Shown: piece after piece, positions 1 through 13,474 of the stretch
Layout of the letters: the number at the start of each line of letters is the position of its first letter
Position numbering within the stretch: position 1 is the stretch's first letter
Assembly: GCA_032249395.1 (NCBI GenBank)
Contig: JAVVFY010000013.1
Coordinates: 1 to 13,474, forward strand
Reading direction: 5' to 3'
Source of the DNA: Candidatus Aenigmatarchaeota archaeon
Lineage (GTDB): Archaea > Aenigmatarchaeota > Aenigmatarchaeia > CG10238-14 > SpSt-28
DNA length: 13,474 bases
Notes under the pieces: generated by a model
Seen by the model: only the letters and a program-made list of their open reading frames with translations
Told to the model about the DNA's origin: nothing
Databases searched by the model: none
Program-made: the position numbers and the translations under genes

Positions 1-260
1 ACTAAAACTTGATAATCATTTAAATTATTAGGATTTGCTGTATTATCTATAGTTATTGCTTTTCTATAAATTCCATTAAAATTTTTTACATCAAAAAATC
101 CTCCTGCACAAGAAATTACTTGCTGACCTAAAGAAGAAACTTCTGTAGTTTGAACTTTTGGTAAATTTGTTAAAAAATAATAAACTATTATTCCACTAGC
201 AATAGTAAAGCCAATTAATAAAACGCTTGCTAGAAAAGTGGAAATTGATTTTAGACTCAT
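1..260 (-). CDS. Archaeal pilin-like surface protein (class III signal peptide) with start of a DUF2341-like domain; runs off the window edge
   Basis: ATG at 260, open to base 1: MSLKS/ISTFLASVLLIGFTIASGIIVYYFL (basic residue + small residue, then hydrophobic helix as in PibD/FlaK substrates), later YRKAITIDNT...NLNDYQVLV, typical of DUF2341-associated N-termini. Not in the ORF track because it is partial. Confidence 0.7.
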   Translation of the reverse strand, partial: MSLKSISTFLASVLLIGFTIASGIIVYYFLTNLPKVQTTEVSSLGQQVISCAGGFFDVKNFNGIYRKAITIDNTANPNNLNDYQVL

Positions 261-413
261 AAAATAATATTGTTTTTTTAAATAGCTTTTCGCTACTTTT
301 TATGTATATAAAATGAGAAATTGAGAAGAATTAATCCTAAGCCTAAAACTCATTTTTCTTTTTGTTCAATGTTAAGAAAGAATAAACAAATCTAAAAATA
401 AAGTAGTCTCATC

Positions 414-458
414 CTCAAGGCAAGGTTGATTCTAAATGCCTTAGAGGTGGGTGCCGCC
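414..458 (-). other. 3' strand of the 16S pre-rRNA BHB processing stem
   Basis: RNA CCCACCUCUAAGG-CAUU-UAG-AAUCAACCUUGCCUUGAG pairs with the 5' leader CUCAAGGUAAGGUUGAUU-GAUG-AUA-CCUUAGAGGUGGG (3953-3996): 4-bp central helix with two 3-nt bulges, a canonical BHB. Confidence 0.93.
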
Positions 459-500
459 TTGCACACAAAACTAAGGAGGTGATCCAGCCGCACCTTCCAG

Positions 501-583
501 TTGCCGGGTCGGTAAAGTTAAATCACCTCCTTACTCATCATTCGTCAGAGTCAAGCCATTATATCATCTACTTTACCAACCCT
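501..583 (-). ncRNA. 83-nt BHB intron after ~A1513 (helix 45); putative box C/D guide RNA
   Basis: Terminal stem GGUUGGUAAAGU/ACUUUACCGACC, central helix GCCG/CGGC (relaxed BHB); removal restores GCCGUA|CUGGAAGG. Inside: AUGAUAU(561-567)-guide-CUGA(545-548)-CGA-AUGAUGA(535-541)-guide-UUUA(519-522). Confidence 0.88.
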
Positions 584-715
584 TACGGCTACCTTGTGGC
601 GACTTAGCCCCCCTCGCGGAGCTCCCACTCGACCCTTTTGGGGCCTCGAGGGAGCTCCACTCGGTTGGCTTGACGGGCGGTGTGTGCAAGGGGCAGGGAC
701 GTATTCGGCGAACGT

Positions 716-802
716 GTTCATGGTGGCAAGATGATCTTTGGCTCTATTTCCTCATCTTTTAATCTGGAGTAGTGCATGCTAATCATTCTCACCTTACCAC
801 CA
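716..802 (-). ncRNA. 87-nt BHB intron after ~A1363 (helix 43 loop); putative box C/D guide RNA
   Basis: Canonical BHB: GGCGAACG-UCAU-CA^U-GGUGGUAAG / CUUGCCACC-AUGA-AC^A-CGUUCGCC. Inside: AUGAUUA(780-786)-guide-CAGA(763-766)-UUAA-AAGAUGA(752-758)-guide-AAGA(735-738). Confidence 0.9.
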
Positions 803-960
803 TGATGACGTTCGCCTACTAGGGATTCCGGCTTCACGAGGGCGAGTTACAGCCCTCGATCCGAACTGGGCGCGCTTTTAGGGGATTTGCTCCCCCTTTC
901 GGGGTGGCATCCCATTGTAGCGCGCATTGTGACGCGCGTGTGGCCCAGGGCTTTCGGAGC

Positions 961-991
961 TTTCGCCGAGAGAGCCAGCAGCTCAGCTCGT
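961..991 (-). other. 31-nt BHB-like mini-intron after U1205
   Basis: Interrupts the conserved GGUCCGUAU|GCUCCGAA; bulges AU^A and AA^G, imperfect central helix CCGU/GCGA, intron helix CGAG/CUCG then GAGC/GCUC. 1205 is a known archaeal 16S intron site. Confidence 0.88.
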
Positions 992-1288
992 ATACGGACC
1001 TACCGTCGCCCCCTCCTTCCTCCCACTTATCGCGGGCAGTCCCCCATGAGTGCCTCCCTTCCGGAGAAGGGAATGGCAACATGGGGCGGGGGTCTCGCTC
1101 GTTAACCGACTTAACGGCACGCCTCACGGTACGAGCTGACGATGGCCATGCACTACCTCTCGGCTCGTCTGGTAAGGTCTTCAGCCTGACCTTCATCCTG
1201 CCGTCAGCCCTGGTAAGATTCTCGGTGTTGAGTCCGATTGAACCGCACGTCCCACCCCTTGTGTGCCCCCCCGCCAATTCCCTTAAGT

Positions 1289-1338
1289 TTGGTGTAGGGG
1301 GAAGCACACCCTCTAGCCAATTCTGGCTTCGCCCCAAA
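1289..1338 (-). other. 50-nt BHB mini-intron after A908
   Basis: AAG-GGUG-AA^U... / ...CACC-AA^A-CUU; removal restores GUGAA|ACUUAAG. 908 is a known archaeal intron site. Confidence 0.92.
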
Positions 1339-1449
1339 TTCACCCTTGCGGGCGTACTCCCCAGGCGGCCCGCTTAACACTTACGCTCCGCCACCGCACG
1401 CTCCCGAAGAGCGTGCGACAGCAAGCGGGCATCGTTTACGGCTAGGACT

Positions 1450-1553
1450 TTCCCGCATGAGTTAGAGAAAATCCTAGCCATATGGGAGCAAATCATATAT
1501 CAGAGGATTAGATATTCCTCATCTTTAGAATCGGAAGATACCCTAACTCATGT
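1450..1553 (-). ncRNA. 104-nt BHB intron after ~U801; putative box C/D guide RNA
   Basis: CCCG-GU^A-CAUGAGUUAG / CUAACUCAUG-CGGG-AA^A; removal restores AUACCCCGGU|AGUCC. Inside: AAGAUGA(1519-1525)-guide-CUGA(1500-1503)-UAU-AUGAUUU(1490-1496); no clear D box. Confidence 0.88.
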
Positions 1554-1632
1554 ACCGGGGTATCTAATCCCGATTGCTCCCCTAGCTTTCGCCCCTCACC
1601 GTCGGACCCGTTCCAGGCAGCCGCCTTCGCCA

Positions 1633-2327
1633 CTCACCCAGCAGGAGTCATATCATATTGCTAAGCTTTTTAATTTTTTCTGGGTGGAAAATTGTAATTT
1701 TTTCTCGAAAATTACGAAAATTGTTATTGCCTGTTATCCAAAATCTTAGAGAAATAACCTCAATTCCATTCTTTTTTGTTTTTAATTGATCATGTTTGAC
1801 AGTTGATGCCTTTATTCCCAAATCATCCAACATTTGAATTATTTGGAGGAGATATCTTTCTAAATCAGGTCTTAACTCTATAATTTTTGATGCTTTGAAC
1901 ACTATTTGTTTTGAATTACTTGAATCTCTAAAATATCCCTCATCATCAAATATTGCACCAAGAAATGAAGACTTTATTTTATCATCTCCTTTAAAGATCC
2001 ATTCAGGTATTGTAGTTGGTTGAGTAATTTTAGAACCAATTGGCGCGCCTCTTTCTGAAAGAAATTTTCCAACTCTGCTAGGGTATTGATACCTTAATAT
2101 TCCTCCTATAGAAGTCCCTACATTGTATTTGATATTACCGAAAGTTTTAATTACAAGTTCTTTGACTTTTCGTTGAAGAACATTGTTGGAATTTGTATAG
2201 ACGAAGTAATATTTGGTTTTATGGATTGAAGCATCGCCAAAGACATGACCAATCAATCTGGCAATCGCTGTTTCTCTCTCCATAAACTGTTTTTTAATGT
2301 TTATTTTAATTTTCTGACTCCTGCTGA
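1633..2327 (-). mobile_element. 695-nt BHB intron after G722 carrying a homing endonuclease gene
   Basis: CACC-AG^U-CAGCAGGAGUCA / UGACUCCUGCUG-GGUG-AG^U; removal restores CACCAG|UGGCGAAGG. AT-rich interior containing an ORF. 722 is a known archaeal intron site. Confidence 0.93.
1648..2283 (-). CDS. Intron-encoded two-motif LAGLIDADG (DOD) homing endonuclease
   Basis: Motif 1 ARLIGHVFGDASI, motif 2 SSFLGAIFDDEGY, intein-type IPEWIF segment, C-terminal F...I.IFHPEK..KL. Confidence 0.9.
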   Translation of the reverse strand: MERETAIARLIGHVFGDASIHKTKYYFVYTNSNNVLQRKVKELVIKTFGNIKYNVGTSIGGILRYQYPSRVGKFLSERGAPIGSKITQPTTIPEWIFKGDDKIKSSFLGAIFDDEGYFRDSSNSKQIVFKASKIIELRPDLERYLLQIIQMLDDLGIKASTVKHDQLKTKKNGIEVISLRFWITGNNNFRNFREKITIFHPEKIKKLSNMI

Positions 2328-2362
2328 CTGGTGGTCCGCATGGGATTAACGGATTTAACCCC

Positions 2363-2485
2363 TTAGGGTGGATAGTGCAGTCTAAACACTAAAATAGAAT
2401 ACACTCTAGACTATGAGCTAAATCTTAATTCTAAAAATCATTTCATCGCATAAAAGCTCAAAGGTACGCACACTACACTATCCAT
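2363..2485 (-). other. 123-nt BHB intron after ~A687 (helix 23); possible degenerate C/D-like RNA
   Basis: GGGG-UA^A-UGGAUAGUGUAGU / ACUGCACUAUCCA-CCCU-AA^G; removal restores GGGGUA|GGGGUUAAAUCC. Only 35 nt of exon separate it from the 722 intron. Confidence 0.9.
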
Positions 2486-2986
2486 TACCCCATGCGTACC
2501 GCTGCCCTCTCCCGGTCCCGAGCCTGGTAGTATCCCAGGCAAGCCCTGCAGTTTGCTGCAGGATTTCACCTGGGACACACCAAGCCGGCTACGGGCGCTT
2601 TAAGCCCAATAATCGTGACCACCACTCGGGGCGCGGGTATTACCGCGGTGGCTGGCACCCGTCTTCCCCACCCCTTCCTCGCCCTCCCGTTTTCAGAGGG
2701 CAACAGCCCCAGCAGAGCTGGGGCACTCCGGGTCCCCTCGTCGGGCGTTAGCCCATTGCGAAGGTTTCGCGCCTGCTGCGTCCCGTAGGACCTGGGCTCA
2801 TGTTTCAGAGCCCATCTCCGGGCTCCCACTCTCATGGCCCGTAGGCGTTATCGGCTTGTCGGGCCATTACCCCGACAACAACCTGATACCCCGCAGTCCC
2901 ATCCTCGGGCGGCTACGAACACCCTTTGAGGATAGGGGCCTTCCAGCACCCTATCCCTATGGGGTATTAGCCCCAGTTTCCCGGGA

Positions 2987-3790
2987 TTATCCCCATCGGG
3001 CTACCTGTAAAGCTAAGGCAGAAAGATCGTTAATAAAAATAAAATCAAAAGCGTCTTTTAACAACTCTTGTTGATATGGTGTTATTGGCAAATTTGAAAA
3101 CAAAACTAATACTGAAGTTATTTCTGGATAAAGTTTTTTTAATCTAAAGCCTCTTAGTGCAACTCTTTCAATTATTGCATATCTGTGAGAGTATTTTGTT
3201 GATGAAGTAGAGGTAACAAGAATTGCTATTTTCTTTTTTGGAATGAAAATATCTACATTTATTTTTCCCACATATTTGTGAACTTCAATATCGCTTTCGC
3301 TAAGACCACCGTTTTTAAGGTATTCTATTACTTTCTTTTCGTCTTCTCTCACTATTTCTCTTCTTGCTGCTTTTTCTAGTATTTCGCGATAATTGTTTGA
3401 AGAAATATAGTTGATTATGCTTTTTCTTATTTTGTTCTTAATTTCTTCTCTTTTTTGAGGAAAGAATATCTTCTCCAGATTTGTATAGAAAAGTTTGTCA
3501 ACATCTTTAGAGTGGCTTATAGTTTCGATGGTCTCTTGAATGAAAGCCATTAATTTTTTTAATTTTGTATGATTTCTAATTTGCTTAATTCTACCACATT
3601 CGTAATCGCTGATTGATGGATCTACGTTTCTCTTAAAATCTTCTTGCTTAATTCCTCTGAGTATTCTAAAAATCTTTAGGCATTTTGGATTTGTTTTGAT
3701 ATAATCTTCGTTTATTTCTTTGAAATTATTTGTCGCTTTTTTGACTTCGTTGAACAATTTTATTACTTCGCTTATATTCGAGTTTACCAT
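2987..3790 (-). CDS. Intron-encoded protein: XRE-type HTH plus C-terminal PD-(D/E)XK/Vsr-like nuclease fold (candidate non-LAGLIDADG homing endonuclease, possibly inactive)
   Basis: LKIFRILRGIKQEDF...SISDYECG resembles HTH_3; EKKVIEYL...IEVHKYVGKINVDIFIPKKKIAILVT resembles a restriction-endonuclease-like core. The linear stop codon lies in the exon, beyond the 3' splice site. Confidence 0.7.
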   Translation of the reverse strand: MVNSNISEVIKLFNEVKKATNNFKEINEDYIKTNPKCLKIFRILRGIKQEDFKRNVDPSISDYECGRIKQIRNHTKLKKLMAFIQETIETISHSKDVDKLFYTNLEKIFFPQKREEIKNKIRKSIINYISSNNYREILEKAARREIVREDEKKVIEYLKNGGLSESDIEVHKYVGKINVDIFIPKKKIAILVTSTSSTKYSHRYAIIERVALRGFRLKKLYPEITSVLVLFSNLPITPYQQELLKDAFDFIFINDLSALALQVARWG

Positions 3791-3833
3791 ATCTTAAATA
3801 TGGTGAAATGTATTTAAAAGCTTTACAGGCAGT
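2995..3833 (-). mobile_element. 839-nt BHB intron after ~G144 carrying an ORF
   Basis: CCU-CGGG-AG^A-CUGCCUGUAAAGCU / AGCUUUACAGGUAG-CCCG-AU^G-GGG; removal restores CCCUCGGGAG|GGGGAUAAUCCCGGGAAAC. Confidence 0.93.
3811..3826 (-). promoter_or_regulatory. Putative intron-internal BRE/TATA promoter for a leaderless transcript of the intron ORF
   Basis: GTAAAGCTTTTAAATA; the TATA centre is ~25 nt upstream of ATG 3790 and closely matches the rRNA promoter AAAAAGCTTTAAATA. Confidence 0.5.
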
Positions 3834-3952
3834 CTCCCGAGGGTAGGTTGACTGCGTATTACGGAGCAGGTCGCCGAGGGCCTTCCCCTCACGACTTGCA
3901 TGGCTTAGCCGGACCCGGATAGCAGTGGCCTCTGGCGGGATCAGCCAGAATT

Positions 3953-3996
3953 GGCGGGCCCACCTCTAAGGTATCATCAATCAACCTTACCTTGAG
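3953..3996 (-). other. 5' strand of the 16S pre-rRNA BHB processing stem
   Basis: Inverted repeat of 414-458, forming the canonical BHB. Confidence 0.93.
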
Positions 3997-4020
3997 CTCT
4001 TAGCTCAAGGAGAAATTTTC

Positions 4021-4083
4021 GCTCGTCTGGACAGATTTTTTCATTGCAAGCAAAAGCTCGCTCTAAATCCGACACCGACGAGC
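4021..4083 (-). other. 5' external transcribed spacer stem-loop with a putative kink-turn
   Basis: GCUCGUC/GACGAGC closing stem; CGGAUUU-A-GA-GCGAGC(UUUU)GCUUGC-AAU-GA-AA-AAAUCUG gives a C helix, 3-nt bulge and tandem G-A pairs. Confidence 0.55.
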
Positions 4084-4106
4084 TATTTATATTTAAGAGA
4101 AGAGTA

Positions 4107-4122
4107 TATTTAAAGCTTTTTC
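4107..4122 (-). promoter_or_regulatory. rRNA promoter (BRE + TATA)
   Basis: GAAAAAGCTTTAAATA; predicted start ~4083-4085 coincides with the start of the structured leader. Confidence 0.65.
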
Positions 4123-4144
4123 TATCTTATTTTAAAGATTGTTT

Positions 4145-4768
4145 ATGATGGTTATTGGTATTGATTTGGCTGGGAGTGAGAAAAGAAATACGGGAATTTG
4201 TATGTTAAACGAATATTTGGAGGCAAAGTGTTTTGTTGTTCATAAAGATTGGGAAATTCTAAATTTCATTAAAAAGTTCGAACCTGATTTAATAGCAATA
4301 GATGCTCCTTTGAGTTTGCCTAAAGGAAGAAAAAGCTTAGATAGAAGAGAAAAAATTCATTTTAGAGAGTGCGACAAAAAACTTTTTGAGTTGGGAATAA
4401 AATTTTTTCCAATAACTTTAGGACCTATGAGAATGCTTACGAAAAGAGGAATTAAATTGAGGAAAATTTTGGAGAAAAATGGTTACAAAGTTATTGAAGT
4501 TTATCCTGGAGCAACTCAAGATATTTTAAAAATTGCTAGAAAAAGCGTTAGCTTGAAAAGATTGAGAGAAGGCTTGGAGAAGCTTGGTATTAAGATTGAG
4601 AAGAAGGAATTAACTCATGATGAACTTGATGCTATTACTGCTGCTTTTACTGGATATTTACATTTGAAAGGAATGACTTTGAGTTTAGGTAATGAGGAAG
4701 AGGGAATTATAGTTGTTCCAAAGATTATAGATGAGAATTTCGCATGTAGGATAAAAAGATTGTTATAA
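4145..4768 (+). CDS. DUF429 family protein (predicted RNase H-fold nuclease)
   Basis: IGIDLAG, IAIDAPLSLP, R.CD..L, VIEVYP and HDELDA motifs. ATG 4145 or 4148 preferred over TTG 4139. Confidence 0.88.
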   Translation: MMVIGIDLAGSEKRNTGICMLNEYLEAKCFVVHKDWEILNFIKKFEPDLIAIDAPLSLPKGRKSLDRREKIHFRECDKKLFELGIKFFPITLGPMRMLTKRGIKLRKILEKNGYKVIEVYPGATQDILKIARKSVSLKRLREGLEKLGIKIEKKELTHDELDAITAAFTGYLHLKGMTLSLGNEEEGIIVVPKIIDENFACRIKRLL

Positions 4769-4794
4769 TTTTGTTATCTTTCACAGCTGTGAAA
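4751..4794. repeat. Short copy of the 11-bp unit + TTTCACA-NN-TGTGAAA palindrome element
   Basis: ataaaaagattgttataa (4751-4768) is identical to 12230-12247; followed by perfect palindrome tttcacagctgtgaaa (4779-4794). Confidence 0.75.
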
Positions 4795-5049
4795 TTTAAT
4801 AAGTAGGTAAGAGGTTTCAGTTCAGTTGTGGGAAAATCAAAATCTAAAAAAATTCATCTTGAGTTTTGATTACAAAGATAAGTCCGCCCAGAAAGAAAAA
4901 TAATAAATATAGAGCTAAGAAGAATAAACGCGAAAATGACTCAATTCTCAATTTGTGATAGCGAAAAAATTAGAAGATTTAATTAGGATTCGTGTAATTA
5001 TAAAAAGTTTAGGTGGTAAATCAAAAATTTTTGAAGAAAATTTTTTAAT

Positions 5050-6315
5050 CTAAAATGGTCTTGTTATCAAGACTTTTTTAACTAATATAGAAGGTGTTTT
5101 AACTGGTAAAAAGCTCTCCCACCACTTTACTTCATCTTGCCTTTTTTCTATTGCTTCAATATTTTTGAAAAAGTCTAAGAAATTAGAATTTATTCTTAAG
5201 TTTTTAGCAAAACCTTCTATTCTACCACTTTTAACATAAAATGTTGCATCTCTCGGTAGGCTAGAAAACGTTCCTTCAACAAAGCTAGTGTATCTTGTAT
5301 ACCAAGTATTTGTTACAATAAAGCCCTCTTTCAATTCTTTAATCATTTCATCGAAGCTATAATCTCCTTTTTTAATTTCAATCTTCCAGGGCATCGGGTA
5401 AACAATTCCTGCATTCCCAGTTGGTTTTTGGTTTAATTTTCTGCTCGTTGATGTGTTATGCGAATAAGATTTCAAAACACCATTTTCTATTAATACATTT
5501 CTTTGCGTTGGTCTACCTTCTTCATCAAATTTTCTAAAAGTTCCATCATCAATTAAGGTAAGATCTTTACTTCCTATTTGTTTTCCAATTTTATCTATCA
5601 AGAAAGAGTTTCCTGCTAACACTTCAAATGCAGAAAATCCAATGCTTGCATAAGATAGAATACCAGATAAAGCTAGAGGCATGAATATAACCGGATATTT
5701 TCCTTCTCTAATTTTAACTTGATTTTCCGTTAAGTTTGAAAATTCTTTTGCTTTTTCTGCGACTCTTTCAATTTGAATGTCTTTTCCAAAAGAAGAATAC
5801 TGAGCTAGATGAAAGCTTGTTTTGCCGAAAGTTCTTATCGAAAAATTGAAATAAGTGTTTGTATCTTTTTGACTTATTCCCTTTGAAGTTAAAATTTCTC
5901 TCTCAACTTTCCCTTCCCAAAAAACTCCAGCGCTTCTTTGCTTTAAATCATCTAAGGTTTTAGTTATTCTTTCATTCCAGTCGTATGAAAAAACTTTTTT
6001 ATCGTAAGTTTCTTTTCTATACTTAAACTTCCCTTCAGCTATTCCTTCATAACTGACATTTTCTTCAGCTTCATCAACTTTCTTCAAACATTCTTTTGCA
6101 AATCTTTTTGCATCATTTAAAGAAGAAATCGTTGTTGATGAAAGTAAAGTTTTTTTGCCTTTAGCTAAAAACAGAGTTAAGCTATCAAAATTCCAAATCT
6201 GAGTTACAACAATCTTGCTATTTGCAATTTTTATTTGCTTTGCTTTTTCTCTCTCAACTTTAATTATCCAATCGTCAACTTTTCCTTTGATAATTTTCTC
6301 GATTTCTTCTATCAT
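5050..6315 (-). CDS. pmbA: TldE/PmbA family protein
   Basis: FDEEGRPTQRNVLIENGVL and TGNAG motifs, no HExxH; directly downstream of tldD. Confidence 0.88.
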   Translation of the reverse strand: MIEEIEKIIKGKVDDWIIKVEREKAKQIKIANSKIVVTQIWNFDSLTLFLAKGKKTLLSSTTISSLNDAKRFAKECLKKVDEAEENVSYEGIAEGKFKYRKETYDKKVFSYDWNERITKTLDDLKQRSAGVFWEGKVEREILTSKGISQKDTNTYFNFSIRTFGKTSFHLAQYSSFGKDIQIERVAEKAKEFSNLTENQVKIREGKYPVIFMPLALSGILSYASIGFSAFEVLAGNSFLIDKIGKQIGSKDLTLIDDGTFRKFDEEGRPTQRNVLIENGVLKSYSHNTSTSRKLNQKPTGNAGIVYPMPWKIEIKKGDYSFDEMIKELKEGFIVTNTWYTRYTSFVEGTFSSLPRDATFYVKSGRIEGFAKNLRINSNFLDFFKNIEAIEKRQDEVKWWESFLPVKTPSILVKKVLITRPF

Positions 6316-7689
6316 TCACTTCACCATTAAACTTCTAATTCTAATGTGAGGACCGCCCATCCAAACTGGAACACCTTGCATAGGCTCTCCTTTACCACAA
6401 GTACCTGCCACGAATTGCAAATCTTTAGAACAAGCATCAACCTTTGAATAAAGTTCTTCTGTTGTCGTTTCTATAACAGGCCTTCTCACAAAATCTTTTA
6501 TTTCTCCATTTTCAATTTCATAGGCTTCAAAACCAACATACTTTTCATTCCACCTCACGTCATCAATATTCCATTCTGTAAAAGACTTAACGAAAATTCC
6601 TTTTTTGACATCTTCAACCATTTCATCCAAGCTATAATCTCCTGGCAACATAAAAGTATTTGACATCCTTATTATTGGTTCTCTTGCAAAATTCATCGCT
6701 CTTGCTGAACCATTACTTTTTGTTTTTAGAACTAAAGCAGTTTCTCTATTTAACAAGAACTCATTTATTATTCCATTTTTTATCAAAAACTTTCTTCTTG
6801 CTTTTACTCCTTCATCATCAAAAAGATAAAATCCATAACTTGTTTTTACCGTTGGATCATCAACAATTGTTACTTTTTCACTTCCAATTTTTTTGCCAAT
6901 AGAATCTATTTTTGCATAAGATTCTCCAGCTTGAGCAGCCTCTCTTCCAAGAATTCTATCAGCTTCTAAAGGATGGCCACAAGATTCATGAACGACAATT
7001 CCTACTAATTCTGGAGCTAAAATAACGTCATATTTTCCTTTTTTGTTTTTCTTCGCATTAATAATCTTTATCATTTTTTTTGCTTCACTTTCTACACTTT
7101 CTTCAGACTTTAGCTTAAGAAAATCTTTCCAGCCACCAGAGCTTCCAAAGAAAAAGTTTCTTTGTTCTATTTTATTCCCCTCTTTTGCTATTAAGTTGTA
7201 TTCCAAGTGAAACCTTTGAATTTCCGAATAAATTTTGCTGCCATCGCTATTAGTAAAATATTTTTTTGTTATACTACTAGTTAAAATGAATATCCTCGAT
7301 TTTATCCAAGGCAAATCTACTCTTTTATCCAAATCCAGCAAAAACTCTTTTATCTTTTCTTCACTCGGTAAATCACCCAAAACTTTGTAGTTGCTTTTGT
7401 ATGCCTTTTCATCAGCTAAAGAAATAGTAGATGATATTCTTGCTTCTTTTAAAGCTTCCTTCAAACTCTCTTTAATTTTTTTCTTTGATAAATCTGTTAA
7501 ATAAACAAAAGCAGCTCCATTTTCTATAACTCTTATACCAATTCCTTTTGAGTTTTCTTCAATCGAAGATTCAAATTTTCCGTTTTTCAAAATGTAAACT
7601 CTTTTTATTTCTTCCTCAACCCTAGCTTCTGAATACTCCGCTTTACTAATTTTTACTGCGTAATCGGCTAAATCTTTTTCAAAGTTCAT
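6316..7689 (-). CDS. tldD: TldD metalloprotease
   Basis: HESCGHPLEADR zinc motif, DDEGV, RMSNT and CGKG motifs. Confidence 0.93.
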   Translation of the reverse strand: MNFEKDLADYAVKISKAEYSEARVEEEIKRVYILKNGKFESSIEENSKGIGIRVIENGAAFVYLTDLSKKKIKESLKEALKEARISSTISLADEKAYKSNYKVLGDLPSEEKIKEFLLDLDKRVDLPWIKSRIFILTSSITKKYFTNSDGSKIYSEIQRFHLEYNLIAKEGNKIEQRNFFFGSSGGWKDFLKLKSEESVESEAKKMIKIINAKKNKKGKYDVILAPELVGIVVHESCGHPLEADRILGREAAQAGESYAKIDSIGKKIGSEKVTIVDDPTVKTSYGFYLFDDEGVKARRKFLIKNGIINEFLLNRETALVLKTKSNGSARAMNFAREPIIRMSNTFMLPGDYSLDEMVEDVKKGIFVKSFTEWNIDDVRWNEKYVGFEAYEIENGEIKDFVRRPVIETTTEELYSKVDACSKDLQFVAGTCGKGEPMQGVPVWMGGPHIRIRSLMVK

Positions 7690-7724
7690 TTAGATTTTTA
7701 TAGTTTCTGAAATTAAAATTATTA

Positions 7725-8432
7725 ATGAACCTTGTTATACCAAATCATTTGGGAATTATAATTGACGGCAATAGAAGATGGGCTAAGGCAAGAGGGCTGC
7801 CACCTTGGGAAGGTCATAGAGCAGGAGCAGAAAAATTAAACGAATTTTTGAATTGGTGCTTAGAAATGGGAATACCTCAAGTCTCAATTTACACTCTATC
7901 TACAGAAAATCTAAATAGATCAAAAGAAGAGCTAAAACATCTCTTCAAACTTCTTGAAGAATATGTTGATGGTTTATTGAATGATAAGAAAAAGTTTGCT
8001 TTGCTCGAAAAGTATGAAGTTAGAGTTAGGTTTGTTGGAGAGTTGAATAGGCTGCCAAAGAAGTTGATAAGACTTATGGGAAAGCTGATGGAAAAAACAG
8101 CCAAATACCAAAAAAGAGTTTTGAACTTTTTGGTTGCTTATGGCGGAAAATCTGAAATTGTTAACGCGGTTAAAAAGCTAGCCGAAGAAGTTATTAAACA
8201 TGGAAAGATTGAAATAACAGAAAAAGATATAGAAAAGCATTTATATGTTCCCCAACCTTTAGATTTGGTTATTAGAACAGGTGGATATCAGAGGCTTTCT
8301 AACTTTTTGCTTTGGCAAGCTAGCTATGCAGAAATTTACGTTACTAAAACTCTTTGGCCAGATTTTTCTAAAAAAGAATTCATGAAAGCCTTAAGGTGGT
8401 TTTCTCAACAAAAAAGAAATTTTGGTAGATAG
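7725..8432 (+). CDS. uppS: Polyprenyl (cis-prenyl) diphosphate synthase
   Basis: HLGIIIDGNRRWA, GH..G, STENLNR, YGGKSEI and DLVIRTGGYQRLSNFLLWQASYAE motifs. Confidence 0.96.
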   Translation: MNLVIPNHLGIIIDGNRRWAKARGLPPWEGHRAGAEKLNEFLNWCLEMGIPQVSIYTLSTENLNRSKEELKHLFKLLEEYVDGLLNDKKKFALLEKYEVRVRFVGELNRLPKKLIRLMGKLMEKTAKYQKRVLNFLVAYGGKSEIVNAVKKLAEEVIKHGKIEITEKDIEKHLYVPQPLDLVIRTGGYQRLSNFLLWQASYAEIYVTKTLWPDFSKKEFMKALRWFSQQKRNFGR

Positions 8433-8433
8433 A

Positions 8434-9486
8434 ATGTATGACGTTGTAATAATAGGAGCTAGCGTTGCCGGCAATAGTGTTGCTGGAATAGTTGCTAAAA
8501 AGGGTTATAGAGTTTTGTTGATAGAAGAACACAAAAAAATTGGATTTCCTTCTAAGTGTACAGGCTTAGTTAGCTATAGAATAAAAGAACTTTTGCCAGA
8601 ATTGGATGAAAGAATTATTCAAAATGAAGTTAATCGAGCTGAGTTTGTTTTTAAGGATAAGAAGTTTGAGCTAAAATCTAAAAATCCAATGTATGTTTTA
8701 GATAGAGTAAAATTAGATAAGTTTTTATTTGATAGAGCAATAGCTTTTGGAACTGAAGCAAAACTTGGAGAGAAATTTATTAGAGTGGAAAAATTCACAA
8801 GCAGCTACAAGATTTTTACAAGCAATGGAGAATACAATGCAAAAATTTTGGTTGGAGCTGATGGAGCCTTTTCTCAGGTTGCTAAAATTTTTAACCTTTA
8901 TGAAGAGAAAGAATTTTTCATCGGAGTTCAAGCAACAGTAGATAGTAAATTTGAGAAGGATAAAGTTGAGCTTTGGTTTGGCGATTTTGCTAAAGAGTTT
9001 TTTGGTTGGGTAGTTCCAATAAATGAAAGATATGCTAAGATTGGTTTGGCAACAAAAGGAGATGTTTACTCAAATTTCAAAAAGTTTTTGAGGAAGAGGG
9101 TTAGAAAATTTGTTCAACCAGATACAGGAGGAATAATAAAGTTTGGTTTGATTAAGAGCTCAGTTGCTGAAAGAGTTTTGCTTGTTGGAGATGCAGCAAT
9201 GCAAGTTAAGCCTTTTAGCGGGGGAGGAATAATTTATTCTCTAATTGCATCTCAACTGGCGGCTTTAGCTATATTAAAAGCCTTGGCAAAAAATGATTTT
9301 AGCAAAGAGTTTTTCGAAGAGAATTATGAAAAGGAATGGAAGAAAAAGCTAGCTTGGCCAATAAGAAAAGGTTTATTTATAAGAAAATTGTTTTATGGTT
9401 TAGGAGAATTTTCAATTGGCTTTTGGTTTTCGATTTTGCCATACTTTAAATTTTTGCTTGAAAGATTGGATGTAGATTTCTATTGA
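8434..9486 (+). CDS. Geranylgeranyl reductase family FAD-dependent oxidoreductase
   Basis: YDVVIIGASVAG, KCTG, DR..LD, VGADG, FGWVVP and GDAA.QVKPFSGGGI motifs. ATG 8434 directly follows the uppS stop. Confidence 0.9.
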   Translation: MYDVVIIGASVAGNSVAGIVAKKGYRVLLIEEHKKIGFPSKCTGLVSYRIKELLPELDERIIQNEVNRAEFVFKDKKFELKSKNPMYVLDRVKLDKFLFDRAIAFGTEAKLGEKFIRVEKFTSSYKIFTSNGEYNAKILVGADGAFSQVAKIFNLYEEKEFFIGVQATVDSKFEKDKVELWFGDFAKEFFGWVVPINERYAKIGLATKGDVYSNFKKFLRKRVRKFVQPDTGGIIKFGLIKSSVAERVLLVGDAAMQVKPFSGGGIIYSLIASQLAALAILKALAKNDFSKEFFEENYEKEWKKKLAWPIRKGLFIRKLFYGLGEFSIGFWFSILPYFKFLLERLDVDFY

Positions 9487-10505
9487 ATTCTCTCCAAAAC
9501 GAAGATGTGAGGAAATATTCCACCACTCTCGACAACTCTTTCATGAACTATCTTGAAAGTTTTTAGTCTCAGTATAATGTTTCTAAACATGTCAGCCCTT
9601 AAATTAATGATAACAGCTCTACCTTCTTTTGATAGGACCTTCGAAACGGATTCTAAGAACTTCCAGTAAAAGCCTCTCAAATCTTTTCTTTTAGCGATTT
9701 TCACTCCGTATGGCGGATTAGTCACAATTTTATCAATGCTTGTGAAATATTCTTCTAGTTTAGTAGCGTCCATTGGCTTGAATTCGATAAATTCCTCTAA
9801 ACCATTTGCTTTAGCATTTTCTCTTGCCTTTTCAACATATTCTTCGTTGATATCTCCAGCAAATATTTTTATTCTGTTTTTATACAAGCTAGCTGCCTCC
9901 AAAGCTATAGTTCCGCTTCCACACATTGGATCTAAAAAAGTCTCGCCATCTTTTATGCTTGCCAATCTTATCATTCCATAAGCTAAAGTCGCTTTTATTG
10001 CTGCCGCATGATGAAAAACTTTTTTGAATCTCTTGTAAAGAGAATCTTTTGTTAGTTGAATTCCCACGTAACCAAAATTTCCAATCAAATCAAACCTAAT
10101 GTTTAAATCAAAATTTTTCAAGCTAACCTTTTTCTTATATTTTTCAAGAAAAACTTCTCCACCAATTTTCTGCATGTCAATAGAGGTAAACTCATGGTTT
10201 CCGTATCTTTGGCTTGTTACTCTAAAAGTTTCAACATTTTCCATTTCTTCAATATCAACTTTCTCTAGAACTTTTCTTATTTCATCCATTGTTGGCTTTT
10301 CCAAGTAAAACTCTTTTTTTAGTTTTATAATGTGATGAATTGAATGCAAACAGAACAGTTTTTCATAGTTACCATCTATTTCAACCAGAAGTTTACCTTG
10401 AAAGTTGAAGAATTGGGAAACTTTAGCGTTTGAAAAATTTTCTTTTATTTCCATTTCTGCTATATCTTCTAAGCCGGGATCACAAGTTATCAAAAACTTT
10501 ATCAT
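9480..10505 (-). CDS. trm14: THUMP-domain RNA methyltransferase, tRNA m2G6 Trm14/TrmN-like
   Basis: N-terminal TCDPGLED, THUMP segment (TFRVTSQRYGNHEFTS), LDPMCGSGTIALEAA and NPPYG. Confidence 0.8.
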   Translation of the reverse strand: MIKFLITCDPGLEDIAEMEIKENFSNAKVSQFFNFQGKLLVEIDGNYEKLFCLHSIHHIIKLKKEFYLEKPTMDEIRKVLEKVDIEEMENVETFRVTSQRYGNHEFTSIDMQKIGGEVFLEKYKKKVSLKNFDLNIRFDLIGNFGYVGIQLTKDSLYKRFKKVFHHAAAIKATLAYGMIRLASIKDGETFLDPMCGSGTIALEAASLYKNRIKIFAGDINEEYVEKARENAKANGLEEFIEFKPMDATKLEEYFTSIDKIVTNPPYGVKIAKRKDLRGFYWKFLESVSKVLSKEGRAVIINLRADMFRNIILRLKTFKIVHERVVESGGIFPHIFVLERIQ

Positions 10506-10691
10506 TAATCAAAATTGAGTTTGAAATTAAAAGAAGTTAAGATATTTAGGTTTTTCAGTTGAAGTTAAGCTGAAATATTTCCCTCTTTTTTAACATTTCC
10601 CTCTTTTTCTAATTCCTTTAAAATTTTTCTAACTGTACTTTCTGGTTATAAGCTTAGCATAAAATTTTAAAGAGTTAAATTCGAATATTGT

Positions 10692-11471
10692 ATGGGAATT
10701 AAAATATTGAATTACTTTCTAAATCCTTATGAAGAGGGCTATACAATAGAAAAAACGCTTGTTTTTGCTTTATTGTTTGTAGTATTAGCATTTGTTATAT
10801 ACAAGGTACTGAAAAAGCTAAAAATTAAAGTAGATAGAAGATCAATAATAGCAACTTTGCCTTTTATTTTCTTTGGAAGCTCTCTTAGGGTTATTGTTGA
10901 TAACGGAATTATAAAAAACCAAACATTAAAAATATTGCTGACAACTCCAAACATTTATATAATAATTTCAATGTTAATACTTTCTTTGCTGTATTTCTCG
11001 ATTTTTCTACAAAAAAGGAAGATAGCAAAATACCATAAAATAATGTTTTCAATAGGTTCAAGTTTATTTATTGTATCTTTAACATTCCTTCGTTTTGTAA
11101 ATTTTTATGGTGCTTTGCTAATTTTTATATTCATCTTTCCATGGCTTTTATTTTGCTTATTTTTCAAGAAATGGAGCTTCGAAAATAGGTTTGCTCTTTT
11201 TTTCCAAATGCTAGATGCAAATGCAACTTTTGTTTCTTTAAACTTTTTTCCTTTATACAAAGAACAGCACGTTATTCCAAATTTTCTAATTAGTCTTTTT
11301 GGTCCACATTCTTTCGTAATGGTAAAGTTTATAGCAGTTGTTTCAATTCTTTTTTTAATCGACAAGTTTTCTAAAGATAGAGAATTGAACAGCTACGTGA
11401 AGATAATTATAGGATTTTTAGGGGCAGCAACAGGAGTTAGAGATTCTTTAAGGCTAATTGCACTTGTTTAA
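10692..11471 (+). CDS. DUF63 family archaeal membrane protein
   Basis: Multiple TM helices with GYT...TL, PFI.FG..LRV..D, LDA.AT, YKEQHV and G.RD.LR motifs. Confidence 0.8.
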   Translation: MGIKILNYFLNPYEEGYTIEKTLVFALLFVVLAFVIYKVLKKLKIKVDRRSIIATLPFIFFGSSLRVIVDNGIIKNQTLKILLTTPNIYIIISMLILSLLYFSIFLQKRKIAKYHKIMFSIGSSLFIVSLTFLRFVNFYGALLIFIFIFPWLLFCLFFKKWSFENRFALFFQMLDANATFVSLNFFPLYKEQHVIPNFLISLFGPHSFVMVKFIAVVSILFLIDKFSKDRELNSYVKIIIGFLGAATGVRDSLRLIALV

Positions 11472-11524
11472 GTAGAAAAGTATAGGGTTGAAAATTTTTA
11501 AAATTTGTTAAAAAGTTTATAATT

Positions 11525-11854
11525 ATGGAAAAAAATATTAAAAAACTAAGTATTCTTCCTTTGCTATTTTTCATACCAATCATATTTTTAGCTGGTTGTG
11601 TCAGCCCTCTTGGCTATAATCCTCCTAAGTATGCGTGCGACTGCAAAATTGTTTGTAAGACTTTCAGTGGAGAAACAGTAGAATACTCTTACCCAGCTGG
11701 AAATAACACTATAGAAGATACTAGGGCTGATTGCTTGAGATATGCTACTACATACTGTCCTAAGGAAAACATCGTTAGTTATACATGCAATCCTGTGACA
11801 TGGAGCGAATGGAATAAGATTAAAGAGGGGGAAAGGCAAAGCTCAGGAAGATGA
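11525..11854 (+). CDS. Small Cys-rich secreted lipoprotein, unknown function
   Basis: Basic N-terminus, hydrophobic helix, lipobox FLAG-C, six further Cys. Confidence 0.7.
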   Translation: MEKNIKKLSILPLLFFIPIIFLAGCVSPLGYNPPKYACDCKIVCKTFSGETVEYSYPAGNNTIEDTRADCLRYATTYCPKENIVSYTCNPVTWSEWNKIKEGERQSSGR

Positions 11855-11932
11855 CCATAGATTTTTTACAGAAAATTTCATTTTATTTTTTGAATGATAA
11901 ATTTTTTCTATGGAAATCTAGCCAGCAATTTT

Positions 11933-12022
11933 TTATGAACACGGAATTTTTGAAACGAGAAGATAGTAGCCTTTGTATTTTTGGTAAATTTCATCATAGA
12001 TTTCTGCAAAGGAATAACTCAT
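11933..12022 (-). pseudogene. Possible gene remnant resembling the N-terminus of a class I SAM methyltransferase
   Basis: MSYSFAEIYDEIYQKYKGYYLLVSKIPCS* resembles FA..YD.IY starts, followed by in-frame stops. Weak. Confidence 0.25.
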
Positions 12023-12094
12023 AAATATATTTCTCGCAAGAGCATAGATTTTTTACATCTTTGCTCGTTTAAGATGAGTTTTCATGAGTATATA

Positions 12095-12289
12095 AAGATT
12101 GCTATAAGATACTTCTAAGTTAGTTATAAGTTAGTTATTACATTGCTATAGCTTTGCTCTAAGATTGCTATAAGATTAACATAAGATAACTATTCTATAC
12201 TTCTAGGTTTGTTGTTTCACACGTGTGAAATAAAAAGATTGTTATAAGTTACTTCTAACTTTATTCTGAGATACTTCTAAGATAATTCG
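12095..12289. repeat. Degenerate 11-bp tandem array (about 16 units, consensus close to AAGATT/AGYTA/CT) interrupted by a 16-bp palindrome
   Basis: aagattgctat aagatacttct aagttagttat aagttagttat tacattgctat agctttgctct aagattgctat aagattaacat aagataactat tctatacttct aggtttgttgt, then tttcacacgtgtgaaa (12215-12230), then aagattgttat aagttacttct aactttattct gagatacttct aagataattcg. Confidence 0.85.
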
Positions 12290-13106
12290 AAACTACGAAA
12301 AATGTTGAAATGCCAACAACAAAACCAATGTAGTGAACCATTATGTTTGTTCCAGCAAAATTGTAAGGAAACATTTCAAAGGCAAAAGCAAACAATCCAA
12401 AGTATAAAACGAAAATATAAGCTTTCAAGAGTTTTACAACCAAAGGAAATCTCGTTCTTCTAACAAGTTTTTCTTCAGCTTTCTTATTAATGCTCTTAAA
12501 AGTTAATATCAAAAGAATCAAGCTTATTGAGAAAGTTGAGAAAATGAGCAATAAATTGTTTGGAGTGTAGATAGAAGCAAAAGAAACCAGTATTACTAGC
12601 GTAAAAGAAATGTAAGCAAATAGTGTGTTTATTCCTAAGATTTTATTGAAAAACAATATCCAAGCATATACTGCCATTCCTAAGAAAGAAGAAACTATAC
12701 CAGAAAAGCCAAAGCTTCTTTGAGCGAATTGTTGAGGCAATATGTTTATGTTGATTGGAGTCCATATTAGAGAAATTGTTATTGGCAAGATTGTAAGGTT
12801 TAGAATGAATAAAGTGTAAAACAGCTTTCTTTTGTTGAGAGCGAGTAATGGAAAGTAAAGCAAGAAAATTGAGATTAGATAATATTCGATGTTTCCTTGC
12901 AAATGTTGTAAATTGGCATGAATGAAATGGTTTGTAAGAAGTTCATAGCCAATTAGATAGCTTTTGTGTAAAATTAGCATTTCTTTTAGATTTTCTGGAA
13001 GGAAGAAGTGTAAGATTGAGAGGAGCAAAGGAATAGCTAGAATTGCTGATAGATCTAACAATATTTCCCTAGCTTTAACTCGAGATTTTTTCAAGAGTTT
13101 TGGCAT
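12261..13106 (-). CDS. Rhomboid-family intramembrane serine protease
   Basis: TNHFIHANLQHLQGN (H..N motif), GFSG (catalytic Ser), VHYIGFVVG (catalytic His), many TM helices. Confidence 0.78.
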   Translation of the reverse strand: MPKLLKKSRVKAREILLDLSAILAIPLLLSILHFFLPENLKEMLILHKSYLIGYELLTNHFIHANLQHLQGNIEYYLISIFLLYFPLLALNKRKLFYTLFILNLTILPITISLIWTPININILPQQFAQRSFGFSGIVSSFLGMAVYAWILFFNKILGINTLFAYISFTLVILVSFASIYTPNNLLLIFSTFSISLILLILTFKSINKKAEEKLVRRTRFPLVVKLLKAYIFVLYFGLFAFAFEMFPYNFAGTNIMVHYIGFVVGISTFFVVSNYLRSISE

Positions 13107-13283
13107 AATTAGAGATTGGGAAGAAAATTATTAAAGAGATCCTAACTACTAAAAGAAAGTTTTGTCTTGATTTGGTAAATTACAAACTCGTATATCTGGC
13201 TACTATTGAAATGAAGCCTAAATGAGATGAAATAAGTTTTTGTTTATATACTGATTAATCCAAAATATTAAAAGGTGATTCCA

Positions 13284-13474
13284 ATGAACGGTAATATCTC
13301 GAAAATTATTGTTTTGATTGGTAGTTGGTTTTTTGTAATGTTCTTTTTTGTTTGGTTCTTTGGTAGTATTGCAAATGTGACATCTGATGTATTTCTAAAA
13401 AACATTTTTGAGTCGTTCCATAAAGGCGCCCTATATTCACTCATTTTGGTTATTATTGTTTTAATAGGTTTAGT
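13284..13474 (+). CDS. Hypothetical membrane protein, partial (runs off window)
   Basis: SD AGGTGA at 13273-13278, ATG 13284, open to the end: MNGNISKIIVLIGSWFFVMFFFVWFFG...LILVIIVLIGL. Confidence 0.65.
   Translation, partial: MNGNISKIIVLIGSWFFVMFFFVWFFGSIANVTSDVFLKNIFESFHKGALYSLILVIIVLIGL

Follow-up and report, generated by a model that had tools for sequence, protein, structure and literature searches.

The 83-nt insertion in helix 45 of the 16S rRNA gene, found after E. coli position 1513 at positions 501-583 (minus strand) of the window (the whole stretch of DNA analysed, 13,474 nucleotides), is very probably a box C/D-type dual-guide sRNA carried inside a bulge-helix-bulge (BHB) intron and released as a circle. 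Exact cuts at 583/584 and 500/501 release it from the precursor, the flanking exons become joined, and RNA shows the intron back-joined. Comparison of the homologous sequences establishes that what selection has maintained in one of the two guides is pairing with the 16S 3' tail, whatever the tail sequence.

The 16S rRNA gene and splicing of its helix 45 intron

An archaeal 16S rRNA gene was located at 3110-474 on the minus strand (Rfam RF01959, 1004.9 bits, E 1.7e-296), with the complement of its tail reaching 472. Skip junctions in RNA contigs from three runs identified six spliced introns in this gene, and the Rfam 16S alignment placed an insertion of 83 nt in helix 45 among several large insertions. 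The genome is AT-rich (31.9% G+C) and small, at 752,806 bases in 25 contigs and 89.5% completeness, and its source is a tiny hot-spring archaeon.

Contigs from three metatranscriptome runs (three studies) and one DNA run were compared with positions 380-3200 of the window. A splice junction 500->584, at which 83 nt are skipped, was present in 3/3 RNA runs and 0/1 DNA run, and a back-junction 583->501 (83 nt back), as would arise from a circular or tandem intron, was likewise present in 3/3 RNA runs and 0/1 DNA run. A single contig of the DNA run spans 380-1018 with neither junction. The RNA evidence consists of assembled contigs rather than raw reads, which show presence and whose depth is not usable as abundance. 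Two short joints in the DNA run, 492->672 and 498->666, each side of which measures 22-24 nt, were set aside as 16S of other organisms. Among RNA contigs the intron varies only at 532 (A to G, with a G.U pair kept) and at spacer positions 543 and 544, the boxes being invariant. Five other insertions were spliced in the same RNA runs (716-802, 961-991, 1449-1552, 1632-2326 and 2363-2485), and the one at 1632-2326 carries a LAGLIDADG ORF. At least two other introns of the same 16S look alike, as possible guide carriers.

The location in helix 45 given to the intron by a preliminary description is borne out by these junctions, which set its extent to 501-583. Read from the sequence, excision of 501-583 restores a normal helix 45, GCCGUA-CUGGAAGGUGCGGC, with a GGAA loop. 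The exon GCCG (589-586) can pair with the intron CGGC (506-503) to form a BHB central helix of 4 bp; each cut is placed 2 nt 3' of a strand of this helix, one after UA and the other after AA, and the outer helix has just 2 bp, which makes the motif a relaxed bulge-helix-bulge. A terminal stem of 13 bp, with the 5' strand GGGUUGGUAAAGU (570-582, minus strand, partner 518-506) and the 3' strand ACUUUACCGACCC (506-518, minus strand), was predicted when the intron was folded by itself (-27.3 kcal/mol) and again when the precursor was folded at 70 C. A splicing endonuclease is present in the genome as two PF01974 matches (93.9 and 79.6 bits).

Box C/D architecture

Along the intron RNA the elements were read in the order UAGAUGA, AAUGGCUUGACU, CUGA, CGA, AUGAUGA, GUAAGGAGGUGA(U), UUUA or UUAA, and stem, all on the minus strand. 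The box C-like UAGAUGA (564-570) has the GAUGA core and departs from RUGAUGA at its first two positions; this variant is common to many homologues, and among the 53 homologues listed the GAUGA core is present in most and altered in several (e.g. AAUGA, UAUGA). It is followed by the D' guide AAUGGCUUGACU (549-560), box D' CUGA (545-548), a C'/D' spacer of 3 nt, CGA (542-544), and a perfect box C' AUGAUGA (535-541), which gives a canonical internal C'/D' pair. The D guide GUAAGGAGGUGAU (522-534) includes a 12-nt complement of the 16S tail (533-522), and at the position of box D (518-522) stands UUUA (522-519) or, when aligned with relatives, UUAA (521-518), with the G of GA missing. Spacing is 12 or 13 nt from C' to D and 14-15 nt from C to D', the latter longer than the usual 12.

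Of the features that define an archaeal box C/D sRNA, D' and C' are present internally, a short spacer apart, and a terminal CUGA box D was not found. An alternative kink-turn, with the GUGA inside the guide as box D, was rejected by hand, as it placed extra nucleotides on the wrong strand. Fibrillarin (234 bits), Nop5 (210.6 bits) and L7Ae (96.7 bits) are encoded in the genome, all over Pfam cut-offs. A strict regular expression for other C/D sRNAs returned 0 matches in the genome, and a loose half-guide scan returned 20, mostly low-complexity noise.

Homologues and their host genes

Inspection of the 16S 3' region from 40 relatives showed that this core is shared by other genera and families and that its position within the 16S differs. 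The pattern GGYTTGACNCTGAN{2,45}GGAGGTGA was matched in 56/118 genomes of the order, nearly always as a single copy (reversed control, 0/118), and with the last guide base relaxed to R it was matched in 63/118 genomes of the order and 2/253 elsewhere in the phylum; both the 56/118 and the 63/118 pattern demand GGAGGUGA, the conservation of which is to that extent circular. A pattern lacking the tail guide was matched in 67/118 genomes, some matches being chance occurrences in unrelated coding-like sequence (L218, L227). Fifteen new places found with this pattern were inspected; 2 were coding-like, and 11 of the other 13 were guide variants with a wobble or one mismatch. A loose pattern, TTGACNCTGAN{2,32}GGAGGTGA, applied across all genome contigs, returned at least 120 stretches; among the matches listed almost all were bacterial chance matches, and the only true family member was L111, identical to the tRNA-Ser locus L047. 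The D' box was required by every search pattern used, and the D' variants CCGA (G028) and AUGA (G018) were spotted by eye.

Seventy-two copies were parsed for host, and one further copy, G061, outside this parsing, was read by eye. The host is the canonical tRNA-Ser(UGA) intron in 29 copies by motif and in 2 by aragorn only. In the 16S, copies were found after about 1491 (9 copies), after about 1500 (11 copies), after 1513 (20 copies) and after about 1520 (1 copy), and conservation at the window's own site, 1513, which the preliminary description had left to be checked, accordingly extends to 20 of the 72. All four 16S sites lie between the two target sites of the sRNA. Each genome has one host where checked, and the host sometimes differs within a genus, the counts of such changes being upper bounds, as 16S contigs are often mis-binned (G049 and G103 have two copies each). 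The 16S 3' region is without an intron in the tRNA-hosted genomes G022, G027, G030, G034 and G037, and the window genome's own tRNA-Ser(UGA) intron is 33 nt long and without 16S guides.

Pairing of the D' guide with helix 44

The predicted target of the D' guide belongs to the decoding site of the ribosome and is the 5' strand of helix 44, G1405-A1413 (666-674, minus strand), in which the N+5 nucleotide is A1408 (671), with E. coli numbering counted by hand from the conserved CCGCCCGUCA motif. The guide forms 9 bp with 16S GUCAAGCCA (674-666), with a duplex energy of -16.1 kcal/mol. In the 47 genomes with a known sequence for the guide and for their own helix 44, 9/9 positions pair in 34 and 8/9 in 13, and the mismatches are confined to the ends.

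Helix 44 itself varies. In most genomes it reads GUCAAGCCA and the guide reads UGGCUUGAC. The variant GUCAAACCA is accompanied by the guide UGGUUUGAC (U) in 3/3 genomes, GUCAACCCA by UGGGUUGAU (G) in 2/2, and GUCACGCCA by UGGCGUGA(C/A) (G) in 5/5 genomes of genus g2 (4 tabulated, and G018 by eye).

Pairing of the D guide with the 16S 3' tail

The predicted target of the D guide is the anti-Shine-Dalgarno tail at the 16S 3' end, A1531-A1542 (472-483, minus strand; C1535 is 479 and C1536 is 478). On the plus strand TAAGGAGGTGAT (472-483) is the exact reverse complement of ATCACCTCCTTA (522-533); in rRNA sense, the intron UAAGGAGGUGAU (533-522) is complementary to the tail AUCACCUCCUUA (483-472). 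The duplex consists of 15 contiguous pairs (12 Watson-Crick, two G.U at 521.484 and 520.485, and one A-U), at -24.9 kcal/mol at 37 C. Counted on both strands of the 752,806 bases, the 12-mer occurs at exactly two places in the genome against 0.08 expected from composition, and the pairing is therefore not due to chance. The preliminary description had drawn attention to a perfect 12-nt complement of the tail, its extension by two G-U pairs, its place in the guide slot and the lack of a following start codon, and each of these observations holds: the extension gains the further A-U pair, the complement lies between the perfect C' (541-535) and the degenerate box D, and ATG, GTG and TTG are absent within 12 nt after it.

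The tail is unchanged in most genomes; where its positions 1537-1542 vary between genera, the guide varies accordingly. The tail AUCACCUCCUUA and guide UAAGGAGGUGAU of the window's genus are replaced in G011 by the tail UCACCAUAAA (given also as GGAUCACCAUAAAAU) and guide UUUAUGGUGA, and in G013 by the tail AUCACUACAAA (given also as GGAUCACUACAAAAAU) and guide UUUGUAGUGAU. The longest paired runs with the genome's own tail are 13 in the window's genus, 10 in G011 and 12 in G013, against 4 to 7 with tails of the other types. A shifted duplex of 9 pairs tracks the altered tail of G099. The tail duplex is only 8-9 bp long in most members of family f2 and 7 in G061, and the D guides of G092 and G093, whose own tails are not known, have one mismatch. 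CCUCC has been lost from the tail in sister genus g4. The tails of genus g2 are also without CCUCC; there the D-side guide has no tail match (no run above 5 in the 4 tabulated genomes), and what survives, in the tRNA-Ser intron, is the D' half alone. Across both arms guide and target change together, each of the four helix 44 variants and each of the three tail variants being matched by its guide. As the guide follows the tail even where CCUCC is lacking, the pairing would serve the ribosome 3' end (maturation, folding or methylation) and not mRNA recognition.

A trivial origin of the complement, with GGAGGUGA remaining as the ribosome-binding site (RBS) of a deleted homing-endonuclease ORF, had been raised in the preliminary description as the case against its own reading. 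The element is a good Shine-Dalgarno sequence, at least three of the six further copies in the genome stand 4 nt upstream of an ATG, and a LAGLIDADG ORF is carried by another intron of the same gene. The absence of a start codon downstream argues against such a relic, as do the length of the intron, only 83 nt, and the lack of an ORF in any of the 72 homologues examined. Moreover, the element is placed between the C' and D boxes and is present in tRNA introns, the tRNA-Ser homologues keeping the complement even without a CCUCC tail, and in just those genomes whose tails differ it is replaced by UUUAUGGUGA and UUUGUAGUGAU. This covariation excludes a leftover RBS, an account that we consider scarcely credible.

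The second of the two functions offered in the preliminary description was a cis-acting mask, by which the unspliced intron would sequester the anti-Shine-Dalgarno tail and keep immature 30S subunits off mRNA. Shine-Dalgarno sites are in use in this genome, a 5-mer being found at -20..-3 of 114/614 ORF starts against 40/614 in a control window, with a peak at -13 to -9. At 37 C the lowest-energy structure predicted for the naked precursor is an intron:tail hairpin (-45.6 kcal/mol) that excludes the splicing-competent stem, and by this prediction a cis mask would be physically possible in the window's organism. At 70 C, however, the predicted fold is the stem with the BHB, and the excised intron yields a circle junction in RNA. 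The pairing has also been kept in G011 and G013, though their tails are not anti-Shine-Dalgarno sequences. Finally, at least 29/72 copies (31 with those found by aragorn only) are in the tRNA-Ser intron, from which only action in trans is open to them. Because so many copies act from a tRNA intron, masking is not the conserved role, and we consider it an unlikely explanation of the complement.

Loss of the box D guanine and the predicted methylation site

A box ending in GA stands exactly one nt after the guide core in 64/72 copies (UUGA in 44, CCGA in 13, CUGA in 3, GUGA in 2, and UCGA and ACGA in 1 each). The 8/72 exceptions comprise all six genomes of the window's genus (UUAA or UAAA), G013 (UUAA) and G028. 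In the register of the relatives N+5 falls on C1535 (479), and in the UUUA reading with a 12-nt spacer it falls on C1536 (478). The proposal of a guide for Cm1536 in the preliminary description accordingly stands as to the guide slot of a box C/D RNA; as to the nucleotide, N+5 is C1535 in the relatives' register, and box D lacks its G. Methylation of the tail in the window's genus, at C1535 or C1536, is an unproven candidate.

The predicted N+5 nucleotide varies, being A1534 for Nanoarchaeum equitans sR13, C1535 in most of the order and C1536 in the UUUA reading. A shifting N+5 would fit selection for the pairing better than selection for one methyl group. With a box D lacking G and a box C reading UAGAUGA, the terminal kink-turn may not bind L7Ae, which counts against the dual-guide reading. 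Only the G of GA is lost, and one of the two sheared kink-turn pairs could remain; natural kink-turns in which the second pair is A.U or A.A rather than G.A do fold.

Some snoRNAs pair without modifying, and the D guide of the window's genus could similarly be a chaperone that pairs only, holding the tail (and through D' also helix 44) during folding of the 3' minor domain or 3' end maturation with no methylation. Consistent with this are the loss of the box D G in 6/6 genomes of the genus and also in G013 and G028, the length of the window's complement, the longest in the set, the tracking by the guide of the tail positions that vary between genera, and the differences in the N+5 nucleotide among lineages. 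Retention of a GA box D at a fixed distance of 1 nt from the guide core in 64/72 relatives, its persistence as ACGA in G011, a member of the sister genus with the same intron site, and the folding of kink-turns with a non-G.A second pair argue the other way. We regard pairing without methylation as a tentative possibility, to be taken seriously though somewhat doubtful. The tail arm in the window's genus may be a methylation-independent tether.

Proposed mode of action and mobility

In the reading that we prefer, a dual-guide sRNA released from a BHB intron, the sRNA would assemble with L7Ae, Nop5 and fibrillarin, and the D' guide would direct 2'-O-methylation of A1408, its predicted site. The 3' tail would be held by the D guide, which in relatives whose box D is complete would also direct methylation of C1535. 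In the window's genus the tail pairing may still guide methylation of C1535 or C1536 by way of an atypical kink-turn; alternatively, it may only be an accessory or chaperone contact by which the particle is anchored to the precursor's 3' minor domain. Because one transcript has a target on either side of the intron, the RNA could act in cis before splicing, or in trans as a circle; relatives with a tRNA-Ser-hosted copy would act in trans only.

The changes of host could be explained if the guide RNA travelled with its intron: the excised RNP circle, bound to both of its targets on the rRNA, would be reinserted nearby by reversed endonuclease and ligase reactions, the insertion being fixed via a DNA copy. 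We consider this route rather unlikely; if true, it would amount to guide-directed mobility of a protein-spliced intron, and the guides that modify an rRNA would have that rRNA's gene as their host.

Comparison with known systems

Eukaryotic intron-encoded snoRNAs are released from introns of translation-apparatus genes, and there are snoRNAs whose accessory pairing with pre-rRNA aids methylation or folding. The intron-encoded ones are carried by spliceosomal introns, within protein-coding or non-coding genes rather than within the target rRNA itself.

The sRNA family and its A1408 guide are already known from N. equitans sR13 (Randau 2012; Dennis et al. 2015, PMC4644070). In the sR13 rows of supplement 1 to that paper the same order of boxes is found, the D' guide with D' (UGGCUUGACUCUGA) is identical over 14 nt, the D' target is predicted as 16S A1395 in the numbering of that paper (E. 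coli A1408), and the D target is given as 'NP' (none predicted); methylation at E. coli A1408 was predicted in S. acidocaldarius and N. equitans (PMC4644070). By those rows sR13 is expressed (45,100 in the last column of the table, taken as read counts) and its D guide contains GGAGGUGAU (PMC4644070). It differs from the window's intron in its canonical C and D boxes, the latter lacking in the window a G, and in the 2 nt between guide core and box D, which would give A1534 as N+5, against 1 nt in most of the order (PMC4644070). It is listed by genome position, with host context not given in the rows, whereas the window's copy is in a 16S intron. Pairing of sR13 with the 16S tail is not reported in PMC4644070, and the word 'Shine' is absent from its text.

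Mobility of C/D sRNAs, their residence in tRNA introns and their circular forms are raised in Randau 2012 (PMC3491384). The circular or 'mobile' C/D sRNAs of Pyrococcus furiosus and N. equitans treated there resemble the window's element in being circular and in occurring in varied genomic contexts; the circle of the present intron comes from its excision, and for this family host changes between the tRNA-Ser intron and four 16S sites are documented here. The sRNA in the euryarchaeal pre-tRNA-Trp intron (Haloferax, and Pyrococcus sR50) is likewise a C/D guide borne by a BHB intron and aimed at its own host transcript, in cis or in trans (PMC7994747). In that case the sRNA lies in a tRNA and is aimed at tRNA nucleotides 34 and 39, whereas the window's sRNA is hosted by the 16S and aimed at helix 44 and the tail; in the tRNA-Ser-hosted relatives, unlike the pre-tRNA-Trp case, the sRNA is aimed at rRNA and not at the host tRNA. 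In the available part of PMC7994747 the tRNA-Trp intron is the sole intron-borne archaeal C/D sRNA named.

The 16S BHB introns of Thermoproteales (PMC4496867) are, as in the window's gene, protein-spliced and situated in conserved 16S helices, some with LAGLIDADG ORFs; that survey makes no mention of sRNA, snoRNA, guide or methylation. A 16S insertion of Micrarchaeota (PMC8784108) has only a 522-bp ORF, its splicing is uncertain, and no guide RNA is described. The tail target, the residence in a 16S intron and the host changes were not found in the literature searched, where Additional file 2 of Randau 2012 (PLEXY targets) may bear on the 'NP' entry.

Set beside these systems, one new point is a guide selected to pair with the 16S anti-Shine-Dalgarno tail. 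The introns of an rRNA gene would here encode guides against the same rRNA, an arrangement for which, in the portions of the literature available, an archaeal precedent was found only in the tRNA-Trp intron. The repeated host changes, involving the tRNA-Ser intron and four 16S sites, form a data set on how BHB introns and C/D sRNAs move, and one genus, in which box D has naturally lost its guanine, offers a test of whether an archaeal guide RNA can work with one canonical kink-turn and a long helix.

Further guide-like introns in the 16S rRNA gene

Two of the spliced mini-introns in the window's 16S rRNA gene, at 1449-1552 and 716-802 (both minus strand), present elements in a C/D-like order, AGAUGAGG, UAUCUAAUCCU and CUGA in the first and AAUGAUUA, CAUGCACUACU and CCAGA in the second. 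As read from the sequence, UAUCUAAUCCU of the intron at 1449-1552 is complementary to GGGAUUAGAUA, directly upstream of the intron's own insertion site, and CAUGCACUACU of the intron at 716-802 is complementary to GGUAGUGCAUG in the 16S rRNA (window 1157-1147). The two introns thus look like further C/D-type guides directed against the same 16S rRNA. Intron homologues with the same guides at the same 16S sites were found in other genera and families (loci L004, L006, L018 and L050; L002, L003, L021, L025 and L058).

Guide-like RNAs at serine tRNA genes

The tRNA-Ser(UGA) gene of the source genome (G000, contig C5:26684-26803, complement) carries a 33-nt intron that contains ACUCAAGG followed by A and CUGA. 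Because ACUCAAGG is complementary to the tRNA's own anticodon loop, CCUUGAGU, this intron looks like a half guide with the wobble region as its putative target. In several relatives the motif was found in the tRNA 5' leader instead. In genus g2 (L234-L238), the intron of another serine tRNA, whose anticodon is CGA, contains a further C/D-like RNA, in which AAUGAUAAGCUCUGGGGUAGCUGA is followed by AAUGAUGA; this second case suggests that tRNA introns are common hosts of guide RNAs in the family of that genus.

Additional introns and variant 3' tails in 16S rRNAs of relatives

Four loci from other species of the source organism's genus (L003-L006, in genomes G004, G008, G006 and G007) carry an additional intron of ~60 nt between GUCGCCAC and AAGGUAGCCG, which contains AAUGAUGA and a GUCUGG stem and is absent from the window's 16S rRNA gene. 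In the 16S rRNA of L016 (genome G013), the guide-bearing intron at site 1513 (E. coli numbering) is accompanied by another mini-intron, ~31 nt long, which follows GGGAAC in the loop of helix 45.

16S 3' tails without CCUCC were found in genus g2 (L007-L010, L012 and L014) and in the sister genus g4 (L035 and L016), and read GGAUCCCUCUCAG, GGAUCACUCAGC, GGAUCACUUAAU, GGAUCACCAUAAAA and GGAUCACUACAAAA. With CCUCC missing, the canonical anti-Shine-Dalgarno sequence appears, from these tail sequences, to have been abandoned. The 16S rRNA at L019 (genome G003, contig C57) lacks a helix 45 intron but has 17 additional bases within its tail, which runs GGAUC, UAGUUAAAUCCAGGAUA, ACCUCC. G003 may be a mixed bin, since its completeness is 58% and it contains another 16S fragment.

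Two copies of the box C/D sRNA of the helix 45 intron were found in each of two genomes, at a tRNA-Ser intron and a 16S site in G049 and at two 16S sites on two contigs in G103; these double copies likely stem from mixed bins or mis-binned rRNA contigs.

ORF-bearing and minimal introns

The 695-nt intron at 1632-2326 (minus strand), with a 211-aa LAGLIDADG_3 ORF at 1648-2283 (32.7 bits), was spliced in three RNA runs (metatranscriptome contigs), and its circle junction was found in one. The 31-nt insertion at 961-991 (minus strand) was spliced in 3/3 RNA runs (junction 960->992), as an intron rather than an expansion segment. At 31 nt, it is unusually small for an rRNA intron.

Follow-up and report, generated by a model that had tools for sequence, protein, structure and literature searches.

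A 16S rRNA gene with eight insertions

The window (the whole stretch of 13,474 nt that was analysed) carries on its minus strand a complete 16S rRNA gene (474..3951), which is interrupted by eight insertions and has a mature product of about 1466-1497 nt. The Rfam match on this gene covers 474-3110, and the real 5' end (ATTCTGGCTGATCCCGCCAGAG, 3930-3951, minus strand) lies at 3951; the call stops short of it because an 839-nt intron hides exon 1. rRNA annotation pipelines shorten such genes, as happened here with the exon that Rfam missed. The insertions were placed by comparison with the intron-less 16S genes of relatives, and the E. coli numbering of the targets given below was verified against rrs of E. 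coli. Open reading frames are present in two of the eight introns, one of them LAGLIDADG. In a coarse GC scan, the 23S gene (contig C11) had one AT-rich insertion of ~730 nt and no obvious mini-introns.

Three short, ORF-less introns, all on the minus strand and all insertions relative to the relatives' intron-less 16S, are the subject of this analysis. Specifically, I8 (501..583, 83 nt) follows E. coli position 1513 in the 5' strand of helix 45, I7 (716..802, 87 nt) follows position 1363 in the helix 43 loop and I4 (1450..1553, 104 nt) follows position 801. The first-pass annotation had claimed that these BHB introns are built as box C/D guide RNAs directed at their own host rRNA, with a common layout and a second guide in each, and that seemingly degenerate introns had thereby been domesticated.

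Splicing of the 16S introns

Drawn by eye, the BHB motif of I7 is a canonical hBHBh' (central helix UCAU/AUGA, bulges CAU and ACA) and that of I4 is likewise canonical (CCCG/CGGG helix, bulges GUA and AAA), whereas the motif of I8 is relaxed (GCCG/CGGC helix, bulges UAA(G) and AAC), one bulge perhaps being 4 nt long. Cutting after the second bulge nucleotide restores the conserved mature 16S sequence. All eight predicted BHB sites are found as exon-exon joints in RNA contigs from two to three of three hot-spring metatranscriptomes, and none of them in the one DNA run. RNA contigs skipping I8 occur in two of the three RNA runs, and those skipping I7 and I4 in three of three, the joints in these metagenomic contigs being 500>584, 715>803 and 1448>1553 (104 nt skipped at the last). 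The contig of the DNA run is unbroken from 813 to 4000, keeps the introns and has none of the RNA joints.

Exon-exon RNA contigs might in principle stem from close intron-less relatives, but the flanking exons differ by 0-4 letters only, and most of these introns are also present in relatives of the same genus. The splicing enzymes are encoded in the genome, EndA by two PF01974 genes and RtcB by one PF01139 gene, and at the RNA-contig level the splicing of all eight 16S introns is real. Circularly permuted RNA contigs were recovered from the metatranscriptomes for the 695-nt and 839-nt introns; among the matches listed for metatranscriptome contig joints, there were none for circular forms of the 83-, 87- and 104-nt mini-introns.

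Guide modules and their predicted 16S targets

The complements of 9, 10 and 10 nt on which the annotation had based its claim proved exact, and the N+5 rule points to the nucleotides it had named, A1408, A1050 and U788. In I8 (covariance model R1, E = 5.7e-18), box C AUGAUAU (561..567, minus) lies 12 nt upstream of D', and the D' guide AAUGGCUUGACU (549..560, minus) forms 9 bp with 16S 1405-1413 at the start of helix 44 (666..674, minus), where UGGCUUGAC is the exact complement of GUCAAGCCA and the N+5 nucleotide is A1408. The K-loop that follows (535..548, minus) consists of D' CUGA, linker CGA and C' AUGAUGA; the corresponding pattern, CTGA-N2-6-RTGATGA, has only two occurrences in the 753-kb genome. 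Beyond it lies the D guide GUAAGGAGGUGAU, ending in UUAA at the box D position of the family (518..534, minus; 13 nt from C' to UUAA), which forms 12 bp with the 16S 3' tail AUCACCUCCUUA (472..483, minus; E. coli 1531-1542, the final two bases past the Rfam end). Box D of this intron is degenerate in the window's genus, UUAA or UAAA as against UUGA in the family, and a canonical terminal kink-turn could not be drawn for I8.

The core of I4 (1490..1522, minus; covariance model R2, E = 5.7e-24) comprises box C AUGAGGA (1516-1522), the guide AUAUCUAAUCCU (1504-1515), which fills a C-D' spacer of 12 nt, D' CUGA (1500-1503), linker UAU and C' AUGAUUU (1490-1496). Within it, UAUCUAAUCC is an exact 10-bp complement of GGAUUAGAUA in the 790 loop (1561..1570, minus; E. 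coli 785-794), and the fifth nucleotide upstream of D' pairs with U788. This target precedes the 5' splice site of I4 itself by 7 nt. I4 also carries extra segments antisense to helix 24: an upstream one, GGGUAUCU (1531..1543, minus), pairs with AGAUACCC (790-797) and is followed by CCGA, and two more, UUGCUCCC (1484-1491) and GGCUAGGA (1472-1479), together spanning 1472..1491 on the minus strand, face both strands of the helix. The upstream D'-like box reads CCGA here but CUGA in relatives, where a K-loop-like AAGAUGA comes next. No canonical box D was found in I4. The summed length of its matches (those of at least 8 nt) was attained in 4 of 1000 shuffles.

The module of I7 (covariance model R3) is C/D-like, with both D' and D degenerate. 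Box C AUGAUUA (780-786), the guide CAUGCACUAC (769-778) and a non-canonical D' CAGA (763-766) occupy 763..786 on the minus strand, and C' AUGAGGA (749..755, minus) was located through the family alignment; the order is thus AUGAUUA, 13 nt, CAGA, the 7-nt linker UUAAAAG and AUGAGGA. The guide is an exact 10-bp complement of GUAGUGCAUG in the helix 34 region (1147..1156, minus; E. coli 1048-1057), and the fifth nucleotide upstream of D' pairs with A1050. Relatives G061, G062, G065, G076 and G097 have a canonical D' CUGA at this position; CAGA stands one base further from the duplex than their CUGA, and the predicted site therefore moves from 1051 to 1050. The box D position of I7 reads AAGA, and its terminal motif has a 4-nt bulge.

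The D'-linker-C' part of the common layout is borne out for I8 and I4, with their 3-nt linkers, and fails for I7, with its linker of 7 rather than 3-4 nt and its D' CAGA. A second guide is present in I8, its box D being degenerate, and the second spacers of I7 and I4 have no conserved target. Across the three introns, the box-C-like motif (consensus RUGAUGA) has a constant AUGA core and a variable 3' half, and the guide duplexes of 9, 10 and 10 bp are perfect, end 1-2 nt before D' and are at the short end for archaeal guides. Fibrillarin (PF01269), Nop5 (PF01798) and L7Ae (PF01248), the presence of which had been put forward as a check, are all encoded in the window's genome, with matches above cut-offs.

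Chance expectation and searches within the genome

Shuffled-intron controls, also suggested at first pass, gave modest significance only: the longest match was equalled in 63, 48 and 11 of 1000 whole-intron dinucleotide shuffles for the three introns (p ~0.01-0.06 per intron). A positional test is stronger. Among 13,949 YUGA sites outside the rRNA genes, 72 (0.52%) have a 16S complement of at least 9 nt ending 0-2 nt upstream, as do two of the four sites in the five mini-introns. The pattern RUGA-N3-N12-YUGA occurs at 79 sites in the genome, and the only two with a 16S complement of at least 9 nt are those of I8 and I4.

Regular expressions for full dual-guide C/D RNAs had no match in the genome; the window's own elements also miss these patterns because their D boxes are degenerate, and the result is therefore no proof that stand-alone sRNAs are absent. 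RNAfold returned strong terminal stems for I8 (z = -4.6) and I7 (z = -4.0) and not for I4 (z = -1.4), and is neutral on box pairing because kink-turns are beyond its model. A scan of genome contigs for TTGACTCTGA-N2-5-TGATGA gave chance bacterial matches among the matches listed and no usable homologue; one candidate from it, L045, is coding sequence. We also looked at 34 insertions, 40-260 nt long, from 17 16S genes and asked which of them have a YUGA box next to at least 9 perfect base pairs to the host 16S. Only members of the three intron families scored; the other mini-introns (for example, those at reference positions 640, 866, 1008, 1053 and 1153) did not and cannot be called guides.

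Conservation, covariation and location in relatives

The covariance model built on I8 detected the element in 80 of the 118 genomes of the order, nearly always as a single copy per genome, and in 50 of 151 sampled in the class. Of 72 copies examined, 44 lie in the 16S 3' region, at no fewer than four insertion points (23, 11, 7 and 1 copies, with 2 unplaced), and 28 lie outside 16S. Of the latter, 27 are inside an intron-containing tRNA, called Ser(UGA) in 24 cases; ARAGORN found none of these tRNAs without its intron option and recovered them with -i. The tRNA intron is phylogenetically the widest location of the element. The window's genome, with its copy in 16S, still has a decayed tRNA-Ser intron.

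The boxes could be parsed in 67 of the 72 copies. D' is CUGA in 62/67, C' is RUGAUGA in 48/67 and the linker between them measures 3-4 nt in 48/67; the second spacer is 12 nt long in 43/67 and 13 nt in 14/67, box D is UUGA in 38/67 (CUGA or GUGA also occur) and a box C of the form xUGAxxx stands exactly 12 nt from D' in 45/67. Next to a 3-nt bulge, the C-stem of the kink-turn has a mean of 2.86 contiguous pairs, as compared with 0.87 when partners are shuffled between genomes (maximum 1.41 in 1000 shuffles), and it is realised by many different complementary sequences. The guides change with their 16S targets as well. Specifically, the D' guide GGCUUGAC pairs with GUCAAGCC in 28 genomes, GGUUUGAC with GUCAAACC in three genomes or, through a G.U pair, with GUCAAGCC in three others, and GGGUUGAU with AUCAACCC in two, while the D guides UAAGGAGGUGAU, UUUGUAGUGAU and UUUAUGGUGA match the 16S tails AUCACCUCCUUA, AUCACUACAAA and UCACCAUAAA, respectively. 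Pairing with the 3' tail extends to 12 bp in genus g1, compared with 8-9 bp in the rest of the family.

Covariation of the same kind is seen in the I7 family (CACUAC/GUAGUG, CACCAC/GUGGUG and GCAGCAG/CUGCUGC), in 10 of the 11 genomes in which guide and target were both read, with one single mismatch. The U788 guide is unable to show covariation because the 790 loop is invariant. It does, however, have a counterpart outside rRNA: stand-alone canonical C/D sRNAs of G018, G012, G020, G026 and G029 contain the unit AUGAUGA-AUAUCUAAUCCU-UUGA-N3-AUGAUAG, and this stand-alone guide occurs in relatives that have no 16S introns.

Probable guide RNAs as introns of their own target

The conserved boxes, the covarying kink-turn stem, the covariation of guides with targets and the homologues elsewhere together uphold the core of the first-pass annotation, and we consider it quite probable that I8, I7 and I4 are archaeal box C/D guide RNAs hosted, as BHB introns, by the gene that encodes their target. 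Methylation by the three introns at the sites named above is a prediction from sequence, and, given the degenerate box D of I8 and D' of I7, not all guides of this copy look fit for catalysis. Domestication of degenerate introns, in turn, is probably not what happened: in genomes lacking the rRNA intron, the same guides exist as a tRNA-Ser(UGA) intron, the widest site, or as a stand-alone sRNA, and a pre-existing guide RNA of one of these forms probably moved into the rRNA gene. Judged by its distribution, the I8 element is a class-wide putative guide with its usual home in the tRNA-Ser(UGA) intron and several apparent moves into the 16S 3' region.

A plausible course of events would begin with transcription of a pre-16S RNA containing the guides. 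The splicing endonuclease would cut the BHBs and RtcB would join the exons, the step seen at the RNA-contig level, and the excised intron would probably be circular, as observed for two large introns. Excised or still embedded, the intron may bind L7Ae at its K-loop or K-turn and recruit Nop5-fibrillarin, whereupon pairing of the D' spacer would, by the N+5 rule, set the 2'-OH of A1408 (I8), U788 (I4) or A1050/G1051 (I7) in the methyltransferase site. The second spacer of I8 would pair with the 16S 3' tail (N+5 = C1535 in the family); box D being degenerate in this genus, holding or masking the tail may be all that this pairing now does.

Several other readings of these introns can be envisioned. 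The best placed of them, which we nevertheless hold to be rather unlikely, is that C/D-derived introns act as antisense chaperones or as a checkpoint without methylation, pairing with the anti-Shine-Dalgarno tail, the beginning of helix 44 and helix 24 with the 790 loop and leaving these unfolded or masked up to splicing, so that the 30S subunit becomes translation-competent only afterwards. Such a role would suit the four antisense segments with which I4 covers the 790 loop and helix 24 on both strands, the position of two targets next to the introns' own splice sites, the degenerate D' of I7 and the lengthening of the I8 tail pairing in genus g1 while box D was lost. However, the D'/C' K-loop of I8 and the C-12nt-D'-3nt-C' unit of I4 are intact, with spacing exact for N+5 methylation; the same units occur in trans, within tRNA introns and as stand-alone genes; and the whole methylation machinery is retained in a 0.75-Mb genome. 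Far less probable is a purely structural intron-exon pairing that folds the precursor to present the BHB to the endonuclease. The targets of I4 do lie 7-30 nt from its splice sites, but in the mature RNA those of I8 and I7 are ~100 and ~300 nt away from their introns, other nucleotides make the BHB helices, the box motifs are conserved, and such pairing is already contradicted by the stand-alone homologues and by the tRNA-Ser intron, for which 16S is a separate molecule. Still more remote is a chance resemblance of decayed homing-endonuclease introns, as AT-rich remnants with UGA-rich motifs and short rRNA matches, which would agree with the modest whole-intron shuffles and with the lack of such matches in the relatives' other mini-introns, and is already refuted by order- and class-wide conservation, compensatory changes, context independence with homologues elsewhere and a positional background rate of 0.5%.

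The reading as guide RNAs invites a bolder extension, which we offer tentatively, as possible rather than probable: BHB-bounded C/D guides might be mobile introns, a single-copy guide jumping between the anticodon loop of tRNA-Ser(UGA) and at least four sites of the 16S 3' minor domain, always near its own targets, perhaps by reverse splicing or integration of circular RNA. Acting in cis, such introns might supply one guide per ribosome, and splicing might serve as a checkpoint that frees the decoding centre, the 790 loop and the anti-Shine-Dalgarno tail after modification. If this were true, relocated guide RNAs would make up many of the 'junk' mini-introns in the rRNA of DPANN archaea.

Relation to known systems and implications

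Archaeal rRNA mini-introns have so far been treated as decayed selfish elements. Eukaryotic snoRNA guides, to our knowledge, never lie inside the target rRNA itself. Archaeal rRNA introns with or without homing endonuclease genes are described from Thermoproteales and DPANN (Nawrocki et al. 2018, PMC6125680), and the introns reported here resemble them as BHB-bounded insertions at conserved rRNA sites. In the open literature that could be searched, no RNA-modification role has been assigned to such introns, and papers of the same scope gave no account of a C/D guide within an rRNA intron, in agreement with the novelty that had been surmised at first pass.

The nearest archaeal precedent is the euryarchaeal pre-tRNA-Trp intron, a box C/D sRNA (Clouet d'Orval et al. 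2001; Singh et al. 2004, as summarised in PMC7994747). According to that summary, it too is a BHB intron, acts as a dual-guide C/D RNA on its host RNA and is excised by the splicing endonuclease, but its host is a tRNA and its targets are Cm34 and Um39, whereas host and target here are 16S rRNA. A further difference is that the present gene holds three putative guide introns, aimed at the decoding centre, the 790 loop and helix 34. In Nanoarchaeum equitans, which is likewise a DPANN archaeon and has a reduced genome, the 66-nt tRNA-Met intron harbours a stable C/D-like sRNA that is discussed among 'mobile C/D box sRNAs', which were suggested to move through circular intermediates (Randau 2012, PMC3491384); the tRNA there is Met rather than Ser-UGA, and the accessible text of that paper reports neither a location in rRNA introns nor target covariation. 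For both N. equitans and S. acidocaldarius, Dennis et al. (2015, PMC4644070) give a predicted C/D-guided methylation at E. coli A1408, the same nucleotide as predicted for the D' guide of I8; as given in that source, the guides are independent genes. Finally, eukaryotic intron-encoded snoRNAs are similar in that a guide is released from the intron of a translation-apparatus gene, with its supply coupled to host transcription (PMC7994747).

At least three of the eight introns of one 16S gene thus contain conserved, covarying guide modules, with predicted methylation, aimed at functional centres of their host rRNA: the A1408 decoding site, the 790 loop, helix 34 and the 3' tail. rRNA introns would thereby gain a function. 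This would be the nearest that prokaryotes come to intron-encoded snoRNAs, except that here the guide sits within the RNA it targets. The comparison across relatives documents that one and the same BHB intron has moved among a tRNA gene and several places in rRNA, a finding relevant to the spread of archaeal introns and to the mobility that has been proposed for C/D sRNAs. The action of guide RNAs in cis or in trans becomes directly testable. Guides of this sort would escape C/D sRNA finders in which rRNA genes are masked. Their presence may explain how fibrillarin, Nop5 and L7Ae are still put to use in a 0.75-Mb genome in which no stand-alone C/D genes are obvious.

Results

Eight insertions in the 16S gene

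The archaeal genome comprises 0.75 Mb in 25 contigs at 31% G+C, and the window is one complete 13.5-kb contig. The archaeal SSU rRNA match (Rfam) spans 474-3110 on the minus strand, with its first 100 positions poorly aligned; the actual 5' end lies at 3951, the same as in relatives, which places the gene at 474-3951. The Infernal match stops short and is misaligned at its start because exon 1 is hidden behind an 839-nt intron inserted after E. coli position 144. Annotated 16S 3' ends of several relatives are likewise cut off, inside a helix 45 intron. Alignment with the intron-less 16S genes of relatives (1473-1497 nt) delimits eight insertions, all on the minus strand: 839 nt (2995-3833; 267-aa ORF at 2987-3790 with no Pfam family above the curated cut-off), 123 nt (2363-2485), 695 nt (1633-2327; 211-aa ORF at 1648-2283, a LAGLIDADG endonuclease), 104 nt (1450-1553), 50 nt (1291-1340), 31 nt (961-991), 87 nt (716-802) and 83 nt (501-583). 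For 501-583, 716-802 and 1450-1553, which the first-pass annotation had proposed to be bulge-helix-bulge (BHB) introns carrying box C/D guides, the proposed boundaries are exact, a bulge-helix-bulge can be drawn by eye in each case, and cuts after the second bulge nucleotide restore the conserved mature 16S sequence.

Splicing was assessed with contigs of three hot-spring metatranscriptomes (three studies) and one DNA run, mapped on 400-4000. All three RNA runs skip 716-802, 961-991, 1632-2326, 2363-2485, 2995-3833 and the 104 nt at 1449/50-1553; two of three skip the 50 nt at about 1289-1338, and two of three skip 501-583. The one DNA run examined contains no splice joint, its contig being unbroken from 813 to 4000. 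These joints come from metagenomic contigs, but intron-less relatives are an unlikely source, as the flanking exons are only 0-4 letters off the window and same-genus relatives have most of the same introns. The G+C-rich insertion at 961-991, considered as an expansion segment, was dropped as such on its skipping in all three metatranscriptomes; a very short intron is the probable explanation, provided that the contigs do not derive from relatives without the insertion. RtcB and two splicing-endonuclease genes are present in the genome. The ORF-bearing introns of 695 nt (1633-2327) and 839 nt (2995-3833) are matched by circularly permuted RNA contigs of 724-725 nt and 869 nt, respectively, and so exist as stable circles; among the matches listed, none is a circular form of 501-583, 716-802 or 1450-1553. 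In two of three RNA runs, contigs also join 3972 back to 435, which marks a pre-16S intermediate circularised at the BHB of the processing stem. A UGAUGA motif in the 5' leader (3974-3979) directly adjoins the 3972 processing cut.

Boxes and guides in the window

Read in RNA sense, 501-583 consists of a stem, AUGAUAU, AAUGGCUUGACU, CUGA, CGA, AUGAUGA, GUAAGGAGGUGAU, UUAA and a stem; 1450-1553 contains AUGAGGA, AUAUCUAAUCCU, CUGA, UAU and AUGAUUU; and 716-802 contains AUGAUUA, 13 nt with CAUGCACUAC, CAGA, 7 nt and AUGAGGA. Their perfect complements to mature 16S (9, 10 and 10 nt for 501-583, 716-802 and 1450-1553) cover E. coli 1405-1413, 1048-1057 and 785-794, respectively (alignment to the E. 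coli rrs gene), and the nucleotides facing the fifth position upstream of D' (N+5) are indeed A1408, A1050 and U788, as first predicted. The 1450-1553 intron also holds GGGUAUCU, UUGCUCCC and GGCUAGGA, antisense to the remainder of helix 24. The control with whole introns shuffled is weak, with the longest match reached in 63, 48 and 11 of 1000 shuffles (501-583, 716-802 and 1450-1553). Position gives a strong test: of 13,949 YUGA sites outside rRNA genes, no more than 72 have a 16S complement of at least 9 nt ending 0-2 nt upstream, against two of the four in the mini-introns. RUGA-N3-N12-YUGA occurs at 79 sites in the whole genome and is 16S-complementary only in introns 501-583 and 1450-1553, and one of the two genome-wide occurrences of CTGA-N2-6-RTGATGA is 501-583. 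The genome encodes fibrillarin, Nop5 and L7Ae, the machinery that the guide reading calls for.

The 123-nt intron (2363-2485, minus) carries a GUGUGCGUACCU-UUGA-GCUUUUAUGC-GAUGAAA motif common to relatives G006 and G008, in which UGCGUACC is complementary over 8 nt to exon GGUACGCA (2493-2500), a short way upstream of the intron's own splice site; this exon match is not significant alone, and the intron may be a fourth of the guide type. No box motifs occur in the 50-nt G+C-rich intron (1291-1340). Its AGCCAGAAUUGG is complementary over 12 nt to the point where the 5' leader meets the first nine 16S bases (CCA|AUUCUGGCU; 3943-3954, minus), and the intron repeats the exon motif GAAUUGGC, which adjoins its insertion site near the central pseudoknot.

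The 501-583 family in 16S and tRNA genes

Nine copies (alignment A1) were used to build a sequence-only covariance model, R1, which matches in 80 of 118 genomes of the order (36 of 46 genera) and in 50 of the 151 class genomes sampled; the element is nearly always single-copy per genome. We retrieved and examined 72 copies, 67 of them parsable for boxes. D' is CUGA in 62 of these 67, C' is RUGAUGA in 48, and box D is UUGA in 38; the D'-C' linker measures 3-4 nt in 48 (a hairpin is inserted there in some copies), the second spacer is 12 nt long in 43 and 13 nt in 14, and in 45 the 7-mer situated 12 nt before D' has the form xUGAxxx. The kink-turn flanks, one beside the 3-nt bulge that precedes the GA of box C and the other immediately past the GA of box D, form a mean of 2.86 contiguous pairs (49 parsed copies) versus 0.87 with partners shuffled between genomes (maximum 1.41 among 1000 such shuffles), using many different complementary sequences across the family. 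The family thus has a canonical kink-turn with covariation. Box D reads UUAA or UAAA in the window's genus rather than the family's UUGA, which looks like a 5-nt deletion when set against G031, and no canonical terminal kink-turn can be drawn for the window copy.

Of the 72 copies, 44 are inserted in the 3' region of 16S, at several points: the 5' strand of helix 45, as in the window (23), AAGUCGCC|AC (11), GGGGGCU|AAGUCG (7), the helix 45 loop in its 3' half (1) and unassigned (2). The other 28 lie outside 16S, one at a contig end and 27 inside intron-containing tRNA genes (ARAGORN, introns allowed), 24 of which are called tRNA-Ser(UGA). Beyond the order, 9 of the 14 copies examined are in such tRNA (6 called Ser-UGA), 2 are in 16S and 3, with similar flanks, have no assigned context. 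Because the tRNA-Ser location is phylogenetically the widest (families f1-g3, f2, f3, f4 and f5, and other orders), it is probably the ancestral home of the element. The tRNA-Ser(UGA) gene of the window's own genome (G000, contig C5:26684-26803, minus) has a 33-nt intron with CUGA-UUAAA-AUGAAGA and no guides, which has the look of a decayed relic of the guide intron found there in relatives. Class-level tRNA-Ser introns outside the order (loci L294-L304) keep the A1408 spacer and have a longer D'-C' linker with a conserved GCGG; they diverge in the second spacer, and with it the second target varies from order to order.

Guides that change with their targets

Both guides of the 501-583 family change with their 16S targets in relatives. 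At the helix 44 start, the D' guide is GGCUUGAC with GUCAAGCC in 28 genomes with both read, GGUUUGAC with GUCAAACC in three, GGUUUGAC with GUCAAGCC through a G.U pair in three more, and GGGUUGAU with AUCAACCC in two; three further copies have a single distal mismatch. The D guide pairs with the 16S 3' tail as UAAGGAGGUGAU with AUCACCUCCUUA in the window, UUUGUAGUGAU with AUCACUACAAA in G013 and UUUAUGGUGA with UCACCAUAAA in G011, its N+5 being C1535, given the family's UUGA box.

The 716-802 family (model R3) occupies the same helix 43 loop site in the window's genus (g1) and several genera of family f2, where D' is a canonical CUGA one nt past the duplex. Its guide follows three target states, and 10 of 11 genomes with both read are fully paired at the variable positions: CACUAC with GUAGUG (window, G037, G076), CACCAC with GUGGUG (G006-8, G061, G062, G065) and GCAGCAG with CUGCUGC (G039); a single A.G mismatch occurs in G097. 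In the window, the predicted site moves from 1051 to 1050 through an additional C and the CAGA box.

Nineteen of 25 matches examined for the 1450-1553 family (model R2) lie at the same site, after E. coli 801. Five more, in genomes without the 801-site intron, are stand-alone sRNAs that combine canonical boxes with this same guide; they bear out the original box assignment for 1450-1553. Carriers include genus g2, in G018 (AUGAUGA-AUAUCUAAUCCU-UUGA-AAU-AUGAUAG-12/13 nt-UUGA) and in G012, whose 16S is intron-less (AUGAUGA-CUAUCUAAUCCA-UUGA-UUG-AUGAUAU-12 nt-CUGA). Chains of C/D units occur in G020 (L247), G026 (L246, C28:3657-3705) and G029 (L244), all of family f3; they run C, 12 nt, D', 4-5 nt, C', 12 nt, D, 4-5 nt, C and onward, and each strings together three or four successive guides, the U788 guide among them. 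They may be multi-K-loop (D'-linker-C') or polycistronic C/D RNAs.

Discussion

On comparative sequence evidence, introns 501-583, 716-802 and 1450-1553 belong to the C/D type of guide RNA and reside, as BHB introns, in the gene of the RNA they target. That the predicted base-pairing with 16S is functional is shown by compensatory changes and by its conservation in three genomic contexts. Given the spacing of the boxes and the retention of the protein set, the most likely activity is 2'-O-methylation, chiefly at A1408 and U788; the degenerate boxes of the window's genus leave room for some spacers there that only pair, in a chaperone or masking role. The guides could work in cis on the unspliced transcript, or in trans once excised, probably as circular RNAs. 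C/D-guided methylation at the A1408 equivalent has been predicted in S. acidocaldarius and N. equitans (Dennis et al. 2015, PMC4644070).

The available parts of a 2021 review (PMC7994747) give tRNA introns, tRNA-linked and intergenic positions as C/D sRNA contexts, with no rRNA intron among them, and those of Nawrocki 2018 on archaeal rRNA introns mention no sRNA. No description of C/D guides in rRNA introns was found in a full-text literature search that covered few subscription papers and used terms other than 'C/D'. C/D sRNAs are known from the tRNA-Met intron of N. equitans (Randau 2012, PMC3491384) and from the tRNA-Trp intron of Euryarchaeota; the window guides are hosted in 16S introns. 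C/D guides inside rRNA introns therefore bring together an RNA class and an intron class that are each known, in a combination undescribed in the literature searched, and the distribution of the 501-583 family is evidence that one guide has passed from one kind of gene to another, between a tRNA gene and several sites in rRNA.

Follow-up and report, generated by a model that had tools for sequence, protein, structure and literature searches.

A small intron in helix 45 of an Aenigmatarchaeota 16S rRNA gene probably hosts a box C/D-type guide RNA related to Nanoarchaeum equitans sR13

The closest described relative of the element considered here is the sRNA sR13 of Nanoarchaeum equitans. According to the sections of Seistrup et al. 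(2017; PMC5389701) that deal with it, sR13 is complementary to 16S rRNA positions 1405-1415 (D' guide) and 1531-1540 (D guide). Stoichiometric Am1408 and Am1409 are reported there for N. equitans by MALDI-MS and RiboMeth-seq, Am1408 is attributed to the D' guide, and the anti-Shine-Dalgarno sequence carries Am1534, which is linked to sR13. N. equitans lacks the RsmA/Dim1 checkpoint, and the same sections propose that sR13 takes its place by binding across helices 44 and 45. Dennis et al. (2015; PMC4644070) likewise list a predicted methylation at the A1408 position for N. equitans and S. acidocaldarius. A1408 is a known, experimentally supported site for sR13-type guides, and Am1408 directed by a guide RNA is already known from N. 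equitans.

Guide RNAs within introns have been described in Euryarchaeota, where a C/D sRNA resides in the pre-tRNA-Trp intron (Haloferax volcanii and, as sR50, Pyrococcus; cited in PMC7994747). The part of this 2021 review that treats genomic context lists intergenic, tRNA-adjacent and tRNA-Trp intron settings for C/D sRNAs and names no rRNA host. A literature search, in which the string 'C/D' was unsearchable, returned no paper that places a guide RNA within an intron of archaeal rRNA. Some archaeal rRNA introns of the bulge-helix-bulge (BHB) type carry ORFs; to our knowledge such introns have been described as ORF carriers or as functionless, and not as carriers of methylation guides.

The window, a stretch of 13,474 nt, is contig C13 of a 753-kb Aenigmatarchaeota genome (25 contigs, 89.5% complete), and its DNA was found in hot-spring metagenomes. 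It contains a 16S rRNA gene whose last insertion is the intron that bears the guide:

474..3951, minus strand: 16S rRNA gene, interrupted by six or more introns
583..501, minus strand: 83-nt BHB intron in the 5' strand of helix 45, after E. coli A1513

The Rfam model RF01959 matches 474-3110 (1004.9 bits) with large unaligned insertions. The real 5' end of the gene lies near 3951 (AUUCUGGCUGAUCCCGCC... / AUUCUGGCUGAUCCCGCCAGAGGCC...), versus 3110 by Rfam, and standard models badly mis-delimit the 16S genes of these DPANN archaea. RNA splice joints in the gene were identified at 500/584, 715/803, 1448/1553, 1631/2327 and 2362/2486. The 23S rRNA gene is located on another contig (C11:2247-5935); it is 3689 nt long versus a 2987-position model, which indicates roughly 700 nt of insertions.

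Several further features of the 16S gene were recorded. The first ~120 nt are set apart by a ~829-nt intron with a long open frame (about 3003-3831, minus strand), and the RNA runs have zero depth across 3032-3125. A 5' leader (CCUUAGAGGUGGGCCCGCC) and a 3' trailer (GGCGGCACCCACCUCUAAGG) form a processing stem (window 435-459 and 3952-3972). One 925-nt RNA contig (run X16) joins 435 to 2994 with 141 unplaced letters between; this length fits a circular pre-16S joint of about 21 nt of leader plus the ~120-nt 5' exon. All three RNA runs show removal of introns of 695 nt (1632-2326; joint 1631/2327) and 123 nt (2363-2485; joint 2362/2486), and low-depth RNA and DNA contigs extend across the 695-nt intron. 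The ~829-nt and 695-nt introns may carry ORFs.

A 104-nt intron (1449-1552, minus strand) near 16S position 800, spliced in RNA contigs, contains a C/D-like cassette that reads AUGAGGA, AUAUCUAAUCCU, CUGA, UAU, AUGAUUU, 12 nt and CUAG. Its D' guide forms 10 bp with the exon segment GGAUUAGAUA (1570..1561) just upstream, with N+5 at the first U (about E. coli U788). This position-800 guide also occurs in 16S introns of genera g1, g4, g11 and g17, and free-standing canonical C/D sRNAs of family f3 use it as their D guide. An 87-nt intron (716-802, minus strand) in the 3' major domain, whose joint 715/803 is present in two RNA runs, contains AUGAUUA followed by GCAUGCACUACU; its segment CAUGCACUAC pairs over 10 bp with 16S 1156..1147, and the other boxes are poor.

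The initial annotation had placed a methylation guide in an intron at 1513, and this placement agrees with the RNA. Joint 500/584, which skips the 83 nt, occurs in all three metatranscriptome runs, from three studies (X15, X16 and X17), with flanking pieces of 66, 66 and 30 letters, respectively, and no mismatches, including 39 nt of species-specific trailer. In the DNA run X3 the joint was not found, and an unbroken contig spans 400-913. Also present in X17 are two short RNA contigs of intron sequence alone. The RNA evidence consists of assembled contigs, in which joints are visible, and not RNA ends, abundance or circularity. Six of eight genus-mates have a matching intron in their DNA, with 83-93% identity within the genus and changes located mostly in loop and stem. 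The intron is real.

Its ends form the motif cleaved in archaeal splicing:

589..586, minus strand: GCCG, exon half of the central BHB helix (E. coli 1509-1512), paired with CGGC at 506..503
506..503, minus strand: CGGC, intron half of the central BHB helix, 4 bp with GCCG

Bulge 1 is formed by U585, A584 and A583 (plus G582) and has 3 nt if G582 is paired and 4 nt if it is not; bulge 2 is formed by A502, A501 and C500. The motif is a 4-bp helix with bulges on opposite strands, as in archaeal BHB introns, and cuts after the second bulge nucleotide on both sides give the joint 500/584. Once the intron is removed the sequence reads GCCGUA^CUGGAAGGUGCGGC, and helix 45 is then regular, with GGAA as its loop; the spliced helix predicted from the cuts is GCCGUA-CUGGAAGG-UGCGGC. 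By BHB enumeration, the same central helix and bulges are found in 8 of 12 other sequences with an intron at this site (L003, L005, L007, L016, L024, L045 and L050 have this solution; the script favoured others in L019, L044, L048, L074, L083 and L112). The genome encodes two splicing-endonuclease homologues (PF01974, 93.9 and 79.6 bits) and the ligase RtcB (572.9 bits).

On the minus strand the intron and its borders read GCCGUA / AGG GUUGGUAAAG UAG AUGAUAU AAUGGCUUGACU CUGA CGA AUGAUGA, followed on the D side by GUAAGGAGGUGAU UUAA CUUUACCGACC CGGCAA / CUGGAAGGUGCGGC. The parts of this cassette are:

581..571, minus strand: GGUUGGUAAAG, 5' arm of the terminal stem, 11 bp in MFE and centroid folds
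567..561, minus strand: AUGAUAU, C-box equivalent, 12 nt upstream of D'
560..549, minus strand: AAUGGCUUGACU, D' guide spacer, 12 nt
548..545, minus strand: CUGA, D' box, invariant columns in 31 aligned sequences
544..542, minus strand: CGA, 3-nt D'-C' loop (K-loop)
541..535, minus strand: AUGAUGA, C' box, 3 nt after D'
534..522, minus strand: GUAAGGAGGUGAU, D-side spacer, of which 533..522 pair with the 16S 3' tail
521..518, minus strand: UUAA, degenerate D-box position (or UUUA at 522..519)
517..507, minus strand: CUUUACCGACC, 3' arm of the terminal stem (folds and genus comparison)

The combination of D' CUGA and C' RUGAUGA across a short loop is that of archaeal box C/D sRNAs, and both spacers have the usual length of about 12 nt (12 nt at 560..549; 12-13 nt at 534..522/523). 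CTGA-N2-8-RTGATGA occurs only three times on both strands of the 753-kb genome, and no boxes are present on the plus strand of 535-567. The guide, D' and C' coordinates given initially, and the D'+5 arithmetic, are exact on the minus strand. That annotation thus had the boxes and the D' guide right, but it missed the C- and D-box-like ends, the 11-bp closing stem, the anti-Shine-Dalgarno guide and the degenerate D box.

The 11-bp stem closes the sRNA and at the same time serves as the inner helix of the BHB motif. In genus-mates it reads GGUUAGCAGAGA / UCUCUGCUAAC(U)C, so that both sides have changed and pairing is kept. The loop at 542-544 also drifts within the genus (CGA, AAA, UUG, UUA, UCA), and among cassettes in general the D'-C' loop and the closing stem vary.

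The D' guide faces the decoding site:

674..666, minus strand: target 1, 16S GUCAAGCCA, E. coli 1405-1413 (A671 is A1408, A670 is A1409)

Its segment UGGCUUGAC (558..550) complements GUCAAGCCA (674..666) at every position. Counted upstream from D', the fifth nucleotide (N5) is U553; it lies opposite A671, and alignment to the invariant CCCGUCA identifies A671 as E. coli A1408. Pairing extends over N2-N10, a run of 9 bp that includes N+5, where at least 8-9 bp are expected of a guide. Complementarity to 1405-1413 and the assignment of D+5 to A1408 (window 671), both claimed at the outset, are confirmed. A longer match elsewhere, named then as an observation that would overturn the assignment, was not found in 16S and 23S rRNA (6.3 kb, introns included): the 9-mer is the best Watson-Crick run covering N5, and the next best is 7, in 23S. 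The genome has just two complements of the D' guide of 10 and 11 nt, on contigs C20 and C2; they are in DNA without an Rfam match and were rejected as targets. Shuffled guides reach at least 9 bp in 1106 of 20000 trials (16S and 23S; p about 0.055). On its own, the 9-bp match is at chance level and not significant. The identity of the guide is settled by comparison with homologues.

Homologues were collected with an exact pattern (GGCTTGACTCTGA, 2-8 nt, TGATGAG) in 185,579 genomes, one per prokaryote species. Among the 46 loci found, 28 are inside the 3' part of Aenigmatarchaeota-type 16S genes, nine inside a tRNA gene and one on the Nanoarchaeum equitans chromosome (Kin4-M). The other eight are unrelated loci without the second guide and were dropped from all counts: L022 (Desulfobulbaceae), L054 (Legionella) and six loci from Nitrososphaeraceae, in which the upstream guide differs and GGAGGUGA is absent. 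A pattern that left the D' guide unspecified (boxes plus GGAGGTG) matched 47 of 371 genomes of the phylum, and its reversed control none; one locus that matched boxes plus guide 2 (L113, in G296) has an unrelated guide and was dropped. A sequence-only model, built from 31 of 47 distinct sequences (near-duplicates and one chance match left out), matches 82 of the 118 genomes of the Aenigmatarchaeota order to which the window belongs, and 28 of the 34 high-quality ones.

The sequence at the N. equitans locus is a classic C/D sRNA and carries both of the guides seen here. With D' directed to 1405-1413, D directed to the anti-Shine-Dalgarno sequence and shared sequence between them, the cassette is, on this comparison of sequences, a homologue of N. 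equitans sR13.

Within 43 distinct cassettes, guide positions N2-N6 are invariant, as is the register of the guide relative to D', and the D' box itself is wholly or almost unchanged. Position N7 tracks 16S position 1410. The pair is C-G in most; all four genomes with A1410 have U at N7; with G1410, two genomes have U (G.U) and the rest C; and both genomes of genus g4 combine C1410 with G at N7, a transversion on both sides. Alignment of homologous introns, and a comparison of the guide with the variable bases 1409-1413, had been suggested as a check, and this covariation (U-A in four genomes, G-C in two) is its outcome. The genome also encodes the core proteins of C/D RNPs, namely fibrillarin (234 bits), Nop5 (210.6 bits) and L7Ae (96.7 bits). 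The initial proposal of intron-guided Am1408 is therefore supported by guide conservation, covariation with 1410, homology to sR13 and the presence of genes for the core proteins; it named the right target but did not mention that the modification is already published for this sRNA family. Am1408, via the D'/C' side with its perfect boxes, is the only modification that our comparisons predict with good support in this genus.

The second guide is directed to the 3' end of the same rRNA:

483..472, minus strand: target 2, 16S 3' tail AUCACCUCCUUA, E. coli 1531-1542, anti-Shine-Dalgarno

Positions 533..522 are a perfect 12-nt complement of AUCACCUCCUUA, and 12-bp runs with the tail were reached by 3 of 20000 shuffles. 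The guide tracks the tail among genomes: CCUCCUUA occurs with UAAGGAGG, and in genus g4 tail CACCAUAAA comes with guide UUUAUGGUG and tail CACUACAAA with guide UUUGUAGUG. The pairing is 12 bp here versus 8-9 bp in family f2. We considered GGAGGUGA as the Shine-Dalgarno sequence of an intron ORF and rejected it, as there is no downstream start codon or ORF in the 83-nt intron; the change of this spacer with the 16S tail in genus g4 also contradicts such a role.

In the sister genus g2 (seven genomes), the cassette was found in none by pattern, and the model gave one weak match (E = 0.0039). Six 16S sequences of this genus (L006, L008, L009, L010, L012 and L014) have 3' ends of the form GGAUCACUCAGC... 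or GGAUCCCUC..., without CCUCC, and read GUCACGCCA at 1405-1413 (C1409).

Taken together, the comparative data contradict the view that the cassette is a chance resemblance or a decaying relic, in which an AT-rich intron happens to contain CUGA, AUGAUGA and a 9-mer. The chance level of the 9-bp match (p about 0.055), the degenerate D box and a tRNA-Ser(UGA) intron of the same genome that looks like a decayed copy would all be in keeping with such an origin. It is nevertheless very improbable, given that 43 distinct cassettes retain the boxes and both guides, with matches in 82 of 118 genomes, and given compensatory changes in both guides, a 12-bp tail match reached by 3 of 20000 shuffles, and an intron 83-93% identical within the genus that changes mostly in loop and stem.

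The outer boxes are less regular than the inner ones. The C-box equivalent AUGAUAU fits RUGAUGA at positions 1-5 and not at the last two; the family consensus is AUGAWAA. Over the 43 distinct cassettes, C-box columns 1-4 are A in 32, U in 33, G in 33 and A in 37, the rest being mostly shifted by one base. The C' box is fixed by the extraction pattern in that set; in the 31-sequence alignment its sole change is AUGAAGA, in two g4 rows. The G of the D box is present in 36 of the 43, replaced by A in six, all from the genus of the window (g1), and by U in one. The six g1 cassettes read UUAA or UAAA at this position, where a terminal CUGA would be canonical; elsewhere the D box is mostly UUGA in Aenigmatarchaeota and CUGA in N. 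equitans. C-box position 6 is A (40 of 43) and D-box position 1 is U (41 of 43) in Aenigmatarchaeota, and these are G and C in N. equitans; the joint difference is in keeping with a kink-turn and speaks for the guide reading.

Because the D-box G is replaced by A and the C box reads AUGAUAU, the terminal kink-turn in g1 would be non-canonical, with A.A where the second sheared G.A pair belongs. Kink-turns of the A.A type can still fold with L7Ae; in archaeal sRNPs, efficient methylation requires both the C/D and the C'/D' motifs. The D-side N+5 nucleotide is A1534 in N. equitans and C1535 in family f2, and here it would be C1535 if the box is UUAA or C1536 if it is UUUA. As the D box lacks its G, D-side methylation in this genus seems doubtful, and what is conserved on the D side may be pairing with the tail rather than one methyl group.

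RsmA/Dim1 was not found in the genome of the window (89.5% complete), where the sole PF00398 match is a methyltransferase of the GCD14/Trm61 type. Across the 118 genomes of the order, which are incomplete MAGs, 59 have a PF00398 match at E <=1e-5, and only one (G093, 1.7e-53) has a match stronger than 1e-10. In the rest of the phylum, about 160 of 253 genomes (rough count) have a match at E <=1e-20. The cassette and RsmA occur together in two genomes, G069 and G093. By these profile searches the order appears to be largely without RsmA/Dim1. Other families of the phylum, e.g., f22, f24 and f25, have weak PF00398 matches alone.

These observations bear on the possibility that the cassette is a former methylation guide that now acts by pairing only, as an antisense clamp or timer until splicing and as an RNA substitute for the RsmA/Dim1 checkpoint. 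Such a clamp would hold apart the top of helix 44, the anti-Shine-Dalgarno tail and the 5' strand of helix 45, and a role of this kind is proposed for sR13 in the sections of Seistrup et al. cited above (PMC5389701). The D box is degenerate in 6/6 g1 cassettes and the C box is weak, the tail pairing is 12 bp here against 8-9 bp in f2, the BHB takes up helix 45 nucleotides 1509-1512, and the genome lacks a detectable RsmA/Dim1 in an order with a strong PF00398 match in one of 118 genomes. However, D' CUGA and C' RUGAUGA are unchanged throughout the genus whereas the 3 nt of loop that separate them vary, a pattern expected of an L7Ae-fibrillarin site and not of a simple antisense RNA, and the register of the guide to D' is invariant. 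We regard loss of the methylation function as unlikely, and the clamp and methylation roles are not exclusive.

The favoured reading is that the 83-nt helix-45 intron hosts a box C/D-type guide RNA of the sR13 lineage, which we consider likely on the sequence evidence. We infer RNP assembly, methylation of A1408, action in cis or in trans, and circularisation along the following lines. L7Ae would bind the perfect D'/C' K-loop and recruit Nop5 and fibrillarin, either in the precursor or after excision, and the excised intron is probably circular. The D' guide would pair with 16S 1405-1413, and fibrillarin would 2'-O-methylate A1408 and possibly A1409, as in N. equitans, while the other spacer would pair with the anti-Shine-Dalgarno tail at 1531-1542. 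The 5' strand of helix 45 would be held in the BHB motif, and therefore helix 45 would form only after the endonuclease and RtcB remove the intron.

The cassette is not confined to one position. The 35 distinct 16S 3' regions divide among sites as follows (the count for 1513 includes the window):

E. coli 1491-1493: 9 distinct sequences
E. coli 1497-1500: 9 distinct sequences
E. coli 1513: 16 distinct sequences
E. coli 1520: 1 distinct sequence

All four sites fall in a stretch of about 30 nt around helix 45, with one target on either side, and at each a BHB motif (read partly by hand) gives back the consensus without intron. The register that the script chose for the 1491-93 and 1497-1500 sites was off by one and would give products 2 nt too long; the register read by hand restores the consensus. 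The other host is the anticodon-loop intron of tRNA-Ser(UGA), as called by ARAGORN for seven of the nine tRNA loci (the intron-bearing tRNA-Ser genes were found with -i, and none without intron mode). Twenty further loci comprise 13 in tRNA-Ser(UGA) by ARAGORN, two of the same kind called Ile and five in 16S. Cassettes hosted by the tRNA occur in families f3, f4 and f5, in f1-g3 and in part of f2. There is clear evidence that the cassette moved between the tRNA intron and at least four 16S positions.

The genome of the window has a tRNA-Ser(UGA) gene (C5:26684-26803) with a 33-nt intron that reads ...GACUCAAGGA CUGA UUAAA AUGAAGA, i.e., a D'/C' core-like sequence without guides. This intron may be a relic of the tRNA-hosted copy found in relatives. 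Four genus-mates (L003, L004, L005 and L007) have an extra intron of ~59 nt near 16S 1501, between GUCGCCAC and AAGG, which contains AAUGAUGA and is absent from the genome studied here.

The distribution among hosts raises the possibility that the sRNA acts mainly in trans after excision, with the intron as an expression vehicle whose 16S position has no role in assembly. The same cassette works as a free-standing gene in N. equitans, as the published account of sR13 describes it, is carried by tRNA-Ser(UGA) introns at nine loci plus 15 of 20 further loci, and is represented by intron-only RNA contigs in X17. Against this, the four 16S sites are clustered between the targets, which is unexpected for a neutral landing place. 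We think a mainly trans-acting role very unlikely; it would be a refinement of the favoured reading rather than a contradiction of it.

A broader interpretation is more tentative. The BHB introns of 16S and tRNA-Ser(UGA) in this order could be interchangeable, mobile carriers of C/D guides from at least two unrelated families (sR13-type around helix 45, and a second around position 800), each in 16S introns beside its own target, with the helix-45 intron as a checkpoint in cis; we see this as possible, and not as probable. If it were true, the decoding strand of helix 44, the anti-Shine-Dalgarno tail and half of helix 45 would be clamped until methylation and splicing, and the intron would stand in for an RsmA/Dim1 step apparently lost across the order. 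Co-occurrence of the cassette with loss of RsmA/Dim1 appears to be a new observation; it offers a second phylum in which the 'RNA-guided checkpoint' published for sR13 as an idea can be tested.

In comparison with N. equitans sR13, the cassette shares the D' core GGCUUGACU followed by CUGA, a 3-nt loop and RUGAUGA, as well as the D-side GGAGGUGA. Both RNAs are directed to 16S 1405-1413 (Am1408) and to the anti-Shine-Dalgarno tail, and RsmA/Dim1 appears absent from both organisms, insofar as the cited sections cover N. equitans. Whereas sR13 stands alone as a gene and has canonical C and D boxes, the cassette of the window is an intron in its own target rRNA, its C and D boxes are AUGAUAU and UUAA, and its D-side register is off by 1-2 nt. 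Two points appear to be new here: each guide is tied to its target by natural covariation, and the cassette has moved among a tRNA intron and four or more sites in 16S.

The archaeal rRNA introns of Thermoproteales and other groups resemble the intron of the window in having a BHB motif, in removal by EndA followed by ligation, and in occurring several to a 16S gene. What appears to be new is a box C/D guide that is at the same time an intron of the archaeal rRNA it targets; small rRNA introns thereby gain a function. Eukaryotic intron-encoded snoRNAs are alike in that they are rRNA-methylation guides cut out of an intron of the host transcript. They differ in that they lie in spliceosomal Pol II introns, are released by debranching and exonuclease, and have a host that is not rRNA, whereas the intron of the window is freed by BHB cleavage. 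The tRNA-Trp intron guide, as presented in the portion of the review cited above, is likewise a BHB intron that itself serves as a C/D guide for its host RNA, and excision by the tRNA splicing endonuclease is a shared feature; by contrast, its host is tRNA-Trp, it targets C34 and U39 of that tRNA, and it belongs to an unrelated guide family. On the rRNA side, the intron of the window can be viewed as the equivalent of the tRNA-Trp intron guide, and among prokaryotes as a parallel to intron-encoded snoRNAs.

Follow-up and report, generated by a model that had tools for sequence, protein, structure and literature searches.

The closest described counterpart of the element reported here is the intron of the archaeal pre-tRNA-Trp (Haloferax volcanii; Pyrococcus sR50), a bulge-helix-bulge (BHB) intron that itself acts as the box C/D guide of the RNA in which it lies, according to the accessible part of a 2021 review (PMC7994747) in which the hosts of guides, in that same part, include tRNA introns and no rRNA introns. 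In the accessible part of Lui 2018 (PMC6009581), rRNA introns are mentioned only as removed before prediction. The BHB introns of archaeal 16S genes have been described by Jay and Inskeep 2015 (PMC4496867), the accessible part of which reports BHB ends, conserved insertion sites and removal by the tRNA splicing endonuclease, and distinguishes homing-endonuclease, hairpin and remnant classes; the words box, sRNA and methyl are absent from its text. As for helix 34 of the small subunit rRNA, four free-standing archaeal sRNAs, i.e. Sac sR6, Mka sR120, Iho sR310 and Pca sR49, have a predicted target at alignment position G1026, which equals E. coli 1050 (Dennis 2015, supplements 1 and 3, PMC4644070), and yeast Gm1271 and human Gm1328 lie in the same helix (accessible part of PMC2794176). 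If no indel is assumed, the latter two would both correspond to position 1051 by their offset from C1274, the equivalent of C1054 (accessible part of PMC13231172). No experimental methylation at 1050 or 1051 in archaea was found in the accessible part of PMC7005279, and our literature search, in which subscription papers were thinly covered, found no report of guides in rRNA introns. In this paper, we describe an 87-nt intron of an archaeal 16S gene that is likely a box C/D guide, its D' guide being complementary to helix 34 in the rRNA of the host, with 2'-O-methylation predicted at A1050.

The stretch of DNA analysed, hereafter the window, comprises positions 1 to 13,474 of contig JAVVFY010000013.1 from a Candidatus Aenigmatarchaeota archaeon (assembly GCA_032249395.1), whose genome amounts to 753 kb; the sequencing runs that contain the stretch come from hot springs in nearly all cases. 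The minus strand of the window carries a stand-alone archaeal 16S gene (Rfam RF01959) with about eight inserts, and 16S positions are numbered here on the E. coli row of the alignment in supplement 3 of Dennis 2015 (PMC4644070). The intron of interest follows 16S position 1363 (window 716-802, minus strand), and both of its junctions form a bulge-helix-bulge of the 3-4-3 type, with a UCAU/AUGA helix, CAU and ACA bulges and a 5-bp exon stem. On the 5' side (802-813, minus strand), the exon stem GAACG (813-809) is followed by the helix strand UCAU (808-805) and the bulge CAU (804-802), with the cut between 803 and 802; on the 3' side (710-721, minus strand), the helix strand AUGA (721-718) and the bulge ACA (717-715), with the cut between 716 and 715, lead into the exon stem CGUUC (714-710). 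The cuts predicted by the BHB leave a 23-nt helix 43 segment as in intron-less relatives. The spliced joint 715-803, at which the 87 nt are skipped, was seen in all four RNA runs examined (RNA contigs only, from four studies; six RNA runs exist), and in a 485-nt RNA contig of run X16, which shows only two differences, the intron at site 1205 is absent as well. Another RNA contig, of 117 nt, consists of exactly 716-802 plus 30 extra letters; as 87 + 30 fits a circle assembled with 31-mers, the excised intron may be circular. Inside the junctions, the ends of the intron form a 13-bp stem, with its 5' arm at 789-801 and its 3' arm at 722-734 (both minus strand), and the fold of the intron has a z of -5.3, with none of 200 shuffles as good. 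The genome encodes a splicing endonuclease (two PF01974 matches above cut-off) and contains the genes for L7Ae, Nop5 and fibrillarin.

Other introns of the same gene deserve a brief description. The 31-nt intron at site 1205 (window 961-991), likewise spliced out in 4/4 RNA runs, starts with a 9-nt piece antisense to about 1065-1073, and a further 8 nt in it are antisense to about 1040-1047. These two regions flank the helix 34 strand on either side; the likeness is explained in part by the BHB stem and may be due to chance. Three further introns (window 1449-1552, 501-583 and about 2350-2459) contain box-like motifs and pieces antisense to the host rRNA, facing the 790 loop, about 1408, the 3' tail and about 670; those at 1449-1552 and 501-583 are spliced in RNA contigs. 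Two long introns, at 2987-3790 and 1648-2283, contain ORFs of 267 aa and 211 aa, respectively, the latter with a LAGLIDADG-like motif by eye.

Within the intron at site 1363, boxes C, D', C' and D occur in this order with spacers of 10-13 nt, all four being degenerate. On the minus strand, these are box C AUGAUUA (780-786, 6/7 of the consensus), a 13-nt D' spacer (767-779), box D' CAGA (763-766, 3/4), box C' AUGAGGA (749-755, 6/7), a 10-nt D spacer (739-748) and box D AAGA (735-738, 2/4); C1 of box D' pairs with G6 of C', and box D pairs with positions 5-6 of box C. The guide CAUGCACUAC(U) occupies 778-768 of the D' spacer, that is, CAUGCACUAC at 778-769 and U768, followed by C767 and by CAGA at 766-763. 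Its target GUAGUGCAUG, at window 1156-1147, belongs to the 5' strand of 16S helix 34 (G1047-G1057, window 1147-1157, minus strand), in which A1050 is window 1154 and G1051 is window 1153. An earlier note, made from the DNA letters of the window, had proposed this pairing, and all of its coordinates hold: the D' guide forms 10 Watson-Crick pairs along 1156-1147, to which U768 adds a G-U pair with G1047, so that it has at least 9 bp with its rRNA target and a Watson-Crick pair at D+5. The assignment of D+5 to A1050 was also right, the fifth base before D' being U771, which pairs with window 1154, and the distance to the insertion site, put at about 300 nt, amounts to 344 nt in the precursor and to 313 nt without the 31-nt intron at site 1205.

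The guide 10-mer occurs at only these two places in the 753-kb genome. In 20,000 base-shuffled introns, a perfect 10-nt match anywhere in the spliced 16S was found in 3.8%, and one within the 13-nt guide slot in 0.23%; therefore, the match in this single genome is suggestive, and it is the comparative data that carry the proof. The D guide appears to be empty: its best runs are 6-7 bp in mature 16S and 23S, no run of at least 7 bp was found in 28 tRNAs, and the sequence of the D spacer is not conserved among homologous introns. Two short matches, one of 7 bp close to 16S helix 12 and one of 7 nt within the intron at site 1205, were attributed to chance. For none of the Rfam families did the intron reach the gathering score, the best C/D hit being sR19 with 16.2 bits against 45 (E 0.04); its matches to Rfam miRNA families were dismissed as hairpin noise. 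No second helix 34 guide was found elsewhere in the host's own genome.

The target was said to depart from a common archaeal sequence, GAGAGGAGGUGCAUGG. This sequence is indeed found in 6 of the 7 species in the alignment; among the relatives retrieved here, however, the commonest is GAGAGGUGGUGCAUGG, so that only position 1050 marks this subclade, U1049 being common across the class. Base 1208, the partner of A1050 in the opposite strand of helix 34 (GCUCC, 1206-1210, window 956-960, minus strand; U1208 is window 958), is U here instead of C, and by virtue of this compensation A1050 is a real rRNA variant.

The 16S region was matched in 213 of the 371 genomes of the phylum, of which 99 were read, mostly by BLAST rank, together with 26 metagenome loci. 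A guide intron at the same site and with the same layout is present in 21 of the 99 genomes; six of the 21 belong to this genus, 14 to a different family within the order and one to a different order. When the 78 distinct genomic helix 43 sequences are considered, 17 contain the guide intron, 32 no insert and 29 another insert, one of these 29 having only an upstream intron. A search of a 185,579-species collection with a loose site pattern returned mostly chance matches; among the matches listed, inserts at this site were seen in 6 of 149 loci. No clear free-standing replacement guide was found with a loose pattern that matched 113 of the 371 genomes, mostly as noise, with matches to controls being common; 11 of these candidates were read, of which two turned out to be further site-1363 introns (G085 and G098), and nine were without the C'/D layout. 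Since the guide intron is patchy in its distribution and no clear free-standing replacement was found, the mark seems to be dispensable in the class.

Some other inserts in these relatives are also worth recording. A second type of site-1363 intron (L180, L177, L100, L239 and L256) has 7 nt antisense to 1048-1054 immediately before a terminal AUGA, again in the 1051 register; in L100 these 7 nt change together with A1049, and the contig of L177 is without the target. Introns of 62-64 nt at site 1363 in L183, L204, L230 and L235, whose hosts are close kin of the guide-bearing L027, have an AUGA that resembles box C and a conserved core with GGACACCU at its end. Six loci of the same genus (L003, L004, L181, L184, L185 and L200) possess another intron, of about 95-680 nt, directly after G1057; it adjoins the edge of the guide target, and 1048-1057 stays intact in the 5' exon. 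The genome G159 (L019/L303), of the same genus and with the guide intron, has a further long insert just upstream of helix 43, at about site 1345. Finally, the 16S region of another genome of this genus (L217, G156:C57) groups far off, near a locus titled Woesearchaeota, and is likely a binning contaminant.

Guide and target could be compared in 24 distinct rows in which both the guide and a readable target were present, giving 216 cells for the nine positions 1048-1056. Rows in which the full 5' strand of helix 34 is missing (L010, L019, L178, L179, L182, L194, L197, L198, L168, L284 and L292) were left out of this count; nine of them show the partner strand, and in all nine, base 1208 agrees with the guide. 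The 216 cells comprise 210 Watson-Crick pairs, 2 G-U pairs and 4 mismatches, and when the guides were shuffled among hosts 100,000 times, the mean was 190 Watson-Crick pairs and the maximum 204. As the pattern with which guides were found fixed positions 1055-1056 and limited 1048 and 1052-1054, only 1049-1051 were free to vary; at these positions, 68 of the 72 cells are Watson-Crick, 1 is G-U and 3 are mismatched. In a direct alignment of 20 rows, both sides change in 4 of the 10 pairs, which none of 500 shuffles reached, and the true register pairs at 94.5% as against 14-53% in controls with a slid partner. The two-sided changes in these 20 rows are G-C to C-G at 1048 (one row), G-C to A-U at 1050 (seven), G-C to C-G at 1051 (two) and U-A to C-G at 1052 (one). 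The tenth pair, at 1057, is kept in 13 of the 20 rows, thus the conserved duplex is one of 9 bp.

Joint changes of guide and target were placed on a host tree from which helix 34 and the intron had been left out, and six of them fall on five branches (one at 1048, two at 1050, two at 1051 and one at 1052). When guide changes were placed at random according to branch length, six coincidences arose in 0 of 2,000,000 draws and five in 20. Independent-pair tests were 2/2 and 1/1 concordant (p 0.5 and 1), with too few pairs for significance. The nearest contrast lies within the genus, where L003 and L021 combine G1050 with a guide C, and the present subclade combines A1050 with a guide U. One clade of all A1050 hosts, a group that was delimited by this trait once the 104-row tree had been seen, is rejected with a p-AU of 5.7e-8; A1050 with guide U has consequently arisen at least twice, and to call the target lineage-specific, as the earlier note did, was an overstatement. 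On the other hand, its reading of guide-target co-evolution is supported by the matched changes in relatives: one of the outcomes named as fatal to that reading was that relatives with a different 1049-1051 keep the same intron sequence, and relatives that differ in 1048-1052 were found to carry guides with the matching changes.

Departures from this pattern are few. Changes in the guide only were seen in L013, which has a mismatch at its own D+5, and in L016 and L187, where the change gives a wobble; no recognisable D' is left in L016 or L190. L188, a metagenome 16S with three mismatches, is the only row in which the target departs without the guide following. It was rejected as a counter-example since it resembles one family at 98.5% over the 5' part but a different family, at 94.7%, over the 3' part; this mosaic is an assembly chimera or a natural recombinant in which the family switches between the strands of helix 34. 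It was nonetheless kept in all counts. Covariation was also found between boxes C and D, as needed by the K-turn: C6:D1 pair in 19 of 24 introns and C5:D2 in 21 of 24, compared with 11.3 and 15.7 in shuffles (p 0.0007 and 0.0017, values that kinship inflates). Compensatory change between intron and target about 300 nt apart shows selection on the intron sequence by the host rRNA.

We propose that the BHB in the 16S precursor would be cut by the splicing endonuclease, that ligation would free the intron, probably as a circle, and that the excised intron would bind L7Ae, Nop5 and fibrillarin, the steps of cleavage, ligation and RNP assembly being modelled on established archaeal biology (accessible part of PMC7994747). 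The D' guide would pair with the still unfolded 1048-1057 strand, whether in its own precursor or in a different one, before helix 34 closes, and fibrillarin would methylate the ribose at D+5. Selection for this pairing would lead to each rRNA change in 1048-1052 being accompanied by a matching change in the guide.

The pairing is more secure than the identity of the methylated base, and methylation of A1050 is a prediction. Across the family, D+5 is 1051 in 19 of 24 introns and 1050 in three (this one, L010 and L194), two having no clear D'; in the 19, D' comes one base earlier than here. It is possible, though rather unlikely, that the same guide RNP methylates G1051 in this organism, as it would in most homologues. 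The C's at 767-766 would then pair with two G's of C', A765 would bulge, and the register of the family would be kept, which agrees with the majority of 19 introns, with the D' ACGA/UCGA of L003 and L021 of the same genus, where C2 pairs with G5 of the same C' AUGAGGA, and with the correspondence of 1051 to the eukaryotic site. However, CAGA retains the tandem G-A without any bulge, four other archaea have 1050 as their predicted site, and migration of targets driven by indels has been described for archaeal guides (accessible part of PMC6009581). Moreover, in L194, which the intron tree places beside this subclade at weak support (80/82), the D' box is a clean GCGA that pairs fully with C' AUGAGCA, and D+5 falls on 1050; this supports a real shift of aim. 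If methylation does take place, we thus consider 1050 the probable site here rather than 1051: most of the family would aim at 1051, and a one-base insertion before D' may have shifted the aim to 1050 in this subclade.

Covariation demonstrates pairing and not chemistry, and selection might maintain the pairing of the intron with helix 34 for a chaperone role in folding or splicing, in which 1048-1057 is held open, with little or no methylation. Such roles have been proposed for archaeal guides (accessible part of Dennis 2015, PMC4644070), and the degenerate boxes, the empty D guide, the D+5 mismatch in L013 and the loss of D' in L016 and L190 would all suit a chaperone. We nevertheless regard this as improbable, because the spacing from the duplex to D' is fixed in all homologues and the target lies at a known methylation hotspot, both of which are required of a methylation guide but not of a chaperone.

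It is even less probable that intron and helix 34 moved jointly between lineages by recombination, with no stepwise co-evolution. The intron has a scattered distribution over the host tree, the 16S of L188 is a mosaic, and a single clade of all A1050-type introns is not rejected by the intron tree (p-AU 0.065, 82 columns), all of which speak for joint transfer. However, within this genus, A-type and G-type introns fall into a single clade (96/94), as do their hosts (100/99); the host tree, for which helix 34 and the intron were excluded, rejects the single A1050 clade, and the mosaic L188 has a broken match rather than a kept one. Stepwise co-evolution of guide and target remains our preferred reading. 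That helix 34 was repeatedly copied into the intron from nearby, by inverted duplication or template switching, and that the match has no function is the least credible account and is largely refuted by covariation limited to the guide slot: although other introns of this gene contain antisense pieces of nearby exons, and the two changes on branch L027 could be a single copying event, the match is 9-10 nt long, ends at the boxes in a fixed register to D', never passes the 12-13-nt spacer, lies 313-344 nt away and keeps its register among introns only 40-50% alike (beyond the genus, identity to this intron is 35-53% outside the guide as against 7-11 of 11 positions inside it), with wobble intermediates present and boxes C and D covarying with each other too. 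In addition, the main clades of the intron tree agree with those of the host tree, and local duplication is thus unlikely, as the earlier note had held.

On the whole, we lean towards the view that Aenigmatarchaeota keep an old family of site-1363 16S introns whose only conserved cargo is a helix 34 methylation guide, which has co-evolved base by base with its target and whose aim has moved between the eukaryote-type 1051 and the crenarchaeal-type 1050. The usual reading of short rRNA introns that lack an ORF is that they are what is left of homing-endonuclease introns. If our view is true, such introns gain a host function and archaeal rRNA encodes its own modification guides; covariation is the strongest sequence evidence short of experiment that they do a job, and the question whether rRNA introns persist by supplying guides becomes testable. 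The relatives also offer a natural series (1050 versus 1051, intron present or absent) for ribose methylation beside the decoding-site base C1054 in DPANN archaea.

Compared with the known systems, the intron at site 1363 lies outside the 13 loci of Jay and Inskeep 2015 (accessible part of PMC4496867). It resembles Sac sR6, Mka sR120, Iho sR310 and Pca sR49 (PMC4644070) in a guide core AUGCAC against helix 34 and in the predicted 1050 register; unlike these free-standing sRNAs, it is an rRNA intron, and most of its homologues aim one base over, at 1051. The latter position, the family's usual aim, is by offset that of yeast snR40/Gm1271 and human Gm1328 in the same helix (accessible part of PMC2794176), a likeness that is likely due to convergence; eukaryotic snoRNAs reside in spliceosomal introns or in their own genes, not in the rRNA that they modify. 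With respect to the pre-tRNA-Trp guide, as described in the accessible part of PMC7994747, the host here is 16S rRNA, the target lies 313-344 nt from the splice site, a single working guide is predicted, and the intron is found in part of the class only. The new part is the covariation test of an rRNA-intron guide against helix 34.

Follow-up and report, generated by a model that had tools for sequence, protein, structure and literature searches.

The closest described counterpart of the locus reported here is the BHB intron of pre-tRNA-Trp, known from Haloferax volcanii and as Pyrococcus sR50, whose C/D guide can pair with exons of the RNA that hosts it and for which the question of action in cis or in trans arises (PMC7994747). 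BHB introns also interrupt conserved rRNA helices in Desulfurococcus, Pyrobaculum and the Thermoproteales, where they are removed by the tRNA splicing machinery and have been described with homing-endonuclease ORFs (LAGLIDADG) or with nothing. Whether non-coding RNAs arise from archaeal rRNA introns at all is asked in a 2013 review (PMC3608112), and a search of openly accessible literature found no report of a C/D sRNA within an rRNA intron. In Pyrobaculum, the circularly permuted sRNA families sR56 and sR57 are attributed to circularisation and re-insertion (PMC6009581).

The window analysed here, a stretch of 13,474 nt of archaeal DNA, contains within its 16S rRNA gene a small intron, intron-801, which is probably an archaeal BHB intron doubling as a box C/D-type guide RNA gene. 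Like the tRNA-Trp intron, it combines a BHB motif with a C/D guide against the exons of its own host and shares the cis/trans question, but the host is 16S rRNA instead of pre-tRNA-Trp with its targets C34 and U39; the principle is the same in another host. In contrast to the tRNA-Trp case, several guide introns are found in one gene and a 23S rRNA host is used as well, the canonical terminal C/D pair is missing while a D-like box lies upstream beside the C box, additional segments are antisense to both exons, and among relatives the guide is found either in the intron or in a gene of its own. With the archaeal rRNA BHB introns it shares the motif, the removal by the tRNA splicing machinery and the position in a conserved rRNA helix, whereas its cargo is a guide RNA. 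A guide RNA delivered from the intron of a gene of the translation apparatus also recalls the eukaryotic intronic snoRNAs, although those reside in introns of mRNAs or lncRNAs that the spliceosome excises and exonucleases then trim, while intron-801 sits in the very rRNA that its guide targets and is excised by EndA.

The insertion of 105 nt was placed at the 16S 801/802 site by cmscan, and the E. coli numbering was fixed by the 785-805 primer site. The intron and its splicing elements are the following:

1450 to 1553, minus strand: BHB intron of 104 nt, inserted between 16S U801 and A802 (E. coli numbering); its edges can be shifted by one A, so that 1449-1552 is equally valid.
1556 to 1559, minus strand: exon strand of the BHB central helix, CCCG, pairing with CGGG 1455-1452, with the 5' bulge GUA at 1555-1553.
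1449 to 1455, minus strand: intron strand of the BHB central helix, CGGG 1455-1452, with the 3' bulge AAA at 1451-1449, as read from the sequence.
1541 to 1552, minus strand: 5' strand of the P1 stem, CAUGAGUUAGGG, pairing with 1467-1456 over 12 bp.
1456 to 1467, minus strand: 3' strand of the P1 stem, CUCUAACUCAUG, from the covariation alignment.

In the motif, a helix of 4 bp has a 3-nt bulge at either end, one on each strand. The outer helix beside it comprises only 2 bp (C1560-G1448 and A1561-U1447), and in a constrained fold the base of helix 24 can close it farther out; the BHB of intron-801 is of a relaxed form. Cutting behind the second bulge base on both sides reproduces the joint seen in RNA contigs, in which 1448 is connected to 1553 with 104 bases missing and a 1-nt ambiguity. 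This joint was present in three of four metatranscriptome runs (X16, X17 and X20, but not X15), and one of the spliced contigs has no differing letter across 92 nt of variable exon; the joints are documented in contigs rather than reads and span just 20-26 letters on the shorter side, which leaves an intron-less relative as a possible source. Intron-bearing RNA contigs came from X15 and X17 only (depth 35.5 and 44), reaching 5 and 10 nt into the exons. Among the RNA contigs no excised intron-801 was seen as a separate or circular RNA, and the joints listed for them include no back-joint of 104 that would mark a circular intron. The same gene contains a classical LAGLIDADG intron 78 nt upstream of intron-801, which is circular in RNA contigs.

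Among relatives, the same-site intron was found as 18 distinct sequences. The four pairs of the BHB central helix are unchanged in all 18 homologues, which makes the helix conserved and uninformative for covariation. By contrast, 7 of the 12 pairs of P1 vary on both sides, with 90.7% of the cells paired in the 18-sequence alignment, and the covariation score was reached by none of 500 shuffles. The enzymes for splicing are encoded in genome G000, with two matches to PF01974 (EndA; 93.9 and 79.6 bits) and one to PF01139 (RtcB; 572.9 bits).

Between the strands of the intron stem lies a module that reads, in order, AUGAGGA, the 12-nt guide AUAUCUAAUCCU, CUGA, UAU, AUGAUUU and a second 12-nt spacer. 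Its elements, together with the segments preceding it and the predicted target, are as follows:

1535 to 1543, minus strand: segment gA, GGGUAUCUU, antisense to 16S 790-797 and directly 5' of D1; its fifth base would face U793.
1531 to 1534, minus strand: D-like box D1, CCGA; among the 18 homologues, 16 have CUGA and one has AUGA.
1516 to 1522, minus strand: C-like box C1, AUGAGGA (RUGAnGA), fitting RUGAUGA at 6 of 7 positions, the G-A dinucleotide among them.
1504 to 1515, minus strand: guide gB, AUAUCUAAUCCU, 12 nt, forming 11 bp with 16S 784-794 (1571-1561).
1500 to 1503, minus strand: D' box D2, CUGA; YUGA or AUGA in all homologues.
1490 to 1496, minus strand: C' box C2, AUGAUUU, 3 nt after D2 (UAU) at K-loop spacing, fitting at 5 of 7 positions.
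1478 to 1489, minus strand: second spacer gC, GCUCCCAUAUGG, 12 nt, followed by CUAG 1477-1474 at the expected place of a D box.
1561 to 1571, minus strand: predicted gB target, GGGAUUAGAUA, in exon 1 (16S 784-794, the 790 loop of helix 24), with U1567 as the predicted 2'-O-methylated U788.

In box order, spacers, N5 geometry, protein set and direct homology the module resembles the stand-alone archaeal C/D sRNAs, which are dual guides with 12-nt spacers, a K-turn and a K-loop. The gB core UAUCUAAUCC (about 1513-1504) pairs with GGAUUAGAUA at 1570-1561, and the wobble G1571-U1504 extends the duplex to 11 bp (10 Watson-Crick and one G-U); A1508, the fifth base upstream of CUGA, faces U1567, which corresponds to E. 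coli U788. The U788 guide proposed in the preliminary description, with U788 at position D+5, is therefore present, and it has the anatomy expected of a guide, with a 12-nt spacer between a C-like box and a D' box and with stand-alone homologues. Within the 16S and 23S genes the 784-794 segment is the top match of gB (score 10.5), followed by a 23S site (score 10.0), and in 23S rRNA gB has a match of 9 bp. Both spacers (1515-1504 and 1489-1478) have the expected length of about 12 nt, and D' and C' are closely spaced, as in a K-loop. The C1 position reads AUGA(A/G/U)GA in 18 of 18 homologues, and the stand-alone sRNAs of G020, G026 and G029 use AUGAAGA as well as AUGAGGA for their C or C' boxes, while the C2 position holds an AUGAnnn box (GUGAAGA in G026). 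An earlier register of the C box, AAGAUGA with a 15-nt spacer, was dropped for AUGAGGA with 12 nt upon comparison of the homologues. When the long-type introns were extracted by exon anchors, independently of any motif, a C box, 12 nt and a D' box were found in all seven. L7Ae (96.7 bits), Nop5 (210.6 bits) and fibrillarin (234 bits) are all encoded in the genome.

Unlike stand-alone C/D sRNAs, the module is set between the stem strands of an intron, has an 18-nt addition at the 5' side with D1 and another piece resembling a guide, and does not end with a canonical 3' D box, i.e. CUGA with a terminal-stem K-turn. Instead, the sequence 12 nt past C' is CUAG, which is unable to make the tandem G-A pairs that a D box contributes to a K-turn. 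D1 precedes the C box by 8 nt here and by 4-9 nt across the homologues, which is K-loop spacing, so that a K-loop of D1 and C1 may stand in for the missing 3' D box. Intron-801 is accordingly classed as a variant that would function in the manner of a C/D sRNA rather than as a canonical one, and its permuted box order is reminiscent of Pyrobaculum sR56 and sR57. Comparison of the intron with Rfam gave nine weak matches, five of them to CD-box families, with E values of 0.75-6 and all far under the gathering score.

The second spacer gC is not a standard guide: its 12-nt length is kept in three of three same-genus introns, but it pairs solely via its 5' 6-8 nt, in registers that vary, and the antisense register shifts among homologues. 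For gA, GUAUCUU is unchanged in 18 of 18 homologues, and no stand-alone sRNA with a gA guide was found in the 118 genomes of the order. The gA pattern (GTATCTTNTGA...ATGA) has matches in 39 of these 118 genomes, and the non-16S loci inspected were coding-like and without a C box at 12 nt; at one match, which may be an exception (G029:C49), AUGAUGA lies 17 nt upstream. A C box followed by GGGTATCT with at most two mismatches was found in 49 of the 118 genomes, but the reversed-pattern control was frequent too, and six of six inspected loci were coding-like.

The gB guide was found in 16 of 371 genomes of the class. In eight of these it resides in intron-801 (G000, G006, G007, G008, G011, G013, G067 and G106) and in the other eight in a stand-alone sRNA (G009, G012, G015, G017, G018, G020, G026 and G029); none of the 371 genomes has both forms together. 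Outside the order, 253 genomes gave one doubtful match. These searches demand 12-nt spacing, and sRNAs spaced otherwise would escape them. The core UAUCUAAUCC is identical in all seven long-type introns and in six of seven distinct stand-alone sRNAs, the exception being G017 with UAUCUAAUCA. When the stretch was compared by BLAST, only the interior of the intron was matched, in G018 (E 3e-6) and G029 (E 1e-5), and both loci are intergenic units of C, 12 nt, D', C', 12 nt and D with terminal stems; the G029 unit has sub-threshold matches to archaeal CD-box families (sR17, E 0.015). In genus g2, all four genomes with an assembled 16S gene are intron-less at the site and possess the stand-alone sRNA, and G026 combines a guide-less mini-intron with a stand-alone copy. 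Two further scans were set aside. In a collection-wide scan for TATCTAATCCTNTGA the matches listed were chance matches, nearly all bacterial, and the archaeal loci L045 and L103 lie within coding-like sequence and have no boxes. A strict two-guide regular expression run over the genome gave four matches, two of them probably spurious, and two of four shuffled-guide controls passed as well, so that it yielded no usable sRNA census.

In 18 of 18 homologues, which come from three families, GUAUCUU and both the D-like and the C-like box are retained, while the linkers vary. The short-type introns retain GGG(AG)UAUCUU, CUGA, a loop, AUGAAGA and GCUAGGAUUUCC, but have no 12-nt guide. Ten distinct short-type introns and that of G080, together 11 of the 18 distinct same-site introns, have neither gB nor a stand-alone copy, and most of the order is without the guide, which indicates that the predicted Um788 is dispensable.

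Intron-801 is not the only intron of this genome with such cargo. Three more rRNA introns, 16S introns 501-583 and 716-802 and an 89-nt insertion in the 23S gene, contain C/D modules aimed at host rRNA, with guide matches of 12/12, of 10 Watson-Crick pairs plus one G-U, and of 10 bp, respectively. The distances to their targets range from 18 to about 350 nt. Since three other introns host C/D modules, sRNA genes living in rRNA introns appear to be a general rule here.

The preliminary description had further characterised intron-801 as a mosaic of pieces antisense to the two flanking exons; the segments are complementary to helix 24 on both sides, and all four pairings that it listed, of which the U788 guide is one, are present. 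UUGCUCCC (1491-1484) pairs with GGGAGCAA (1581-1574) over 8 bp, on the 773-779 side of the 16S rRNA in exon 1. Near the 5' end, GGGUAUCU (1543-1536) forms an 8-bp MFE helix with AGAUACCC, and a second helix joins UCCGAU to AUCGGG, so that part of the exon bulges out; this is the segment said to resemble the antisense of 1558-1575. The third pairing, of AUGGCUAGGAUU (1481-1470) with 1449-1438 in exon 2, extends farther than described:

1465 to 1482, minus strand: segment iii, UAUGGCUAGGAUUUUCUC, forming an 18-bp MFE helix with GGGAAAGUCCUAGCCGUA (1455-1438).

Segment iii thus covers the 3' splice site together with the intron end before it and exon 2 sequence behind it. Part of segment iii, GCUAGGAUUU, is retained in nine short-type introns and in the same-genus introns, and in G007 a change of the bulge from AAA to AGA is compensated by U to C in segment iii. 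As the preliminary description had proposed for comparison, the complementarities were set against shuffles of equal composition, and they exceed them. In 2000 dinucleotide shuffles, with a 73-nt core set against 30-nt flanks, the longest Watson-Crick run of 10 was equalled by 10 shuffles and the run of 13 with G-U permitted by 16; the local alignment was equalled by 29 shuffles for antisense exon 1 and by 4 for antisense exon 2, and the duplex energy by 4 for exon 1 and by none for exon 2. In a sliding control of 299 40-nt windows along the intron-free 16S rRNA, the top four duplex energies belong to the four windows flanking the intron (best -36.5 kcal/mol, mean -18.9, sd 4.5). The exon complementarities are specific to the flanking helix 24.

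MFE folds pair intron-801 with exon 1 (773-779, 779-784 and 790-797) and with the 3' splice site, at the cost of the splicing fold. Pairing between exon and intron is favoured over the BHB-constrained fold by 9.6 kcal/mol for 130 nt, 16.2 for 174 nt and 20.9 for 246 nt, and the same exon-intron helices are found again in MFE folds of the homologues. The remaining antisense segments seem to provide accessory pairing in competition with the splicing fold, which fits the suggestion made earlier that the intron may chaperone helix 24.

Taken as a guide RNA gene, intron-801 would bind L7Ae at two K-loops, one formed by D1 (CCGA/CUGA) and C1 and the other by D2 and C2, and the D1/C1 K-loop would substitute for the absent terminal C/D K-turn. 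Nop5-fibrillarin would afterwards methylate the 2'-OH of U788. The guide could work while the rRNA is being transcribed and the splicing fold has yet to form, or in trans, with the intron either unspliced or excised. The accessory pairing of gA (790-797), gC (773-779) and segment iii (3' splice site and exon 2) would keep helix 24 open and compete with the BHB fold, such that guide action and splicing may be alternative states, possibly in a fixed order. Weighing against this scheme, D1 (CCGA) and C2 (AUGAUUU) deviate from the expected boxes, and a permuted RNP built on K-loops only is something that we infer. Pairing in cis at 784-794 with 796-799 held in the BHB also looks sterically hard on geometric grounds.

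An unlikely alternative is that the intron is a structural switch only, in which the antisense segments and K-loops aid folding and splicing and no methylation is guided, L7Ae on a K-loop and the exon-intron helices timing or licensing the steps at which the BHB and helix 24 form. The folding energies, the recurrence of the helices in homologues and the compensatory change in G007, which preserves the helix across the 3' splice site, are in line with this, as is the retention of the gA-like word, CUGA, AUGAAGA and GCUAGGAUUUCC in short-type introns, which are devoid of the 12-nt guide. However, it leaves the exact 12-nt spacing, the N5 geometry and the identity with stand-alone dual-guide sRNAs unaccounted for, as well as the either-or distribution of the two forms; it is also compatible with the guide reading, and both can hold.

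Less probable still is the origin suggested by the preliminary description, namely that an inverted duplication of neighbouring exon DNA produced the guide and the other antisense pieces. GGGUAUCU-U-CCGAUU ... (U)GCUCCC is indeed colinear with the antisense of 16S 773-797, split by the 46-nt C1-gB-D2-C2 unit, and G026 has an 11-nt piece, UUUGCUCCCCU, that fits the exon variant found in G026 itself. The U788 unit, however, is an ordinary stand-alone dual-guide sRNA in eight intron-less or guide-less relatives, with canonical homologues in two other lineages, and the other intron-hosted guides of this genome have targets at distances of up to about 350 nt. The contiguous antisense appearance (UAUCUAAUCC..GAUU.GCUCCC) is unique to the window, as is the CCGAUU match, since relatives have other C' boxes and CUGA followed by variable bases, and the same-genus exons read AAACGG. 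Moreover, every guide is antisense to its target, hence mere resemblance does not count as evidence for an origin. The mosaic, the guide anatomy and the chaperone option of the earlier interpretation thus stand, while birth of the U788 guide by duplication is unsupported; the other antisense pieces (GGGUAUCUU-CCGAUU ... GCUCCC, colinear with antisense 773-797) may derive from an exon copy. That the intron is a decayed relic of a larger mobile intron, with complementarities and box-like words that arose by chance or are selectively neutral, is highly improbable, for although boxes are off consensus (CCGA, AUGAUUU and CUAG), Rfam gives no significant match and the same gene contains a LAGLIDADG intron, the shuffle and sliding-window controls, the conservation of GUAUCUU and both boxes amid variable linkers and the homology to stand-alone sRNAs all speak against it.

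A more far-reaching version of the guide reading is tentative and rather doubtful. According to it, the small rRNA introns of the order would, as a class, be guide-RNA genes that reach their own pre-rRNA in the course of transcription. Intron-801 would first clamp helix 24 via four segments, whereby the 3' splice site is hidden; next, a C/D particle built on K-loops only would methylate U788 and, by way of a second guide known from the intron only, perhaps U793; and the RNA would then refold to the BHB, splicing being a checkpoint after which helix 24 is free for 30S assembly. Such introns may have begun as sRNAs, possibly circular, that integrated beside their targets; if true, this origin would account for the permuted box order and for the either-or distribution relative to the stand-alone genes.

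That archaeal rRNA genes retain introns, especially tiny ones lacking homing endonucleases, has long called for an explanation, and intron-801 offers a concrete and testable answer for one lineage, namely that the introns bear guide RNAs which modify the host rRNA. The single classical case, that of the tRNA-Trp intron, would thereby be extended to rRNA, giving a prokaryotic parallel to the intronic snoRNAs with a C/D module that seemingly works without a terminal C/D K-turn. The intron also explains the disrupted 785-805 primer site in these archaea. In these minimal-genome organisms it provides a natural system in which the order of guide binding, RNA folding and splicing during ribosome assembly can be addressed.

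The archaeal 16S rRNA gene lies on the minus strand from ~3965 to 474 and carries many insertions (cmscan). One of them, the 104-nt intron-801, is flanked by GGAUUAGAUACCCCGGU and AGUCCUAGCC, corresponding to U801 and A802 in E. coli numbering, which was anchored at the 785-805 primer site through a primer name as given in a search listing. The window lies on contig C13 of a 753-kb genome with a completeness of 89.5%, and most public runs containing it are labelled hot-springs metagenome. Exon and intron together form a motif of the bulge-helix-bulge (BHB) type enclosing a stem, P1, while the register of the elements in the intron centre was set by comparison with homologous introns:

Features of intron-801 (all on the minus strand)
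1559-1556 and 1455-1452: BHB helix, exon CCCG with intron CGGG, read from the sequence
1555-1553 and 1451-1449: BHB bulges GUA and AAA, flanking the 4-bp helix
1552-1541 with 1467-1456: P1, 12-bp stem inside the BHB
1522-1516: C box AUGAGGA, with one deviation, from homologue comparison
1515-1504: first spacer, 12 nt, AUAUCUAAUCCU, pairing with 16S G784-A794
1503-1500: D' box CUGA, followed by UAU, from homologue comparison
1496-1490: C' box AUGAUUU, from homologue comparison
1489-1478: second spacer, 12 nt, GCUCCCAUAUGG, followed by CUAG, from homologue comparison

Cutting behind the second base of each bulge removes the 104 nt (1553-1450) and restores CCCCGGUAGUCC, and the genome encodes two EndA-domain proteins as well as RtcB. 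Intron-801 is a real intron of the BHB type. A BLAST search with window 1640-1380 against 60 relatives gave full-length matches in nine genomes, with the exons intron-less in most others, and together with pattern searches 18 distinct introns at exactly the 801 site were collected from three families of the order: seven long ones with the U788 guide, nine short ones plus that of G041, a 54-nt mini-intron (G026) and an aberrant one (G080). The BHB helix is invariant across this alignment, and P1 covaries, with seven of its 12 pairs changed on both sides, 90.7% of cells paired and a covariation score reached by 0 of 500 shuffles; controls in which P1 was slid are paired at 35-47%. GUAUCUU is present in all 18 introns. 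The four bases that follow it are CUGA in all but two of them (16 of 18), the window having CCGA and G026 AUGA, and the linker from this D-like box to the C box is variable in sequence and 4-9 nt long. Some relatives (L027 in G041, L030 in G031) have a different intron of ~85-90 nt at 16S ~794/795, 7 nt upstream in the 790 loop, in which C/D boxes are absent; G041 has both this intron and a short-type 801 intron.

Evidence from RNA comes from contigs of four hot-spring metatranscriptome runs (X15, X16, X17 and X20), compared with window 400-4000. The joint 1448 to 1553, which skips 104 nt with a 1-nt ambiguity, occurs in contigs of X16 (depth 357.7), X17 (3.75) and X20 (194), and is absent among the joints listed for X15; the shorter side of each joint measures 20-26 letters, and the same joint could come from an intron-less relative. 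In one X20 contig the variable exon downstream is covered for 92 nt with no other letter. At least six further insertions of the 16S gene are bridged by RNA-contig joints (501-583, 716-802, 961-991, 1632-2326, 2363-2485 and 2995-3833). Contigs that bear intron-801 were found only in X15 and X17, each 120 nt long and reaching into both exons, at depths of 35.5 and 44, similar to those of the circular 695-nt intron (33.9 and 51.9) and above those of the 839-nt intron (~3-6). These contig depths hint, weakly, at the persistence of intron-containing RNA.

Judged from the sequence, boxes and spacers in the centre of intron-801 follow one another as in an archaeal dual-guide box C/D sRNA, with the last box missing, and the genes for fibrillarin, Nop5 and L7Ae are all present in the genome. 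The four pairings with the flanking exons described in the preliminary description are all found in the sequence, including the proposed U788 guide, in which U788 lies opposite the fifth base upstream of CUGA and the first spacer forms an 11-bp duplex with 16S G784-A794. When the 73-nt core was dinucleotide-shuffled 2000 times and compared with 30-nt flanks, a Watson-Crick run of 10 was reached by 10 shuffles and the antisense similarity to exon 2 by four, and the duplex energy was matched by four shuffles for exon 1 and by none for exon 2. Extending the flanks to 100 nt makes the exon-1 energy unexceptional (626/2000), since the longer G+C-rich exon offers many partners. Within the gene itself, the four best partners of the core among 299 windows of the intron-free 16S are the four windows round the intron, the best duplex reaching -36.5 kcal/mol where the mean is -18.9 (sd 4.5).

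The intron interior alone gave BLAST matches at intergenic loci in G018 (E 3e-6) and G029 (E 1e-5), both of which read as textbook sRNAs, with a terminal stem, a C box, the identical 12-nt guide, a D' box, 3 nt, a C' box, a second 12-nt guide, a D box and the closing strand of the terminal stem. In pattern searches of 118 genomes of the order and 371 of the class, the U788 guide was found in 16 genomes, in eight of them inside this intron (G000, G006, G007, G008, G011, G013, G067 and G106) and in eight as a stand-alone gene (G009, G012, G015, G017, G018, G020, G026 and G029); the 253 genomes outside the order gave one doubtful match with 1 mismatch. None of the 16 has both forms, a count limited by assembly, as several are 56-90% complete. 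In genus g2, the intron is missing from all four genomes with an assembled 16S gene, each of which has the stand-alone gene, and G026 combines its guide-less mini-intron with a stand-alone gene. The 12-nt spacing is constant among the pattern hits because the search patterns fix it; the seven long-type introns, which were located by exon anchors and not by motif, all have the 12-nt spacer. The genome of the window also has a candidate stand-alone C/D sRNA (C2 ~39637, minus strand; AUGAGGC, 12 nt, CUGA, CGCA, UUGAGCG, 12 nt, CUGA), and for both of its guides there is a match in the 3' part of 23S.

In the other hosted sRNAs of this genome the intron stem doubles as the terminal stem, whereas intron-801 has 18 extra bases (UAUCUU, CCGA and UUCUAAAG) between P1 and the C box, and CUAG stands where the D box is expected. 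In G011, P1 has its 3' strand beginning directly after C', leaving no room for a second guide or a 3' D box, so that the upstream CUGA is the sole possible partner of the C box. Two K-loops, one from the upstream boxes (D1 + C1) and one from the internal D' and C' boxes (D2 + C2), would permute the usual topology circularly. For Pyrobaculum, families of permuted sRNAs are described and ascribed to circularisation and re-insertion (PMC6009581). Since the terminal C/D pair, a defining feature, is lacking, intron-801 is classed as a C/D-sRNA-like variant and not as a canonical member. In family f3, the stand-alone U788 sRNA (L036/L158 in G029:C33, L157 in G026:C28, L199 in G020:C17) is one of several C/D-like units packed closely together downstream of a structured RNA; the D boxes of these units are degenerate (CAGA, CGGA, CUAA), showing that weak D boxes are tolerated in this group.

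Besides the U788 guide, the intron contains further segments antisense to the exons. The first, gA (GGGUAUCUU), is placed relative to D1 like a D' guide, and its fifth position would face U793. Its pairing with the exon excludes the splicing fold, because its 5' GGG is part of P1 and its exon partner C796-C797 is part of the BHB helix. Among the homologues GGG(AG)UAUCUU is constant while the P1 partner strand of GGG varies (CUC, CCC, UCC), which indicates a constraint beyond P1 and points to the invariant exon as the simplest candidate; a free-standing sRNA with the gA guide was not found in pattern searches of the 118 genomes of the order. The second segment, gC, is antisense to 773-779 through GCUCCC(C) in five of the seven long-type introns and is replaced in G067 and G106 by CCUCUAGCU, antisense to 768-776. 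The target region is thus conserved but the register is not, which speaks for accessory pairing more than for a second site of methylation. Segment iii (1465-1482) is complementary to exon 2 and the intron's own GGGAAA, with a predicted 15-18 bp over the 3' splice site. This helix is kept in three same-genus introns through different sequences, and in G007 a change of the bulge from AAA to AGA is paired with a U to C change in segment iii. From its topology, the helix would be incompatible with P1 and the BHB. Minimum free energies of the exon-pairing and BHB-constrained folds are -42.9 vs -33.3 kcal/mol for a 130-nt precursor, -65.5 vs -49.3 for 174 nt and -108.5 vs -87.6 for 246 nt; with these predictions, which apply to naked RNA, a competing exon-pairing state is plausible.

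Further introns and insertions in the rRNA genes carry comparable modules or open reading frames:

Other rRNA introns and insertions (all on the minus strand)
501-583: 16S intron, 83 nt, 13-bp stem, spliced in RNA contigs
716-802: 16S intron, 87 nt, spliced in 4/4 RNA runs
1632-2326: LAGLIDADG intron, 695 nt, with a 211-aa ORF at 1648-2283 (PF14528, E 8.8e-8)
Contig C11 ~2640-2725: 23S insertion, 89 nt, hairpin loop inside the 23S gene (C11:2247-5935)

The module of intron 501-583 reads AUGAUAU, AAUGGCUUGACU (12 nt), CUGA, CGA, AUGAUGA and G-UAAGGAGGUGAU. Its first guide forms 9 bp with GUCAAGCCA near 674, and the core of the second, UAAGGAGGUGAU, matches AUCACCUCCUUA (483-472) at 12 of 12 positions; this target, the anti-Shine-Dalgarno region at the 3' end of 16S, lies downstream of the intron at a distance of 18 nt. 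Intron 716-802 has AUGAUUA, a 12-nt guide (GCAUGCACUACU), CAGA and, further on, AUGAGGA; the first guide forms 10 Watson-Crick pairs and 1 G-U with 16S GGUAGUGCAUGG (1157-1146), and a search for targets of the second spacer gave none that convinced. At its base the 23S insertion is BHB-like (GGGU/ACCC, with CAU and GAA as bulges); it has an 11-bp stem and encloses a fully canonical C/D unit (AUGAUAA, 12 nt, AUGA, UUGA, AUGAUUA, GCGGGGUAGCUA of 12 nt, UUGA), the D guide of which forms 10 bp with the conserved AGCUACCUCG (C11:2508-2499), ~150 nt downstream; in 11 genomes of the family a pattern search matched the word that combines its C' box with its D guide. The LAGLIDADG intron shows both the spliced joint and a 695-nt back-joint in 4/4 runs (725-nt contigs), which indicates that it is circular once excised. 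Another back-joint, 3972 to 435, with TT between its sides in X16 and X17 (3974 and TTTT in X20), is the signature of circular pre-16S rRNA cut at the processing-stem BHB. An 839-nt intron near the 16S 5' end (2995-3833) is spliced in 4/4 runs, and its 267-aa ORF (2987-3790, minus strand) matched no Pfam family at E < 0.001. RNA contigs also skip a 31-nt (961-991) and a 123-nt (2363-2485) insertion, in neither of which C/D boxes were seen. For an insertion of 50-60 nt at ~1283-1343, the contigs that skip it all have other letters at the joint and are therefore probably from other organisms.

As to the origin of the segments, gA, the D1 region and gC resemble one antisense copy, colinear with 773-797, that the sRNA unit interrupts, but the CCGAUU match is private to the window. 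An equally good guess is that gA-D1 arose by internal duplication of gB-D2, the U788 guide with its D' box, followed by a 5-nt deletion, since gA-D1 equals gB-D2 minus AAUCC (GUAUCUU-CUGA vs AUAUCUAAUCCU-CUGA). Birth of the U788 guide itself by inverted copying of the exon, as first proposed, is not supported, given the stand-alone homologues and the other intron guides, which target sites 18 to ~350 nt away.

In the reviews consulted, tRNA introns are the sole introns listed as hosts of archaeal C/D sRNAs (PMC7994747), and it is asked if rRNA introns yield any non-coding RNA (PMC3608112, section 6). No published C/D sRNA inside an rRNA intron was found in the freely accessible literature, searched by terms other than C/D. 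The intron and its splicing, the anatomy of the guide, the set of proteins and the homology are shown, and upon them a course of events may be outlined. L7Ae would bind at the two K-loops and Nop5-fibrillarin would methylate U788, while the extra pairings could part the strands of helix 24 for the guide and hold back formation of the BHB; splicing would afterwards release helix 24. The particle might act in cis, in trans from unspliced transcripts, or as excised RNA. C/D modules in rRNA introns are general in this lineage, which strengthens the case for placing intron-801 among them.
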